From positions 337,313 to 401,312 of the forward strand of contig CAZDOJ010000001.1 in the NCBI GenBank assembly GCA_964507055.1: 64,000 bases of DNA, written 5' to 3'. The stretch is from an uncultured Gammaproteobacteria bacterium (GTDB lineage: Bacteria; Patescibacteriota; Microgenomatia; Levybacterales; UBA12049). Positions 1 through 64,000 of the stretch are shown one piece after another. Position 1 is the first letter of the stretch; each line of letters opens with the position of its first letter. The notes beneath the pieces are model-generated. The model had not been told where the DNA came from and made no database searches. It saw only the letters and a list, made by a program, of their open reading frames with translations. The position numbers were made by a program, and so were the translations under genes.

Positions 1-66
1 GAAAGGAGATGTAAGGAGTGTCGGATCAAACTTTAGTTTTTTAAGATAAGTAGTTAATTCTGCCAT
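1..66 (-). CDS. 5' end of an unknown gene immediately downstream of the HlyD-like gene; it continues beyond the window edge
   Basis: ATG at 66 on the minus strand, 11 bp after the HlyD stop. The N-terminus reads MAELTTYLKKLKFDPTLLTSPF. Only 22 codons are visible and there is no recognisable SD. Confidence 0.3.
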   Translation of the reverse strand, partial: MAELTTYLKKLKFDPTLLTSPF

Positions 67-77
67 AGGAAAAGCGG

Positions 78-1544
78 TTATTGTATTTTGACAGTATCGT
101 CAGCGATCACATTACGATTGAGGATAACCTGATCACCACGTTTTAATCCGCTTTCAACTTCTACGTAATCACCAAATACTTCACCAACCTGAATGTCTTT
201 TGATATTGCTTTATTCTTTTCTGCAACAAGCACAAATGATTTATCTTGTGTTTGATAGACAGCATCGATTGGAATCAGTGGTACTGCTGATGATGTATCA
301 GATGCTTTCAGTGGAACTTGGATACTTACATATTCACCATTAGAAAAAAGATCTTGATACTCACTAGGAATATCATATTTCACTGCATACAACTGTCCAC
401 TTGTTGCTTCTGTTGCAACATAAAGAGGTGTTATAGAAATCTTTTTGTTCTTTTTTTGAATGATACTTGGTTCTCCTGTTGAAAGCATTGCTGCAACTGC
501 CTGAGGAACTTGTAAAAATGCAGTTGATTCTATGTCGTCAGCAGCAATCGTTGCAAGTTCCGTCCCTGCATTTACCATTTGACCTTTTCTTACAGCGATA
601 CTTTGTACAGTTCCTGTAAATGGACTTGCTGGATAAAATGCCGCCTCATTCACATATGCTAATTGGACTTGAAGGTGGGATACATCTCTATTCAACTCCA
701 AAGTTTTTTGTTGTATATCTAATTGTTTTAAAGCTGCTTCCTTTTGTGCATTGGCAATAATTGCTGGTGGATTTTCATTAGAAGCTTGGTACTCAGATGT
801 TCTTTGTGCTGCACGCAATTGATTTAGTCCACTTTGCAGTTGATTTGCACTTCCTTCCAGTTCACCAATTTGTTGATCACTTGATCCGTTTGTATTACTT
901 TGTTTTAGAAGTTTCAACGTATCATTAATACTATTTAGTTGATCTTGATTTGCATTGACTAAGTCTGATGTCTCGCCGAGTGATTGTCTTGTAATGTCTC
1001 GTGTCCTTTGTTCATTTTCAGCGGATGCAGTTGCTACATCTTTTTGTGATTGGATTAAAGAATTTTGTGTTCCGAATGTGTCAAGAACATTTTGATATTG
1101 TGTTTGTGCAATTTGTCTTTGAACAGATGCTGCATTTCCACCTTGATAATTTGAAGATAAAGAAATGATTTGTTGACCTTTATTTATTTTATCCCCTTCT
1201 TTTACTGAAATGTTTTGTACAATTCCAGGTGATTGTGCAATGATTGTGATAACTCCTGTTTTATCGATTCTTGCTTGGTATGTTGCTTTTGGACCATCAC
1301 CAATGCTGTACACTTCAACTGCTCTTGTAACTCTTTCAGGTGCTTTCTCTGGTGGTGTTTGTTGAATAAATTTACTAACGATAAGTAAAACAAGCAGAAG
1401 ACCAAGAATAAGAAAAAAGCTTCCTACGGGTCTCTGTTTAATGAAAGTAACACTACGGTGATATGTATTCTTTGAAGAAGATGTAAATCTATTTCTAAAA
1501 GTATCGTGTTGTGAAGTTTGATTTTCAAAAGTTTTGTCTGCCAT
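78..1544 (-). CDS. HlyD-family membrane-fusion / secretion adaptor protein
   Basis: One N-terminal TM helix, a long Q/N-rich coiled-coil middle, and a C-terminal beta-barrel-like region. This is the typical periplasmic-adaptor architecture, and the downstream partner gene is cut off at the window edge. Confidence 0.75.
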   Translation of the reverse strand: MADKTFENQTSQHDTFRNRFTSSSKNTYHRSVTFIKQRPVGSFFLILGLLLVLLIVSKFIQQTPPEKAPERVTRAVEVYSIGDGPKATYQARIDKTGVITIIAQSPGIVQNISVKEGDKINKGQQIISLSSNYQGGNAASVQRQIAQTQYQNVLDTFGTQNSLIQSQKDVATASAENEQRTRDITRQSLGETSDLVNANQDQLNSINDTLKLLKQSNTNGSSDQQIGELEGSANQLQSGLNQLRAAQRTSEYQASNENPPAIIANAQKEAALKQLDIQQKTLELNRDVSHLQVQLAYVNEAAFYPASPFTGTVQSIAVRKGQMVNAGTELATIAADDIESTAFLQVPQAVAAMLSTGEPSIIQKKNKKISITPLYVATEATSGQLYAVKYDIPSEYQDLFSNGEYVSIQVPLKASDTSSAVPLIPIDAVYQTQDKSFVLVAEKNKAISKDIQVGEVFGDYVEVESGLKRGDQVILNRNVIADDTVKIQ

Positions 1545-1606
1545 AATCTATAAAAATTAAATAGTGGCAGTACTATAAAAATCTAAGTACTATTATATGA
1601 AAAACT

Positions 1607-2443
1607 GTGCCTTTTGTCTACAGAGAAAAGTTATTGGACTTGCTAAATGATGTAATGATTTATATAATGAGTTTTCAAATAATGAAGAATTTTACCTCTA
1701 CTAAATTTAAAATATTCCGAGAAACATTAATTCTTGTATTACTTATTCTTGTTGTCAAAACTATCCTTAGCCATTTTGGCTGGGAGTTTATTTCGACGTC
1801 TGCTTTGATGACAAGTATTATCTCAGGAAGTATTTTTGTCTTAGGTTTTATTCTTTCGGCAACATATCGAGATTACAAAGAAAGTGAATATGTACCAGTC
1901 AGTGTCGTTACAGCAATTGAAAGTATTCATAGTGATGGATTACTTTTCAAAAAACAATACAAAAAATTTGATTTTGATGAATTGAATAAAATCTTATTGA
2001 GCATATTAGATCATTTTAAAAAAGATTTAATTGCACATACAAAAAAAGCGTACTTCAAGACAAATGAACTTACATTTGTCTTTGAAAAACTTGAGAAGCT
2101 TGGCGTTCCAGCAAATTATATTGTAAAGCTCAAGCAAGATCAGAATATAATTCTTAGAGGTATCCTGCGTGTTAACTACATTCAAAAAATTCAACCGATT
2201 CCATCAGCGTTTATTCTTGTCCAATCGATTGTAAGTGGTTTAGTAATCATATTACTTTTTACCAAGATGGATTCTATTGGAAATGAGTTGATGGCAATCG
2301 GTTTCATAACATTTATATTTATTTACATGTTGAAATTAATTCGTGTTCTTGAGAAACCATTTCATGAAGAAGGAAGTACTATGGATGATGTTAGTCTTTT
2401 CCATCTTAAAGAACAACAGCTCCGTCTTTCAAAAGAGAAATAA
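1607..2443 (+). CDS. membrane protein with 2+2 TM topology and a central soluble domain (DUF4239/bestrophin-like)
   Basis: Two N-terminal and two C-terminal hydrophobic helices flank a roughly 110-aa soluble region. The family assignment is tentative. Confidence 0.4.
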   Translation: MPFVYREKLLDLLNDVMIYIMSFQIMKNFTSTKFKIFRETLILVLLILVVKTILSHFGWEFISTSALMTSIISGSIFVLGFILSATYRDYKESEYVPVSVVTAIESIHSDGLLFKKQYKKFDFDELNKILLSILDHFKKDLIAHTKKAYFKTNELTFVFEKLEKLGVPANYIVKLKQDQNIILRGILRVNYIQKIQPIPSAFILVQSIVSGLVIILLFTKMDSIGNELMAIGFITFIFIYMLKLIRVLEKPFHEEGSTMDDVSLFHLKEQQLRLSKEK

Positions 2444-2463
2444 TTTCCGCTATACTTACTGTA

Positions 2464-2961
2464 ATGAAGCTTTTTGCTTACGGTGCTCTTATGAGTCCAA
2501 CCCATTTGAAATATATTAATGTGAGCCCTCTTTCTAGGGAAACCGCAATGTTAGAAGGATATGAATTACGTTTTGAGAAAATTCAATCTCATAATCCATA
2601 TTATGGAGCAGCGAATATTCGTAAAACTCTTTCATTATCAAAAGTATTTGGTGTTGTCTATGATATCACGGATGAAGATTTGGCAATTATTGATGAACGT
2701 GAGGAATATCCAACTGGATATACACGAGAGAATATCACAGTACAATTGTTATCAGGAGAAACAATTGACGCTATAACATACATTGCACATCCAGAAATGA
2801 TTGCAGAAAATTTATTACCGACTAAAGAATATATTAGTTTGATTACAGAATCTGTAGATATCCTTCCTGAGGAATATATTCAGTTGCTTAATGAAATAGA
2901 AACTCTTCCAGAACATTTAAATATAAATAACTTAATTGAGGACAACAATAAAGAGGTTTAA
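2464..2961 (+). CDS. gamma-glutamylcyclotransferase (AIG2/GGCT-like)
   Basis: N-terminal FAYGALM matches the YGSxM signature of GGCT/AIG2-like proteins. The size fits, and there is an acidic C-terminal tail. Confidence 0.65.
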   Translation: MKLFAYGALMSPTHLKYINVSPLSRETAMLEGYELRFEKIQSHNPYYGAANIRKTLSLSKVFGVVYDITDEDLAIIDEREEYPTGYTRENITVQLLSGETIDAITYIAHPEMIAENLLPTKEYISLITESVDILPEEYIQLLNEIETLPEHLNINNLIEDNNKEV

Positions 2962-3399
2962 AACAGACGCGAAAGACACCCATGCAAGATACGGTACAAG
3001 TAAATATGCAGCATACTTTGAATACTTCTTAAATTGTACTATTGTATACAGTATAGTTAACCAGAGTGCAAGGATTACAAAGAATGCAAATAGAGGCTGT
3101 TCAAGTCCGAAGAACATAAACGACCAAAAGAAATTAAGGAATAATTGCAAGAAAAAAGCAAATATTGCATTCTTTTCTTTCTTCCAAGAGATCCCCTTAT
3201 TCCAGACAATATAAAAAGAGATTCCCATTAATAGATACAATGCACTCCAGACAGGCCCAAAAATCCAATTCGGGGGATTAAAGTTTGGCTTCACAAGTCC
3301 TGCATACCATCCTTCAATTGCTGGCATTGTTACCATACTTCCAGCAAATGCTACAAAAAAGCATAATGCAATTGAAGCAATTAATTTGTAGTAGTTCAT
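2932..3399 (-). CDS. tspO: TspO/MBR tryptophan-rich sensory protein
   Basis: WYAGLVKPNFNPPNWIFGPVWSALYLLMG is the classic TspO signature, with five TM helices. Confidence 0.85.
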   Translation of the reverse strand: MNYYKLIASIALCFFVAFAGSMVTMPAIEGWYAGLVKPNFNPPNWIFGPVWSALYLLMGISFYIVWNKGISWKKEKNAIFAFFLQLFLNFFWSFMFFGLEQPLFAFFVILALWLTILYTIVQFKKYSKYAAYLLVPYLAWVSFASVLNLFIVVLN

Positions 3400-3878
3400 T
3401 TTTTCTTCTTTTCTTGAGGAATAAATTTAATATAGCCAATTGTTATTGCCACGACAAATCCGATTGCAACGACAATAAATCTGAACATATTATCTTCGGT
3501 CGAAAATCCTCGAATAATGCTATATATCAAGGTCAAGAATCCACCAAGTAGTAATCCATCAGCAATTAAAAAAATTGTTTTTGCTAGAACGATACTTATT
3601 ACGAGGGCAACTATTGCAAAAACTAACGAAACAATTGAAACATTTCGACTATATTCTTGCTCTTTCTTTTGATACTGCTTAAATGATGCTTCATACTTTG
3701 CTTGATCTGCGTTTTGTTGTTTTATCTCCTGTGGAGATTGTACTTGATCTGGTGCTGCGATTGGACGAGATGTAGGATATTCAGGGGCTTGAGGCATTGG
3801 ATAGAATGCTGCAATACCTACTCCGACAAGTGTTGCAAAGAGAACGCCGATGAATACTGAGTAGATGAACTTCAACAT
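3396..3878 (-). CDS. hypothetical membrane protein
   Basis: N-terminal TM, a Pro/Gln-rich linker and three C-terminal TM helices. There is a 4-bp start/stop overlap with tspO. Confidence 0.5.
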   Translation of the reverse strand: MLKFIYSVFIGVLFATLVGVGIAAFYPMPQAPEYPTSRPIAAPDQVQSPQEIKQQNADQAKYEASFKQYQKKEQEYSRNVSIVSLVFAIVALVISIVLAKTIFLIADGLLLGGFLTLIYSIIRGFSTEDNMFRFIVVAIGFVVAITIGYIKFIPQEKKKK

Positions 3879-3976
3879 TATCTTAATTCAATCACAAATG
3901 TATTTCTAATGCAATCTTCTCAAGAAAAGTTTAAATTTTACCGCAAACATGCTAGTATAAGCTGATCTTCATTTTT

Positions 3977-5017
3977 ATGGATAAAGTTGTTACATCAACC
4001 ATAAATCGTATTTCATGGATAGATATATGCCGGGGCATAGCAATCCTATTTGTTATGTATGCACATGCTCTTCCGTCAGATAGTTACCGCTACATTTTTT
4101 ATGCATTTCATATGCCTTTATTCTTTTTCCTTTCTGGCATTGTATTCAAGGAAAGCTTCTCAAGCTATTGGATATTCGTTAAAAAGTCTTTCAAAGCAAT
4201 CTTTATCCCCTATTTTATTTTTGCAATACTGACTTATTTCTTTTGGTTCATCAAAGAACATACTACACATAATACGTTGCATGATTTCCTCGAACAAGTC
4301 TTTGGCATTCTCTACGGTAATGGTAATGCAGGATATTTATATTTTAATGTCGCTTTATGGTTCCTTCCTTGTCTTTTCCTTGCAAGAATTGGATTTGCTG
4401 CAATAACACGAATTTCTACACAAATGCGATTTATTATTCCAGTTTTAATTGGACTTTCTATTATCGGATATGTTTTATCTACGTATTATTCATTTCTCAA
4501 ATTACCTTTTGGCATGGAAACAGCATTTACAGCTATTGTGTTTTTCGGATTGGGATTTCTTTTTAAAAAGAAGGAAAAATTATTTGCAATGATGCAACGA
4601 TATGGAATTGCAGTATTCTTAATTGGACTAGGACTTCTTATTTATTTAGCAGTTCTTAATTATCAACAATATGGAGCACAAATTGATCTACGCGTAAATA
4701 GACTCAATGATTATTTCTTATTCTACTCGGCAGCGATTATCGGGATCATTTCTTGGATCTCTTTTAGCATGGTTTTGAAAAAGAATGTTGTACTTGAATA
4801 TATTGGTCAACGAACGATGATTCTTTTTGTTTGGCATTATTTATTATATTCATATTTTACAGACGCTATGAATTCATGGTTTTCCAAACAAACAATTCAG
4901 GATTATAAAATACTTAAACCGGCTATCTTTACTTTATTGGCATTTGGGATAATTTTAGGATTGAGAGAACTACTAAAGAAAATTTCATTTATGAGGAATC
5001 TTCTCAAGATTCGTTAA
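3977..5017 (+). CDS. acyltransferase family 3 (OafA-like) membrane acyltransferase
   Basis: The N-terminus [15 protein letters not shown]...[11 protein letters not shown] and about 10 TM helices are typical of acyltransferase family 3. Confidence 0.8.
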
Positions 5018-6699
5018 AGCAACTTTGGCTCATTTTTTGGATTGATATTTCCTTCTTCGACTGCCAATTCTTTTCCTGCTTCTTCAACTGGATCAGCGTG
5101 GTGTGTTTTTCTCAATGGAATTTCCTTGAGAAACAAACTGACAAAGAATGTTATAACAGTTAATACTGTGGCGATAAGAAATACTTCAGCAATCGAAGTT
5201 GCGAAAATAACTTTTGCTTTCTCTGCAAATTGATTGAATGCAGTCATTGCTTGTGCTTGCACTGGTCCTGGTAATGATTGTAATTGTGTTTCAATTGCTA
5301 CTCTTCCATCTCCCGTCAAAATGCCTTGTAATTTATTTGCATCAAGTTCTGAAAGATTAAGATTAGGATTCATCGTTGTCATTGTTTGCACAAATTTATC
5401 ATTTGCCAATTCACTTGACTGACGTGACAGACTACTATTCAGTACACCTCCAAGAACTGCTGTCCCGACAGTTGCTCCAATACTTCTGAACAATTGAATT
5501 GATGCTGTAGCAACTCCTAATTTCGAATGATCAAATGCATTTTGTACTGCGAGATTAAAGACAGGCATTGTGACACCAATCCCAAGTCCAGTCAAAATCA
5601 TACGAATAACGAGTTCAGTATTTGTCGTTGTAATAGACATTTGGGACAGAAGGAACATGCCAATTGCGGCGACACCGATACCACTGACTGCAATTATTTT
5701 GTATCGTCCCGTTCGGGAAACGAGTTGTCCTGTCGCAATACTCGCAAAAACGATTCCCAACATCAGTGGTGTAAGAATAGTTCCAGCATCTGTGGCATTG
5801 GTTCCGAGTACAAGTTGTGAGAACAATGGGATATAGAGGATTGTTCCAAACATGCCGATACCCATAAGAAAAATGATAATCATCGAAACAGAAAAGATAG
5901 AATTCTTAAAAAGACTCAGTGGAAGAATTGGCTCTTTGACACGTGCTTCAACAAAAAGGAATGAGTATAAGAAAATAATTGCGTTGGCAAAAAGTGTAAT
6001 TATTTGCCATGAGTCCCAAGCATATTGATTTCCACCCCAAACAAATCCAAGGAGTAAAGAAATTAATCCAATCGAAAGTAAGATGGATCCGACATAGTCG
6101 ATTGATCTATTTGCACGGTCAGATTTAATCTTTGGCATGAGATATGCAACGACAGCGAACGCGAGAATTCCAAGAGGAATATTGATAAAGAAATTCCATC
6201 TCCAAGATGCATTATCAGTCAACCATCCACCGAGGAGAGGTCCGATAACAGATGAGAGTCCAAAAACAGCTCCAAAGAGTCCCTGCCATTTTCCTCGTTC
6301 GGCAGGAGGGAATAAGTCACCAATCACAGTAAATGCATTCGCCATGATTGCTCCTCCTCCGATACCTTGGATTGCACGAAAGGCAATAAGCTGCCACATA
6401 TTCTGTGAAAATCCACTCAGGATTGATCCAATCAAAAAGATGACAATCGCACCGAGAACAAATCCTTTTCGGCCATAAATGTCTGAAAGCTTACCATAAA
6501 TAGGAACAACTACTGTCGATGCCAACATATAAGACGTCACAACCCAACTAAGATGTTCAAGTCCGTTCAGTTCCTTAACGATTTGCGGCAATGCAGTTGC
6601 GACAATGGTTTGGTCTAATGCAGATAAAAGCATCGCCAACATTGTTCCAAGCATTACTGCTATTTTTTGTCCTTTTGTAATATTTGCTAATGTACTCAT
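5014..6699 (-). CDS. MFS transporter, DHA2 (EmrB/QacA) 14-TMS drug:H+ antiporter
   Basis: [13 protein letters not shown]...SWVVTSYML...[10 protein letters not shown]...AIQGIGGG, with 14 predicted TM helices. It lies directly downstream of a MarR gene. Confidence 0.85.
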
Positions 6700-6701
6700 A
6701 G

Positions 6702-7127
6702 TTACTTATTTAAATTCTTTACTATTTTTTCCTGAATACTAATTAATTGATTTACTTCTTCTTTAGTCAAGCTAGAAAGTAGTTCTTTCATTCGTTCTCT
6801 TTTTGCTTCTTTCATATGTTTAAGTTTGTCTAATCCTTCTTTTGTTACAGAGAGTAAAATAACTCTTCGATCATTATCATCCCCTTTTCTTTCAATAAAT
6901 CCAGCTTTAAACATGCGATCAATTAATTGCGTTGTTGAAGATAAAGATGCTGTGAGGTGTTTGGCAACATCACTTAATTTTGCATTTGGATTCTCTTCCA
7001 AAAATGACAATGTATGATATTGCAGAATTGTTGCAGTTCTTTCTTCAAAAGTTTGGTTGCTTGAAGTTCCTACATATTTTGTAATATGAATTGTCTGAGA
7101 AATAATTTTATCAATATCAGTTTGCAT
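6702..7127 (-). CDS. MarR-family transcriptional regulator
   Basis: A winged HTH ([39 protein letters not shown]) and a position directly ahead of the MFS gene. Confidence 0.85.
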
Positions 7128-7140
7128 AATAGTTTACGTC

Positions 7141-7169
7141 ATAAATAGTTTATACCGTAAGTTATTTAT
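7141..7169. promoter_or_regulatory. inverted repeat ATAAATA-N15-TATTTAT in the marR/M48 divergent intergenic region; candidate MarR operator
   Basis: Perfect 7-bp inverted arms (7141..7147 and 7163..7169) immediately upstream of the MarR-MFS operon start. Confidence 0.3.
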
Positions 7170-7228
7170 TGTCAAGGTCTTGTTTATATTTACTTTTAGA
7201 ATACGTTGGTATAATATGAGTGTTCCCT

Positions 7229-7879
7229 ATGAAGAATATCACCTACGTGCGATCACGTAAAAGAAGCTCTATTGGTATACAAATTATGCCTGATGCTTCA
7301 GTTACTGTAACTATTCCCTATCTTTTGCCAAAGTTTTTTGCTGAGCGATTTTTAAGAGAAAAACAAGATTGGATTCGGGAGAAACAACAGTTAATGCTTG
7401 CTCGATTACCACAAAAAGAAAAAGGAACATATTTCTATTTGGGTAAAGAATATAGTTTGGGTATTCCTGCAAATCCTAAAGAACTTGTCGAAGTAAAAGA
7501 TAAAATATACGTTGCGAGTACCAATCCAAGTTTAATCAAAAAATATCTAGAAAGTTGGTACAAACAACAAGCACGGAAGATTATTGTTTCTCGAGTTGAA
7601 CATTACGCAAAAATTGCTGGACTTTCTTATCGATCCATTGCCTTAACAAGTGCAGAAACTCGTTGGGGTTCATGCAGTAGTCAAAAGACATTGAACTTTA
7701 ATTGGAAATTAGTTATGGCACCACTTGCTGTTATTGATTATGTCGTCGCTCATGAACTGGCTCATTTAACAGAGATGAATCATTCGCGATCTTTTTGGGA
7801 AACTGTTCGCAAGATGTATCCTTTATATAGAGAGTACAGAACGTGGCTCAAAAGAAATGGTCACAATTTGTCGGTTTAG
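7229..7879 (+). CDS. YgjP-like (DUF45 / M48-type) metal-dependent hydrolase
   Basis: HEXXH (VAHELAHLTEMNHS) near the C-terminus and TRWGSC upstream. The ORF-track start at 7220 is a GTG; the first ATG is at 7229. Confidence 0.7.
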   Translation: MKNITYVRSRKRSSIGIQIMPDASVTVTIPYLLPKFFAERFLREKQDWIREKQQLMLARLPQKEKGTYFYLGKEYSLGIPANPKELVEVKDKIYVASTNPSLIKKYLESWYKQQARKIIVSRVEHYAKIAGLSYRSIALTSAETRWGSCSSQKTLNFNWKLVMAPLAVIDYVVAHELAHLTEMNHSRSFWETVRKMYPLYREYRTWLKRNGHNLSV

Positions 7880-9393
7880 AATCCTGGGAAGTAATCTGTA
7901 ACGATTTGGTTTTGTCCTACTCCAAGTTTTCCCAACAATCTTTTATACGCTTCAACCATTGCAATTGGGCCGGATAAGTAGAATGTTCTCTCTTTAAAGT
8001 CTGGTACTTCTTCAGTTAACATTTTCTCATCAATTCTGCCAACTTTTCCAGTCCATCCAGCAGGGATATGTTCTTTATCACTGAGTACATAGACAGATTT
8101 CAAACCAATTTCCTGCTGTGCTTGATCAAAGACATCTCTGTAAGCAATTTCATTTTCAGTTTTATTAGCATAGAAAAGAACTATTGATCGCGGTTCTTTT
8201 GTATCAATTAGGTATTTAATCATACTTCTAAAAGGTGTAATGCCGATACCTCCTGCAATAAATACAAGTTTCTTCTGTTTATCCTGAGGCATAATGAAAT
8301 CACCAGTTAACTGCGATGCTACTATAATGTCTTTTTCTGTAAACTCCTTTAGTTTGTTTTTAAAACTACTTGCCTTCTCTTCAATTCTGATTCCAAGACG
8401 TAAATGTTTCTCAGTAGGAGCTGAAGCGATAGTAAAGTATCTTCTGTTTCCTCGAATATCAGCCTTTTTATGCGGAAGTGTCCACTCCAGGTACTGACCA
8501 GGTTTGTAATGAAGTGTTTGATTTGAGCGGAAGATATATTCAAAAGTATTCTCCGCAACCTTATTCTTTTCTTTAAATGTGAGGAACATTTTTGCTTTTG
8601 GACTAACAATATAAGAAAAGATGTTTCCGAGTATCAATGCTAATTCTGGTGTAGAGTAAATCGGGCCAAAACTAAATTGCGAACCAAAAAGAAATCCTAC
8701 GATCGCACCATAGATCATTTGCAATTTCTTTGTTGGTGGAGTTGTTAAAGGTTCAGTAAGCATGACAGTTCCAAAGAAGATAATTGGCCAAGATTGGAAT
8801 GCTTCAATAATTGCCTGCTGAATAGCAATACCGTTTATTGCCTGAAAAATACCGATTGTGACTAGACTGACTCCTAAAAATGTAAAGAATAAATGGAAGC
8901 GGCGTATTTTTCTAACTATAAGAAGTCCTATGATTAAAATAAATGGCAGGAGAATATCACTACCTACCCACCAAAGTGCACTCCCATTTCCCATCAATCC
9001 AAGAATTAATGCAGCCGATGCCGCAGGATTAAAAATATGTTTTTTATTAATAGCGAAAATATATTTCGTCGCCATAGCAATAGCACCTGCGGCTATCAGT
9101 GTCAGTGCATCATTTACTCCAGAAACAGGAAGATAAATGAAGAAAAGAATTAATGACGTTATTCCATATGATTCTTCGTTGGTTGGAGCGTTAACAAGTT
9201 TGGAAAAAACAATATTGCTTACATAACAAGTAGCAAGCAATATGAGCATTGATGAGATGAGCTGTGCCGGAGTATAAAAGAGTACTCCCGCAAAGCTCAA
9301 TACAATCGAGATGATTGCGAGGAGAAGTAATCCATAGAGGACGACTTTATACATTGTGTATTTATTGAGGAATTCGTCAATTATTCGAATCAT
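7876..9393 (-). CDS. fusion of a polytopic RnfD/NqrB-like membrane domain with a ferredoxin-NADP+-reductase-like FAD/NAD(P)-binding module
   Basis: The N-terminal ~270 aa carry 6-8 TM helices and an HIFNPA motif. The C-terminus has RRYFTIAS (the RxYS FAD motif) and GGIGITP (NAD(P) Rossmann), the FNR-like fold. The gene sits 6 bp downstream of apbE. Confidence 0.55.
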   Translation of the reverse strand: MIRIIDEFLNKYTMYKVVLYGLLLLAIISIVLSFAGVLFYTPAQLISSMLILLATCYVSNIVFSKLVNAPTNEESYGITSLILFFIYLPVSGVNDALTLIAAGAIAMATKYIFAINKKHIFNPAASAALILGLMGNGSALWWVGSDILLPFILIIGLLIVRKIRRFHLFFTFLGVSLVTIGIFQAINGIAIQQAIIEAFQSWPIIFFGTVMLTEPLTTPPTKKLQMIYGAIVGFLFGSQFSFGPIYSTPELALILGNIFSYIVSPKAKMFLTFKEKNKVAENTFEYIFRSNQTLHYKPGQYLEWTLPHKKADIRGNRRYFTIASAPTEKHLRLGIRIEEKASSFKNKLKEFTEKDIIVASQLTGDFIMPQDKQKKLVFIAGGIGITPFRSMIKYLIDTKEPRSIVLFYANKTENEIAYRDVFDQAQQEIGLKSVYVLSDKEHIPAGWTGKVGRIDEKMLTEEVPDFKERTFYLSGPIAMVEAYKRLLGKLGVGQNQIVTDYFPGF

Positions 9394-9398
9394 ACTTT

Positions 9399-10328
9399 TT
9401 ACGTGTTATAGAAAATTTCTCCAGGAAAAGTCTCAGATTTTTTCAGCGTAAGATCTTTATATAGCATAGCATAATCAAAAGTGAAGTGTTCGGAAAGTAC
9501 TTCAGGTGAGGTGAAATATAAAGCGGTTGCCAATGCATCGGCGAGAATTGCTTTCTTTGCAATAACCCATACTGAGACAATATGTTCTGGTGATGTATTC
9601 GTTTTTGGATCGACAATATGATGATACTTATCCCATTTTCTTCGGTTACCAGCAGAACCGCAGATACTTCCATTCGTGATATTAACCAATCCGATTACTT
9701 GCTTTGGATTTGCTGGATGTTCAAGTCCAATCCGTAATGGATTTTGTTCAGCAGATTTATACAATATGTCTCCCCCAGCATCAATGCAGTAGGAAGTTAC
9801 TCCTTCCAATTCTAATAAAACTCCAACTTGATCAACAATATGTCCTTTTCCACCTGCTCCAAAATCAAGCATGGCAGGTTGTTTTAATTCTAATTTTGGA
9901 TAATGAAATTCGATAATATCTTCCCATTTTGGAGCTTGTCTTATTGTTTCTTTCGGCTTTAATGAATAAGATGCATCATATCCTAAGTCTTCCATAACAT
10001 TACCGATAAGCGGAGTGAATGCTTTGTCAGTAATTTTATAAAGTTTGTGATAGAGCTTAAATAGTTCTCTTGAGTCATTTGGTAATATATCTTGTCCACC
10101 TTTTGCGGCAAGTTTTACAAGTGTAGAGTCTGGTCTAAATCGGGAATACACTTTGTCATATACTTCTATTCGTTCATGTACTTTGTTGATAAAATCTTGC
10201 TTCGTCAAACGAGAATTGTACGCAAAAATATCAATCGTCCATGATGTCCCAATTGCTTCAAATGAGAATTGTAGTGTTTGCATAAATGAGTACTTACCTT
10301 TTATAAATGTTTTGGTAAGTAATTTCAA
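9399..10328 (-). CDS. apbE: FAD:protein FMN transferase ApbE
   Basis: FEAIGTSW, LDFGAGGKGHIVD and SAGNRRKWDKYHHIVDPKT match ApbE-family signature blocks. There is no signal peptide or lipobox. Confidence 0.8.
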   Translation of the reverse strand: MKLLTKTFIKGKYSFMQTLQFSFEAIGTSWTIDIFAYNSRLTKQDFINKVHERIEVYDKVYSRFRPDSTLVKLAAKGGQDILPNDSRELFKLYHKLYKITDKAFTPLIGNVMEDLGYDASYSLKPKETIRQAPKWEDIIEFHYPKLELKQPAMLDFGAGGKGHIVDQVGVLLELEGVTSYCIDAGGDILYKSAEQNPLRIGLEHPANPKQVIGLVNITNGSICGSAGNRRKWDKYHHIVDPKTNTSPEHIVSVWVIAKKAILADALATALYFTSPEVLSEHFTFDYAMLYKDLTLKKSETFPGEIFYNT

Positions 10329-10690
10329 TATAATTTTTTATCTTCTATATCTTCGAGCTCTTCATCAGAAAGTCCAAAATGATGCCCTAACTCATGCAGT
10401 ATCGTCTCTCGAATCATAGGTTTTATAGTATCCTCAGAATGGGATGCAGCAAGGATTGGTTCTTTGAAGAGTGATATTTTGTCTGGAAGTGCAGAATAGT
10501 TTGCTCTTTCAGTTTTAGGGATGCCATGGTACAGTCCAAGTAAATCATATGGGCTTGTAAAGTTTCCTAATTGTTCTTTGGTTGGCCAATCCTCTATTAC
10601 GATTTCTACGTTATCAATTTGTGATTGCAGTTCTTTGGGGATTTCCGCGATTGCTTCTTTAACAATCTTTTCGAATTCTGCTGTGGTCAT
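10325..10690 (-). CDS. zincin-like metallopeptidase-fold protein (DUF1025 type)
   Basis: ILHELGHHFGLSDEELEDIE is an HEXXH-containing C-terminus typical of this small cytosolic family. There is a 4-bp overlap with the apbE start. Confidence 0.6.
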   Translation of the reverse strand: MTTAEFEKIVKEAIAEIPKELQSQIDNVEIVIEDWPTKEQLGNFTSPYDLLGLYHGIPKTERANYSALPDKISLFKEPILAASHSEDTIKPMIRETILHELGHHFGLSDEELEDIEDKKLY

Positions 10691-10697
10691 AATGATG

Positions 10698-10961
10698 CTA
10701 ATGAGATTTCCAGCGTCTTAATCTCGGAATATAGGTATTTGCTAATTCCTTGGCATGTTTTTCGGGCATACCCAAATCATTTACCATATTTTCAACTGAA
10801 TTTTCTATCATGTCATCCATTGTAATGAACGGATTGGTAAAAGAACCATTAAGAAAACAAAATTTGCAATATTTATGATTTTCTGTATGGTCTTCGTTAG
10901 TTCCGTAAAATCCTTCACCCAGTGGCATACCACAACTTTGACAACGAAATGTTAGATCCAT
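10698..10961 (-). CDS. putative zinc-ribbon domain protein
   Basis: CQSCG...CKFCF gives a four-Cys ribbon in an 87-aa protein at the head of the same operon. Confidence 0.5.
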   Translation of the reverse strand: MDLTFRCQSCGMPLGEGFYGTNEDHTENHKYCKFCFLNGSFTNPFITMDDMIENSVENMVNDLGMPEKHAKELANTYIPRLRRWKSH

Positions 10962-11063
10962 TTTGGTATTATATACCCAACTAGCTGTATTTTGAAAGGG
11001 TATAACTTCTTTTCCGAACTAATTTTTAGAAAAGATCACTTTGGGCAATGGGGTTAAAAAAAT

Positions 11064-11354
11064 TTAGTATTGTGCTTCTTGCATAGCTCGTTGTGCTTCT
11101 TGTTCTGCCATCACAGCTTGCTGTTGGTAATATTCAAGATCACTTTGTGCACGTTGTTCTTCATCTTGGTATGTTTGAGCTTGGGAGCGTGAGGTTTCTG
11201 CTTGTTTTCGGTATTGCTCACCTTGATCATAATAAGACTGTGCTTGTCTATCGTTTTGTTCCGCATCCTGTATATAGGTAGCTTTACTCTGAGCAGCTTG
11301 CTCTCTTCTATACAATGCGTCTTCTATATAAGATCGTAAAGTAGTTAAGTCCAT
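11064..11354 (-). CDS. low-complexity Q/E/R/Y-rich coiled-coil protein
   Basis: 96 aa dominated by Q, E, A, R and Y repeats (QAQSYYDQGEQYRKQAE...) with no TM segment. It resembles a hydrophilin. Confidence 0.4.
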   Translation of the reverse strand: MDLTTLRSYIEDALYRREQAAQSKATYIQDAEQNDRQAQSYYDQGEQYRKQAETSRSQAQTYQDEEQRAQSDLEYYQQQAVMAEQEAQRAMQEAQY

Positions 11355-11460
11355 TGTGTATCCTCGCCTGCATATATCATATATGGTGTGGTGTCAAAAA
11401 TACATCAAATATCTGTAAGATAACAGTATGAAGAGATGGTTAAAAAAATGTAAGGAAGAG

Positions 11461-12066
11461 TTAAGAGGTGATGAGGTTTGTAACATCAATAAATTTTTTC
11501 CATTGTTTCTTCTCTGTTTTATATCTTTGATAATCGTTTTTCTCTACTAGATGTGCTTTCTTTGGATTCTCAAGTCGATCTATAAATAATTTTCCATTGA
11601 GATGATCAATTTCATGTTGTAATAAAATTGCTGACCAACCAGTAATAGTTAATACCAGTTCGTTACCTGAGCGATCTAAAGCCTTAACCTTTATTTTTCT
11701 TGCTCTTTGGACATATCCCCATATTGTCGGTAAGTTAACACATCCTTCACAATTCTCAGTGGTAGATTTTGATTTCCAAATTATTTCAGGATTGATGAGA
11801 ACGTATAAGTCGCTATATGATTTTCTTCCAATTGCCATATCTACAATAGAAATCCTTTTTTTAATTCCGACTTGATTTGCGGATAGTCCTACTGTCATTG
11901 TTGATGTTCTATCTCGAGTTGTCCCTTTATTATTGTTGCCATAAACATAATCAATCATGGCTTCAATTTCTTCTTGAATTGATGTTTTACGGAGATCCCT
12001 TTTGGGAATAGGAAGACATACTTTCCGCAACAATTTATCTTGTGGTTGTAGAACTTTTAATTGCAT
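11461..12066 (-). CDS. def: peptide deformylase
   Basis: GLSANQVG (motif 1), EGCVNLP (the EGCLS motif) and QHEIDHLNG (HEXXH) are all present. Confidence 0.9.
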   Translation of the reverse strand: MQLKVLQPQDKLLRKVCLPIPKRDLRKTSIQEEIEAMIDYVYGNNNKGTTRDRTSTMTVGLSANQVGIKKRISIVDMAIGRKSYSDLYVLINPEIIWKSKSTTENCEGCVNLPTIWGYVQRARKIKVKALDRSGNELVLTITGWSAILLQHEIDHLNGKLFIDRLENPKKAHLVEKNDYQRYKTEKKQWKKFIDVTNLITS

Positions 12067-12081
12067 GAATAGATTATATCA

Positions 12082-12540
12082 TTATGGTCCATGATGACTC
12101 ATCGTTCTATCAACATTATGCGTATTAATCGGTCTTCCCTTCTCCACAGACTCTTGTGCTTGCTTACTTGTACGAAGCATTGATGTAACAATTTGGATAA
12201 CACACATTATGAGAATTATTAAGATGTTATAACAAAATCCTGCAGTCATCGCCGAAAGATCGACGGCCATTTCTCCGGGTATTATTTCATCTCTAAATCT
12301 TGGGAATATTCCTACAAAAGGAAAGAGAAAGATATTGCTTACTCCAAAAATAAAACTTGCAAATGCATTATTTGGGTCCGCACCAAAGAGTCGGAGAAAA
12401 AAGCGAAGAAAAAGAAACACGTTAGAAATAAGCAGAAAAATAAATAAACCACGTATGACCTCTTTACGTAGTGTTTCCAATACCAGCAATTCTTTTTGTG
12501 ACGCGTTGAATGCTGGCATATGCGGTGTGAGAATCCTCAT
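12082..12540 (-). CDS. YggT-like small integral membrane protein
   Basis: FLRLFGADPNNAFASFIFGVSNIFLFPF is a paralog of the 30977..31378 protein. Confidence 0.45.
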   Translation of the reverse strand: MRILTPHMPAFNASQKELLVLETLRKEVIRGLFIFLLISNVFLFLRFFLRLFGADPNNAFASFIFGVSNIFLFPFVGIFPRFRDEIIPGEMAVDLSAMTAGFCYNILIILIMCVIQIVTSMLRTSKQAQESVEKGRPINTHNVDRTMSHHGP

Positions 12541-12662
12541 TGTCTCCCCCCTTCTTCTCTACAGTAGAGCATTTATGTGTGAAATATATCAGATATGCTG
12601 GTGAGAAGTGTAAGAATAGTCGTTGCTTTACATTATCTCTAGCAATTGCTATACCTTATATA

Positions 12663-13460
12663 ATGCGTTTTTTCGACAATTATATTAATGTCTTTTTCAG
12701 TACTTTTTTTGTCGGAATGGTTCTTTGGTCAGGGATCTTATTCTTTACTGGTCAAAGAAGCACTGAATGGAATTATCTTTACAATGCGGGCTATTCTCTC
12801 CTCTTTTTTTCTGTCGGAATTATATCCCTCTTTGGCGTAAAATTGCATGGACTTAGTAGTGCTGTAGGCAAAGAATTATTAAGTATCGCATTGGCTATGT
12901 TTGGATTTTCGCTTGGTTTATTTGTGTGGTGCTACTACAATGTCATAGTTAAGATAGGAACGCCGTATCCTTCAATTGCTGACTTCTTTTTTGTGCTTTA
13001 TATTCCTTTTCTTGGTTACGGCATTTTAAATTTATTGCGAGTCTTTGGTATGTTGTATTCTACGAGGATCCTTATGGAAACAATAATAATTTTTGGAGTA
13101 AGTAGTATTCTTATTTTCTTTGTCGGCAACCCTCCCGATTTGTCAAATGAATTGCCTTTGTTAGAAAAATCACTTAATATCTTTTATCTTCTCGGTGATG
13201 CCTTCTTAATATCATTAGGATACATGTTAATTCGGTTAACTCGAGGAAGGATTCATGGAAGCTTTTTCTTTTTAGTTGGAGCCTTATTTGCAATGGCTGC
13301 AGCAGATTTAACTTTTGCATATAGAACAGGAACTGAAGTCTATTGGAATGGAGATATCTCCGATCTTCTTTTCGTTCTTTCAGGGTTTTTATTTGGACTT
13401 GGAGTGACAAAGATTGTTTCAAGTCAACTTAAGATTGCTTCTACACTACCAGATAAGTAA
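12663..13460 (+). CDS. hypothetical polytopic membrane protein (about 8 TM)
   Basis: Long hydrophobic ORF. The ORF-track start at 12540 overlaps the divergent gene, so the first in-frame Met after it (12663) was chosen. Confidence 0.45.
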   Translation: MRFFDNYINVFFSTFFVGMVLWSGILFFTGQRSTEWNYLYNAGYSLLFFSVGIISLFGVKLHGLSSAVGKELLSIALAMFGFSLGLFVWCYYNVIVKIGTPYPSIADFFFVLYIPFLGYGILNLLRVFGMLYSTRILMETIIIFGVSSILIFFVGNPPDLSNELPLLEKSLNIFYLLGDAFLISLGYMLIRLTRGRIHGSFFFLVGALFAMAAADLTFAYRTGTEVYWNGDISDLLFVLSGFLFGLGVTKIVSSQLKIASTLPDK

Positions 13461-13916
13461 TTAACTTCGTTTCGCCTGTGATGCAATAATTTTTACGAGA
13501 ATTGCCTGTAGTTGTTTCTGTTCAGTTGCTGTTAACACCTTTAATAGTTCTGGTTCATATTCATTAAATGCTTTTGCAATTTCCTCACAAAGTTTCGCAC
13601 CTTTCGTTGTCAGTGTGATCATTTTCTCTCTACGGTCCTTAGGATTCTCTTCACGCTTTATATATTCATGGTGCAATAGTCTGTCTACAATACCTGTAAC
13701 ATTTGAAGCATCGCAACGTAATGTCGCCGAAAGTGAATTCATAGGAATTGAATTATCTGCGTCCAAGAGGCAGAGTGTGTACAACTGCATTACAGTTAAA
13801 CCATGCTGCTCTGCAAGATTCATCAAGTTATGTTTTGCTGCAATTGCCACTCGAAATAGTTGCCAATACAGATTTTCTTTAAAATTTGAGCTCGCCATAG
13901 TATTTATTATACGCAA
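13461..13916 (-). CDS. MarR-family transcriptional regulator
   Basis: GLTVMQLYTLCLL...LRCDASNVTGIVDRLLHHEYIKREENPKDRREK is a MarR winged HTH. The gene is divergent from an MFS gene. Confidence 0.85.
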   Translation of the reverse strand: MRIINTMASSNFKENLYWQLFRVAIAAKHNLMNLAEQHGLTVMQLYTLCLLDADNSIPMNSLSATLRCDASNVTGIVDRLLHHEYIKREENPKDRREKMITLTTKGAKLCEEIAKAFNEYEPELLKVLTATEQKQLQAILVKIIASQAKRS

Positions 13917-13937
13917 ATTCTCTTACATAATCAATAG

Positions 13938-13967
13938 TTGACAATATAAACTATCTAGTTCTATAAT
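13938..13967 (+). promoter_or_regulatory. sigma70-like promoter (TTGACA-18-TATAAT) with an embedded palindrome AACTATCTAGTT; candidate MarR operator for the MFS gene
   Basis: TTGACA at 13938..13943 and TATAAT at 13962..13967. The 5-2-5 palindrome at 13949..13960 lies in the spacer, 24 bp upstream of the MFS ATG. Confidence 0.45.
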
Positions 13968-13990
13968 AGTTGAATACTTAAAGTAATTTT

Positions 13991-15397
13991 ATGAAACAAA
14001 AATCTCCTTGGCTTATATTTTTTATAGTAGCAGTTGCCCAATTTATGGTAGTCCTTGATACTTCTATAACAAATGTCGCATTACCTGCAATTGAAAAATC
14101 ACTTGATTTTTCACCAAGCTCACTGCAATGGGTTGTTACAGCATATGCTTTAACATTTGGCGGATTCTTATTACTTGGTGGAAGAGCTGCAGATCTATTA
14201 GGCCGTCGTCGAATGCTTCTTATTGGTATGATAAGCTTCACATTTTTTTCATTACTCATTGGTATTTCTCATTCCGCAACTATGCTTATCGTACTTCGTG
14301 CTCTTCAGGGGGCTGCTGCCGCATTGATGTCTCCTTCAGCTTTATCTATTGTCCTTACTACATTTAAAGAAGGTAAAGAAAGGAATAAAGCTCTCGGACT
14401 TTGGACAACTGTCGCAACTGGTGGTGCAGCTGTAGGGCTATTGCTTGGTGGTGTATTAACAGAATATTTAGGTTGGCAATGGAACTTCTTTATTAATGTT
14501 CCTGTGGGGATTCTACTTTCAATTGCTATTCTAAAATTTGTACCAAAGCAAGAACGAAACACCACACATAGGCATATGGATTTACCGGGTGCAGCATTAG
14601 TTACAAGCGGTTTAATTCTCTTTGTTTATGCAGTGAGTGAATCACCTGCATGGGGAATTTTCAGTGCTCAAACACTTAGTGCCTTTACATTAGCGATAGG
14701 ATTACTTGCAGCATTTATTTACAATGAATCTAAAAGTAAACATCCCTTGATGCCTTTATCGATCTTCAAAATTCGAAATGTTGTAGGAGCTAATTTAATG
14801 ATGGCACCCGTTGCTGCAAGTTTGTTTGGTATGTTTTATATGACATCTCTCTATGCACAAAGTATTCTGCATTACTCTTCCTTGACTGCTGGATTAAGTT
14901 TTTTGCCATTCCCTCTTATTCTTGGATTTATGTCGACACGCGTTCCAGGATTGGTTTCCAAATATGGATATAAAAGATTTCTTGTGATTGGTCCAATTAT
15001 TATTGCGATAAGTTTGGCATGGTTGAGTAGACTTCCTGTGGGTGGGACTTATGTTATTGATATTCTCCCTACCATTCTTTTGATGCCAGTTGGTGTTGGA
15101 ATGACCTTTATGCCGTTATTTGCTGCTGCCACATCAGGAGTTTCACCAGATAAATCAGGTTTGGCATCGGGACTTATTACTACATCTCAACAGATGGGTG
15201 GAGCTTTAGGCTTAGCAATTCTTTCGGGTGTTGCAGCAGCGGCTACTGGAGCTTCTACATCTCATGGACAGCTTGTGCTTGGTTATGATAGAGCATTCTT
15301 TGTTGCCATATTCTTTGTATTAGCTGCGTCATTTGTAGGATTTACTGTCGTCAAACAAACACAAAAACCTGTATCTCCAGTTGTTGTTACTGAATAA
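13991..15397 (+). CDS. MFS transporter, DHA2 family
   Basis: LDTSITNVALPAI...LQWVVTAYALTFGG...GRAADLLGRRR...ALQGAAAAL, with 14 TM helices. Confidence 0.85.
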   Translation: MKQKSPWLIFFIVAVAQFMVVLDTSITNVALPAIEKSLDFSPSSLQWVVTAYALTFGGFLLLGGRAADLLGRRRMLLIGMISFTFFSLLIGISHSATMLIVLRALQGAAAALMSPSALSIVLTTFKEGKERNKALGLWTTVATGGAAVGLLLGGVLTEYLGWQWNFFINVPVGILLSIAILKFVPKQERNTTHRHMDLPGAALVTSGLILFVYAVSESPAWGIFSAQTLSAFTLAIGLLAAFIYNESKSKHPLMPLSIFKIRNVVGANLMMAPVAASLFGMFYMTSLYAQSILHYSSLTAGLSFLPFPLILGFMSTRVPGLVSKYGYKRFLVIGPIIIAISLAWLSRLPVGGTYVIDILPTILLMPVGVGMTFMPLFAAATSGVSPDKSGLASGLITTSQQMGGALGLAILSGVAAAATGASTSHGQLVLGYDRAFFVAIFFVLAASFVGFTVVKQTQKPVSPVVVTE

Positions 15398-15442
15398 TGT
15401 CGATGCGTTTTGTTACGTTACCTGTTTCAATAGAAGGTTCCA

Positions 15443-15784
15443 TTATTTTATTTCCTCCAATCGAAGTGTAATAAGTTCTTTAAGGATATTCTCCGGAATT
15501 GGTTTATCGAGTGGAACTTTAATTGATCCCTTTGCAGTTTCATACATTGTGAGTTTATCCTTCATTTGCTCAACGATTGATCCACTCATAGGATAGACAC
15601 CGATATGTGTGCTGTGTGCATCAAAACCTAAGAATGCTTTTCCTTTTGTTTTCAGTGCGGGCATTCCATATGCAATTGCATCTTCGGCATCAGGAACCAT
15701 TTCCATTCCAATTTTTCTAATCCTCGCAAGTGCTTTGCTTTTATCTGAATCAACTTTTGATAAATAATCATCTATGACTGACAT
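15443..15784 (-). CDS. DUF1801 (YdhG-like) domain protein
   Basis: The size and the YGMPALKTKGKAFLGF block are typical of DUF1801. Confidence 0.6.
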   Translation of the reverse strand: MSVIDDYLSKVDSDKSKALARIRKIGMEMVPDAEDAIAYGMPALKTKGKAFLGFDAHSTHIGVYPMSGSIVEQMKDKLTMYETAKGSIKVPLDKPIPENILKELITLRLEEIK

Positions 15785-15809
15785 GTTACAAATATAGCAT
15801 AATCCACAG

Positions 15810-15929
15810 TTATTTTAGAAGACCTGCTTGCTGCTCAACTCCTGTTATCAATTGGCCGTATAAAAGGATCGCCCCACCAACGACAATAATTATTATTGTG
15901 GCTGTAATAAAAAGCTTTTTGTTACTCAT
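15810..15929 (-). CDS. possible 39-aa single-TM peptide
   Basis: MSNKKLFITATIIIIVVGGAILLYGQLITGVEQQAGLLK is not in the ORF track because it is under 60 aa. It fills the gap between two genes. Confidence 0.2.
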   Translation of the reverse strand: MSNKKLFITATIIIIVVGGAILLYGQLITGVEQQAGLLK

Positions 15930-15932
15930 ATT

Positions 15933-16403
15933 TTAAATCCAACGACGAACTTTCTTTGCATAGCTCGTCCATTCTTTTCCAAACTTTTTTTCTAATTGTC
16001 CCTCTTCCCTTTTAATCATATGATCTGTTAGAAATATTCCCAGTGTGGTTATAACTAATGCAAATGGAGATCCTAAAACGAAAGAAGCTCCATAAAAAAT
16101 AAAGATATTTCCACCAAGGTATAATGGATTTCTTGAGAAACTATATGGTCCTTTTGTCAAAAGCTTTTTTTGCGGTTTAAGAGAAATAACTTTCATTTGG
16201 CTTTTATAAAAATAATACGTAGCCCAGACTCGTATCGCAAAACCAATTGTCAAAAGAAGTAAGCCGATCGAAAATGTAGTTGGATTAAGAAAATTAGCAG
16301 CCCCTAATAATGAATCAATAAAAAGTCCAACGAAGGCTACAATAAAGCCTACAAATAAAACTCCGATATTATGAAGAAGACTTTTGATAAAATTACTGAG
16401 CAT
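15933..16403 (-). CDS. isoprenylcysteine carboxyl methyltransferase / phospholipid methyltransferase family protein
   Basis: RNPLYLGG and the C-terminal EEGQLEKKFGKEWTSYAKKVRRWI match the ICMT/PEMT signature, on a polytopic protein. Confidence 0.7.
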   Translation of the reverse strand: MLSNFIKSLLHNIGVLFVGFIVAFVGLFIDSLLGAANFLNPTTFSIGLLLLTIGFAIRVWATYYFYKSQMKVISLKPQKKLLTKGPYSFSRNPLYLGGNIFIFYGASFVLGSPFALVITTLGIFLTDHMIKREEGQLEKKFGKEWTSYAKKVRRWI

Positions 16404-16465
16404 TACATCAAGTATAAACCTCCTTTATTCTTTATTCAATTTATAATCCGTGTTACACTATTTCC

Positions 16466-17008
16466 ATGAAGTATGTAGCACTCCTTCGTGGGATAAATGT
16501 TGGCGGTAATAATGCAGTGAAGATGTCTGAATTAAAAATAGCTTTCGAGCAACTCGGCCATACAAATGTGCTTACGTATATTAATAGTGGTAATGTCATT
16601 TTTGAATCAGATGAATCTGATAGTAAAAAACTTACACAGGAGTTAGAAAAAGTTTTGACGAAGACGTTCAACTTTAGTGCCCGTCTGCTGGTACTATCGC
16701 ATTCTCAAATGAAGCGAATTCTCTCAGAAGTCCCTATTGAATGGAATACGGATAAAGACATTCGATGTTACGTCACTTTTGTAATGGCAGATCTTACGAC
16801 CACCAAAGCTGCTCAAGAAGTTGAAGTCCGTGAGGGAATCGATATGCTCAAAGTAGGAACACATGTACTTTATATGACGACAAAGATGAGTGGTTTGACG
16901 AAGAGTAAGTTTACCAAAATTATCGGTAAGAAGATTTTTCAAGATATGACTATGAGAAATTATAATACTACGCAAAAGCTATTTGCTCTTATGGAAAAGG
17001 ATCAGTAA
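16466..17008 (+). CDS. DUF1697 domain protein
   Basis: The N-terminus MKYVALLRGINVGGNN is a DUF1697 hallmark. Confidence 0.75.
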   Translation: MKYVALLRGINVGGNNAVKMSELKIAFEQLGHTNVLTYINSGNVIFESDESDSKKLTQELEKVLTKTFNFSARLLVLSHSQMKRILSEVPIEWNTDKDIRCYVTFVMADLTTTKAAQEVEVREGIDMLKVGTHVLYMTTKMSGLTKSKFTKIIGKKIFQDMTMRNYNTTQKLFALMEKDQ

Positions 17009-17013
17009 TTGAA

Positions 17014-17301
17014 TTATTTCTTTTTCGCTGAAGATCCGTCAAGAATGAGTGTATCGGAGGGGTCGCTATGTACTCCCGTTGAACCAACGTGTTTTTCACT
17101 TATTTTTGCTCCACTTTTAATAACATGAACCAGTGCCATGGCATGTCCATGTCCCAATCCAAAATCCTCTTTTAGCCATGCTACAATTTCTCCCGATTTA
17201 GTTGCTTCGCCAAATCCTTTTTCTTTTGCCAATGCGATAAAATCGTTTGGTGTCTTACCTGTTTTTAATTGTATATTATCTAAATAAGCTTGAAATGACA
17301 T
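17014..17301 (-). CDS. DUF4287 domain protein
   Basis: The MSFQAYLDNIQLKTGKTPNDF N-terminus is characteristic of DUF4287. Confidence 0.7.
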   Translation of the reverse strand: MSFQAYLDNIQLKTGKTPNDFIALAKEKGFGEATKSGEIVAWLKEDFGLGHGHAMALVHVIKSGAKISEKHVGSTGVHSDPSDTLILDGSSAKKK

Positions 17302-17305
17302 GATA

Positions 17306-18109
17306 TTATTTATCTTCTGCGAAGAAATCTTCTATGACTGGTACCAGTACCTCAGGTTTAACGCTATGAGTCTGACCTTCCAAAACTTTAAAGGTAGATT
17401 GAGGTACTGTATCAGCGAGCATCTTTGCACCATCTAACATAATTTCAGGGCTTGCTCCACCTGCAAGTACAAGTGTTGGGACATGAATAGATGTAGCCTC
17501 TTGTGGAAGAGCTGAAGTTCTTCCCATAACAGCATTATCGTATGCCATTGTTGGTGCGAGAGCTACCATTCCGCTCCACATTGGAGATTGACGCATTCCC
17601 TCAAACATTCCTTCAGGAAATTGTAGTGCTTTCGCGATCCTGCCCATAAAGAGTGTTGCAGCAGCATCCTTATCACCTTTTGCTAACGCTTCATCAACGG
17701 CATCGCTCACTGTACGTGCTTCATCTTGATCCTTTTGATCGGTCATGAGTGGAGGTTCGTATAGTACAATTGCTTTTACTTTGTTTCCAAGTGCATGTGC
17801 AGCTTTTAACGTGAGTATCGCACCGGATGAAAAACCAACTAAGTAAGCATGTCCACCCGCTGTTTCAATAAGTGCTTCAATATCTTCAATTTCTTTTTCA
17901 ACTGTATATGGTTGTGTATCTCCGCTTTCTCCACGTCCGCGACGATCATATGCATACACAGTAAAATGATCTTTGAGTAGTTCTGCAAATTTAAGAGATA
18001 CTTCTGAAGCTCTATAAACCATTGCTCCATCAACAATTATAAGTGCAGGTCCTTCTCCTCGTATTTCGTACCCAATTTTTGTAGTATCTTTTGAAGTAAC
18101 AAATGCCAT
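17306..18109 (-). CDS. alpha/beta-fold hydrolase
   Basis: GFSSG nucleophile elbow (GxSxG), an HGxxG-like oxyanion region and a C-terminal His. Confidence 0.8.
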   Translation of the reverse strand: MAFVTSKDTTKIGYEIRGEGPALIIVDGAMVYRASEVSLKFAELLKDHFTVYAYDRRGRGESGDTQPYTVEKEIEDIEALIETAGGHAYLVGFSSGAILTLKAAHALGNKVKAIVLYEPPLMTDQKDQDEARTVSDAVDEALAKGDKDAAATLFMGRIAKALQFPEGMFEGMRQSPMWSGMVALAPTMAYDNAVMGRTSALPQEATSIHVPTLVLAGGASPEIMLDGAKMLADTVPQSTFKVLEGQTHSVKPEVLVPVIEDFFAEDK

Positions 18110-18165
18110 AATAAAATATAATTGTAGAGTAAATTTTTGAGAATAATGTAAGAAGTAAGGATCTC

Positions 18166-18798
18166 TTAATTTGTTTGTTTTACTATTGCTAATAGTTCTT
18201 CTGGTTTACTGATAAGAAAATCAGGATGATGTTTTTCAAGACCTTCTTTTATGTTAAATCCCCACGTTACAGAAGCAATTTTTACTCCAATTTTTTGACA
18301 AGCTTGAATATCACGGATCTCATCCCCAACATACAGGATATCCTCTGTTGTCAGTTTGTGTTGTTTAAGAAAATTACGAATCACTTTATCTTTACCAAAT
18401 ATACCTGCATCACTATAGATATAACTGAAAACATCGATCTTATTCTTTTTAATAAAAACTTCTACGTTTGACTTCCCGTTTGAAGTGATAATCCCAAGCG
18501 TATACCCATCAGCTTTTAATTGATGCAGTACTTCTGGCAGACTTGCAAATGATTGCAAATTTGCTATCTCTTGCTGTTGGAGTCGTTTCATGTCACGGGC
18601 AATAAATGGAATTTTATAGAAAGGTATTTTCAAATGTTTGATGAGTGTTCTTGCGTCTTCTGAACGCATTTTCTCAAGTTCTTCACGTGGAAGGTTTTTG
18701 AAATGATGGATCATTGCAAGTTTACCTATTATCCCAAGAAAGCTTTCGTAAGAATCTGCGAGTGTTCCATCAAAGTCAAAAAGAAGTACCGTACGCAT
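18166..18798 (-). CDS. HAD-superfamily hydrolase (phosphoglycolate-phosphatase-like)
   Basis: LLFDFDGTLADS (motif I), ITSNG (motif II) and GDEIRD (motif IV). Confidence 0.8.
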   Translation of the reverse strand: MRTVLLFDFDGTLADSYESFLGIIGKLAMIHHFKNLPREELEKMRSEDARTLIKHLKIPFYKIPFIARDMKRLQQQEIANLQSFASLPEVLHQLKADGYTLGIITSNGKSNVEVFIKKNKIDVFSYIYSDAGIFGKDKVIRNFLKQHKLTTEDILYVGDEIRDIQACQKIGVKIASVTWGFNIKEGLEKHHPDFLISKPEELLAIVKQTN

Positions 18799-18846
18799 GA
18801 AAGAAGTATAGCAAGTTTCCGAGGAATATGCTTGAAAATGTCTTAT

Positions 18847-19281
18847 TTAATCAAGGCTATTTACGAAATCATCAATTGTGTCATGGAATTCATTAAAGAT
18901 ACGATAGAGGCTTTCGGCTTCTTTTTGTTGACCAATTAATATGCATCTTTTCCCCATACCATATGCTGCACCTGCTTCAATATGTGCGGACTTTCCTGCT
19001 GGAAGTAAAAGGATTAACGATTCAGAATCTTTCAATGCGTTCATGTCGACATCAAAAATCTCTTTAACTTCAGAAGATGTAGTCCAATCTGGAATGCTTT
19101 CAAACTTTTGCATGAACTCTTCTGGAGTATGCTTTTCTTCCGCGTCTTTTAACTCGTAGTCTGTTCCATCCCCTTCTATAAAACAATAAACAGTTTTTCC
19201 TCTGGCTCGAATCTTATTGGTCAATTCCAGAACTGTTTCCTTATTTCTCCAGCGTGAAGCGATGAAATATTGGTATTTCAT
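18847..19281 (-). CDS. nucleoside 2-deoxyribosyltransferase-like / DNPH1-like Rossmannoid protein
   Basis: YFIASRWRN, then the acidic catalytic region EGDGTDYE, and LLLPAGKSAHIEAGAAYGMGKRCILI. The start was taken at the internal Met (the ORF-track start overlaps the upstream gene). Confidence 0.45.
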   Translation of the reverse strand: MKYQYFIASRWRNKETVLELTNKIRARGKTVYCFIEGDGTDYELKDAEEKHTPEEFMQKFESIPDWTTSSEVKEIFDVDMNALKDSESLILLLPAGKSAHIEAGAAYGMGKRCILIGQQKEAESLYRIFNEFHDTIDDFVNSLD

Positions 19282-19312
19282 GTGTAGAGTATAGCAAAAG
19301 ATGTTCTTTCTT

Positions 19313-19702
19313 TTACTGAGGAATATATTTTCTTGCAAAGATATCTGCTTCGTTTTCTTGATGATCAATTTCTGATTGGGTTTGCTCTACACCGATTGAA
19401 TTTCGGTGATCTAAGACGACATGTCCAATTTCATGAAGGATTGTGTAGGTAATTTGCGAAACATCTTGACGAAATAATTCTTCGGAAAGAAAAACCAAAT
19501 GTCTATCTTTTATATCGGCACCTCTAAATGTAAAAGCCCATGCGTCCTCTGGAGAAGAAATGAACCAGACCTTTTTACAAACTTGCTCGATTTGTTCGGC
19601 AGGAAGATTGAGAATAGTTTTGCAAACCATTTCTCTCATAGATAAACTTCCAATCAGTTTTCCACCAAGTGCTTTTCTAACACTAGTAACAGTCCATGTC
19701 AT
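19313..19702 (-). CDS. ImmA/IrrE-type (peptidase M78 / DUF955) zinc metallopeptidase domain protein
   Basis: ILHEIGHVVLDH (HEXXH) followed about 20 aa later by ENEADIFARKYI (the E-x-x-A-N/D-x-F-A motif). There is a 4-bp overlap with the upstream gene. Confidence 0.55.
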   Translation of the reverse strand: MTWTVTSVRKALGGKLIGSLSMREMVCKTILNLPAEQIEQVCKKVWFISSPEDAWAFTFRGADIKDRHLVFLSEELFRQDVSQITYTILHEIGHVVLDHRNSIGVEQTQSEIDHQENEADIFARKYIPQ

Positions 19703-20397
19703 AATTTTGCTTTCATTGTCATATATGTTTTGCGTTGCTCTGGATTCAATTTCTCAATCGCATACCTGAGCATAATTCGTGGCATGGTTGCCGCATACTT
19801 CTGTAGGAAATCTAGGAGAGCATTGTCACCTGCAACTCGTAACATCCAACCTACAGCTTTTTGAATTAACGGGTCAGTATCATGAACAAGTATCTCAGCA
19901 ATCTTCAATGTATCTGTTGTATCTTTACTCTTCATAAAATATGCTGTTGCAATAATTGCTGTTCTTCGTTCATACATTTTTTTTGATTTTGCGAGTGTAT
20001 ATAAAATGTCTCGTGGTTTATCATTGAGATATCCTCCAATAACATATATGGCACTTCTATCAACGAGATCCCAGGTGTTTATCTGGTCGTGTCGCTTGAT
20101 GTAGAGATTAAATAATTCTTTCTTCCGTTCTTCAGAAGTCTTTTCGTCTCGAGCTTGGTAATCCATGATGCTTACTGCACCAACTCTGACTTCTCTGATA
20201 GGACTCATGAGTAGCTTCTCAATTTCAGGAAGGTCCATTGCCATGTTAGTTTTTGCTAGAGCAAATATCTGTCCCATTTTTATGCCAACAAAAGAATTAT
20301 CTCCGGGAAAGTATCTTTTGTATTTTTCTTTTTCTTCTGGTGAGGAATATGTGAGGAGTTGTTTTGTAAAAGCAGCAGCAGTAGGAGGATTTGCCAT
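19699..20397 (-). CDS. DNA alkylation repair protein (AlkC/AlkD-type HEAT-like repeat glycosylase)
   Basis: A HEAT-like repeat protein about 230 aa long. It has the WDLVD block and the C-terminal KAVGWMLR block typical of the DNA_alkylation family. Confidence 0.65.
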   Translation of the reverse strand: MANPPTAAAFTKQLLTYSSPEEKEKYKRYFPGDNSFVGIKMGQIFALAKTNMAMDLPEIEKLLMSPIREVRVGAVSIMDYQARDEKTSEERKKELFNLYIKRHDQINTWDLVDRSAIYVIGGYLNDKPRDILYTLAKSKKMYERRTAIIATAYFMKSKDTTDTLKIAEILVHDTDPLIQKAVGWMLRVAGDNALLDFLQKYAATMPRIMLRYAIEKLNPEQRKTYMTMKAKL

Positions 20398-20430
20398 TAT
20401 TCTATTTTATACCATAAAATGAACAATTTA

Positions 20431-20736
20431 CTAACTTCCTATATTCGTGAATATACCAACTGCAAGTTCTGCCCAAATGTAAACAAGTGTGAGAAAGAAT
20501 GCTATGCCTACTATGATTCGATTTAAATTTTTGCGGATATTTCTTGCTGTTACTACAAACAAGCTTCCGATACCAAACAAAAGAATTCCCATGATAATAA
20601 AATCTGATCCGCTCCAATTCCATTCGCTGGAAATCTGCATCATGATGTAAGGTATGAGCATAATAAATCCAGTCGAGAGTGCAATCCAAAAGAAGACTTT
20701 GTTTTGCATTAAAATATCATTTCGTTTTGTTTTCAT
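20431..20736 (-). CDS. small 3-TM membrane protein (paralog of the adjacent gene)
   Basis: Shares W.GSDF, ARNIRKNLNRII and IWAELAV blocks with the 20745..21020 product. Confidence 0.5.
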   Translation of the reverse strand: MKTKRNDILMQNKVFFWIALSTGFIMLIPYIMMQISSEWNWSGSDFIIMGILLFGIGSLFVVTARNIRKNLNRIIVGIAFFLTLVYIWAELAVGIFTNIGS

Positions 20737-20744
20737 AACTTATA

Positions 20745-21020
20745 TTATTCTCCAGAAACAGCAAGTCCCCAGATAAAGATTACTATCATCAAGACAGCTA
20801 AACCGGTGATTATACGATGATTTCGATCCTTCATATGTACCGTTGCTAATTCATACAGAGTTGCACTTCCATACAATACGATGGCTCCGAAAACAAAATC
20901 ACTTCCTGTCCAAGGTGCTTTCGCCAATAGCGGTATCATTAAAATCGCTGCAACAATCCCTGCCCATATTGTCAAACGCTTTTTAATATTTCTTGTACTG
21001 GTAGTCGTTACTTTAGTCAT
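20745..21020 (-). CDS. small 3-TM membrane protein (paralog)
   Basis: The start was taken at MTKVTTT (ATG at 21020), which overlaps the YozG-like stop as ATGACTAA. That indicates translational coupling. Confidence 0.5.
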   Translation of the reverse strand: MTKVTTTSTRNIKKRLTIWAGIVAAILMIPLLAKAPWTGSDFVFGAIVLYGSATLYELATVHMKDRNHRIITGLAVLMIVIFIWGLAVSGE

Positions 21021-21219
21021 GCTTATACTCCAAAATATCTCCTGGTTGGCAATCCAACGCTTTACAAATTGCTTCCAGAGTTGAAAATCTGATAGCCTTT
21101 GCTTTACCATTTTTCAAAATAGAAAGATTGGCCATAGTTATGCCAACTTTTTCTGTAAGTTCGGTTACGCTCATTTTTCTTTTTGCCAGCATGACATCAA
21201 TGTTAATTACAATTGCCAT
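21013..21219 (-). CDS. YozG-like Cro/C1 (XRE) HTH transcriptional regulator
   Basis: MAIVINIDVMLAKRKMSVTELTEKVGITMANLSILKNGKAKAIRFSTLEAICKALDCQPGDILEY is a near-canonical YozG sequence. Confidence 0.8.
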   Translation of the reverse strand: MAIVINIDVMLAKRKMSVTELTEKVGITMANLSILKNGKAKAIRFSTLEAICKALDCQPGDILEYKHD

Positions 21220-21233
21220 AATATTTACCCTCC

Positions 21234-21722
21234 TTAGACCGTTAAATCATTTTCAGATTTTATGTCTACGGCATTTTGAAGAAGTTTTTGAAAAACTGCT
21301 GCTGCGGTGGCGATGACAATGGATGCAAATATAACTACAAATCCCATCATGACGGCACCTGCTGCATCATCATTGCCATGATTCAAAATGATAAAAGCCT
21401 CTGACCCTACAACAAAAAGACTGAGAGCTATTGCACAGTTTTTTATATTCCGTAATGCATTCACAGAATTTTGTGTGAATGCTTTATTTTTTTCGATGAA
21501 ACCCAATAATCTAAACGCTTGATAGAGTGCACCGAAAAATGGAAGTGAAGCTATATAACCATAGATAATAAAAGGATCTGTATAGATACTTATCAAATCT
21601 AAGTATTTTGCTCTTCCTTCAGTCTGAGGGAACCAAACCAAAGCAGTAAGCACGCCGATGGCGATAAGCAAAATAACTATTTTTAAAAATAATGTTGATC
21701 CTTGATTCATAATATGTTTCAT
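21234..21722 (-). CDS. DUF2975 membrane protein
   Basis: A 4-TM protein immediately upstream of the YozG-like HTH, which is the conserved DUF2975-YozG gene pair. Confidence 0.7.
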   Translation of the reverse strand: MKHIMNQGSTLFLKIVILLIAIGVLTALVWFPQTEGRAKYLDLISIYTDPFIIYGYIASLPFFGALYQAFRLLGFIEKNKAFTQNSVNALRNIKNCAIALSLFVVGSEAFIILNHGNDDAAGAVMMGFVVIFASIVIATAAAVFQKLLQNAVDIKSENDLTV

Positions 21723-22016
21723 AAATAGTCTTTGAGAGATCTATTGATAAGCTTATTTTAATATATTATTTATCGTTTGTCAATATATTAATATTGTTAT
21801 TCGAAATCTTATCTTTTACTGTTGCTTTACCTTTAGCATAGAAGCTAAAAATTCTTCATCAACAATAGTAGTGCTGCATATATTGTTCTTCTTACTCTAT
21901 TTTAGATTCTTTTTATATCTTTTATGATATCAAAGCGAGAAAGAAAAGATATTGATAGGCATGCCTCCTTTTATTTATCTTAAGCTTACATAAAACATTT
22001 ATAAAAAGCTTATAAT

Positions 22017-22688
22017 ATGAATATGAACCCTGTAAAAATGATTACCATTTATTCCAGGATTGCTTCTATTAAAAAAGTTAGCCTCAGTGAAGATAATAAA
22101 CTTAGTTATTGGCTTAAAAAGCTTCTTATTCAAGGTGAACGGATAAGAAATGATAATAATCGCCGTGAACAACAAATCATAGATGATGCTACGAAAAAAA
22201 GTATAACTGATAATGAGCAAGACCTTGCACAATCAGGTATTAATCAGCATACGAAAGACGTAGCTGCAAAAAAGGAAGTTGATACCTTCAAAGTAAATGA
22301 TTTAGTAAAAATGTCTAATAGACGAATTATCAGTATTTCATCTACATTCCCTTGGGAGTTATTTCCAAGCACAATTGAAGTTGAAGAAAGTAGAGTAACA
22401 TTTAAATTTAATCAGTTTCTTTCATCGCAGTCACATAGTGTAGATATTCAAGATATTTCTAATGTCTTTATAGAATCCTCATTATTCTTTTCAACATTAC
22501 AAGTAGTTTCTCGTACATTTATACAGAACGATATAAAGATCGGTAATTTAAATAAAGGAGACGCAAAAAAAGTACAACGTATTATTGAGGGATTGAGGAC
22601 ATTTAAAGAAAATAAGATTAATACCTCAAGTTATGAAATTAAAGAATTAATATCAAAGATTGAAGAGTTTCATACAAGTCATAGATAG
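22017..22688 (+). CDS. hypothetical protein with a bacterial-PH-like C-terminal half
   Basis: Soluble and charged; the 300-bp AT-rich upstream region has TATAAT just before the ATG. The PH-like call is weak. Confidence 0.4.
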   Translation: MNMNPVKMITIYSRIASIKKVSLSEDNKLSYWLKKLLIQGERIRNDNNRREQQIIDDATKKSITDNEQDLAQSGINQHTKDVAAKKEVDTFKVNDLVKMSNRRIISISSTFPWELFPSTIEVEESRVTFKFNQFLSSQSHSVDIQDISNVFIESSLFFSTLQVVSRTFIQNDIKIGNLNKGDAKKVQRIIEGLRTFKENKINTSSYEIKELISKIEEFHTSHR

Positions 22689-22787
22689 ATAGTTCACTAC
22701 GGAGTCCTTATAAGGATTTCCTGTCATTTTATTCATAAATACAACTTAGTATATTCATGTTAAAATAAATGAAACTACTAAAGTATT

Positions 22788-23141
22788 ATGACAAACGAAC
22801 GCATTTACAAAATGCCTTTTGCAAGAGTTTATCCCGAATATGTCAATAAGGCGACAAGAAAAGGACGTACCAAAGCTGAAGTTGACGAAGTGATTCGTTG
22901 GTTAACAGGCTATAGCCAGAAAGAATTGGACACGCAGATTAAAAAAGAAACAGACTTTGAGACGTTTCTCGGAGAAGCTCCCCATTTAAATCCCGCACGA
23001 TCTTTAATTACGGGTGTCGTTTGCGGAATTCGCGTGGAAGAGATTAAAGAGCCAATGATGAAGGAAATTCGCTATATAGATAAATTAATTGATGAGCTGG
23101 CAAAAGGTAAAGCGATGGAAAAGATTTTGCGATCAATGTAA
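22788..23141 (+). CDS. DUF2200 domain protein
   Basis: [37 protein letters not shown] matches the DUF2200 N-terminal signature. Confidence 0.75.
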
Positions 23142-23143
23142 GT

Positions 23144-23626
23144 ATGCAATCGAAAAATAATAAGCAACTTTGGATGGGATTCTTACCTTTTATTGGGGTT
23201 TTCCTTTTTCTAATTGATCTCTTTTTTACTCCTTTTGATCCTACAAATGCTGAGTGGAAAAAGCACATCGTATTGTCTGGGGTTACGTATATGATTGGCT
23301 GGGCTGGAGTTGGAGCCGGTATAACGCATCTTTTCTTTTCAGAAAAGGTAGCAAAGTCTATTGGATTCAAAAGCGATGCTTTTCAAAAAGAAGTGGGCTT
23401 TTGTGACTTAAGTCTCGGGATTGTAGGGCTCTTAGCTGCCTCGTATTCACAGGAATTCTGGCTTGCAATTATTTTTGCGAGCTCTTTTTATAGAATTGGT
23501 TGTGGTATAGGGCATATACAGGACATTATAAAAAATAAGAATTATGCAATTAATAATACAGCCATCTTATTTATTGATTTTGTCGTCCCTGGCTTTTTAA
23601 TCGGTATTTATTATATGTTATTATAG
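23144..23626 (+). CDS. hypothetical 4-TM membrane protein
   Basis: Begins 3 bp after the DUF2200 stop, so it is probably cotranscribed. Confidence 0.45.
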   Translation: MQSKNNKQLWMGFLPFIGVFLFLIDLFFTPFDPTNAEWKKHIVLSGVTYMIGWAGVGAGITHLFFSEKVAKSIGFKSDAFQKEVGFCDLSLGIVGLLAASYSQEFWLAIIFASSFYRIGCGIGHIQDIIKNKNYAINNTAILFIDFVVPGFLIGIYYMLL

Positions 23627-23629
23627 CTA

Positions 23630-24274
23630 CTAGCTATAAGTAATGTGGAATTTAAGATGTGTGACATCTGGCGAATCGATAACGCGTATCTTTTCAAACT
23701 TAGCATCACCCAAATTTTCTAGCAATCGTCTTCCCCCGCCTAAAATGATATGAGCTATATGAATTTGGAGTTCATCTACAAAACCTGCGGCAATAAATTG
23801 TTGGATAACATCTGCTCCACCTGATACCTGAATATCCTTATCCCCTGCAGCTTCTTTAGCTTGCTTAAACGCACTTTCTATACCATCGGTAACAAAAGTA
23901 AATGTGGTACCGCCTTCTTTATTTACTGTTTCTCTTGCATGTTTTGTAAGGATAAAAACTGGTGCATGAAATGGTGGTGTATCTCCCCACCAACCATCTG
24001 CATTTCCATCATTTTCCCAAGAACCGCTTCCACCGCTAAACATCTTTCGTCCCATGATATATGCTCCTATGTTTGCAGTTGATTCCTGCACCACATCATT
24101 ATCTTGTCCTATCTCACCACCTGTCATCCCGTGATGTTTACGCCAAGATTCTAGTTTCACCACCCAATCATGGAGGTGTTCTCCCCCATGTCCTAAAGGT
24201 TCTTCGGAAGTTGGACTTGGACCAGCAATGTAACCGTCCAATGACATTGAAATATCTGCAATCACTTTTCCCAT
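23630..24274 (-). CDS. dihydrofolate-reductase-family (RibD C-terminal domain) protein
   Basis: MGKVIADISMSLDGYIAGP N-terminus, GG..E pairs and the length fit the RibD_C fold. Confidence 0.8.
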   Translation of the reverse strand: MGKVIADISMSLDGYIAGPSPTSEEPLGHGGEHLHDWVVKLESWRKHHGMTGGEIGQDNDVVQESTANIGAYIMGRKMFSGGSGSWENDGNADGWWGDTPPFHAPVFILTKHARETVNKEGGTTFTFVTDGIESAFKQAKEAAGDKDIQVSGGADVIQQFIAAGFVDELQIHIAHIILGGGRRLLENLGDAKFEKIRVIDSPDVTHLKFHITYS

Positions 24275-24283
24275 GTTTTATTA

Positions 24284-24892
24284 CTAAGATTCAGGTTCTA
24301 AAGCATTTGAGGGTTCGTATGTTGCGAAGACGACACCTGTTGTGGTGATCGTTCCTTCTACTTGTTTAAATCGTTGAGGGAGAGTACCTTCTGCAAATAA
24401 TTTTTTTCCTATGCCAATGGTGATTGGGTATGTCCAGATAATCATTTGATCGATTAAGTTATGTTTCAAAAGAGTTTGGATTAGATTGCTGCTTCCCCAA
24501 ACATGGAGATCAGGACCATCTGTCTGTTTCAATTTTTCAATATCTTCCACAACATCTCCAGTGATTAGTTCTGAATTATCCCAGGAAAGATCAATTTGCT
24601 GGTGTGCGACAACATATTTAGTTGCTCTATCAAATGGCTGACCTACTTGTGGGTCATCTTTGTGCTTTGGCCAGAAATCTTTCCATATGTCGTATGTCTT
24701 TCTTCCAAGCAAAAGATCAAACCTACTCGACATGATTTTATTCATATGCTCCTCAGCTACTGGGTCTTTTTCGTTCCAATCCATCTGCCAGCCACCATAC
24801 TTAAATCCCTCTGCTCGATCTTCGTCCGATCCACCAGGAGCTTGCATGACCCCATCAAGTGTGACGAATGTAATAGTAATTATTTTTCTCAT
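24284..24892 (-). CDS. dihydrofolate-reductase-family (RibD C-terminal domain) protein, tandem paralog
   Basis: MRKIITITFVTLDGVMQAPGG shows the same fold. It lies 10 bp from its paralog. Confidence 0.8.
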   Translation of the reverse strand: MRKIITITFVTLDGVMQAPGGSDEDRAEGFKYGGWQMDWNEKDPVAEEHMNKIMSSRFDLLLGRKTYDIWKDFWPKHKDDPQVGQPFDRATKYVVAHQQIDLSWDNSELITGDVVEDIEKLKQTDGPDLHVWGSSNLIQTLLKHNLIDQMIIWTYPITIGIGKKLFAEGTLPQRFKQVEGTITTTGVVFATYEPSNALEPES

Positions 24893-24951
24893 AACTTAGT
24901 CAATTTAGCAAATAATTTTTAGAAGATGTGTAAGAATTTATACTGATTTTT

Positions 24952-25593
24952 TTGATAAACTATGAGCGGAGAGAAAACGTAATGTATTTTGATTTATTGA
25001 CGATGCTTCTTTTTGGCTTGATAGGGATCGGTATTGTGGCATTTCTTCGGTTAAAGAAAAAGAAAAGCTTCGTATATTTGCTGTTCTTCACCATATTCTA
25101 TATCTACATTTTTAAGGTTTTAGATTACACGCTCTTTCAGTTTCAGTCGTTGCTCCTCCTCAAATATTTTATGCCACATCTCGTCTTGAATGGACAAAGT
25201 GCTAGGGAGAGTTTAAATCTTATTCCACTCGTTACCCTTACTCTTCAAGATCTGAAAACCTCACTTCTGAATATTTTACTTTTAGTTCCTTTTGGCTTTG
25301 GATTGCCATTTATTACAAACCTTCGTATGAAAGCGATCATTATTATTGGAGCGTTATTTAGTATGGCTATTGAGATTTTTCAGTTTGTAACAGGTTATTT
25401 TGCACAAATAACTTTCCGGATTGCTGACATTAATGATGTTATATTCAATACCGTTGGAGTCGCAATTGGTTATATTTTATTTGTGGGATGCATGTATATC
25501 ATTCGTCGTATATCTCTCAGTCGGAAGGTAGTATCAAATCCAATCTCACGATATATTGCTGATCGACCGCAGATAAAGAAGCATATTTCTTGA
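24952..25593 (+). CDS. VanZ-family membrane protein
   Basis: LNLIPL near the N-terminus, LNILLLVPFGFGLP, and the acidic/aromatic EIFQF...D.ND...N..G tail. Confidence 0.6.
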   Translation: MINYERRENVMYFDLLTMLLFGLIGIGIVAFLRLKKKKSFVYLLFFTIFYIYIFKVLDYTLFQFQSLLLLKYFMPHLVLNGQSARESLNLIPLVTLTLQDLKTSLLNILLLVPFGFGLPFITNLRMKAIIIIGALFSMAIEIFQFVTGYFAQITFRIADINDVIFNTVGVAIGYILFVGCMYIIRRISLSRKVVSNPISRYIADRPQIKKHIS

Positions 25594-25625
25594 CAGACCT
25601 TTGAGAGGAGTGGTACATTGCATAT

Positions 25626-26063
25626 ATGAAAATTCGGCATATCAATCACATAGGTATCAATGTGACAGACCTTGAAGCAGCAAAAACATTTTTTACTGAT
25701 CTTGGTTTTACTGTGATGGGAGAATCCAAGATGCAAGGAGAGCTGCTAGACGAAGTGACTGGTCTTAAAGACGCTCGAACTGAATTGATTATGCTTGAAG
25801 CTCCAGATGGTCAACTGAACTTAGAGGTAGTTAAATATCATAATCCTGTCGATACGGAAGGCACGCCTCCAAGTCGTCCAAACGCACTCGGATTGGCACA
25901 TATTGCTTTTGAGGTTGATGATCTTGATGGTATCGTCAAAATGTTATACCAAAAGGGATATGGTCTGGTAGGTAGTGTTCAGAATTTTGAGAACATCTGG
26001 AAATTGTGTTATGTGCATGGACCTGAAGGCATAAACGTAGAGTTAGCTGAACGGCTCAAATAG
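25626..26063 (+). CDS. VOC (glyoxalase/bleomycin-resistance/dioxygenase) family protein
   Basis: INHIGINVTDLEAAKTFFTDLGF shows the paired beta-alpha-beta-beta-beta modules. Confidence 0.8.
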   Translation: MKIRHINHIGINVTDLEAAKTFFTDLGFTVMGESKMQGELLDEVTGLKDARTELIMLEAPDGQLNLEVVKYHNPVDTEGTPPSRPNALGLAHIAFEVDDLDGIVKMLYQKGYGLVGSVQNFENIWKLCYVHGPEGINVELAERLK

Positions 26064-27228
26064 ACGTAGATTTTAAGTTAATTATAGCTTTACGAAGTTG
26101 AGAAATTGTATATGCGTCTTCCAATGGAATATCAAATTGTCTCGCTGTATGCTTTTGCATTGCCAAAAGATTTTGATAAAGAACAATCTTATCTCCGACT
26201 TTTTTAGGATAATCTCTATACTTTCTTTTAAAGAAAAATTCTTCATTTTTTAACAGCACTAATTCATCCCGGGAAACGATGGAAGGTTTTTCATTGGAAA
26301 GTTCCTTAACTTGGAGAGCATTTTCTAGACGGAAAGATTTTCTTGTTTGAATAAAGAGAACAATGATAAAAATGATGTTATACACGTAGTGAAGATATCT
26401 CATTGCATCGAGCAAAATCCCTGGTTGTGTGGTGCCACTTTTTATATCAATATTGTTTAAAGCATCCATGCCATATTTTGTGACAGCTAAAATGAATGCA
26501 GTCGCCAATAATGCCAATCCAAGAGCTCCAGAATCAAAAGCACTGTGGGCAAGAGCAATGACTAAGTATACGAATAGAACAATTCTCCACTTGCTCCAGC
26601 CTGTTTTCATTGATTCGGCAGCCAAACCTACAGCCATGCCTGTAAAGGCAGCCCAAATAATATGACTGCCAAAGCCCCAGACACCAAGTCGTGTTGAATG
26701 CGTGATAACTGCTTCGACCCATGTATGGTCTTTTAATGCATTTGCTATATAGAGTCCAATTTCAATAATATTAAAACCCATTCCAGCTAATGCTCCGTAA
26801 ACTATCCCATCTTTTCTGGTTCTTATAAGATTTGGGATAAATATGGCAAGTAATAGAACCGGAATAAGTTTCATGCCTTCTTCGACGAATCCTACAGTTT
26901 GCAAAGGATGTTGGGAAATAGTATTAAAAAATCCTGCTGCAGGAGCTGTTACCAACATTACGAAGAGAATAATTAAAAAGTGAAAAGAACGGATTCTTCG
27001 TTCTCGATCAAGAAAGGCAATGATGATATACCCTATTATTGAAAATGTAATCGAAAAAGGCACCCAATCCAGTACTTCAAAGATGGATCGAGCACCTAAA
27101 ATAGAATGCCAGCCTAAATATCCTAAAAATAGAAGAATTGCGATTATAACACCGAGAGTTATGCTTCCCCGCATGGAATTAAGTGGAGATCGAAAAGACA
27201 GATATGATTGTACAACCGGATCAAGCAC
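26056..27228 (-). CDS. PrsW-family intramembrane metalloprotease
   Basis: VEEGMKLIP (the EExxK motif) and HSAFD (the HxxxD motif) on a polytopic membrane core. There is also a soluble C-terminal extension. Confidence 0.6.
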   Translation of the reverse strand: MLDPVVQSYLSFRSPLNSMRGSITLGVIIAILLFLGYLGWHSILGARSIFEVLDWVPFSITFSIIGYIIIAFLDRERRIRSFHFLIILFVMLVTAPAAGFFNTISQHPLQTVGFVEEGMKLIPVLLLAIFIPNLIRTRKDGIVYGALAGMGFNIIEIGLYIANALKDHTWVEAVITHSTRLGVWGFGSHIIWAAFTGMAVGLAAESMKTGWSKWRIVLFVYLVIALAHSAFDSGALGLALLATAFILAVTKYGMDALNNIDIKSGTTQPGILLDAMRYLHYVYNIIFIIVLFIQTRKSFRLENALQVKELSNEKPSIVSRDELVLLKNEEFFFKRKYRDYPKKVGDKIVLYQNLLAMQKHTARQFDIPLEDAYTISQLRKAIINLKSTSI

Positions 27229-27324
27229 AATTATTTGTTAAGGAAATTATAATGGAAAAAGAGTTATTTTGGTAGAATGTAAATAAGTATAAAAATCCTG
27301 GATGAGTTGGAACCTTTTACTACT

Positions 27325-28095
27325 TTATGATTGGATCTGATCAATTATAAAATACACAAACTTTTTTGTTTCGGGATAAGTATCTTCTGGGTTTTCTACT
27401 TTCTCTCTGAAGTTTTTACGCCATACAAAAGAATTATTTATGAGAGTTTCCCATTGAGGAAATTTAGACTTTACCCAATCAGCAGCTTTTCTTTTAGAGA
27501 CTTGTTCTCCATAAGTGGATGTATACATTGCACGACATAAAGTCATTATTGCAAATCCTTGATATGGTCGAGAATGCTTTGTATTTTCTATATGGGTTTT
27601 CCAACTCTGAACGTCTTTTTTAATTTGTTGTATAAACTCTTTATTTGTAACTGGCTGTATCAATATCTTTGGATCAGGACCAAACAAGACCTCTCCCTGC
27701 TCTTGCACAAAATAAAAATTCATTAAATATTTTTCTACATAATCAACTATGTGCAATGGCTCACCAGGACTGATAGTTGCCATGACGTTATTCCCTGATT
27801 TAAATGAGCTTAATGCCTTAGTCGACACATATTGAACTTCAATTCGATCCTCCCATTCTTTGAAAGTTTCGATCAATGCATGGTGCATTGTATCTAGTGA
27901 TGTAATCTCTTTTTCTGTTACATCAGAAGACAATACTGCTAAAAGATCAATGTCACTAGTATCGAGATCAAAATCTCCCCAGACAAGCGATCCATATAAG
28001 TACAATCCAACAAGTTTCTCACCAAGCACTTCATGCATTTGTGTAAGGAGCTGATCAAGTAGCTCTTTAGTCTGCGGAAATTGTGTTTGATTCAT
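27325..28095 (-). CDS. aminoglycoside nucleotidyltransferase ANT(3'')/ANT(9)-like protein (nucleotidyltransferase domain + DUF4111)
   Basis: LYLYGSLVWGDFDLDTSDIDLLAV is the GS...D.D nucleotidyltransferase motif. The C-terminal AADWVKSKFPQWETLINNSFVWRKN aligns with the AadA C-terminal domain. Confidence 0.6.
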   Translation of the reverse strand: MNQTQFPQTKELLDQLLTQMHEVLGEKLVGLYLYGSLVWGDFDLDTSDIDLLAVLSSDVTEKEITSLDTMHHALIETFKEWEDRIEVQYVSTKALSSFKSGNNVMATISPGEPLHIVDYVEKYLMNFYFVQEQGEVLFGPDPKILIQPVTNKEFIQQIKKDVQSWKTHIENTKHSRPYQGFAIMTLCRAMYTSTYGEQVSKRKAADWVKSKFPQWETLINNSFVWRKNFREKVENPEDTYPETKKFVYFIIDQIQS

Positions 28096-28161
28096 GAAGA
28101 AATTATAACAGATTGAAGCTGAAAACCATTTGCTAGAGAGCCTGGACGAAGTTGGAACTTT

Positions 28162-28878
28162 TTATGCCTCAATTCGAGTATTAATGACATCGTAAGATGC
28201 GTGGATATATGAGTCTTTCAAAATATCACATTTTACAAGTTTTAGAATTTTCATCTTAGATAGATCTTCTACCGAATGAATAGATTCTCCTCCAATGAGT
28301 GACTGGGTATTGTTCCCTCCAATCAAACATGGAGCAATAACAATAGATATATGATCAATTAATCCTTGTCTTACCCAATGTGAATTAAGTGTTCCTCCTG
28401 ACTGAATTGTTATTTTCTCAATACCAAATTGGGTTTTCATTTTGTCCAATAAATTATCTAATGCAATTTCCTTCCCATAAGTAATTATTTCTATATTGGG
28501 ATATTTCTCTTGTAGTTTAAAAGCAGGATGATCTTTATTCGTTGTAACTAGATAAAGCGTTTTAACCCATTTGGCCAAATACTCGACACCACTTTCAGTT
28601 AAATGAGGTTTTGAATCAATGATGACGAAGCTTACTTCCATTTTCTTCGGATCTTCTTGCTTATCATTTATCCCAATCTTTGCCATGACTCTCCCTGTAT
28701 TAAGAGAAACAAGATCTGTTTTCTGTTCTAGCTCGTAATATTGCGGTAGACCTTCTTTAAGTCCAGCAATTGATTTAAAGTTTTTGTCGACATCTAATGC
28801 ATCATTATCTCCAAGAGTTATTTTGCCATCTAAAGACTCAAGCATAAATAATGTAGTCTCAGGTCGATTTTTGTTCAT
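28162..28878 (-). CDS. RibD_C-type (diaminohydroxyphosphoribosylaminopyrimidine-reductase-like) reductase family protein
   Basis: LESLDGKI N-terminus and the IQSGGTLNSHW...IAPCLIGG block are typical of the RibD reductase domain. Confidence 0.55.
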   Translation of the reverse strand: MNKNRPETTLFMLESLDGKITLGDNDALDVDKNFKSIAGLKEGLPQYYELEQKTDLVSLNTGRVMAKIGINDKQEDPKKMEVSFVIIDSKPHLTESGVEYLAKWVKTLYLVTTNKDHPAFKLQEKYPNIEIITYGKEIALDNLLDKMKTQFGIEKITIQSGGTLNSHWVRQGLIDHISIVIAPCLIGGNNTQSLIGGESIHSVEDLSKMKILKLVKCDILKDSYIHASYDVINTRIEA

Positions 28879-28912
28879 GAGGTAAGTATAGCAGATATGA
28901 GGAATCCCTTTG

Positions 28913-28983
28913 CTACCGAGCCTGGATTCGAACCAGAATAAACAGCTCCAAAGGCTGTTGTCCTACCGTTAGACGACTCGGTA
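28913..28983 (-). tRNA. tRNA-Gln (anticodon UUG)
   Basis: Manually folded cloverleaf: a 7-bp acceptor stem starting U1:A72, U8, a D arm, an anticodon stem ACAGC/GCTGT with loop CUUUGGA, and T-loop TTCGAAT. The anticodon is TTG and CCA is not encoded. Confidence 0.8.
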
Positions 28984-29081
28984 AATTATCCACGCATTGC
29001 TTGGACAAGCTACATTTTACTAAAAATATAACAGAAAAGCCACATCAAGCAGGACTTTAACTACTTTGTTATAATTTCGTC

Positions 29082-29654
29082 ATGAAGACTATAGATAAAC
29101 GAAGATGTGCTTGGGCTGAAGGTGACCCACTAAATGCTTTCTACCATGATCTTGAATGGGGAGTTCCTGTCCATGATGATCGATTACTTTTTGAAATGCT
29201 CATTCTTGAAGGGGCACAAGCTGGACTTTCATGGACTACTATCTTAAAGAAGAGAGAAACATATCGAAAAGCATTTGATTCATTTGATGCAAAGAAAATT
29301 GCAACGTATGATGATCAGAAAGTTGCTTCTTTATTATTGGATAGCGGCATAATCCGCAATAGATTAAAAATCGCAGCTACTATTAAAATTGCACAAGGTT
29401 TTCTGAAGGTTAAGGAAGAATTTGGAAGTTTTGATACATATCTATGGCAATTTGTTGATGGCAAACCGATTAAGAATTCTCTCAATAGTATGAGTGAATA
29501 TCAGGTGAAGACGAAAGAATCTGAAGCGATGAGTAAAGATTTGCTTAAGCGTGGATTTAAGTTCGTCGGACCGACAATATGTTATGCATTTATGCAAGCA
29601 GTCGGTATGGTTAATGATCACCAAGTCACGTGTTTTCGCTACAACGAAGTCTAA
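29082..29654 (+). CDS. tag: DNA-3-methyladenine glycosylase I
   Basis: RCAWAEGDPLNAFYHDLEWGVP...EGAQAGLSW...GPTICYAFMQAVGMVNDH is a full-length Tag signature. Confidence 0.9.
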   Translation: MKTIDKRRCAWAEGDPLNAFYHDLEWGVPVHDDRLLFEMLILEGAQAGLSWTTILKKRETYRKAFDSFDAKKIATYDDQKVASLLLDSGIIRNRLKIAATIKIAQGFLKVKEEFGSFDTYLWQFVDGKPIKNSLNSMSEYQVKTKESEAMSKDLLKRGFKFVGPTICYAFMQAVGMVNDHQVTCFRYNEV

Positions 29655-29720
29655 AATTGACCGAGCAATTTAAGGCTAATTTTTCCTAAAGACGAGCTAT
29701 TTCTGCTGAGAAATGATACA

Positions 29721-30419
29721 ATGCCTCACATGGCAAGTTTTAATAGAGATAATCAATCAGGCGGAAATAGAAATTTTGGCAAACCACGATTCAATAATAA
29801 TCGCTCAGAACGTCCAGAACTTTTCAAAACTACATGTGCAAGTTGCGGTAATACGTGTGAAGTTCCATTTAGACCAACAGGAAGCAAGCCTGTCTATTGT
29901 CGTGATTGTTTCAAGAATCAACCAGCTGATGCTTCACGTCGATCCGATTCACGAAGTTTTGATAGACCACAGCAAGGAGATCGCCAGATGTTTGATGCAG
30001 TATGCTCAAACTGTGGTAATGCATGTCAGATCCCATTCCGTCCATCACAAGGTCGAGATGTTTTCTGTTCACGATGCTTTGATATGAACAATGGTGAAAC
30101 ACACAGACCAAGCCGTTCAAATGATCGTCCATCTTTTAAACGTGATGAAAACCAAGGCAGATCAAACGATGCCCCAAACTACAAAGCACAATTTGAAGCC
30201 TTAAATGCAAAAATGGATAAAATTCTAGAATTACTTACTCCAGCACAAGTTGCGACAGAACCATTAGAATCTATCCTCGAAGAAGAAGTAATTGAGGAAG
30301 CAGTTGCTGAAGCTTTGGCAAAACCAGAAGAAAAGAAGCCAAAGAAAAAAACAGCATCAAAGACTCCAGCAAAAGAAAAACCAGATACAAAGAAAAAATC
30401 TACTTCAAAAAAGAAATAA
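29721..30419 (+). CDS. basic protein with two tandem zinc-ribbon motifs and low-complexity R/G/N-rich and K/E-rich tails; putative nucleic-acid-binding protein
   Basis: Two copies of C-x2-C-x14-C-x2-C-F, each containing VPFRP/IPFRP: CASCGNTCEVPFRPTGSKPVYCRDCF and CSNCGNACQIPFRPSQGRDVFCSRCF. The protein ends in a K-rich tail. Confidence 0.5.
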   Translation: MPHMASFNRDNQSGGNRNFGKPRFNNNRSERPELFKTTCASCGNTCEVPFRPTGSKPVYCRDCFKNQPADASRRSDSRSFDRPQQGDRQMFDAVCSNCGNACQIPFRPSQGRDVFCSRCFDMNNGETHRPSRSNDRPSFKRDENQGRSNDAPNYKAQFEALNAKMDKILELLTPAQVATEPLESILEEEVIEEAVAEALAKPEEKKPKKKTASKTPAKEKPDTKKKSTSKKK

Positions 30420-30443
30420 GCTTTACGTAAATATATTGCACCC

Positions 30444-30974
30444 ATGGGATTTAAGAAAACAATTGGTAAATATCTTGCAAAGAAAAATCGTTTGGGAAAA
30501 GCTGATGCAATAGTTGTAGTCAGTGGAGGTTCAAAGCGTATCCATCACGCGATCAATCTTTATCAAAAAGAATACGCTCCTTTTCTTATTCTTTCTGGAG
30601 CTTCGGCAAAGAGTCCTGTTTCCGATGCGATGCGTATGAAACAACTTGCAAATGTTAAAGGAATCCCAAACAAAAAAATATTGCTTGAAGAAAAAGCTAC
30701 TAATACTTTAGAAAATGCTTTATTTGTTAAAAAAATTGTTACCAAACATAAGTTTAAAAATATTATTTTGGTAACATCTCCCTATCATCAACGAAGAGTA
30801 TATAAAACATTCAAAAAAGTCTTTGAGGGAAAGACCATCATATTACAGAATGCACCATCCATATTTTCACCATGGCAATATTACAATTGGTGGAAACTTG
30901 ACCGCGGCATTTCCCTCATGATAAGTGAATTATCCAAACTACTGATGATAAAAGTATTTAAACGCTACAAATAA
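30444..30974 (+). CDS. DUF218 (YdcF/ElyC/SanA-like) domain protein
   Basis: AIVVVSGG, ILSGAS and ILVTSPYHQRR are the DUF218 signature blocks. Confidence 0.75.
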   Translation: MGFKKTIGKYLAKKNRLGKADAIVVVSGGSKRIHHAINLYQKEYAPFLILSGASAKSPVSDAMRMKQLANVKGIPNKKILLEEKATNTLENALFVKKIVTKHKFKNIILVTSPYHQRRVYKTFKKVFEGKTIILQNAPSIFSPWQYYNWWKLDRGISLMISELSKLLMIKVFKRYK

Positions 30975-30976
30975 TA

Positions 30977-31378
30977 CTATTGATTATCAACGCTTTGAGA
31001 AACTTCTACTTTATCAGTAGGTTTACCAATAAGTAATAATTTTACGATCCCATAAGCAACAATCGCATACACAGCCATTGCTACAAAAGTTGACCATTCG
31101 ATCACACTGCCTTGTGTAGCTGTAATGCCAAAAATTCCTGCAAATGGTTGTGCAAATGGTTCGCTTAAACCGTAAACAAAACTCACAAAGTCACTTGATG
31201 GATTTGCTCCGAGTAACTTAAATACGATCCTGAAGGCTAAAAGCACTTCAATCACACCAAGGATATACCAAACTACTTGATGAACACGAAAAATTGCTTT
31301 TTTCTGTTGGTATGCTTTTTGTGATGGGTCTGTACTGCCTGTTTGCACTATTTTTTCTCTTACTTCAACTTGCTCCAT
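30977..31378 (-). CDS. YggT-like small integral membrane protein (paralog of 12082..12540)
   Basis: LLGANPSSDFVSFVYGLSEPFAQPF is paralogous to the 12082 product. The start at 31378 is preceded by a strong SD (GGGAGGTGA), which is rare in this window. Confidence 0.5.
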   Translation of the reverse strand: MEQVEVREKIVQTGSTDPSQKAYQQKKAIFRVHQVVWYILGVIEVLLAFRIVFKLLGANPSSDFVSFVYGLSEPFAQPFAGIFGITATQGSVIEWSTFVAMAVYAIVAYGIVKLLLIGKPTDKVEVSQSVDNQ

Positions 31379-31527
31379 ATAATCACCTCCCTTCTCTATG
31401 GTTGAGTATAGTCGTTGATAATAATAACTTAGTAATAAATATGGTATTAAGCAGATCAATTATTTTATTAACTAGACGAAGATCATTCATTTTTTGTATA
31501 CTAATTATATGTGCTAAGCACGCTACT

Positions 31528-34083
31528 ATGAAATCTGTCCAACTTTCTCTCCTCTTTAAAAGTATTGTTTTTACGCTCATTGCATTAGTATGGTTAACAC
31601 AAATGAATCCTGTCTACGCGGCCGATCCTGAGCTTGTGGGTGGAAGTTCTGTAAGTGGCTCAAGCGGGGTTGCGACACCTATAACCGACCTTCAAGTGTC
31701 AGGAACTGGAAATCCTACTGTTCCAGTGAAGCTTCGAGTGAGCAGCGGAACTCTTTCTATGTCGATAACAACAGGTTTGACATTTACAGGTGGATCTACG
31801 GGTTCAACATTACAATTTAGCGGTTCCAAAGATAACGTAAATGCTGCTCTGGCGACATTAACCTACACACGATCTGGTGCTGGGAGTGATACATTGGAAG
31901 CATCATTGGTGAATGCGGGAGAAGTATTTTTCTCAGACAATGGACATCTTTATGAATATGTTTCTTTTACTGCGACTTGGACCAATGCTAATACCAACGC
32001 ACAGGGCAGAACAAAATATGGAGCAACTGGGTATTTAACGACAATTACTTCACAAGCTGAGAATGATTTCGTCGCAGCCCGTCTTTTGAATGCAGGTTGG
32101 ATGGGAGCAAGTGATTCATCTCTCGAGGGTGATTGGAAATGGGTAACCGGCCCTGAATCTGGAATATCGTTCTGGTCAGGATTATCGGGTGGATCTGCAG
32201 TTTCTGGTAGATACGCAAATTGGGGCACGGGTGAACCAAATAATGCGGGTGATGAAGATTGTGCCCAATTTCTTACCGGTGGTACTGGAAAATGGAATGA
32301 TCTTCCATGTAGCACAACAACTTTGCCAGGATATGTCGTCGAATATGGTAGTAGTACGCCATTGGATGTCTCCTCGAAAAATGTTTCCATCACAACTGTC
32401 GTTAATCCAACAGCAAGTAGTTTTACTCCAGCTGATAATGCAACCAATGTCACAGCAAATGCAAATTTAGTAATTGTCTTTAGTACATCCATCACAAAAG
32501 GTACTGGAAGTATACTTTTGAAAAAAACATCAGATGATTCGACTGTTGAAACGATTGATGTCACAAGTAGTCAAGTTACTGGTGGAGGAACTGCGACAAT
32601 AACAATTAATCCCAATATGACATTTGATGAAAACACTGGATATTACGTCACAATTCCTGGCACAACTTTTCGAGATGGTTCAAGTAATTACTATGCTGGA
32701 ATTTCCACCAAAACGACGTGGAATTTTACAACCGGTGATTTCACATCTCCATCATTAAGTTCTGTCACAGCATCTTCAATTGGTGATACAACAACAACTA
32801 TTACCTGGACTACCAATGAGAATGCTTCGACAAGAATTTCCTATGGTTTGACTGACGCATATGGTACGACTACATCCGAGACTGATACATCACCTCGTGT
32901 AACCGCACATACAGTTGTACGAACTGGCTTACTTGCTTGTACAACCTATCATTACTCTGTCTATTCACGCGACGCCTCTTCAAATACCTCGACCTCAGAA
33001 GACAAAACATTTACAACAACTGGTTGCCAATCCAATACTCCTCCTGTGAATGCAACTTCAAGTGCTGTTACTGTAAGCTCTGGAGGGACGACTACTTTGA
33101 CTGAAGGCACAAATCAAATCAGTGTTGAAACTCCAAGTAACTTTACTAATACAGCATCAACAGTTGTCATTCAGGTAAAGGCTTTAGAAGATACGCCAAT
33201 ACTAAATACACTTGGTCGACCAGCAGATGTGCCAAATGAAGTGGGCAATATTGTCTTTGATGTCAAAGCAATTATTAATGGGACAACAGTTCTAGATAAT
33301 TTTAATGCCCCTGTCACAATTACCTACCAATATACTGACGCAGATGTTGCGGGACTCGATGAATCTACTTTTTGGCTTTATCACTATCACAATGGTGCTT
33401 GGACACCGCTTAACTCATGCAACATAACCACAGCCACTAATACGATTTCGTGTACAACGCAAAGCTTCTCTATTTTCGGATTGTTTGGAAGGCAAAAAGC
33501 ATATGCCTCAGAAGTAAAAAATCCATCATGCACTATTACCAAACCCGATCATGCACCTGATCTTTTCCAAATTGATACTTCAAAGAATAAAGCGACATTG
33601 CACTTTACACCACTGATGGATAATGTTACCAATTATTTTGTGGCGTATGGATATTCTGCTGGAGACGAACGATTTGGAGTTCTTACCCAACAAGGACCTT
33701 CGACAGGTGTACTGTCATATACAATTAATGATCTCTCTCCCAATACGACATACTATTTCAAAGTGCGAGCACAAAACGATTGCATGCCAGGAGATTGGGG
33801 AAATACGATGTCTGTCAAAACGACCAATGGATCAACAGTTAAAAATTATAAAAATTTCGTGGCTCGTGTAATGAGTTATACACCACGACAAACAACAACA
33901 GTTACCAATGCTAAAACAACTTCAAATAAAACGTGTGAATATACAGTGAAGAGTGGTGATTCTCTTTGGAATATTTCACAATCCAAATTAGGATCTGGTG
34001 CAAAATATACAGAAATTATGAAATCAAATAACCTTTCTTCTCCATCACTCAATGTTGGACAAAAATTAAAAGTCGGTTGCTAA
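31528..34083 (+). CDS. secreted multidomain surface protein: signal peptide, C-type lectin-like domain, Ig-like (Big_5/SbsA-type) domain, two FN3-like domains, C-terminal LysM
   Basis: Signal peptide MKSVQLSLLFKSIVFTLIALVWLTQMNPVYA. The CTLD at about 31942..32346 has WMGASD...GDWKWVTG...YANWGTGEPNN...EDCAQ...KWNDLPC...GYVVEY. The LysM at about 33940..34077 (YTVKSGDSLWNISQ...GQKLKV) is flanked by Cys residues. Confidence 0.7.
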   Translation: MKSVQLSLLFKSIVFTLIALVWLTQMNPVYAADPELVGGSSVSGSSGVATPITDLQVSGTGNPTVPVKLRVSSGTLSMSITTGLTFTGGSTGSTLQFSGSKDNVNAALATLTYTRSGAGSDTLEASLVNAGEVFFSDNGHLYEYVSFTATWTNANTNAQGRTKYGATGYLTTITSQAENDFVAARLLNAGWMGASDSSLEGDWKWVTGPESGISFWSGLSGGSAVSGRYANWGTGEPNNAGDEDCAQFLTGGTGKWNDLPCSTTTLPGYVVEYGSSTPLDVSSKNVSITTVVNPTASSFTPADNATNVTANANLVIVFSTSITKGTGSILLKKTSDDSTVETIDVTSSQVTGGGTATITINPNMTFDENTGYYVTIPGTTFRDGSSNYYAGISTKTTWNFTTGDFTSPSLSSVTASSIGDTTTTITWTTNENASTRISYGLTDAYGTTTSETDTSPRVTAHTVVRTGLLACTTYHYSVYSRDASSNTSTSEDKTFTTTGCQSNTPPVNATSSAVTVSSGGTTTLTEGTNQISVETPSNFTNTASTVVIQVKALEDTPILNTLGRPADVPNEVGNIVFDVKAIINGTTVLDNFNAPVTITYQYTDADVAGLDESTFWLYHYHNGAWTPLNSCNITTATNTISCTTQSFSIFGLFGRQKAYASEVKNPSCTITKPDHAPDLFQIDTSKNKATLHFTPLMDNVTNYFVAYGYSAGDERFGVLTQQGPSTGVLSYTINDLSPNTTYYFKVRAQNDCMPGDWGNTMSVKTTNGSTVKNYKNFVARVMSYTPRQTTTVTNAKTTSNKTCEYTVKSGDSLWNISQSKLGSGAKYTEIMKSNNLSSPSLNVGQKLKVGC

Positions 34084-34116
34084 TTTTCAGTTAGTTTTCT
34101 TGATATAATAGGTTTC

Positions 34117-34845
34117 ATGGAAGATCATACAATTCGACTCAATAAATATCTTGCCAATCTCGGTATCTGTGCAAGACGTGAAGTCAAACAACTGCTTAAA
34201 GAAAAAATAATTACCGTTAATGATGAGCGAGCTAAAGAACCAGGTATTCGCATTGATCCGCAGAAAGATGCTATACGAATTGATGGTAATAAAGTTAAAT
34301 CTCCTACATTAGTCTATTATGTACTTAACAAGCCAAAAGGAATTGTTTCGACAACAGCTGATGAATTTGGACGCAAAAATGTAACGACATTGGTTCCGAA
34401 AGATCAACGCGTCTATCCCGTAGGACGATTAGATAAAGACACCACAGGATTAATTATCCTTACCAATGATGGTGAATTAACTAATCTGCTTACCCATCCT
34501 CGGTATCATGTCGATAAAGTGTATAGGTTGGATATCGCAGGGCGATTGGATAAATTCCAACTCAAGGCATTGCGAGATGGAGTCCTTCTTGACGATGGTA
34601 TCACCTATCCAGCAGAGGTTAAAATAATAAGTGAATCAAATGGAAAATCGATTGTAGAAATGAAGATTCATGAAGGACGAAATCGGCAAATTAGAAGAAT
34701 GTGTGAGACTGTCGGAGCGACTTTAACTGCATTGCAGCGAGTTCGGTTTGGGCCAATTGCCTTGAGTGGACTCAAAGAAGGTACCTATCGAGATCTTACC
34801 AAAAAGGAAATTGATTCACTTAAAAGTGTTGCACAAAAGGTATAA
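34117..34845 (+). CDS. rRNA pseudouridine synthase (RsuA/RluB/RluF family)
   Basis: The N-terminal S4 domain (RLNKYLANLGICARREVKQLLKE) and the catalytic VGRLDKDTTGLIILTNDGE block. Confidence 0.85.
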   Translation: MEDHTIRLNKYLANLGICARREVKQLLKEKIITVNDERAKEPGIRIDPQKDAIRIDGNKVKSPTLVYYVLNKPKGIVSTTADEFGRKNVTTLVPKDQRVYPVGRLDKDTTGLIILTNDGELTNLLTHPRYHVDKVYRLDIAGRLDKFQLKALRDGVLLDDGITYPAEVKIISESNGKSIVEMKIHEGRNRQIRRMCETVGATLTALQRVRFGPIALSGLKEGTYRDLTKKEIDSLKSVAQKV

Positions 34846-34894
34846 ATTACCGCTTGCACCAATATTTCCTATAGGCTATAATTTATTTATTCCT

Positions 34895-37237
34895 ATGCAA
34901 ATATTTAAGAAACTATTTTTACTATTCATTTTTTCATTTTTGCTTATCGCACAAACAAATGTCGCTCAGGCACAAGTCGCTTCAACACGCCTTGGGGGCA
35001 TGAATCTCGAAGGATATTGCCGCAGTCTGAATCAAGGTGGATCAACTTTAAACGGTAATACATGGCAATGTGAATCAGGTTCAACAATTAATTTGGATGC
35101 TGCATGTCGATGGCAATATAATAACGCTACATCAGTTGCACGACAAGAAGTTACAAATAATCCGTATACGTGGGCATGTTATACAGCAGGATCGACACCA
35201 ACTCCTACAATTTCTCCAACTCAAGCACCTACGCCAACACAAATTGTCTCGACACCAACTCGAGCAGCAAGTCCTACTCCGACGAGAATGGTTACTCCGA
35301 CTCCGTTGCCCACAACGGGAACACTTGTTATCTTTGATGATGCTCTGGCATCAGGATGGACAGATGCTTCTTATCGAGCAACTAATACTATCGTGACAAC
35401 TCCAGTTGGCAATGGCACTCGATCTATTTCATCTGTATTGCAATCCGATGGCGGATTTAATCTGCAATCAATCAGTGGCATCCAAACAACAAATAATACG
35501 GTTTTACATTTTATGCTTCGAGCATCTGCAGCAAATCAGCGTTATGAAGTCTATGTAGATACTGTATATGGACAACCTTTGCGTGCACCAGTTTCTCTCG
35601 CAAATTATGGGGGCCAACCAACAACAACAGCATGGCGAACCTATGATATCCCTTTAAGTGATTTAGGCGGTGGAAATGTTTCGCTGCGTGACATCGCAAT
35701 CCATGATGAATCAGGTACTAACCAGCAGGCAGTTTTTATCGACCAAGTAGAACTTCGATTGATTAATGTTTCCGTCACTCCGACGTTATCACCAACTGTA
35801 ATTCCAACTATCTCAGTTACCCCGACTCCAACAAGAACAATTACGCCTACACCCACTGCGACTCCAGCTGCAGGAGCAACTGTAACAGTATTTGCAGATG
35901 CACTCGCAAATGGATGGACAGATGCGTCATATGCAACAACAAATACAATTGTTACAAATCCAGTTGGAAGCGGAACAAATGCTATTGCTTCAACAATTAA
36001 TCGAGATGGTGGCTTTGATCTGCAATCTGTGAATGGTGTACTAACTTCGAGTAATACAGTGTTGCACTTTATGCTCCGTGCATCAACAGCAAATCAACAA
36101 TATGAAGTGTATGCTGATACACAATACGGTCAGCCACTTCGTGCACCAGTTTCTCTCGCAAATTACGGTGGTCAACCTATAACAACTGCATGGCGAACCT
36201 ATGATATTCCATTGAGTGATTTAGGTGCGACCAATGTCTCTCTTCGTGACATCGTTATTCACGATGCTGTTGGTGCAAATCAAGGAGTCGTTTATATTGA
36301 TCAAATTGAGTTACGCTCAGTCAGTGGATCTGTAACACCAACCGCTATGCCAACAGTTGCAATAACCTCGACCCCATCTCCAACGCCGATTGCTAATACA
36401 GGAGTGAGAAAAAGTATTTATGCAATGACTCCGCAAGAAGTTACGCGACTAACAAATGCATTCAATACTATTCGTGCAAATGGTGTCTATCAGGATTTTA
36501 TGAATCGTCATATGCAATCGATGATGACATTGACCCAACCTAACGATCCTACGACACTTAGAAATGTTGCACATCGTGGACCATCATTCTTACCTTGGCA
36601 CCGTTCAATTACAAGAGAGTTTGAATTAGCTTTACAATCTGCAGATCCTTCGGTGACATTACCATATTGGCCATTTGAACAGGAGACTCCTGGGCAATTA
36701 CCACGGGTTTTCTCCGCAGCCTATTTTGGTGGTGATGGAAATCCTTCATTTGGAAATAGAGTTATCGATGGACCATTTGCGTCTTGGCAAATTACTCGTA
36801 TGGTTGGACGCGATCCCGAAGGGCAACCAACCGCTCCAACGCAAGCTAATGTAAATGCTCTGATGCAATATACAAACTACGATTCTGCTCCATATAATGA
36901 AACTTCAAGTGGTTTTAGAAATGGTATTGAAGGATGGATTGGAGCAAATGGACAGTGGAGTATGCATAATCGTATCCATGCATATGTCGGCGGGGATATG
37001 CTTCCTCGAGATGATATGAGTACTAATGTCGTTAATGATCCAATCTTTTGGCTCGTTCATGCAAATATTGATCGCATCTGGTGGCAATGGCAACAAACTC
37101 GTGGCATCAATAATTATCAACCAGTCAGTGGTGGGCCGACTGGACATAATTTAAATGATCGAATGCAGTTCCTCAATAGCAATACAACTCCTGCAAGTAA
37201 TTTGGATATCCGAACGATGGGATATTCCTATCAGTAA
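34895..37237 (+). CDS. secreted tyrosinase (type-3 copper polyphenol oxidase) with an N-terminal Cys-rich module, PT-rich linkers and two tandem copies of an unassigned ~148-aa domain
   Basis: Signal peptide MQIFKKLFLLFIFSFLLIAQTNVAQA. The CuA site HRGPSFLPWHRSITREFE fits the tyrosinase CuA pattern H-x4-F-L-x-W-H-R-x2-T-x3-E. The CuB site DPIFWLVHANID fits D-P-x-F-[W]-x2-H-x3-D, together with HNRIHAYVGG. Confidence 0.85.
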   Translation: MQIFKKLFLLFIFSFLLIAQTNVAQAQVASTRLGGMNLEGYCRSLNQGGSTLNGNTWQCESGSTINLDAACRWQYNNATSVARQEVTNNPYTWACYTAGSTPTPTISPTQAPTPTQIVSTPTRAASPTPTRMVTPTPLPTTGTLVIFDDALASGWTDASYRATNTIVTTPVGNGTRSISSVLQSDGGFNLQSISGIQTTNNTVLHFMLRASAANQRYEVYVDTVYGQPLRAPVSLANYGGQPTTTAWRTYDIPLSDLGGGNVSLRDIAIHDESGTNQQAVFIDQVELRLINVSVTPTLSPTVIPTISVTPTPTRTITPTPTATPAAGATVTVFADALANGWTDASYATTNTIVTNPVGSGTNAIASTINRDGGFDLQSVNGVLTSSNTVLHFMLRASTANQQYEVYADTQYGQPLRAPVSLANYGGQPITTAWRTYDIPLSDLGATNVSLRDIVIHDAVGANQGVVYIDQIELRSVSGSVTPTAMPTVAITSTPSPTPIANTGVRKSIYAMTPQEVTRLTNAFNTIRANGVYQDFMNRHMQSMMTLTQPNDPTTLRNVAHRGPSFLPWHRSITREFELALQSADPSVTLPYWPFEQETPGQLPRVFSAAYFGGDGNPSFGNRVIDGPFASWQITRMVGRDPEGQPTAPTQANVNALMQYTNYDSAPYNETSSGFRNGIEGWIGANGQWSMHNRIHAYVGGDMLPRDDMSTNVVNDPIFWLVHANIDRIWWQWQQTRGINNYQPVSGGPTGHNLNDRMQFLNSNTTPASNLDIRTMGYSYQ
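35324..36320 (+). repeat. intragenic tandem duplication (two ~440-bp units separated by a PT linker) inside the tyrosinase gene
   Basis: Unit 1 (35324..35765) and unit 2 (35878..36320) are about 80% identical at the DNA level. They share identical stretches such as cgtgcaccagtttctctcgcaaatta and gcatggcgaacctatgatat. Confidence 0.8.
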
Positions 37238-37257
37238 AAATACTTTATACTAATTGT

Positions 37258-37821
37258 ATGAATCGATATATTTTATTCGCCGTTGCTCTCATTGGATTAC
37301 TTATTCTTTCTCCACAACAAAGCTTTGCGGCATATTCTGCGTCAGATGGTGAGGTCAAGGGAACACTTGAAATTACACCAAAAGACCCACCGTATGCCGG
37401 GTTACCACTCAATTTAAAATTTCAATTTTCTGATACACCTCAAGGGTTTACGTTGCGAAATTGTAATTGCCAATTAAGCGTTGAAGAGCCAGGGCGACTT
37501 CCTTCAAATATCCCCTTAACATTGCAAAACGAATCAGGCCCTGATGTAAACTTTGTTTCTGTACCCTACCTTTTTCCAAGTAATGCCAACTATAAACTCG
37601 TCATGAATGCACAACCAAAGGAAACAAATGCATTCGTTCCATTTACTCTTTCTTGGGATGTCACAGTACAAGAGAATAAACATCTTGTTCCCTATACAAG
37701 TCATGAAGACAAGAATGATTTTCGTTATCTCGGTATAGCAATTCCAGTTGGTATCGCAGTACTTTTTATCCTTTTCTTAGCCTTCAGATACTTCAGAAAG
37801 CATCGGATTAAAAATAAATAA
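37258..37821 (+). CDS. secreted, C-terminally membrane-anchored protein of unknown function, cotranscribed downstream of the tyrosinase
   Basis: Signal peptide (MNRYILFAVALIGLLILSPQQSFA) and a C-terminal TM with a basic tail (RYFRKHRIKNK). The start is 20 bp after the tyrosinase stop. Confidence 0.45.
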   Translation: MNRYILFAVALIGLLILSPQQSFAAYSASDGEVKGTLEITPKDPPYAGLPLNLKFQFSDTPQGFTLRNCNCQLSVEEPGRLPSNIPLTLQNESGPDVNFVSVPYLFPSNANYKLVMNAQPKETNAFVPFTLSWDVTVQENKHLVPYTSHEDKNDFRYLGIAIPVGIAVLFILFLAFRYFRKHRIKNK

Positions 37822-37906
37822 TAGTTGTACGTCAGCTTACATCAATTGTTGTCGTTTGTATGTACATTTGTTATATTTGGTTCAAATGCGTAACATTATA
37901 CACACA

Positions 37907-39520
37907 ATGTCAAAGAAAACTTTTCATCCTATTGTCGGAGGTGGTGAAATGGGCGAACGAATCAGAACCTTCAACTGGGCAAAAACTGAATTAGGTCCTA
38001 TCAATACATGGTCACAGAGTTTACTTACTGCAACTAATATTGTCCTCCAATCCCCTGTCCCACTTGTCATGCTTTGGGGCAAAGATGGCATCATGATTTA
38101 TAACGATGCATATTCACAATTTGCTGGTGCAAGACATCCTTTTCTTCTTGGATCAAAAGTGCTTGAGGGATGGCCTGAAGTTGCGGATTTTAATAGCAAT
38201 GTTATGAAGAAGGGATTGCGGGGGAAAACACTCTCTTATAAGAATCAACGATTGGTACTCTATAGAAATAATGTTCGTGAAGAAGTCTGGTGTGACCTCA
38301 ATTATAGTCCGGTTATTGATGAACACGGTAAGTCTGCTGGCGTCCTTGCTATTGTTGTTGAGACAACACAACGAGTACTTGCACAAGAGAAACAACAGAA
38401 AGCTGAAGAAGAACTACAAGCTTCAAAAGATCGTCTCCAAGATCTTTTTATGCAAGCTCCAGCAGTTATTACTGTGCTTTGGGGAAAGAATCACGTCTTT
38501 GAATTAGCAAATCCACTCTACATGGAGTTAATTGGCCCTGAGAGAAAGATTATTGGCAAACCGATACGAGAAGCACTTCCTGAATTAAAAGGTCAAGGTT
38601 TTTTTGAACTTTTGGATAATGTTTATAAAACAGGTAAAACATTTCTTGGGAATGAGATATTGGTTAAACTTGCTCGAAGTAGAAAGAATAAAGACCTTGA
38701 TCAAGTCTATTTAAACTTTGTATATCAACCTATTATCGGTTCAAAGAAAAAAGTAGAAGGGATTTTTGTTCATGCTGTGGATGTTACCGATCAAGTACTT
38801 AACAAGAAAAAAATTGAAGAACTGTCTCGACAGAAAGACGACTTTTTAGGCATTGCATCGCATGAATTGAAAACGCCGGTAACGAGTATTAAAGCATATG
38901 GACAAGTACTACAACGAATGTTTAAAAGCGAAGGTAATGATAAAGGCGTTGCACATCTTGCTAAAATGGATGCACAAGTAAATCGATTAAGTAATCTTAT
39001 CGGAGATTTGCTTGATGTCACCAAAATTCAATCAGGTCGATTACAATTCCATGAAGAACACTTTGATTTTAATCATGTTGTAAATGAAGTTATAGAAGAA
39101 ATACAGCGAACGACTGATAAACACAGGATTATTAAAAAGCTTGATAAAACCAAGAAATTATATGGAGATCCTGAAAGAATTGGCCAGGTTCTAATTAACT
39201 TGATGACAAATGCTATTAAGTACTCGCCAAAAACTGATAAAATTGTTGTATCAACCAATGTTGATGCGAAATCAGTCACACTTTGTGTCCAAGATTTTGG
39301 AGTTGGTATCCCGAAAGATAAAAAGGAAAAAGTATTTGAACAATTTTTTCGAGTAAGTGGACCAAAACAAGATACATTTCCAGGGCTAGGATTAGGGTTG
39401 TATATATCAAGCGAGATTATTAAGCGTGAAGGTGGTAGAATCTGGGTTGAGAGTAGAGAGGGCAAGGGATCGACATTTTGTTTTACCTTGCCAATAAAAA
39501 GAACACCCAAAAAGAAGTAA
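37907..39520 (+). CDS. cytoplasmic PAS/PAC sensor histidine kinase
   Basis: Two PAS-like regions, HisKA (ASHELKTPVTSIKAYGQVL) and HATPase_c (GLGLGLYISSEIIKREGGRIWVESREGKGSTFCFTLP), with no TM segment. The start is ambiguous between 37856, 37886 and 37907. Confidence 0.8.
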   Translation: MSKKTFHPIVGGGEMGERIRTFNWAKTELGPINTWSQSLLTATNIVLQSPVPLVMLWGKDGIMIYNDAYSQFAGARHPFLLGSKVLEGWPEVADFNSNVMKKGLRGKTLSYKNQRLVLYRNNVREEVWCDLNYSPVIDEHGKSAGVLAIVVETTQRVLAQEKQQKAEEELQASKDRLQDLFMQAPAVITVLWGKNHVFELANPLYMELIGPERKIIGKPIREALPELKGQGFFELLDNVYKTGKTFLGNEILVKLARSRKNKDLDQVYLNFVYQPIIGSKKKVEGIFVHAVDVTDQVLNKKKIEELSRQKDDFLGIASHELKTPVTSIKAYGQVLQRMFKSEGNDKGVAHLAKMDAQVNRLSNLIGDLLDVTKIQSGRLQFHEEHFDFNHVVNEVIEEIQRTTDKHRIIKKLDKTKKLYGDPERIGQVLINLMTNAIKYSPKTDKIVVSTNVDAKSVTLCVQDFGVGIPKDKKEKVFEQFFRVSGPKQDTFPGLGLGLYISSEIIKREGGRIWVESREGKGSTFCFTLPIKRTPKKK

Positions 39521-39521
39521 T

Positions 39522-39881
39522 ATGAAAAAAAGAACAATAATGGTTGCCGATGATGATCCTGCAATTGTCGATGCATTGAAATTGATGCTCGAATTTGCAG
39601 AATACAATGTCATTACAACTGAAGATGGAAGCGATGTTCGAAACCTTAAAGGTAAACTGCCAGACCTATTACTTCTGGATATTTGGATGTCCGGAGAGAA
39701 TGGTCGAGAAATTTGTAAAACCCTCAAAGCACAGCAATCAACAAAAAATCTTCCTATAATTCTTATTTCAGCCAGTCGTGAAGTGGAAAAGTCTGCAAAG
39801 GAAGCTGGGGCTGAAGATTTTATTGCAAAACCGTTTGAAATGGATGATCTTTTAGAAATGGTAGAAAAGTATATAAACTAA
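39522..39881 (+). CDS. stand-alone response-regulator receiver (CheY-like) protein
   Basis: DDD acidic pocket (MVADDDPAIV), phospho-acceptor LLLLDIWM and KPF. There is no output domain, and the gene starts 2 bp after the kinase stop. Confidence 0.85.
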   Translation: MKKRTIMVADDDPAIVDALKLMLEFAEYNVITTEDGSDVRNLKGKLPDLLLLDIWMSGENGREICKTLKAQQSTKNLPIILISASREVEKSAKEAGAEDFIAKPFEMDDLLEMVEKYIN

Positions 39882-40543
39882 CTCCAGTCGATAGGAGTCA
39901 TAGCATGCTCCTCTAAATATGTATTACACTGACTGAAGTGATGTTTGTTATAAAACATATTGACTGAATATGGTGATGGATGACCTGATGTCAAAACTAA
40001 ATTATCATCTCTATTAATGACCAATCCTTTATTCTGAGCATATTTCCCCCACAACATATATACCACATGTTTTCGGTCTGCGTTGAGTGCATGGATAACA
40101 CTATCAGTAAATTGCTCCCAACCTTTTCCAGCATGCGATGCTGGATTGCCTGCTCGAACTGTGAGCACACTGTTTAACATGAGTACACCTTGTTTGGCCC
40201 AACGGGTAAGATCTCCCGACATGGATGGATTAATACTAAGATCATTTCGAATTTCCTGATAAATGTTTTTAAGCGATGGAGGAAGTGCAATTCCATCATT
40301 TACGGAAAAAGATAAGCCGTTTGCTTGCTTTACTCCATGATAAGGATCCTGCCCAACTATAACGACTTTGACTTGATCAAACGGGCAAAGATCAAAAGCT
40401 CTAAATATATTTGGTCCGGCTGGATAAACTGTACTTGCCTTATATTCTTCTCGGACGAAGTCAGTTAAAGTTTTCCAATATTCCTGATCAAATTGTGAAG
40501 ACAATTCTTTCTTCCATGTGGGATCCATTTTTACTTCACTCAT
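39878..40543 (-). CDS. ung: uracil-DNA glycosylase (family 1)
   Basis: GQDPYHG (water-activating loop), GVLMLNSVLTVR and GHPSPYS are the UNG family-1 motifs. Confidence 0.9.
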   Translation of the reverse strand: MSEVKMDPTWKKELSSQFDQEYWKTLTDFVREEYKASTVYPAGPNIFRAFDLCPFDQVKVVIVGQDPYHGVKQANGLSFSVNDGIALPPSLKNIYQEIRNDLSINPSMSGDLTRWAKQGVLMLNSVLTVRAGNPASHAGKGWEQFTDSVIHALNADRKHVVYMLWGKYAQNKGLVINRDDNLVLTSGHPSPYSVNMFYNKHHFSQCNTYLEEHAMTPIDWS

Positions 40544-40588
40544 GTCATTAATAATATAGTTGATAGCTTACTTTCGCAAGATCCTATA

Positions 40589-40999
40589 TTGCATGTACGG
40601 TCAGAAAAACGTAGGATAGACAGAATGGCTGAATATATCCCTGGAGTTTGTAATATTGGACCTGTTGAGATTGCGAATCGACGCAAGATTGGCATCACAT
40701 GGACTCTTATAAGTATTATTCTTGCTACTGCATTATTTTATTTCAATTTCCCTACTTGGTTGAGATTCATTATAATTCTTCCTGCAACTATCGCTTTTAG
40801 TGGTTGGTATCAAGCAAAATTTCATTTTTGTGCAGGTTATGGTATGAGTGGTTTGTACAATGTCGCAAATAGTCTTGGTAAATCTGATACTGTGCAGCAA
40901 GCAGAATTTCGCAAAAAAGATAAAGCAAAAGCTCAACAGATCTTTGGATTATCAATAGTGAGTGCTGCAATAATTGCAACTATTTTATACTTTGTATAG
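40589..40999 (+). CDS. hypothetical 4-TM membrane protein
   Basis: Hydrophobic ORF divergent from ung. The internal Met at 40625 (MAEYIPGV) is an alternative start. Confidence 0.4.
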   Translation: MHVRSEKRRIDRMAEYIPGVCNIGPVEIANRRKIGITWTLISIILATALFYFNFPTWLRFIIILPATIAFSGWYQAKFHFCAGYGMSGLYNVANSLGKSDTVQQAEFRKKDKAKAQQIFGLSIVSAAIIATILYFV

Positions 41000-41057
41000 C
41001 TATTTCTTACGCAATTCTTCATTGACGTGAGCTCTTCGATTTAGTATCTTAGAAATT

Positions 41058-41456
41058 ATGAAAATGAAATTAGAACTCATCCCCGTGCCGGTTACAGATG
41101 TTGATCGAGCGAAAGCTTTTTATGTTGAAAAACTAGGATTTAATGCTGATCATGATCAACGAGTTAATGAAAATCTTCGATTTGTACAACTTACGCCAGA
41201 AGGATCTGCATGTTCGATTTGTATCGGAGAAGGGTTAACAGATATGGCTCCTGGCTCAATGAAAGGTCTACAAATTGTTATCGATGACGCACAAGCTGCA
41301 CATGATGAATTAAAAGCAAAAGGTGTTGAAGTCAGTGACGTCGATAAGCAAGTGTGGGGTACGTTCGTTTACTTCAGTGATCCCGATGGCAATACTTGGT
41401 CACTACAAGAATTACCTGATTACAGCAAAAATAAAGATCTTACCCAAACCGCTTGA
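41058..41456 (+). CDS. VOC (glyoxalase/bleomycin-resistance) family protein
   Basis: LELIPVPVTDVDRAKAFYVEKLGF...WGTFVYFSDPDGN. Confidence 0.8.
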   Translation: MKMKLELIPVPVTDVDRAKAFYVEKLGFNADHDQRVNENLRFVQLTPEGSACSICIGEGLTDMAPGSMKGLQIVIDDAQAAHDELKAKGVEVSDVDKQVWGTFVYFSDPDGNTWSLQELPDYSKNKDLTQTA

Positions 41457-41489
41457 CACCCCTCATAATCTGCTATAATTAACTCAACA

Positions 41490-41876
41490 ATGGAGATTAA
41501 TTTTCTTGCTGCATTTGTCGCTTCCCTTACAGGCTTAATACTTGGCTATCTTTGGTATTCTGTTATTTTTGCAAAAACGTGGCAAAAACTTTCAGGTGTT
41601 ACTGATGCTCAACAGAATAAAGGTGTCGCAAAAAGAATTATCGGATCCTACCTCATAACACTTGTCATGTCTTTTAATCTCGCTGCATTCATCGGTGGTG
41701 ATGCTGATCCTATATTCGGTCTCTTTGCAGGATTTGCAGCTGGTTTTGGGTGGGTTGCATTAGCTTTCGGACAGAACTATATGTTTGAACACAAACCATT
41801 CAAACTCTTTCTTATTAATGGTGGTTACAATGCTGTTTTGTTAAGTATCATCGGTCTTATTATCGGTGCATTCTAG
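41490..41876 (+). CDS. DUF1761 membrane protein
   Basis: FLAAFVASLTGLILGYLWYSVIFAKTW is the DUF1761 N-terminal signature. Confidence 0.65.
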   Translation: MEINFLAAFVASLTGLILGYLWYSVIFAKTWQKLSGVTDAQQNKGVAKRIIGSYLITLVMSFNLAAFIGGDADPIFGLFAGFAAGFGWVALAFGQNYMFEHKPFKLFLINGGYNAVLLSIIGLIIGAF

Positions 41877-42513
41877 TATGTCAAAGAAAACACTTCTCGC
41901 TCTTGGTCTTTTTGCTGGTCCTGTTTATATTGGATTAGCAATTCTCCAAATCATCCTTCGTCCAGAATTTGATATGACCCATCATTCGTTGAGCTTAATG
42001 AGTAATGGTTCTCTTGGTTGGATTCAGGTAACGAATTTCATTCTAACAGGATTATTTGTTATTGTCGGTGGAATTGGTATCCGTAAAACTTTAAAGAAAA
42101 ATCCAGGTGGTACTTGGGGACCATTAATGTTGGGTCTGTATGGCCTTGGGCTTATCGCAGCTGGATTTTTTAAAGCAGATCCAATGGGAGGATTTCCTCC
42201 GGATAGTCCGACAATGAATGTCGTAACCACCAACGGATTACTCCACCTTGTCTCCGGTAGTATTGGCTTTATTGGATTGATTGCTGCATGTTTTGTTTTT
42301 GCACGAAAGTTTTATAAAGATAAGAATAAAGGCTGGGGACATTATTCTCTTGCAACTGGTATCATTTTCTTTCTGGCATTCGCTGGTATAGCATCCGGTT
42401 CACAACCAAATAGTCCGATTATTACCCCAGTTACACTCGGGTTTTACTTTGCCGTAACATGGAGTTTCATATGGCTTACATTACTGCTTAAGAAATTTAC
42501 ATCTTCAAAATAA
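41866..42513 (+). CDS. DUF998 membrane protein
   Basis: GLFAGPVYIG...HSLSLMSNGSLGW on a polytopic protein. It overlaps the previous gene by 11 bp. Confidence 0.6.
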   Translation: MHSSMSKKTLLALGLFAGPVYIGLAILQIILRPEFDMTHHSLSLMSNGSLGWIQVTNFILTGLFVIVGGIGIRKTLKKNPGGTWGPLMLGLYGLGLIAAGFFKADPMGGFPPDSPTMNVVTTNGLLHLVSGSIGFIGLIAACFVFARKFYKDKNKGWGHYSLATGIIFFLAFAGIASGSQPNSPIITPVTLGFYFAVTWSFIWLTLLLKKFTSSK

Positions 42514-42555
42514 TTTTATTACGCAAATGTAGTACTAGTATTGTATACTAGAGCT

Positions 42556-43098
42556 ATGCGAAAAATTGTTGTTACAGAATTTGTTTCACTTGATGGAGTT
42601 ATCGAAGAACCACAGAATTGGTCATTTCCCTATTGGGATGATGATATTGCCAAGGTAAAACATGATGAACTATTCGAAAGTGATGCTCAACTTTTGGGAC
42701 GCATTACATATGAAGGATTTGCAGCTTCATGGCCTGAACGAAAAGATGAAGGAGGTTACGCCCATCGAATTAATGATTTACCAAAATACGTTGTTAGTGA
42801 ATCATTAAAGAAAGCAGAATGGAATAACTCGCACATTATTAATAAGAATATCCTTCAGGAAATTGCTAAGCTAAAAGAAGAAGAAGGGAAAGTGATTTTA
42901 ATTCATGGAAGTGCAACACTGGTTAATAAATTACTGCAAGCAGGTTTAATTGATGAAATCCGATTATTAGTGTATCCAATCGTTTTAGGGAAAGGGAAGC
43001 GTTTGTTCTGGGAAGAGACTGAAGCCAAGCTAGAACTTGTCAAATCAAAATCATTCTCCAAAGGAGTTGTACTCCTCACGTACACACCGAAAATTTAA
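42556..43098 (+). CDS. dihydrofolate-reductase-family (RibD C-terminal domain) protein
   Basis: MRKIVVTEFVSLDGVIEEP and RITYEGFAASWP; this is the fourth paralog in the window. Confidence 0.8.
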   Translation: MRKIVVTEFVSLDGVIEEPQNWSFPYWDDDIAKVKHDELFESDAQLLGRITYEGFAASWPERKDEGGYAHRINDLPKYVVSESLKKAEWNNSHIINKNILQEIAKLKEEEGKVILIHGSATLVNKLLQAGLIDEIRLLVYPIVLGKGKRLFWEETEAKLELVKSKSFSKGVVLLTYTPKI

Positions 43099-43104
43099 TT
43101 ACTT

Positions 43105-44514
43105 ATGGCCACTTTACGAGAGCACCTACATAAGAATATGATTTTATTGTTGTTGTCTTTGACAATGTTTCTTGTCGTACTTGATAGTGCGATTGTGAAT
43201 GTCGCATTGCCAGCAATAAAAACACATCTTAATTTTGATCAAGCTTCACTTCAATGGGTTTTGACAGCATATATTATCGCTTTTGGAGGGTTTCTCATGT
43301 TGGGCGGTCGTGCGGCTGATTTGTTTGGCAGACGAAAAGTATTACTTTGGGGAATTGGAGGATTTACATTATTTTCTCTTTTGATCGGCTTGTCTCATAC
43401 AAGTTTAATGCTCATCATACTGCGGGCATTTCAAGGTCTCGCTGCTGCTTTTATGGCACCGACTGCACTATCTATTCTTTTAACAACTTTTGAAGAAGGT
43501 CCTGAAAGAAATAAAGCATTGAGTATCTGGGGGTTGGTTGCTTCCGGTGGAGCTGCTGCCGGAGTTTTTCTGGGTGGAGTTTTGACTCAGTTTCTTGGTT
43601 GGCAATGGTGTTTTTTCGTAAATGTTCCCGTCGGATTGTTAGCAATTTATGGCGTTTTGAAATATATTCCGACACAGCCCAGAGATGCCTCAAATAAAAA
43701 TCTTGATATCCCGGGTGCAATACTTGTTACTCTTGGACTGATATCAGTGGTCTATGCGTTGACTTTGGCACCTGAAGCCGGTTGGACAGCTGTGTCGACA
43801 TTGACTTGGATGGCTGCCGGAATAGTTCTCTTGACATTCTTTATTGTCAACGAAACGAAAGCCAAACATCCGTTAGTTCCTTTATCTATTTTTAGAAGCC
43901 GCAACCTTAGTGGTGGTAATTTAATTATGCTTCCTGTTGTTGCTGGTGCTTTAGGTCAGGGATTTTTCTTGACACTCTATATTCAAAATATTCTTCATTA
44001 CTCCCCTGTTCAGACTGGTTTGAGTTTTCTTCCGGTACCGATTATTATCGGATTTATATCTTTCAATGCACCAAAACTGCTTGATAAATTTGGATTTAAA
44101 CCACTACTTGTCGCTGGAACAATTCTTGTGACAGTGGGAGTTTTTATGTTTAGCTTCCTTAATGAAAATTCATCTTACGTGATTCACTTACTACCTGCCT
44201 ATGTCATTATGGCGATTGGATTTGGTCTGTCATTTATTTCTGTTACTATCGCTGCGACGGCTGGCGTTTCTCATGACAAAGCGGGATTGGCATCAGGATT
44301 ATTAAATACGTCACAACAAGTAGGTGGAGCATTGGGGCTTGCTATCCTTACAGTTATTGCAAATACAGCTACAGAAAGTGCAAAAGCATCGGGTTTATCA
44401 CAAGGTCTTTCAAATCTCTATGGATACCAACAGGTCTTCTTCTGGGCATCGATCATGATGCTTGTCTCAGTTTTCATCGCATACTTTGTTATCAAAGTTC
44501 CGAAATCACATTAG
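43105..44514 (+). CDS. MFS transporter, DHA2 family
   Basis: LDSAIVNVALPAI...LQWVLTAYIIAFGG...GRAADLFGRRK...AFQGLAAAF, with 14 TM helices. Confidence 0.85.
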   Translation: MATLREHLHKNMILLLLSLTMFLVVLDSAIVNVALPAIKTHLNFDQASLQWVLTAYIIAFGGFLMLGGRAADLFGRRKVLLWGIGGFTLFSLLIGLSHTSLMLIILRAFQGLAAAFMAPTALSILLTTFEEGPERNKALSIWGLVASGGAAAGVFLGGVLTQFLGWQWCFFVNVPVGLLAIYGVLKYIPTQPRDASNKNLDIPGAILVTLGLISVVYALTLAPEAGWTAVSTLTWMAAGIVLLTFFIVNETKAKHPLVPLSIFRSRNLSGGNLIMLPVVAGALGQGFFLTLYIQNILHYSPVQTGLSFLPVPIIIGFISFNAPKLLDKFGFKPLLVAGTILVTVGVFMFSFLNENSSYVIHLLPAYVIMAIGFGLSFISVTIAATAGVSHDKAGLASGLLNTSQQVGGALGLAILTVIANTATESAKASGLSQGLSNLYGYQQVFFWASIMMLVSVFIAYFVIKVPKSH

Positions 44515-44528
44515 GACAGTTTTAACAA

Positions 44529-45146
44529 TTACTCCTCTTCAATTATTTTAGTCCCGTGTGCTTTTTCGACGTCATAATTTGCAATATATTCTGAATACTT
44601 ATTTATTTCTTCTACCCATGTGAGCAATCTTGCTATTGGAATTTTTGTATCAGCCAAAATAAATTCATTTTTATTATTTAAACCCACTACGATCGAACCC
44701 ATTTTTTTTGGATCTTTAAATTTATCCCCAATTAATACTCCATCAATGTGCTGAATTGTATTTCTTACTTTATAAGTAACGTCTTTCATCATATTAATTC
44801 TTTCTTGTGACTTTTTAGGCAATAGCCACTGATACTCTGGATAGTCTTTCAATAATTTATCTAATACAACTAATGAACGGTGGAAGTAATCGATAAAACA
44901 TTCTAGATTAGAGGAGAAATTTATAAGACTCGAAAGTCCTAAACTTGATTGAGACTCTAGAAAACTCTTTTGATTATTTATAGCGGCGTTATATCTGTCT
45001 ATTGAGAATGAAAGAAGCCTCGAAAATGTAAAAATTAGTGCATATTCATGTTTGCTTACGTTAGCTGAAACTATTCGTGTTAACGCGATAGACTTTACTG
45101 AATGATTTGAAAGTTTCAGTTCAGGTAGCATTATATCTATGCTCAT
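44529..45146 (-). CDS. hypothetical soluble protein, cotranscribed downstream of an MFS gene
   Basis: 205 aa with no recognisable motif, 10 bp after the MFS stop. Confidence 0.4.
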   Translation of the reverse strand: MSIDIMLPELKLSNHSVKSIALTRIVSANVSKHEYALIFTFSRLLSFSIDRYNAAINNQKSFLESQSSLGLSSLINFSSNLECFIDYFHRSLVVLDKLLKDYPEYQWLLPKKSQERINMMKDVTYKVRNTIQHIDGVLIGDKFKDPKKMGSIVVGLNNKNEFILADTKIPIARLLTWVEEINKYSEYIANYDVEKAHGTKIIEEE

Positions 45147-45155
45147 AGCTGTGAG

Positions 45156-46472
45156 TTATTTCTTCTTTTTTTCAGGAGTTTGATATCTTGCACCAAGCAA
45201 TTTATATGCTGGGAGTCTCATACAGATAAGAGTCATTATCAAACCAATAATACCTGTCATGATGAATACCAATGCAATTCCCCGTCCCTGACCGACTCCG
45301 AACCAATCTCCTATAAGATCAACTCCTGCACCTGTCGTCATGTATGGGATGAAGATGAATTGAGCAATTGGACCGATCATAAACGCAGTCAGTGGACTTG
45401 CTGCTTGCTCGACACTTTGTGCAAAACCAAACACTCTTCCTTGCCTTTCATATGGTACTACTTTTTGAATGATTGTTTGTTCGGCTGCTTCAACGAAAGG
45501 TATGAGGACCATGTAAAGAAGGATTCCTCCTGCAAAAAGCCAAATTGAAGGCTGGATTGTGAAGAAGATGCAGATGATCCACATAATTATGTTCACTCTG
45601 AAAACTGTTGTTAATGGATTTTTGCCAAGTCCATTTTTTGCTATCAAAGCACCACCAACCATAAAACCCAAACTTGTCACTGCCAATAAAATTCCCCATT
45701 GTTGTACATTCACAAGTGACAATCCGTATGCATCCATCAAAGACATGAAAACACCTCCAAGAAAATTGTTAAATGTCGTAAAGAAAATAAGTGCAAACAT
45801 ACCAGGAATAGTTCCGATAACTTTTATCGTTCCTTTAATGTCAATCTTCTTTGGTCGCTCTTCAGTATGGACAATTGCTTTTTCTGGAATATTGATAAGT
45901 GCTAAATGAATAATAGTTAGAGCGATAAGTACAATGGCGGAAAAAAGTACCCAAAACATTCCTGCAAAGCCGAGTAATATTCCACTTATAATGGAACAAA
46001 TTGAGAAAGAAACTCCAAAAATAGCACCAGACAAACCATTTGCTTTGTCACGCTTATCTTCAGGAACGAGGATTGTCGTAACCGTCGATAAAGCAATATT
46101 TCTTATGTTTCCCGCAATTGCACCAGCAAGGATGACAACGACGAAAAGCCAATACTGCCAATTAGCTACTGATCGAAATGCCTCCTCTGGAGTGAAATGA
46201 TAAATACCTAATGCAAGCACAAAAAATACGAGTGTAAATATATTGGACACCTGCATTGCTATTTTTTTCTTGTGATGATCCACCAATGAACCAAACCACA
46301 AGCTCGAAAGAGCGGTGAGGACGAGATAAACACCACCAATAATCGAAGTTGCTAGAACAGATTTGGTTTCAAGATATGCCCAGAATGTCAATGCAAACCA
46401 GACATATCCATTGGCAATATTAACTATTAAGGTATTTCCAAGAATTTGATAAAAAGCTTTCATAAGTACCAT
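45156..46472 (-). CDS. MFS transporter (12 TMS)
   Basis: Twelve hydrophobic helices. The start was taken at MVLMKAFYQ; the ORF-track 5' extension is hydrophilic and is probably not translated. Confidence 0.7.
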   Translation of the reverse strand: MVLMKAFYQILGNTLIVNIANGYVWFALTFWAYLETKSVLATSIIGGVYLVLTALSSLWFGSLVDHHKKKIAMQVSNIFTLVFFVLALGIYHFTPEEAFRSVANWQYWLFVVVILAGAIAGNIRNIALSTVTTILVPEDKRDKANGLSGAIFGVSFSICSIISGILLGFAGMFWVLFSAIVLIALTIIHLALINIPEKAIVHTEERPKKIDIKGTIKVIGTIPGMFALIFFTTFNNFLGGVFMSLMDAYGLSLVNVQQWGILLAVTSLGFMVGGALIAKNGLGKNPLTTVFRVNIIMWIICIFFTIQPSIWLFAGGILLYMVLIPFVEAAEQTIIQKVVPYERQGRVFGFAQSVEQAASPLTAFMIGPIAQFIFIPYMTTGAGVDLIGDWFGVGQGRGIALVFIMTGIIGLIMTLICMRLPAYKLLGARYQTPEKKKK

Positions 46473-46531
46473 TATAACAAATACTGTCTCAGATAGTTGA
46501 CAATTCATTGCAGAGATGAGAGGCTTTTTAT

Positions 46532-47476
46532 ATGGATCCAACAATCCCACCACAGAATCAACAACCATCATCACAAATTCCTCAGGAACCAAAACCTGAT
46601 GGGCCACATGAACCAGAAGAACAACACACTGAACATCCGCACCATGTTTCTAATAAGCCAATTGTCGTTGCTTTACTTTTGCTTGCAGTCGTTTTCCTTG
46701 CTGGAATTTATTATTTTACAGTTCATCCGAGACCACCTGTTAAAGATACAATTCAGGATCAAGCTATGTTATCTGTTGCTCCAACAAAGCCAATTGAAGT
46801 TGACTGGGAGTTTGATGGTGAACAATGGAAATCATCTTCTACGCCACCAGCTTGTCAGGATCCAATTGTATTTGATCCTTTAGTCGATTTGAGTCTTGTC
46901 TCTGCTGTCTTGTATCCAGGTCAAGTTCGAGGTGAAGATTATAAACCACATGGTGGATTTATTTTCGGTGGACGATCCAATGAAGAAATTCTTGTTCGAG
47001 CACCAATGGATGCACGTCTCATTGCCGGAAGTCGATATGTGGAACAAGGCGAAGTACAATATCTCTTATCATTTGTAAACTCTTGTGGCATTGCATACCG
47101 ATTTGATCATCTTTTGACACTCGCACCAGAAATCCAAAAGATTGCAGATACTCTGCCTCAACCAGTTGAGAACGATTCTCGATTAACCAAATTTGCATCT
47201 GCATCAGCGGTCAAAAAAGGTGATCCTATTGCAACATCAGTAGGATTTAAAAATACACGTAATGTCACTGTAGACTTCGGTGTCTATGATTTACGCAAAC
47301 AAAACCCTTCAGCGTCAGATGCTGCATTTGCTCAATTCCATGCAGATGAAAAAGATCAAGCTTATTATGCTCTTTGCTGGCTTGAGCTTTTCCCAGCGGA
47401 TCAAGTTGCTACTATTAAAGCATTTCCTGGTGGTGACCCTATCGTTGGTAAAGCAAGTGACTTCTGTAAACAATAA
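46532..47476 (+). CDS. type-II membrane-anchored protein with a His/Pro/Glu-rich cytoplasmic N-terminus and a ~250-aa extracytoplasmic domain of unknown function
   Basis: The N-terminus PHEPEEQHTEHPHHVSNKP is followed by a single TM helix (IVVALLLLAVVFLAGIYYF). The gene lies immediately upstream of the galactose-oxidase-like gene. Confidence 0.45.
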   Translation: MDPTIPPQNQQPSSQIPQEPKPDGPHEPEEQHTEHPHHVSNKPIVVALLLLAVVFLAGIYYFTVHPRPPVKDTIQDQAMLSVAPTKPIEVDWEFDGEQWKSSSTPPACQDPIVFDPLVDLSLVSAVLYPGQVRGEDYKPHGGFIFGGRSNEEILVRAPMDARLIAGSRYVEQGEVQYLLSFVNSCGIAYRFDHLLTLAPEIQKIADTLPQPVENDSRLTKFASASAVKKGDPIATSVGFKNTRNVTVDFGVYDLRKQNPSASDAAFAQFHADEKDQAYYALCWLELFPADQVATIKAFPGGDPIVGKASDFCKQ

Positions 47477-47517
47477 ATTCTCTTGACTCTTCATTAGCTT
47501 CCCTATACCATAGAATT

Positions 47518-50358
47518 ATGCACCTAAATCATTTGTCTCAATCTCAAAAAAAGATGATTTCCTATGGTGTTCTTCTCCTCTTTTTATTTATAATCCCTCT
47601 CAATATTATGTTGCTCGATCAGCAGAATGATGTCCGAAGCCGTGCGTCACAAGATCAATCCTTTGCAATTACTGCTCCAGCAGAAAATGGTACCGTGAAA
47701 TCAACAGTGACAATTTCTGCAAATGTTTCAATCCCGATTGGACATCATGGTGTGAAGTTCTTAGTTGATGGTGTTTCTGTCGGATCTGATGACACAGCTC
47801 CATATTTTGTGCAATGGGATTCAACAACTGCACCTGATGGAGAACATACAATTGTTGTAAAAGAAATTAATGAAGAAAAGCCTGATTCCGAACGATCATC
47901 CTCACCAATTAAAGTAAAAGTCATAAATGATCCCAATGATAGGACTGCGGCAGCAGTGAGTGCGATTCAAGAGGATGTCGTTCAGGACAACTTTGCCACA
48001 ATTGCATGGGATACTAACGATAAAGCTTCTTCACAGGTTATTTACAAAAAAGCTGGTGGAACTGATAAATATACTTCGGTAAACACAGTTTTGACTGATG
48101 ATCATTCAGTAGCACTCTCAAATTTGGAACCAAGTACAGAATATGTGTATCAGGTAAAAAGCACTGATGCTGCGGGAAATACGACGTTATCTGATGAGCA
48201 ATCATTTGTGACAGCAGCTGAATCAAACGAAACAATTGGCCAATGGCAAAAAGTAAGTGGATGGAACTTCCCTACTGTTCATGCGTCATTACTTTACACT
48301 GGTGAACTGATGCTCTGGAGCTGGAATCCATCCAATGCTGTGGACGGTACGCAACTATGGAACTACACAAATAACCAATTTACCAAAGTAGGAATTTCAA
48401 ATAACATCTTTTGTGCTGGACAAGCTATGCTTCCAGACGGACGACTTGTTGTTGCTGGTGGTCATATAAATAATAATGTTGGTACAAAAAATATCAATAT
48501 TTATGATCCTGGGACAAAGAAGTGGTCTGCTGGACCCATGATGAAAGATGGTCGTTGGTATCCGACTGTAAATGTCCTTGCAGATGGAAGAACCGTTATC
48601 CTAACTGGTGACATTAATACAAGTACACTTGCAGTTAATCCTGAAATTTACGATGAGAAAACAAATACTGTAACATCAATCCCAAACATCCAAACAAATA
48701 CACTCGCTGCTTATTCTGCAACATTTCCATTTGGTATGAATAAGCTATTTACTATCTCATATGGTAATGCGGATATGTATGTCTTGGACGCTGATGCAAA
48801 GACATGGACATATAAAGGAAAAGCACTCAATACAGGAGGAGCAACTGCACAATACAGACCAGGAAAAATTCTTATGTCAGGTGGACGAGCAGGTAGTGGT
48901 GCTGATAAAAAAGCTGCGATTATAGATATTACTGGAGGGAACTTTACATGGAAATCAGTGGCACCGATGCAATATGGACGATATTTCCACAATCTTGTAA
49001 ATCTTCCTGATGGAAAAGTACTGGCTGTCGGAGGAGGTTCCCCTGATACAAGTGGTACTACTGGACCTTTAGCAAATGAAATTTGGGATCCCGCTACAGA
49101 ACAATGGACAACAGTTGCTCCATTGAGTGTGAAGAGAATGTATCATTCAACTGCGATTCTTCTTCCTGATGGACGTGTCGTAGCATCTGGTGGAAGAAAT
49201 GGTAATGGAGAGAATTATGATGCAGAGATTTATTCTCCTCCATATCTTTTTAAAGGAAATAGACCAACAGTCTCTCAAGCACCGTCATCAATCAATAGAG
49301 GTTCTACAATAACGATAACCACATCAAATGCTTCAACGATCTCACAAGTTAATATGCTTTCTCTCGCTGCACAAACCCATACACACGATATGAGTCAGAG
49401 ATTTGTTCCGCTGCAATTTACGAAAATTGCAAATGGATTACAGGCACAAATCCCAAATGACGAAGCAGTTCTACCTGATGGATATTTTATGTTATTTATT
49501 GTAAATAGTGATGGTGTCCCTTCTGTTGCAAAAATGGTAAAGGTTACAGATCAAGTTGTACCGACCGCTACTCCAACTGTCGTACAACCAACTGCTACCA
49601 AAATACCAACCCCTACTCCTACAAAAACAGCCACGCCAACACCTACAAAGAAAGTAACTCCTACCCCAACACGTTCTGCATATCCGACATTTACTCCTAC
49701 ACCAGTGCCAACAAAGAAACCAACAGCAACAATTGTTCCTACATACACTCCTGCACCAACTCCTACACGAGTTCCTATTGTACGCCCAACTTTGCAGCCA
49801 ACGCCGACGATAAATCCTTCTACAACCAATTTGGCACTTTCTGTTGGATTGCATGGAATTGGTAAAGGTGGAGATAAAATTAGTAAAACATCCATTGGAA
49901 ATATGGATCCATTCCGCAAACAGCGTGTCTTTGAAGTGACTGTAAAGAATTTAGATAATGAGCGAGTGGCATCTGTTTCAGCGTTACTTACCTACAATGA
50001 TCAATTGGGAGTATATCTTGGCTATGCATCTGTTCCATCGCTTACTTCAGGGCAATACCAATTTGTTATCCGTACAGCAAATTATCTAGGACAATCTATT
50101 CCTGCTATACAAAACATTACACAGCAACAATCGAATACCCTTCCTGCGTTGTCACTCGTTGGCGGTGATACCAATAATGATAATAAAGTGAGTGTCTTAG
50201 ACTACAATCTAATTTTTGATTGCTTCAGTGACCTTACAGCCCCAAAGAACTGTACATTGGAGAAGCGTAATGCAACTGATTTGAACGATGATGGATATGT
50301 AAATCAGATTGATTACAATTTCTTCCTGCGAGAACTCTCAGTATTTGAAGGTAATTAA
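47518..50358 (+). CDS. secreted galactose-oxidase/glyoxal-oxidase-like copper-radical oxidase (kelch beta-propeller + DUF1929) with N-terminal Ig/FN3-like domains, a PT-rich linker and a C-terminal dockerin-like module
   Basis: NIFCAGQAMLPDGRLVVAGG corresponds to the galactose-oxidase Cys228 region (SMFCPG...IVVTGG). YHSTAILLPDGRVVASGG matches the Tyr495-His496 region. LPDGYFMLFIVNSDGVPSVAKMVKV matches the galactose-oxidase C-terminal domain. The dockerin-like repeats are GDTNNDNKVSVLDYNLI and DLNDDGYVNQIDYNFFL. Confidence 0.8.
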   Translation: MHLNHLSQSQKKMISYGVLLLFLFIIPLNIMLLDQQNDVRSRASQDQSFAITAPAENGTVKSTVTISANVSIPIGHHGVKFLVDGVSVGSDDTAPYFVQWDSTTAPDGEHTIVVKEINEEKPDSERSSSPIKVKVINDPNDRTAAAVSAIQEDVVQDNFATIAWDTNDKASSQVIYKKAGGTDKYTSVNTVLTDDHSVALSNLEPSTEYVYQVKSTDAAGNTTLSDEQSFVTAAESNETIGQWQKVSGWNFPTVHASLLYTGELMLWSWNPSNAVDGTQLWNYTNNQFTKVGISNNIFCAGQAMLPDGRLVVAGGHINNNVGTKNINIYDPGTKKWSAGPMMKDGRWYPTVNVLADGRTVILTGDINTSTLAVNPEIYDEKTNTVTSIPNIQTNTLAAYSATFPFGMNKLFTISYGNADMYVLDADAKTWTYKGKALNTGGATAQYRPGKILMSGGRAGSGADKKAAIIDITGGNFTWKSVAPMQYGRYFHNLVNLPDGKVLAVGGGSPDTSGTTGPLANEIWDPATEQWTTVAPLSVKRMYHSTAILLPDGRVVASGGRNGNGENYDAEIYSPPYLFKGNRPTVSQAPSSINRGSTITITTSNASTISQVNMLSLAAQTHTHDMSQRFVPLQFTKIANGLQAQIPNDEAVLPDGYFMLFIVNSDGVPSVAKMVKVTDQVVPTATPTVVQPTATKIPTPTPTKTATPTPTKKVTPTPTRSAYPTFTPTPVPTKKPTATIVPTYTPAPTPTRVPIVRPTLQPTPTINPSTTNLALSVGLHGIGKGGDKISKTSIGNMDPFRKQRVFEVTVKNLDNERVASVSALLTYNDQLGVYLGYASVPSLTSGQYQFVIRTANYLGQSIPAIQNITQQQSNTLPALSLVGGDTNNDNKVSVLDYNLIFDCFSDLTAPKNCTLEKRNATDLNDDGYVNQIDYNFFLRELSVFEGN
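49560..49800 (+). repeat. low-complexity Pro/Thr-rich linker-coding repeat inside the oxidase gene
   Basis: It encodes PTATPTVVQPTATKIPTPTPTKTATPTPTKKVTPTPT... This region is the source of the spurious Cys/Arg-rich and Gly/Val-rich antisense ORFs. Confidence 0.8.
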
Positions 50359-50395
50359 TACATAAAATTTACAAATCTCAAGTATAGTTGAAATT

Positions 50396-50785
50396 ATGTT
50401 TAAAGACACCAAAGCTTTTTCAGGATTCTCGGTAAACGATATGGACAAAGCGAAAGCGTTTTACGCTGAAGTACTTGGTTTAGAAATAAAAGATGAAGGA
50501 ATGGGAATTATTTCACTTCAAATTGCTGGGAGTAATCCTATCATTATTTATCCAAAATCCGATCATGCTCCGGCAACATTTACTATTCTCAATTTCCCAG
50601 TCGAAGATATTGACGAAGCAGTTGATGAACTTACACAAAAAGGTGTAAAGTTTGAACATTATAGTGGTGATCTTGCTCCAGATGAAAAAGGAGTTTTACG
50701 AGGTCTTTCTAACAACATGGGTCCCGATATTGCTTGGTTTAAAGATCCTGCTGGAAATATACTCTCTATTCTTCAAAATAAATAA
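50396..50785 (+). CDS. VOC (glyoxalase) family protein
   Basis: FSVNDMDKAKAFYAEVLGLEI...WFKDPAGN. Confidence 0.75.
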   Translation: MFKDTKAFSGFSVNDMDKAKAFYAEVLGLEIKDEGMGIISLQIAGSNPIIIYPKSDHAPATFTILNFPVEDIDEAVDELTQKGVKFEHYSGDLAPDEKGVLRGLSNNMGPDIAWFKDPAGNILSILQNK

Positions 50786-50787
50786 TT

Positions 50788-51375
50788 ATGAATCAGCCTG
50801 AGATTTTCTTAGCTTCAGAGAAAGTTTTGTCTCATATCGTTTCTCAAATACGTGAAGATCAATGGGATCTTAAAGCACCCAAAGAAATGGTTTTTGATGG
50901 AACAGATACATGGACTGTTCGTACTCTTATTAATTACCATGCATATGATGATGCCTGGGTTCCTGATGTTTTGGATGGTAAAACCAAAGAAGAAGTTGGT
51001 ACAAAATATGATAAAGATTTGTTAGGCAAAAATCCTCTTATAAGCTGGAATGCTCTTGTAGAAAAAGCATCAAATGCGGCACAGAATACTGATTTAAAAA
51101 AGAATGTTCATTTATCGTATGGAGATTATTCAGCAGAAGAATATCTGTATCACATTTCCCTTTTTCGTACGCTTAGAACCGTTGATTTTGCAAGATTTTT
51201 AGGTTTTGATGATAGCTTGCCTGAAGACTTAGCTCAAGGTATGTACGAGTATGTCGAAAAGAATGCAGATTATTTGCGAAGTATTGGCGTTATTGGTCAA
51301 GAAATACAAGTTCCTTCAGATGCACTTTATTACGATCGCCTCATGGGAATTACAGGAAGACTACTGCACAGATAA
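50788..51375 (+). CDS. DinB_2/TIGR03086-like (maleylpyruvate-isomerase-N-terminal-like) protein
   Basis: Soluble, 195 aa, starting 3 bp after the VOC stop. The family call is tentative. Confidence 0.35.
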   Translation: MNQPEIFLASEKVLSHIVSQIREDQWDLKAPKEMVFDGTDTWTVRTLINYHAYDDAWVPDVLDGKTKEEVGTKYDKDLLGKNPLISWNALVEKASNAAQNTDLKKNVHLSYGDYSAEEYLYHISLFRTLRTVDFARFLGFDDSLPEDLAQGMYEYVEKNADYLRSIGVIGQEIQVPSDALYYDRLMGITGRLLHR

Positions 51376-51419
51376 TACTACTTGACATATACTTGATTAA
51401 TCAAGTATTATATATTCAT

Positions 51420-51848
51420 ATGAAAGATATTAGTACATCATTATCATTTTTGTTGTCGATGGCAAAGGTCCAAACACTTCTTACAAGAAGATTCGATACA
51501 GGTTTGGGTGGACTTAGCTATACAGAATTTATGATTCTTTATTATTTAAGTGTCTCTCCAGACCAGAAACTAAAAAGAATTGATCTTGCCAACAAAGTGG
51601 GCCTCACTGCTTCGGGCATAACGAGACTTCTTCTTCCTATGGAAAAGATAGGTTTGGTCAGCAAAGAGGTCAATGAACGAGATGCACGGGTAAGTTTTGT
51701 TATTATTGCTCCTGGTGGTAAAGCAAAATTAGATGATGCATCACAAAGAGCAGAACTTATCGCAGAAGAAACTATTCCAGAATCTCGAAAAAAAGATATC
51801 GAAACATTCGCTGCTCTTCTGCAAGAAGTAAAAGGCACGATTAATTAA
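51420..51848 (+). CDS. MarR-family transcriptional regulator
   Basis: LSYTEFMILYYLS...RIDLANKVGLTASGITRLLLPMEKIGLVSKEVNERDARV is a MarR winged HTH. Confidence 0.75.
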   Translation: MKDISTSLSFLLSMAKVQTLLTRRFDTGLGGLSYTEFMILYYLSVSPDQKLKRIDLANKVGLTASGITRLLLPMEKIGLVSKEVNERDARVSFVIIAPGGKAKLDDASQRAELIAEETIPESRKKDIETFAALLQEVKGTIN

Positions 51849-52183
51849 TCTTTACTTGGAGTGTTAGCAAGCTCAAGCATTTTTAATTCCTCTCTGGCCT
51901 TCATCGTTTTTCCGTATTGTTGCGAGATTTGATTATTTCTTTCAAGGATACTTGGTGCACCTTCCGTTTGTAGATGTGGGTCTATGAGAATCTCTTCAGA
52001 AACTTTCTTCGTTTTATCAGCTTGAATAAAAGCAAAGGTTGCTGCAGCAAAAAGTACGAGAGAAAGACCGAAGTAAAGGAAATTACCTCCATCATTGAGG
52101 GTGTTAAGGAAGAGGTAAAAGAGATACACGCCTGCACTTATAGATATCACCCCACCCATAGATTTAAAGAATTTCTTTTTCAT
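51845..52183 (-). CDS. small 2-TM membrane protein
   Basis: Two hydrophobic helices and a charged C-terminus. Confidence 0.4.
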   Translation of the reverse strand: MKKKFFKSMGGVISISAGVYLFYLFLNTLNDGGNFLYFGLSLVLFAAATFAFIQADKTKKVSEEILIDPHLQTEGAPSILERNNQISQQYGKTMKAREELKMLELANTPSKD

Positions 52184-52244
52184 TGCTTATATTAGGTTAT
52201 AAAAATATTGAGAATTTTGCAATGTTATTTGCTATATTAAAGAA

Positions 52245-52769
52245 GTGATAAACGCAGAGGAATTACTATTTGTTGTGGATGAAGACAATAATCCCTTATC
52301 TCCTCTTCCACGAGCTCAAGTACATGCAGCAGGTCATTGGCATAGAACTTCGCATATATGGATAGCAAATAAAAAGCTAGAAATACTTTGTCAACGACGT
52401 TCTCAGTTAAAAGATACGAATCCAGGCTATTGGGAGCCATTCTTTGGCGGACATATGGGACCAGAAGAAACATACGAATTAAATGCTATAACCGAGTTAC
52501 AAGAAGAACTAGGAATTTCTATTTCAACTGAGGGTCTAATTCCTTATCTTGTCTATAAAAGAACTAAGGCGAAAGAGTTTCAGGGAATATTTTATATAAT
52601 TTGGAATGGAAAAATTAGTGAACTAACTTTAGAAAAAGATGAGGTCGATGAGGTCAAATTTATTCCAACAAGCTATATTAAGATGCATATTCAAAACAAA
52701 ACTCATTTGTGGTCTTTTCAGGGATATGAATTAGATTTGTTAAGAAAACTGGAAGAACTTAAATATTAG
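52245..52769 (+). CDS. Nudix hydrolase
   Basis: The Nudix box GGHMGPEETYELNAITELQEELGI matches G-x5-E-x7-R/A-E-x2-E-E-x-G-I. Confidence 0.8.
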   Translation: MINAEELLFVVDEDNNPLSPLPRAQVHAAGHWHRTSHIWIANKKLEILCQRRSQLKDTNPGYWEPFFGGHMGPEETYELNAITELQEELGISISTEGLIPYLVYKRTKAKEFQGIFYIIWNGKISELTLEKDEVDEVKFIPTSYIKMHIQNKTHLWSFQGYELDLLRKLEELKY

Positions 52770-53586
52770 CCTTAGGATCCTTCTCTCGGATTTGAAACTT
52801 TAGTGCATTGAGGACGTCATATTTGGCTACAATATCATCTAAAAGCATTCGTTCAGTTTCAGCAAAGATATTTTCAGTTCGTTTTTTTGCTCGTTCAATT
52901 TTTTCCATCCAACCATACCATTCAGAGTCTTTTAATGCTCTAAATTCTTCTTTTTGTAGTTCAATATCGTTCATTATTGTTAAAAGAATTTCCTCGAGAT
53001 TATCAATACTTGTCTCTTCTTGAACTATATTCTCTTTATCAATTTTTTCTAACTGATCATAATCACCTTCCTGATAAGAACGGTTAATTTGTTTCATGAT
53101 AGTGTCTCTTTTCTTCTTCTCTTCAGAATCTTGTACGAGATCTGGATGAAAGCGAGCAATAAGTTTCTTCCAAAGTTTTTTTAAATCAAGCTTATTCTCA
53201 TCATCTGTATTTTCTTCCCGTTTCTTCATAATTTGCTCATCTTCGTTAATCCTTTTTTGCTCGCGTTCGAATTCCACTTGTTGTGCGTAAAATGTTTGGG
53301 CTAACTCTTCAGCAGCCTGATCGAAGGACATTCCATCTTCCATGAGTTTCAGAATATTCTTATATCGAATTATTTCAAGGTCAAGATGATTATCTTTAAG
53401 GAAAAGACTTCCCACTTTTACCATATATTCTTGTTTGGCCATTTCCAGACTGACACGAAGTGTTTCTGTTTTAATAACAAGTTGTTCGAGGACAAATCTT
53501 CTTTTTTGGATAGCTGTTAACAGTTTTTTTCTCTTTGCTGTTTCTTTTTGTTCAGAAGCGATTGTTTCAATAGCGAGTTGCGTCAT
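52759..53586 (-). CDS. J-domain-like (DnaJ-type HPD motif) charged coiled-coil protein
   Basis: LKKLWKKLIARFHPDLVQDSEEKKKRDTIMKQINRSYQ resembles a J-domain helix II-HPD-helix III. The rest of the protein is E/K-rich coiled coil. Confidence 0.45.
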   Translation of the reverse strand: MTQLAIETIASEQKETAKRKKLLTAIQKRRFVLEQLVIKTETLRVSLEMAKQEYMVKVGSLFLKDNHLDLEIIRYKNILKLMEDGMSFDQAAEELAQTFYAQQVEFEREQKRINEDEQIMKKREENTDDENKLDLKKLWKKLIARFHPDLVQDSEEKKKRDTIMKQINRSYQEGDYDQLEKIDKENIVQEETSIDNLEEILLTIMNDIELQKEEFRALKDSEWYGWMEKIERAKKRTENIFAETERMLLDDIVAKYDVLNALKFQIREKDPKANI

Positions 53587-53633
53587 AATCGAGTTTGTAT
53601 CATACCATACCTCGTTAAGAAACAGGTAACAAG

Positions 53634-54404
53634 CTATTGTGAGGAAAACTTTAAGAGCTCAGAAACCGTAACAAATGTATAGCCTTTCTTTTTTAGTTCT
53701 TTAATAATTGGCTCAATCGCTTCACGATCACTCACGCAAGATTTACAAAATGGATGGAGTAGAATAATAGAACCTGGTTTTGTATTCTCTACAGTATAAT
53801 TTACAATAAAATCCGCTTTTTTCTCGGAGCTGAGACTTTGATTTATATAGGTATCTGGTTCAATATCCCAGGTTATCGTTTTAATATTGTGCTTATTAAG
53901 GTAATAAGGCAGTCCCAAAAGTTTTTTACCGTTTGGAGGACGAAATGTTATTTCCTTTTTATATCCTGTTTTGCGAATTAGTTCGTTGGTTTTTTGAATT
54001 TCCTGATCAATATAAGATTGCGATTTAAAATAGAATCTTTCATGCGAAAATGAATGATTGCCCAGTTCCATACCCGCATTCGTGATTGCCTGAGCTTCTT
54101 TTTGATGTAATGCTATCTCAGAACCGATCATATAAAAAGTTGCTTTGGTATTATTCTTTTTTAGAGTAGTTAATACTTCGTTGCTATATTCGGTGGGTGC
54201 ATCATCAAATGTAAGTGCGACAATTTTCTGTTCCGTTTGTACTCGAGATGTTAAACCTCCGAAAAACTGAAATGTTCTTGATTTACTTATTTCAAAAAGT
54301 GTGTACGCAGTCCCAATAAGAAAAACTATTCCTAATGAGCTCGCGATTATATATTTTTTCCAATGCATACAATATATTATAGTAAAGAACGCTGCTATTG
54401 ACAT
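53634..54404 (-). CDS. polysaccharide deacetylase (NodB-homology, CE4) family protein
   Basis: VALTFDDAP (the TFDD motif 1), the HSFSH motif, an N-terminal TM anchor and a C-terminal LHPF. Confidence 0.8.
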   Translation of the reverse strand: MSIAAFFTIIYCMHWKKYIIASSLGIVFLIGTAYTLFEISKSRTFQFFGGLTSRVQTEQKIVALTFDDAPTEYSNEVLTTLKKNNTKATFYMIGSEIALHQKEAQAITNAGMELGNHSFSHERFYFKSQSYIDQEIQKTNELIRKTGYKKEITFRPPNGKKLLGLPYYLNKHNIKTITWDIEPDTYINQSLSSEKKADFIVNYTVENTKPGSIILLHPFCKSCVSDREAIEPIIKELKKKGYTFVTVSELLKFSSQ

Positions 54405-54432
54405 GACCTTATAAGTTTGTGATGCTAGAGAT

Positions 54433-54600
54433 ATGGAAAACGAATCATCTACACAATCTGTTCAGCAACAAACGAACGTAACTGAAGAAAAGAAAGAGCG
54501 TGTTGATGAATTGGATATTGTTGGAGGAGCTTTAGTCAAAGTTGTTATGGAAGGATTTGCAAAAATAAAGAATCTTTTTTCGCCCAAACATACAGAGTAG
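54433..54600 (+). CDS. possible 55-aa acidic small protein
   Basis: MENESSTQSVQQQTNVTEEKKERVDELDIVGGALVKVVMEGFAKIKNLFSPKHTE. It sits in an otherwise unexplained 480-bp intergenic region. Confidence 0.2.
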   Translation: MENESSTQSVQQQTNVTEEKKERVDELDIVGGALVKVVMEGFAKIKNLFSPKHTE

Positions 54601-54691
54601 CCTCGGAATGTAATAATTTTCACAAATTATACATACTTGATTTTGATTGCTAATTCAATCTAAATAAGAATTTTTAGCCTTATATATTTAC

Positions 54692-54722
54692 TTGACATCG
54701 GTGTGAAAACATATGCTAATAT
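54692..54722 (+). promoter_or_regulatory. candidate promoter TTGACA-N19-TAATAT upstream of the HAD hydrolase gene
   Basis: TTGACA at 54692..54697 and TAATAT at 54717..54722. The spacer is long, so the call is weak. Confidence 0.3.
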
Positions 54723-54770
54723 ATTATTATATTCAGTTTTTCATGCCTGAATGATTGAATATTTACCCTA

Positions 54771-54833
54771 AGAGCATTGCTTGTCGTACCTGAACTTATC
54801 ATTTTGAGTAACGAAAGTGATGCTCTTTTTTTT
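54771..54833 (+). terminator. long imperfect hairpin (AGAGCAT...ATGCTCT) followed by an 8-T run, inside the 5' leader of the HAD gene; candidate attenuator or intrinsic terminator
   Basis: The 7-bp arms at 54771..54777 and 54820..54826 enclose about 42 nt. T8 follows at 54826..54833, 54 nt before the ATG at 54887. Confidence 0.3.
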
Positions 54834-54886
54834 ATCTAAAATTTCTCCATCTACAAATTCTTTGGACTCTGCTATACTTTTACTAC

Positions 54887-55549
54887 ATGAACAAAGCCTT
54901 TATTTTTGATATGGATGGTGTTCTCGTCGCAAGTGAGCATCTTTGGCATCAATATCTTGAAGAGGTTTGGCCTGAACTTGTGGGTCAAGAAGTAGCTGCA
55001 GTATTTAGAGTCCCTGTAGGACAAACTCCTTTAAGTATCCACGCGGAAGCTGTTAAACATGGCTCCACAGTATCTCAAGAAGTATTTCTTAAAAAGTTTG
55101 ATGAGATAGCGGCTCGTGTTTATAAGGAGTCTTTATATACTCATGGAGTTGAGGAGCTTGGAGAGTTTCTTCTCAAGAAGAATTATAAAATGGGTGTTGT
55201 ATCATCGTCCCCGAGAGCATGGATGGATGTCGTATTAAAAGGATTATCATTTGGAGATAAAATTGAAGCGGTCATCTCAATTAATGACAATCCCGAATTA
55301 AAGCCAAAACCACATCCAGGTAGCTACATTGAAGCAATAGACCAACTAAAAGCAGCTTCAGAGACGACAATTGTTCTTGAAGACTCGAACTCTGGTATTC
55401 AAGCAGCAAAAGCTGCAGGTGTTTATACAATAGGCTTAACGACGAACTTACTTCCAGAGTATACACAACATGGTGCAGATATCTATGCAAATACAATTAA
55501 TGACATTATGCGGATTGTTGAAGAGTTTGATAGAAATCTTTCGAGCTAA
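54887..55549 (+). CDS. HAD-superfamily hydrolase (beta-phosphoglucomutase-like subfamily IA)
   Basis: FIFDMDGVLVASE (motif I), VVSSS (motif II) and EDSNSGIQAAKAAG (motif IV). Confidence 0.8.
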   Translation: MNKAFIFDMDGVLVASEHLWHQYLEEVWPELVGQEVAAVFRVPVGQTPLSIHAEAVKHGSTVSQEVFLKKFDEIAARVYKESLYTHGVEELGEFLLKKNYKMGVVSSSPRAWMDVVLKGLSFGDKIEAVISINDNPELKPKPHPGSYIEAIDQLKAASETTIVLEDSNSGIQAAKAAGVYTIGLTTNLLPEYTQHGADIYANTINDIMRIVEEFDRNLSS

Positions 55550-56319
55550 TCAGCTACTTTCATCGATTCCGATACGTTATATTTTCCCACTGAAGTTCTA
55601 AAAATATCCAATGCTATAGCCCCACATCCCAATTCATTTCCTAAATCATTGATGAGTCCTCGAATATATGTACCACTAGAACAACTTACTTTACATTTTA
55701 TAATTTGATATTTTGTCTGATAGGTTGTTTCGAAAAAAATTCTCCAATGATTCTTTATATCATCCTGACGGAAATCTCCGTGAACGCTATCAATATTATC
55801 AAAAATCCTATCTTTCAAAGCTTCCTTACCTATAAATTTCGTATCAATTAATGCAAATTGCGTTATAGAAATATCCCTTTTGGGTATTTCTATTTCTTCC
55901 AACCTATTTTCCTTTGCCCATTGAAATAATGGTTTTCCTTGGACAGCTTTTGATGAAAATGGTGGATAAGTCTGTGAGCTCATATTTAAAGCCTTATTTA
56001 CATATTCATTTACAATAGAGTTTACATTAATCTCTCTACTAATATTTTCTTGTGGCTGCAAGAGTCCTAAGATGTCATAAGTATCAGTAGATACACCTAA
56101 TAAAGCTTGAAACTCATAAACTTTTGGCAAATTGAGATACCGTTCTTTCTCCTTAATTGCTTCATCAACGACAATGAGTAAAACACCGTGTGCCAAAGGG
56201 TCCAACCTCCCTGCATAGGTCATAGAGAGGTTCGCATATTCTTTTTGTTTTTTAAGAAGATGTATCATCTCAAGTGGAGTTTTAGCGAGGGGTTTATAAA
56301 TGTTAAGAACAGTTTTCAT
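55546..56319 (-). CDS. truB: tRNA pseudouridine(55) synthase
   Basis: AGRLDPLAHGVLLIVVDEA matches the GTLDPxAxGVL catalytic-Asp motif. A C-terminal PUA-like tail is present. Confidence 0.75.
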   Translation of the reverse strand: MKTVLNIYKPLAKTPLEMIHLLKKQKEYANLSMTYAGRLDPLAHGVLLIVVDEAIKEKERYLNLPKVYEFQALLGVSTDTYDILGLLQPQENISREINVNSIVNEYVNKALNMSSQTYPPFSSKAVQGKPLFQWAKENRLEEIEIPKRDISITQFALIDTKFIGKEALKDRIFDNIDSVHGDFRQDDIKNHWRIFFETTYQTKYQIIKCKVSCSSGTYIRGLINDLGNELGCGAIALDIFRTSVGKYNVSESMKVAD

Positions 56320-56903
56320 TAGTTATCTTCAATATAATATCGTATTTCTCCCTTGGATGGATCTAAGAGGTTATATAGGTATGTTATATCTTCATCGGAA
56401 TGTCTAATACATCCAGAGCTGCCAGGATCCGCATCCGTAAGCCTTTCTGGGACACCAGCTACTCCATGCAGTCCGAAATCTCCAGGCCTGATCCAATCAC
56501 ACTGTCCATCGCATTCTAGATACGGCGAAGGGCCATATGGCGGCTCACTTGGTGCTGGAACATCGAGTGTTATAAAGTATGGAGCAGTTTCTGGATTATC
56601 CAGCTCAGGCTGCTTTTTGGTAATGACCCAATATTCTTTTCCAAGTAATTGTGGCAAAGGTGTCGGACGTTCTCCTGGCCTTCCAGTTTTGACAGTAAAG
56701 GTTTTTACAATTGTGCTTTTATTTTTTTCTCCAGGGATACCTAAAAATAACTCTTCCTTTTGTGATTGCCTATGGAGAATGAACCAATATGCTTTTTCTG
56801 GTTGTTTTGTATCGCTCTGAAAAAATGTTGGGATATGGAAGATCAGTAAGCCCAAACATGCCACAATAACTGTGAGTACAATAATAGAAAATAAGCGTTT
56901 CAT
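56319..56903 (-). CDS. L,D-transpeptidase (YkuD) domain protein
   Basis: A signal/TM N-terminus and HGVAGVPERLTDADPGSSGCIRHSDEDITYL, which is the catalytic His...SxGC[IV]R motif. Confidence 0.75.
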   Translation of the reverse strand: MKRLFSIIVLTVIVACLGLLIFHIPTFFQSDTKQPEKAYWFILHRQSQKEELFLGIPGEKNKSTIVKTFTVKTGRPGERPTPLPQLLGKEYWVITKKQPELDNPETAPYFITLDVPAPSEPPYGPSPYLECDGQCDWIRPGDFGLHGVAGVPERLTDADPGSSGCIRHSDEDITYLYNLLDPSKGEIRYYIEDN

Positions 56904-56907
56904 GTGA

Positions 56908-58005
56908 CTAGAGCGTTTCTAAAGCTTTCTTTGCAGGTTCAAAGTTGGAGTTATAATAAAGTGCTTGCTCAAATTCGTTTCGAGCAGCTTCTTTATCTCC
57001 TTGATCTAGATAAATTTCTCCACGAAGCTGGTAAAGTTCAGAATATGCTTTATTTCCATGGCTTAGTATTCCTTCTGCGATAGTCAAGATTCGATCATAT
57101 TGTTTTTCTTTTTGATATGCATAGAGAGGTTCATAAACGTACCATAAAATTCTATCTGGTAATTGATCTTTAATTTTATCGTATGAAGCAACTGATTTTT
57201 TTGTATCCCCAAGATGATAATATGCTGTGGATTTATTAAACTCCGCATAAAAATCATTTGGATCATTCTTTAGGTCTTCATCAGCACGTTTAAGTGCATT
57301 CTGATATGCAACTTTTTCATCCATATTTTCGCCGAGTATTGCACTTACTGTAGCTTCTTTCTCTTTTGGATAAACAAGGATATAACTATAATTAAATGGT
57401 TTCCACATATCCTCTACTTGATCGTATGAGTATGTCAAACCTTGACCCTGATACGAATCATCTTGAATGAAGGTTTGAGAAACATCATCATATCCCTTAA
57501 TAATTCGATAATGTCCTACATCCTCACCTGGATTCAACCAAGTTCTTACGACAACTGGAATATCGTTTGCAATTAATTTCTTAACCGTTTCTAGGTCTCC
57601 ATTGGGACGATATAATGATTCAAACCCATATTCTTCCGCTGTTGCTACAAATTCTGTCGGGAAAACCGATTTGTCGTCATCTCCGCCATAAGGAAAGTTA
57701 TAAGGACGCATTTTACTCGCCAGCTCTTCTTGAGAAATATCCAAATTATATGAGGAAAACACCATAGACATTGCAGCAGGTCCGCAATTATTAAAAGATT
57801 GTGAAACAAACTTTGTAGCTGGAAGCGTATATGCTTCAGGTGGTTGTACAATTTCTACAGGCTCTTCTTCTATTTGTTCTTCATGTGTCACCTGCTGAAG
57901 GGTTGTCAGTAAGACTGGTTTTGATTGTTGCTCGTGAGGAGTTGGCAAAACACCAACTTGCATCGAAACAAGCATAGAAAATAAAAGTACAGGCACGCCA
58001 TTCAT
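56908..58005 (-). CDS. secreted papain-like (peptidase C39-like) cysteine-peptidase domain fused to TPR repeats
   Basis: N-terminal hydrophobic signal. The Cys in SFNNCGPAAMSMV and the His in VGHYRIIKGYDD are typical of the C39_2 fold. The C-terminal ~150 aa are TPR-like (AYQNALKRA..., ARNEFEQALYYN). Confidence 0.55.
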   Translation of the reverse strand: MNGVPVLLFSMLVSMQVGVLPTPHEQQSKPVLLTTLQQVTHEEQIEEEPVEIVQPPEAYTLPATKFVSQSFNNCGPAAMSMVFSSYNLDISQEELASKMRPYNFPYGGDDDKSVFPTEFVATAEEYGFESLYRPNGDLETVKKLIANDIPVVVRTWLNPGEDVGHYRIIKGYDDVSQTFIQDDSYQGQGLTYSYDQVEDMWKPFNYSYILVYPKEKEATVSAILGENMDEKVAYQNALKRADEDLKNDPNDFYAEFNKSTAYYHLGDTKKSVASYDKIKDQLPDRILWYVYEPLYAYQKEKQYDRILTIAEGILSHGNKAYSELYQLRGEIYLDQGDKEAARNEFEQALYYNSNFEPAKKALETL

Positions 58006-58046
58006 AAGATGTATATTGTAATACAGAAATGAAAAAAATACAAAAA

Positions 58047-59180
58047 CTATTTTTGCTTTAAAGGAAGCTCAATAATGAAGCTCGCTCCATTATTTGGTTT
58101 ACTATCAACATGGATTTGTCCATTATGAGCTTGTACAATTTGATTGGTTATATATAAGCCAACTCCTAATCCTTGATAATCTTTGGATGAGACGGCCCTT
58201 TCAAATCTCTCAAATATTTTACGTTGTTGATCTTGAGAGATTCCAATGCCTTGATCTGTGACAGTAAGTCTGGCTTTATCATGTAAACGAGTTACTTTTA
58301 CAATTATTGGTTTATTATCTCCATACTTTATAGCATTTGAAATAAGATTAGTTACAGCCTGAGTAATGCGTACTTTATCCCAAAGTCCCATAACCGGTTT
58401 TTCTGCCTCAACCGTAACTGTATTATTCTCTTTTTGCAATTTTTCAGCAAAATTTTCTGCAACATCCTTTGCAACGACGCTTAAATCCATCTCTTCAGGT
58501 TCTAGATCCATTCGTCCAGTTGTAATAAGTGAAAGATTTAAAAGATCATTGACCATTTTGGATAGACGCTGACTTTGTTGCTCTGTTCCTTCAAGCATTT
58601 TCAGTAGATTGGCAACAGAAAAATTCGCCAATGAAACATTTCGGATATTATGAATAGCAGATTGTACTTGCAAAAGCATGGATGTCACTGGCGTTTTGAG
58701 TTCATGAGAAGCTATTGCAAGGAATTGATCTCGTGCTTTTATTTCAGTTTGTGCTGTATCATAGTTTTTTTCAAGAGTTTCAATAAGATGTGCATTTTGT
58801 CGTAGTTTTTTTTGATACTCTGTTATGATTTCCTGATTCTTTGCTTTATCTATTAAAAAACTTCCAAATATGCCAGTAATCAGTAACAAAGCAAGTTCAA
58901 TGAGTAAATCGATATCTGGAACTAGTAATGGTTTTGCCAAAGGAAGAAAGATAATAACCACAATACTAATTACGCTGAGAACCGTGGTTAATATTCCCGC
59001 AGTAACTCCTGCAAACCATGTCACAAATAATATTGTAGGAACAAACAAAAGAAGCGGAGAGGTTGTTGGAAAGAAGGTCAGCAAGAGAACGACAAGCATT
59101 ATCGTGGCTAAATTAATCCCAAGATAGCTTATGGTTATTATAAAAGCAGATGGAGGGGAAGTCTTAAATAATCCTCTCAT
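58047..59180 (-). CDS. membrane sensor histidine kinase (orphan, no adjacent response regulator)
   Basis: Four N-terminal TM helices, HisKA ASHELKTPVTSMLLQVQ, and HATPase_c GLGVGLYITNQIVQAHNGQIHVDSKPNNGASFIIELP. Confidence 0.8.
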   Translation of the reverse strand: MRGLFKTSPPSAFIITISYLGINLATIMLVVLLLTFFPTTSPLLLFVPTILFVTWFAGVTAGILTTVLSVISIVVIIFLPLAKPLLVPDIDLLIELALLLITGIFGSFLIDKAKNQEIITEYQKKLRQNAHLIETLEKNYDTAQTEIKARDQFLAIASHELKTPVTSMLLQVQSAIHNIRNVSLANFSVANLLKMLEGTEQQSQRLSKMVNDLLNLSLITTGRMDLEPEEMDLSVVAKDVAENFAEKLQKENNTVTVEAEKPVMGLWDKVRITQAVTNLISNAIKYGDNKPIIVKVTRLHDKARLTVTDQGIGISQDQQRKIFERFERAVSSKDYQGLGVGLYITNQIVQAHNGQIHVDSKPNNGASFIIELPLKQK

Positions 59181-59203
59181 AAGTCGGGTTCATTATAAAT
59201 GAT

Positions 59204-60106
59204 TCATGAGCTAAAAGATACTGGTCTGCCTCGTTTTTTAAGCTCTCTGAAAAAAGAAAAGAACTTTCCTCGTCGTGAATTATTATATTGCCATGCTTTA
59301 ATAGCCTGTTTTATTTGAGGCATGGCTTCTTCTGCAACTCTCTCCCCTTCTTCAATAATTTTTTTTGATTTCGTACTATCAAAAAAGAAATTCCATCCAA
59401 GAAATCCAACTTTATAAATATCTGTTGGTGAGATGATGACATCAGCGTTTTTTACTGCATGTTTTGCGAGATTATGCCGCAATATATTAATTGAATGAAT
59501 TGGTACTTTTGAAAGTGCAGGCATTTCCTCAAGCAATTTTTCTAGATAAAACGTATCCAGATTTACTGCGACTGTTACATCGGCCCCCATTGTTGTAACT
59601 ACATCAACAGGAATGGGATTAGATAACCCACCATCCGCAAGTATTCTTCCTTTGTAAAGTAATGGTTGATAGAAAGCAGGCACAGATGCACTTGCACGTA
59701 CAGCTTTTACTAAATTACCTTCATGAAGAATAAGAGACTCGGCAGTATTAATATCTGTAGCAATAGCTGCAAAGGGGATCTTAAGCGTTTCAAACTTTGC
59801 ATCTTCTAGCACTTCAGCAAGAAACTTCTCAGCTTTGACACCTTTAAAAAGACCACCTTTCACGGTAAAATCAATTAAGGAAAACCCACTTCTTTTACTA
59901 AAGTTAAGAATTATATCTTCAAGCACTTTCGTATCTTTCTTTGCGGCATAAATAGAACCGATAATAGCACCTATGCTTGTTCCAGCGATATAATCGATAG
60001 GGATATTGTGCTTTTCAAGCGTTTTGAGTACCCCGATATGAGCTAATCCTCTAGCTCCACCACTTCCAAGTGCAACTCCAATTTTAGGATATCGTATGCT
60101 TGCCAT
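59204..60106 (-). CDS. patatin-like phospholipase
   Basis: GVALGSGGARGLAHIGV (the Gly-rich oxyanion loop), GTSIGA (the GxSxG nucleophile) and the DGG catalytic Asp. The start was taken at MASIRYPK. Confidence 0.8.
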   Translation of the reverse strand: MASIRYPKIGVALGSGGARGLAHIGVLKTLEKHNIPIDYIAGTSIGAIIGSIYAAKKDTKVLEDIILNFSKRSGFSLIDFTVKGGLFKGVKAEKFLAEVLEDAKFETLKIPFAAIATDINTAESLILHEGNLVKAVRASASVPAFYQPLLYKGRILADGGLSNPIPVDVVTTMGADVTVAVNLDTFYLEKLLEEMPALSKVPIHSINILRHNLAKHAVKNADVIISPTDIYKVGFLGWNFFFDSTKSKKIIEEGERVAEEAMPQIKQAIKAWQYNNSRRGKFFSFFRELKKRGRPVSFSS

Positions 60107-60208
60107 AGATTTATTATACTCCCAAAATTCATAAGAATGCGAATACGCCTTGTACTCGCAATAAACTCCAAGTTTGACTATAGGATCATTTTTGAGTATA
60201 ATGTAAAT

Positions 60209-61426
60209 ATGTTCAAAAAAAGAAAGCATACAGGATCAGCAAGTAACGGTAGAAATAGTACTGGATTCCGTGGTGCTCAGAATAATGGACAGCCTCGAAA
60301 ATTTGGACCACGACATAAGAAAGTAATTAAGAAGCTTGATGAAAAACTCTTCATTAAGACAGCCCTTCCACCAGTTGCAGAAGAAAATTTATCTACAGCA
60401 CGATTCACAGATTTTGAACTAACAGAGAAATTGCAAAGAAACATCGCAGAAAATGGCTATGAAACTCCTACTCCGATTCAAGAACGAGCTATTCCTTTTA
60501 TCCTTCAAGGCCGAGATGTCATCGGTATTGCGAACACTGGTACTGGAAAAACTGCAGCCTTTTTAGTTCCGTTAGTTAACAAAGCAAATCTTGATCGAAA
60601 TGAGCGTATTATTATCGTTACACCAACACGTGAATTAGCAAAACAGATTGCAGATGAACTCCAAAAGTTTATAAAAGGTATGGATCTTGGTGTTGTACTC
60701 TGTATCGGAGGTTCAGATCTTGATAGACAAGCTAAGAAATTAAAACATAATCCTCATTTTGTTATTGGTACACCAGGAAGATTAAAAGATCTTATTGAAC
60801 GCAATAAGTTGCAACTTTTTATGTTCAGAAATATTGTACTTGATGAAGTAGATAAGATGGTTGATATAGGATTTATTAATGACATTAATTACTTTATCTC
60901 ACTTTTGCCTGAGAAACGACATTCATTATTCTTCTCAGCAACAATTACTGACAAAGTAAAGAGTATTTTAAAGAATTTCGTCACAAATCCAGAAACCATT
61001 TCAATCAAAAAGCAAGAAACTTCAGAAAATATTGATCAAGATATTATACGAGTAAATAATGGTAATAAAGTAGAAAAACTTCATGATCTTCTCGTATCAG
61101 AAGGTTTTGATAAAGTACTTATTTTTGGTCGAACAAAATGGGGTATCGATAAACTTATGAAATCATTGGAAGAACGTGGATTTAAAGCTGCAACAATTCA
61201 TGGGAACAAAACTCAGGGACAAAGACAGCGAGCATTAGATCAATTCAAACAAGATCATGTACGAATTCTTCTCGCAACTGATGTAGCCTCAAGAGGATTA
61301 GATATAGAAAATGTAACACACGTTATTAATTATGACGCACCTGAGACATATGACGATTACGTCCATCGTATCGGACGAACTGGTAGAGCTGGTAAAAAAG
61401 GTACAGCTTTAACCTTTGTAGAATAA
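60209..61426 (+). CDS. DEAD-box ATP-dependent RNA helicase
   Basis: Q motif (FTDFEL...TPIQ), motif I ANTGTGKT, Ia PTRELA, II DEVD, III SAT, and motif VI HRIGRTGRAG. A basic N-terminal tail is present. TATAAT lies 8 nt before the ATG. Confidence 0.9.
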   Translation: MFKKRKHTGSASNGRNSTGFRGAQNNGQPRKFGPRHKKVIKKLDEKLFIKTALPPVAEENLSTARFTDFELTEKLQRNIAENGYETPTPIQERAIPFILQGRDVIGIANTGTGKTAAFLVPLVNKANLDRNERIIIVTPTRELAKQIADELQKFIKGMDLGVVLCIGGSDLDRQAKKLKHNPHFVIGTPGRLKDLIERNKLQLFMFRNIVLDEVDKMVDIGFINDINYFISLLPEKRHSLFFSATITDKVKSILKNFVTNPETISIKKQETSENIDQDIIRVNNGNKVEKLHDLLVSEGFDKVLIFGRTKWGIDKLMKSLEERGFKAATIHGNKTQGQRQRALDQFKQDHVRILLATDVASRGLDIENVTHVINYDAPETYDDYVHRIGRTGRAGKKGTALTFVE

Positions 61427-61427
61427 T

Positions 61428-61700
61428 ATGAATACAACAAAACGAATTATAAATCCATGCACCCGCTGTGGAAAAGAACGAATACTTTTTAAGACTTGGG
61501 ATGATGAGGTCACAACTTTTGGTAACCGAACAATGAAAATCACCAGATCTTTAAATGTTTGCCCAGATCCTGAATGTCAAAAAATAGTAGCGGCTGGACT
61601 TGATGCAGAAAAGAAAAAGAGAGATAAGCTCAAAGCAGATCGCGAAGAAAAGTTAAAAGAACGAATGGATAGTAAGAATGCAAAAAAAGAAATTAATTAA
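61428..61700 (+). CDS. zinc-ribbon protein with a K/E/R-rich C-terminal tail, translationally coupled to the helicase
   Basis: CTRCG...CPDPEC gives a four-Cys ribbon followed by EKKKRDKLKADREEKLKERMDSKNAKKE. The ATG is 2 bp after the helicase stop. Confidence 0.5.
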   Translation: MNTTKRIINPCTRCGKERILFKTWDDEVTTFGNRTMKITRSLNVCPDPECQKIVAAGLDAEKKKRDKLKADREEKLKERMDSKNAKKEIN

Positions 61701-61704
61701 TCTT

Positions 61705-62751
61705 CTATTTCTTCCCTGCTAATTTATAATAGCTTTGTTTAGTTTTTCCGTATTTCTCAAGTAATCCTTTTGTAACGAGTGATGAAAGCAAAGAATGTGC
61801 TTGTTGTCTCGTAACTTCAAAAGCTTTTTCGATATCAGAGGTTTTAATCGCTTTTTTATCGATAACAATCTGCAATACTTCTTCTTCTCTTGGAGTAACT
61901 AATACTCGCTTTTCACCCTCAATAGCATCAAGATTGGTGCGTTTTAAATCATCTATACGTGCAATTGCTCCTTGGAGTGAACTAGCAATGCCTTCGAGAA
62001 AATACTCAATCCATTGTGTTTTATCACCCTTATCGGCACTATGAAGACAATCTGAGTACAATGTCCTATCAACATCATAATAATCATCAATAATAAAATA
62101 CTTAGAAACCTCGTAATGTTCTTGTAGTAAGTAATATGTTGTTAAAATTCTCGCCAATCGTCCATTGCCATCAAAGAATGGATGAATATATGCAAATTGA
62201 TGATGCATAATAGCCGCCTTAATTAATGGCGGAAGTTCTCCCTCTTCTTTCAACCATGTAAAAAGTTCTTCAAGTGCCTTTCGAATTTCTTTAGATGTGT
62301 GAAATGGAGGATTATGTTTAATAACTATTTCTTGTTTGGTTTGATGTCCTACAAAAACTCCACCATTTCTGATATGTCCAATATCTTTCTTTTCCTCAAT
62401 CCCATCTAAGAGCATTCCTTGGAGAGTTTCTGTTATTTCAACAGTAATAGGTTTGCGATCTCTGACATATGATGGAAGCAGCGTAAGGATATTAAAATAA
62501 TTAGAAACTTCTTTTTCCGATTTCGTTGTCGGTATCTGATCTCCGAGAATAACATTTGTTACATCTTGAGGAGAGAGAGGGTTGCCCTCGATACTTGTTG
62601 AATAGTGTGTCGCGAGGATTTGATTTTCTTGCGACAGCCGCATCGAAAGTGAAGGAATTAATTTTTCACCTTGAATCTTTCCATACAACCGTTCGATATT
62701 TCCAAGTATATTTAAAATTCTGAAGTTAAGTGTGAATTGTGGTTTGAACAT
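61705..62751 (-). CDS. Fic-family protein (class II, N-terminal inhibitory helix) with a C-terminal winged-helix domain
   Basis: HPFFDGNGRLAR (Fic motif HPFx[DE]GNGR), N-terminal STSIEGN ([ST]xxxE[GN] alpha-inh), and a C-terminal wHTH. Confidence 0.85.
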   Translation of the reverse strand: MFKPQFTLNFRILNILGNIERLYGKIQGEKLIPSLSMRLSQENQILATHYSTSIEGNPLSPQDVTNVILGDQIPTTKSEKEVSNYFNILTLLPSYVRDRKPITVEITETLQGMLLDGIEEKKDIGHIRNGGVFVGHQTKQEIVIKHNPPFHTSKEIRKALEELFTWLKEEGELPPLIKAAIMHHQFAYIHPFFDGNGRLARILTTYYLLQEHYEVSKYFIIDDYYDVDRTLYSDCLHSADKGDKTQWIEYFLEGIASSLQGAIARIDDLKRTNLDAIEGEKRVLVTPREEEVLQIVIDKKAIKTSDIEKAFEVTRQQAHSLLSSLVTKGLLEKYGKTKQSYYKLAGKK

Positions 62752-62810
62752 AGTTATATTGTAAAGAAAGCAGTATTAATTGTCAATATATATGTAAATC
62801 TTATTGTAAA

Positions 62811-63362
62811 CTAGAATTTATCAGGATAAAGCTCTTTTAATGTAGGATTTTTCATGTCTTTTTCTGACAATGTTGGCTCCCCCTCTAATTCCCATTTCAC
62901 ATTTAAAGTTGGATCATTCCATGCCAAATTTGATTCAAGTCCTGGAGCCCATTCTTGATCAGTGAGATACGTATAATCCGCTTCATCGTTCAGTACCAAA
63001 TAAGAATTTCCGCATCCTGCAGGAACAAAGACACTTTGTTTTGTTTCATCTCCCAATATGAATGATTCATACTTACCAAATGTTGGTGATCCTTCCTTAA
63101 GATCTACAAGAACTGCTTGAATTTTTCCGCGGGTCGCGTAAATCAATTTGTTCCAAGGTGCGATATGGATACCACGAAGCGTTCCTTTACTTGATCTCGC
63201 ATGGTTTGCTTGGACAACTCTAAATGGTTTACCTATTTCCTCTTCAAGGTGTGGGATACGGATCGACTCTCGGAAAAAACCTCGATCATCTGAGAAAGTA
63301 GGACGAATTATCGTAAATACGCCATCAAGCGTTGTTTTATTAATAAAGTTGGTATCACTCAT
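62811..63362 (-). CDS. rmlC: dTDP-4-dehydrorhamnose 3,5-epimerase-like cupin
   Basis: DDRGFFRE, ANHARSSKGTLRGIHIAPWNKLIYATRGKIQAVLVDLKEGSPTFGK and the conserved Tyr/Lys region match the RmlC fold. Confidence 0.75.
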   Translation of the reverse strand: MSDTNFINKTTLDGVFTIIRPTFSDDRGFFRESIRIPHLEEEIGKPFRVVQANHARSSKGTLRGIHIAPWNKLIYATRGKIQAVLVDLKEGSPTFGKYESFILGDETKQSVFVPAGCGNSYLVLNDEADYTYLTDQEWAPGLESNLAWNDPTLNVKWELEGEPTLSEKDMKNPTLKELYPDKF

Positions 63363-63364
63363 TA

Positions 63365-63697
63365 CTATTTACCTTTCGGAGCTGTTTTGCGACGTTCAAT
63401 TTTTCGCAAAGTATACATAATACGTTGATCTAAATTAATATTTTTGATGCGTGCAAAACGGATGATTGCAACGAGAATATCTCCGAGCTCTTGCTCATAT
63501 GTTTCGTCTGCTTGGGCTGATAAATTAGTAGGCTTACGTCCGTGCTTTGCAAGGTATGCTCGAGCCATTTCGCCAAGTTCCTCAACCATGCTAAGGATAA
63601 GAATTGAGCCGAATTCATCATTGTTCTTTTTATCTGCATCAATCGTTTCGAGTTTCTTAAAATATTTTCCAAAAGGAGAGATTCTTTTCTGAGCCAT
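63365..63697 (-). CDS. MazG-like nucleotide pyrophosphohydrolase (small all-alpha NTP-PPase)
   Basis: SMVEELGEMARAY (the EExxE metal site) and EQELGDILVAI (the second E..D site), in a 110-aa protein. Confidence 0.6.
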   Translation of the reverse strand: MAQKRISPFGKYFKKLETIDADKKNNDEFGSILILSMVEELGEMARAYLAKHGRKPTNLSAQADETYEQELGDILVAIIRFARIKNINLDQRIMYTLRKIERRKTAPKGK

Positions 63698-63780
63698 AAT
63701 TACTTCTAACTCTACTCTTTCTCATTTATGTTGTCAATTCTGGCATTTATACAAAAAATGTCCTATACTTTATGTTGTTC

Positions 63781-64000
63781 ATGAAAACATCAGTGAGTTT
63801 ATTCCTTAGCGATCTGCTCCCCTCTCGCCGCAAATTATTCCATAAAGTAGTAAAGAACGATATTTTCGAAGATATGTCTCCGGATGAAGGTTTGGAAGCT
63901 CTCAAGAAGGGTGGAATAGATGGTATTGAAGTCTGTCTCTCTCAATATTATGAAACAACGACACAGGATATTGAAGAACTGAAAATCCTTTTAAAAAAAC
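63781..64000 (+). CDS. 5' part of a gene of unknown function (possibly a sugar-phosphate isomerase/epimerase TIM-barrel); it continues beyond the window
   Basis: The ORF runs to the window edge. The GIDGIEV block is weakly suggestive only. Confidence 0.3.
   Translation, partial: MKTSVSLFLSDLLPSRRKLFHKVVKNDIFEDMSPDEGLEALKKGGIDGIEVCLSQYYETTTQDIEELKILLKK

Follow-up and report, generated by a model that had tools for sequence, protein, structure and literature searches.

The locus described here raises the question of why a copper radical oxidase (CRO) of a CPR bacterium, probably a member of the Levybacteria, should end in a dockerin, and what this dockerin might bind. The genomes of CPR bacteria (Patescibacteria) are tiny, and little is known about the way in which these cells attach to hosts and substrates. 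The gene lies at nucleotides 47518 to 50358 (stop codon included) on the forward strand of the window, as we call the 64-kb stretch of DNA that was analyzed; all features given below are on the same strand. It is a complete open reading frame (ORF) with an ATG start, encoding a predicted secreted CRO of 946 residues that carries a C-terminal pair of an X-module and a dockerin, similar to known XDoc modules and referred to below as the dyad.

The nature of the oxidase was assessed first by Pfam scans, which gave 56.1 bits for Glyoxal_oxid_N (PF07250; gathering cut-off, 37.5), 66.7 bits for Kelch_6, and 79.5 bits for GO-like_E_set (PF09118, DUF1929; cut-off, 25; E value, 2.4e-22). Glyoxal_oxid_N and the Kelch families cover a predicted Kelch beta-propeller catalytic domain at residues ~240 to 581 (nucleotides 48235 to 49260), which is followed by the E-set domain at residues 582 to 676 (49261 to 49545). 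Upstream of the propeller are a bacterial Ig-like Big_7 domain at residues 50 to 114 (47665 to 47859; PF17957, 54.3 bits, E value of 2.2e-14) and an FN3-like domain at residues 155 to 232 (47980 to 48213), which scored 32.3 bits with Pur_ac_phosph_N (cut-off, 30) and 21.5 bits with fn3, below the cut-off of the latter. The closest solved structures are galactose oxidases (E values of 1e-38 to 9e-48; the best is 9g8h, at 8.8e-48), and GlxA (4unm, 7e-44) is also among the best relatives. The matches to 9g8h and 4unm are far beyond chance, and by homology we assign the CRO to the galactose oxidase/glyoxal oxidase/GlxA superfamily (AA5-like in CAZy terms). The motifs quoted in an earlier sequence-only reading of this DNA, as well as the PT linker and the C-terminal DUF1929 domain that it described, were all found in the ORF: FCAG at residues 298 to 301, GRLVVAGG at 308 to 315, YHSTAILLPDGRVVASGG at 542 to 559, and LPDGYFMLFIVNSDGVPSV at 652 to 670, together with the two dockerin segments discussed below.

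In an alignment with galactose oxidase (GAO; 1GOF, the reference sequence used being verified as identical to the PDB entry), C299, Y348, Y542, H543, and H621 align with C228, Y272, Y495, H496, and H581. C299 (nucleotides 48412 to 48414), the W347-Y348 pair (48556 to 48561), and the Y542-H543 pair (49141 to 49146) lie within the propeller, and H621 (49378 to 49380), the fourth copper ligand, lies within the E-set. All five copper-site residues are invariant in 10 of 10 orthologues, and the W347-Y348 pair is invariant as well. The proposal of a galactose oxidase- or GlxA-type copper radical oxidase is thus upheld. By analogy with the family, a mononuclear copper would be held by Y348, Y542, H543, and H621, with Y348 thioether linked to C299 and stacked by the neighboring W347 in a GlxA-like manner. 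The enzyme would then use O2 to oxidize an aldehyde or primary alcohol group, releasing H2O2.

The usual description of CPR bacteria is that of fermentative anaerobes, which counts against an O2-requiring enzyme. Since the group is usually regarded as anaerobic, the Kelch/E-set body might be a non-catalytic binding domain, i.e., a pseudo-enzyme, as some of the galactose oxidase (GalOx)-like modules of anaerobic cellulosomes may be; the role of such modules on clostridial scaffoldins is unexplained (PMC6780208). We consider this very improbable, however, given that orthologues with an overall identity of only 54 to 62% all retain the five copper-site residues and the stacking Trp, which argues for selection on the active site.

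The substrate is another matter. The fungal galactose pocket is not kept: GAO F194, R330, Q406, and F464 align with V275, F405, A458, and S512, the stacking Trp290 aligns with I366, and these five positions vary between the orthologues. We therefore reject an assignment as galactose 6-oxidase proper (AA5_2 GalOx), and because the pocket is not conserved, the substrate is probably not free galactose. Taken alone, the oxidase would be a further uncharacterized bacterial protein from a family for which few bacterial substrates have been established.

One could also imagine that the CRO is a functional GlxA orthologue that works with a CslA-type glycan synthase on a cell-surface glucan and that its dockerin is incidental. 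Apart from the similarity to 4unm, this idea draws on the top NCBIfam match, which is the GlxA model NF052501, and on the Trp-Tyr pair, as in GlxA Trp288 directly precedes the cross-linked Tyr289 (PMC11611005). Yet the NF052501 match, which covers only model positions 263 to 645, amounts to 220.7 bits where the equivalog cut-off is 800, no cslA-like glycosyltransferase gene was present beside the gene in the window or at five orthologous loci, and GlxA lacks the Big_7 domain, the FN3 domain, and the C-terminal tail. Orthology in this functional sense seems highly unlikely. More generally, the window and the orthologous loci contain no conserved neighbor of the CRO gene that would hint at a partner or a substrate. 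As a separate observation, a tyrosinase gene lies 10 kb from the CRO gene and suggests exposure to O2.

The C-terminal tail begins with a flexible linker at residues 677 to 771 (nucleotides 49546 to 49830) in which 24 Pro and 31 Thr account for 58% of the 95 residues and whose length differs between orthologues. It ends in a dockerin at residues 883 to 946 (50164 to 50355). The sequence-only reading had recognized two EF-hand-like segments here, GDTNNDNKVSVLDYNLI (residues 883 to 899) and DLNDDGYVNQIDYNFFL (residues 921 to 937), and these indeed form two canonical dockerin repeats, with putative Ca loops at D884 to D895 and D921 to D932 and, on reading the sequence, D or N at positions 1, 3, 5, and 12 of each loop. 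Like the two oxidase families above, Dockerin_1 (PF00404) exceeded its Pfam cut-off (26.6 versus 22.9 bits), and the C-terminal 179 residues alone scored 29.6 bits (E value, 7.9e-7). A C902/C912 pair within the inter-repeat segment is invariant in the orthologues, and both residues are at least 90% conserved across the dyad family.

The same reading had proposed a dockerin of type I. This part did not survive, as the dockerin is preceded by a beta-sandwich at residues 772 to 882 (nucleotides 49831 to 50163), on which Pfam scans found no family above the cut-off, and the two model as one packed unit. An AlphaFold2 model of the dyad was confident overall (pLDDT, 94.3; pTM, 0.88), with blocks of pLDDT 90 to 98 in the sandwich and 91 to 96 in the dockerin, which forms three helices; the last nine residues are at 74. 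In a Foldseek search of the PDB with this model, the top nine matches were all XDoc dyads (E values of 1e-6 to 2e-5 over ~175 to 180 columns), whereas the next was an unrelated sandwich (3e-4). Sandwich and dockerin together superpose on the XDoc dyads of CipA and ScaA, although the likeness to clostridial X-modules is at the level of the fold only (16 to 18% identity in structural alignments). On the basis of the model, we regard the tail as an Ig-like X-module packed on a C-terminal dockerin, i.e., a dyad of the XDoc type. A stand-alone type I dockerin was rejected, the sandwich preceding the dockerin in 1291 of 1291 family representatives. The full architecture of the CRO, including the tail, is kept in 10 full-length orthologues (54 to 84% identity).

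The dyad extends well beyond this oxidase. It occurs at the extreme C terminus of 1291 representative proteins (clusters) at an E value of 1e-30 or lower, and its carriers include lectins, carbohydrate-binding modules (CBMs), glycanases, VWA adhesins, and cohesin-bearing proteins, with CBM_4_9, RicinB, F5/8-C, VWA, GH5, GH99, polysaccharide lyase, and esterase domains among the cargo. Judged by this distribution, the dyad is a mobile tail that is spread over many types of protein. An LHGIGxxGD loop in the sandwich, LHGIGKGGD in the CRO, is conserved and specific to the family.

Does the dyad dock to cohesins? The sequence-only reading had noted that no cohesin or scaffoldin gene is visible in the window, and a search of its six-frame translation with purpose-built cohesin hidden Markov models (HMMs) likewise found no cohesin. 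Elsewhere the outcome is different. Cohesin-like domains are present at the N terminus of 17 to 19 of the 141 best dyad representatives; 9 of 17 match Pfam Cohesin (best E value, 1.4e-8), and of 10 PDB matches to a profile of these domains, 8 are cohesins, including the top six, albeit weakly (best E value, 0.0047; sequence E values against the PDB, 0.005 to 0.4). By sequence, these are divergent cohesin-like domains, about half of which reach Pfam significance. At 75 genome loci, mostly from metagenome-assembled genomes labeled Levybacteria or Levyibacteriota, we counted 143 dyad ORFs, 62 of which also carry a cohesin, plus 25 small anchored cohesins, 19 of which are encoded within ~110 nucleotides downstream of a cohesin-plus-dyad gene. 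In a sister genome (OZ246394.1), in which the CRO is 84% identical, there are seven dyad genes, three of them with cohesins, and one anchored cohesin that scores 27.6 bits with Pfam Cohesin (cut-off, 24.1).

Cohesin genes can also be assigned to the organism from which the window derives, outside the window. They were placed there through contigs of equal size and shared sequencing runs: the cohesin cluster orthologues P0351, P0356, and P0360 (92 to 95% identical) share a contig of 1,318,932 bp, which is also the size of the contig that carries a 100% identical CRO, and P0360 recurs on Logan contigs from runs that hold the CRO contigs of the window (SRR14271336 and SRR14271332). One of these Logan contigs encodes, in order, an 888-residue protein with a cohesin and a dyad, a 408-residue cohesin-plus-dyad protein, and a 204-residue PF00963 cohesin. 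Clusters of cohesin-plus-dyad genes, followed by a small N-terminally anchored cohesin, are thus carried by the sister genome and, on this assignment, by the organism of the window. The free-standing Ca-binding module that had been offered as an alternative is accordingly disfavored, and docking to a cohesin is the likelier role, because the organism has cohesin genes.

A broader form of this alternative deserves consideration. The dyad may be a Ca2+-stabilized module that docks to no cohesin at all and instead binds a cell wall or S-layer polymer or a host glycan, or stabilizes exported proteins, while the co-occurring cohesin genes serve the cohesin-plus-dyad proteins only. Peer et al. reportedly found in 2009 that, beyond cellulosomes, dockerin-like modules for which no partner cohesin has been identified are widespread, which favors this explanation. 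Many proteins that consist of a leader and a dyad stand alone, with no cohesin close by, and the sandwich has weak matches to sorting domains and to generic domains of Ig-like and CBM-like type: of 71 members, 12 matched FlgD_ig and 5 matched Por_Secre_tail, and the CBM20/CBM41 folds were hit in Foldseek at an E value of ~1e-3. However, XDoc dyads, which bind cohesins with the same packing of the two domains, are matched far better than any other sandwich, a cohesin is carried by 62 of the 143 dyad ORFs with a dedicated anchored cohesin directly downstream, and cohesins and dyads occur together in every well-sampled genome except CAWBPM01, for which the sequence read was limited to the flanks of four loci. 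All in all, we judge a non-docking dyad to be rather unlikely.

We lean, therefore, toward an exported CRO that docks through its dyad to the cohesins of a lineage-specific, Levybacteria-like system, although with some reservation: copper loading, the cross-link, activity, Ca2+ binding, and the cohesin partner of the dyad are all features that we infer. Given that the same organism encodes putatively matching cohesins, the CRO probably belongs to a large set of cargoes of a surface assembly system of which we found no description. Beyond its 95-residue Pro/Thr tether, the dyad would plug into cohesins in a Ca2+-dependent manner, as its fold and the genomic co-occurrence suggest. Three parts can be envisaged. 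Proteins with an N-terminal cohesin and a C-terminal dyad, some of which carry VWA/SdrD_B adhesin domains, may be adaptors or chain-forming subunits; the ~200-residue protein whose gene follows directly downstream, and which has one cohesin and an N-terminal membrane anchor, is likely the base at the cell surface; and hundreds of dyad-tagged proteins, mostly predicted to bind or cleave glycans, would be the cargo. The CRO would add an oxidative auxiliary activity at the cell surface or at the interface between the cell and its substrate or host.

A scaffoldin with tandem cohesins was not found: every cohesin protein seen has a single cohesin, which is N-terminal in the cohesin-plus-dyad proteins. 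Instead of a scaffold with many sockets, the architecture would therefore have to be a chain or a one-to-one pairing, and since each of these proteins ends in its own XDoc, head-to-tail non-covalent chains are possible. Extending this, we tentatively put forward, as a proposal that may well turn out otherwise, a three-part cohesin-XDoc system in Levybacteria-like CPR in which single-cohesin XDoc proteins chain head to tail into a "dockerin pilus" serving more than 1000 cargo clusters, the docked CRO acting on glycans of the substrate or host cell at the interface where an ultrasmall episymbiont attaches. No account of such a three-part system was found in the searchable literature.

The leader of the CRO bears on the orientation of this arrangement. 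Residues 1 to 45 (nucleotides 47518 to 47652) comprise a basic N terminus (KK), a hydrophobic helix at ~13 to 33 (hydrophobicity, 2.86 over 15 residues), and QQNDVRSRA, and are predicted to be a signal peptide or a signal anchor. If the helix remained uncleaved in the membrane, the CRO could be the base rather than the cargo, its XDoc recruiting cohesin-bearing VWA/SdrD_B adhesin-like proteins. The length of the hydrophobic helix, the PT tether that separates the dyad widely from the catalytic body, and the ability of cohesin-plus-dyad proteins, in principle, to bind the CRO are in line with this, as is the membrane association of Streptomyces GlxA (PMC11611005). On the other hand, the leader ends in RSRA or RSKA, a conserved small-residue motif typical of a signal peptidase site, and its pattern, a hydrophobic stretch followed by QQxQ(D/E)xRS(R/K)A, is common to the CRO, the cohesin-plus-dyad proteins, and many cargo proteins, some of them clearly cargo-like; moreover, a separate, dedicated anchored cohesin exists. 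A role as base is thus improbable, and we continue to view the CRO as cargo.

Should docking be confirmed, CPR/Patescibacteria would possess a modular plug-and-socket decoration of their surface, the cargo list of which could be read straight from genomes through the dyad. It would also mean that a natural O2-dependent oxidative enzyme (AA5-like) has been recruited to a cohesin-dockerin complex, for which we found no natural precedents other than the GalOx-like modules, themselves unexplained, on the scaffoldins of anaerobes. In addition, the dyad and its cohesins would provide a new orthogonal cohesin-dockerin pair for the engineering of protein assemblies.

How does this protein compare with known systems? 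Like GlxA of Streptomyces lividans (4UNM), it is a bacterial, predicted exported CRO with a Kelch propeller and a DUF1929/E-set domain, identical first-shell ligands, and a Trp directly before the cross-linked Tyr (W347-Y348 versus Trp288-Tyr289). It differs in its NF052501 score, which is not that of an orthologue, in having no cslA-type neighbor in the window or at the five orthologous loci, and in its additional N-terminal Big_7 and FN3 domains and C-terminal PT tether and XDoc dyad. With the galactose 6-oxidase of Fusarium graminearum (1GOF, AA5_2), it shares 31% identity over 439 aligned residues, the propeller and E-set fold family, and the five copper-site equivalents. It lacks the N-terminal F5/8-type CBM32 domain of that enzyme, and W290 is replaced by Ile and F194, R330, Q406, and F464 by Val, Phe, Ala, and Ser, so that galactose specificity is not expected.

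The dyad itself resembles the XDoc dyads, composed of an X-module and a type II dockerin, of Clostridium thermocellum CipA and Acetivibrio cellulolyticus ScaA (2B59, 3KCP, 5G5D, and 4WI0) in its Ig-like sandwich on a three-helix dockerin with two Ca loops, in its position at the extreme C terminus, and in a best structural match that spans the whole 175 to 180 residues. Its low identity of 16 to 18%, the family-specific LHGIGxxGD loop, and the conserved inter-repeat Cys pair set it apart. Clostridial enzymes bear plain type I dockerins, with XDoc reserved for scaffoldins, whereas the Levybacteria-like dyad is found on enzymes, lectins, and adhesins.

The suggestion that a dockerin-borne oxidase of this kind is a new type of cargo needs to be qualified, because GalOx-like modules have been published on dockerin- or XDoc-bearing scaffoldins (ScaO and ScaP) of A. 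cellulolyticus, Clostridium alkalicellulosi, and A. mesophilus (PMC6780208 and PMC11557425). Thus, C. alkalicellulosi ScaP2, A. cellulolyticus ScaO, and A. mesophilus WP_128706311.1 combine such a module with a dockerin or XDoc on one polypeptide. These are, however, multi-module scaffoldins with peptidases and cohesins from strict anaerobes, whereas the CRO is a predicted dedicated single-enzyme cargo of a CPR bacterium. Cellulosome-like cohesin-dockerin systems also occur outside Firmicutes, an example being "Ca. Stygibacter" of the uncultivated phylum Cloacimonadota, in which enzymes with signal peptides and C-terminal dockerins co-occur with cohesin proteins and an extracellular complex was inferred (PMC8542988). 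There, tandem cohesins and CBMs are united on a single giant scaffoldin that is anchored by a type IX secretion system (T9SS) C-terminal domain, whereas the Levybacteria-like system appears to rely on proteins that each have one cohesin and an XDoc of their own, together with a small N-terminally anchored cohesin.

The open reading frame proposed in the sequence-only reading is present at window positions 47518 to 50358 on the + strand. It starts with ATG and encodes 946 amino acids, and all of the peptide blocks quoted for it were found (residues 298-301, 308-315, 542-559, 652-670, 883-899, and 921-937). Likewise, Glyoxal_oxid_N, GO-like_E_set/DUF1929, and Dockerin_1 all matched in Pfam searches. 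From the N terminus, Pfam assigns Big_7 (residues 50-114), an FN3-like domain (155-232), Glyoxal_oxid_N together with several Kelch families (about 280-580), GO-like_E_set/DUF1929 (582-676; 79.5 bits), and Dockerin_1 (883-936; 26.6 bits versus a gathering score of 22.9, and 29.6 bits with an E value of 7.9e-7 when the tail was scanned by itself). By composition, residues 677-771 form a 95-residue linker that is 58% Pro plus Thr. Two antisense ORFs of 120-122 aa (window 49492-49854 and 49551-49919, both on the - strand) lie wholly within the region coding for this linker and are most likely artefacts of repetitive codon content rather than genes.

The closest solved structures are the galactose oxidases 9g8h (E 8.8e-48) and 1gof (E 1.1e-38) and Streptomyces GlxA, 4unm (E 7e-44). 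We aligned the catalytic region of the protein and nine orthologues with mature Fusarium galactose oxidase, using a reference identical to PDB 1GOF, residues 1-639. Cys228, Tyr272, Tyr495, His496, and His581 of galactose oxidase correspond to C299, Y348, Y542, H543, and H621, and these five residues are invariant in the ten sequences, of which the overall identity is merely 54-84%. The Cys/Tyr/His/His set that had been read from the sequence is thus in place. In contrast, the stacking Trp290 of the fungal enzyme is replaced by I366 (I, A, V, or T among the orthologues), and its galactose-pocket residues F194, R330, Q406, and F464 are not kept. Here, an invariant Trp directly precedes the cross-link Tyr (W347-Y348), an arrangement like that of GlxA, in which Trp288 stacks on Tyr289 (PMC11611005). 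Assignment as a GlxA orthologue was rejected, as the NCBIfam equivalog model scored 220.7 bits versus a cutoff of 800. No cslA-type synthase was found near the gene in the window or at five orthologous loci. The protein is therefore a copper radical oxidase and not a GlxA orthologue: its copper site is intact, its second shell resembles that of GlxA, and its oxidase activity is predicted.

The dockerin is part of a larger unit. About 110 residues between the Pro/Thr linker and the dockerin are conserved among the orthologues as strongly as the dockerin itself, and a profile covering both parts finds them together in many other proteins. AlphaFold2, supplied with a 71-sequence alignment of the 179-residue tail, returned a beta-sandwich followed by three helices (mean pLDDT 94.3, pTM 0.88); this model replaced an early structure prediction from only 10 orthologues, in which the sandwich was good and the dockerin poor (pLDDT 38-56). 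The C terminus is thus predicted to be a three-helix dockerin packed in a dyad with an X-module-like sandwich (XDoc-like; residues 772-946). When the modelled dyad was compared with the PDB by Foldseek, the nine best matches were all X-module plus type II dockerin chains (4wi0_B, 5g5d_B, 4fl4_C/L/I, 4u3s_B, 2b59_B, 5m0y_B, and 5k39_B), with E values of 1.2e-6 to 2.4e-5 and TM scores of 0.51 to 0.60 over 174-181 columns, that is, the whole dyad; the tenth was an unrelated sandwich (E 2.7e-4). Both calcium loops have D or N at positions 1, 3, 5, and 12 (DTNNDNKVSVLD and DLNDDGYVNQID). Hence, of the original designation as a type I dockerin, the dockerin stands on the Dockerin_1 match and both calcium loops, whereas "type I" is a less apt label, given that the best matches are X-module plus type II dockerin dyads. 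Every orthologue keeps C902 and C912, a Cys pair that lies between the dockerin repeats and is conserved at 90% or more across the family; it may form a disulfide.

As a C-terminal tag, the dyad is widespread. When 1.84 billion representatives were searched exhaustively with its profile, 5250 proteins reached E<=1e-3, and 1291 reached E<=1e-30; among the best 150, which range from 226 to 1457 aa, the match reaches the last residue in almost all. The N-terminal parts of 85 of the best dyad proteins include CBM_4_9 (11 proteins), ricin-type lectins, F5/8 type C, VWA, GH5, GH99, polysaccharide lyase and pectate-lyase folds, esterases, a phosphoesterase, and a PG-binding domain; small proteins of leader and dyad alone also occur. 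Among the 122 closest homologues of the oxidase, the dyad is confined to eleven distinct proteins, all of them Levybacteria-like orthologues, and the remainder, from Acidobacteria, Chloroflexota, Actinobacteria, Planctomycetes, and other groups, have LamG, Big, or FN3 modules instead. The fusion of this oxidase to a dyad is thus lineage specific.

The leader of the oxidase (window 47518-47652) consists of a basic stretch, a hydrophobic stretch, and the motif QQxQ(D/E)xRS(R/K)A. It is common to the oxidase, many cargo proteins, and proteins with an N-terminal cohesin and a dyad of their own, with 82 of 134 sequences in the range P0207 to P0347 fitting a loose motif and 49 of 134 a strict one, and may represent a lineage-specific signal-peptide or processing site. 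At the other end, dyad C termini from loci L008 to L082 fall into two tail classes that may reflect two docking specificities: "ELTN.GGQ" is almost confined to cargo (25 versus 1), and "ELSVQ.G[DE]" is shared by cohesin-bearing proteins and some cargo, the oxidase included. We dropped a specificity assignment for the oxidase from its tail, as its class is found on cohesin-bearing proteins and cargo alike.

The statement that no cohesin is visible in the window held: in six-frame searches with profiles for the N-terminal cohesin, the anchored cohesin (see below), and the dyad, only the dyad of the oxidase matched, and Pfam found neither cohesin nor dockerin in the ten largest ORFs neighbouring the oxidase. 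Two stand-alone dyad proteins also had no cohesin in their neighbourhoods. Cohesins do occur elsewhere in the family. Pfam Cohesin matched 3 of the 85 cargo proteins, and an iterative search found a cohesin-like domain of about 150 residues straight after the leader in 17-19 of the 141 best representatives. When 17 of these domains were scanned one by one, 9 matched Pfam Cohesin (best E 1.4e-8). Of the ten PDB matches obtained with the cohesin-like profile, eight were cohesins, among them the top six, if weakly matched (6kgc at E 0.0047); in a word-index homology search, the cohesin profile found just two proteins, both Pfam-cohesin positive. Scanning GTDB species genomes for the dyad pattern gave 75 loci with 143 dyad ORFs, 62 of which have an N-terminal cohesin, often in tandem gene arrays. 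A further 25 ORFs of about 200-225 aa combine an N-terminal hydrophobic anchor ("MSKT...") with a second, more canonical cohesin, and in 19 of the 25 the ORF follows a cohesin-plus-dyad gene within about 110 nt. These anchored cohesins, found at L042:16626-17237, L086:3980-4594, and 23 other loci, are likely the cell-surface base of the cohesin-dyad system.

In the sister genome (OZ246394.1), locus L042 encodes, in order, a cohesin-plus-dyad protein (402 aa), a VWA-SdrD_B-dyad protein (739 aa), two SdrD_B-like ORFs, a cohesin-VWA-SdrD_B-CARDB-dyad protein (888 aa), a second cohesin-plus-dyad protein (408 aa), and an anchored cohesin (203 aa; Pfam Cohesin 27.6 bits versus a cutoff of 24.1). Proteins combining VWA, SdrD_B, and CARDB with a dyad, with or without an N-terminal cohesin (L042:8330-10549 and L042:12696-15362; P0356 and P0360), resemble Gram-positive pilus and adhesin components, which suggests noncovalent chain assembly via cohesin-dockerin contacts. 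For the window's own organism, exact look-up gave cluster mates (P0351, P0356, and P0360) that are 92-95% identical to the sister-genome proteins. They and a 100%-identical oxidase were each placed on a 1,318,932-bp contig, and P0360 lies on Logan contigs of SRR14271336 and SRR14271332, runs that also hold contigs with the window's oxidase. One such Logan contig (L086) encodes, in order, an 888-aa cohesin...dyad protein, a 408-aa cohesin-plus-dyad protein, and a 204-aa protein with a precomputed PF00963 match (anchored-cohesin HMM, 1.8e-64). On this evidence, linked by equal contig size and a shared sample, the cohesins lie outside the 64-kb window yet in the same genome.

An orthologue of the oxidase (84% identical) lies on the 1,610,123-bp chromosome of the sister genome, and another (59%), MBA3724340.1, is annotated Candidatus Levybacteria. 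Many of the dyad loci, including most with an informative label, belong to MAGs of Levybacteria/Levyibacteriota, a lineage within the Microgenomates group of Patescibacteria/CPR. L019, L042, and about 30 other loci with this Levybacteria-type system come from MAG records whose titles ("uncultured Gammaproteobacteria," "Lysobacterales," "Saccharimonadales," and "Acidiferrales," among others) probably reflect default names or mis-binning, and taxon counts from such titles would mislead. The window has a G+C content of 34-40%, no rRNA gene was found in it, and its source is most likely a Levybacteria-like CPR bacterium whose genome measures about 1.3 Mb.

Synteny holds across the wider region (YkuD, C39 peptidase, TruB, HAD, and histidine kinases), but the genes flanking the oxidase vary between orthologues. 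A 314-aa upstream ORF and a downstream glyoxalase-fold gene were dropped as partners, being shared only with the closest relatives. The 314-aa ORF (window 46532-47476, +) ends 41 nt upstream of the oxidase and encodes a His/Pro-rich N terminus (HEPEEQHTEHPHH), one transmembrane helix, and an outer domain of about 240 aa without a Pfam match; a role in metal handling is pure speculation. At two orthologous loci (L005:6061-7888 and L006:5473-7851), divergent genes for a MauE-like protein and a pyridine-nucleotide disulfide oxidoreductase precede the oxidase, with MsrB/SelR also at one of them. All three are absent from the window and may serve oxidative-damage repair beside an H2O2-producing enzyme. 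An 823-aa exported protein (window 34766-37237, +) has a tyrosinase domain (PF00264, residues 574-777) preceded by about 570 residues without a Pfam match. Next comes a 187-aa protein with a signal peptide (window 37258-37821, +), which likewise has no Pfam match and may be a caddie or copper chaperone. In the sister genome, too, these two genes stand upstream of the oxidase. The tyrosinase gene, 10 kb upstream of the oxidase, gives the organism at least a second O2-dependent copper enzyme. A 929-aa protein (window 31294-34083, +) with a C-type lectin, Big_5, FN3, and a C-terminal LysM appears from its domains to be a surface protein held on peptidoglycan, not via a dyad.

Starting from the domains, ligands, fold, family, and co-occurrence that we observe, we propose that the oxidase would be exported by its leader, presumably with cleavage, and would then fold, load copper, and form the Tyr-Cys cofactor. 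The XDoc dyad, on a Pro/Thr-rich tether of about 95 residues, would then dock it to one of the surface system's cohesins, presumably in a Ca2+-dependent manner. Because each cohesin protein has one cohesin and its own dyad, the proteins would assemble as a chain or one to one, with the anchored cohesin as the base in place of a multi-socket scaffoldin. The cargo list suggests roles in glycan binding and processing, and the VWA/SdrD_B components suggest one in adhesion.

Neither copper radical oxidases nor XDoc dyads are new, and noncellulosomal cohesin and dockerin modules are widespread, as Peer et al. reportedly found in 2009. A copper radical oxidase with a dockerin would by itself be only moderately surprising. 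Galactose oxidase-like modules have been described on the dockerin/XDoc-bearing scaffoldins ScaO and ScaP, paradoxically in strict anaerobes (PMC6780208, PMC11557425), and Cloacimonadota have been inferred to possess a cellulosome-like system (PMC8542988). In the searchable literature, which does not cover all journals, we found nothing that ties cohesin or dockerin to Levybacteria or Microgenomates and nothing that connects dockerins to copper radical oxidases. The oxidase adds a member to its family, and the modules of its delivery system, each of a known kind, have not been reported before in this arrangement, which is of interest for its context: a large dyad-tagged secretome together with matching single-cohesin proteins in CPR bacteria.
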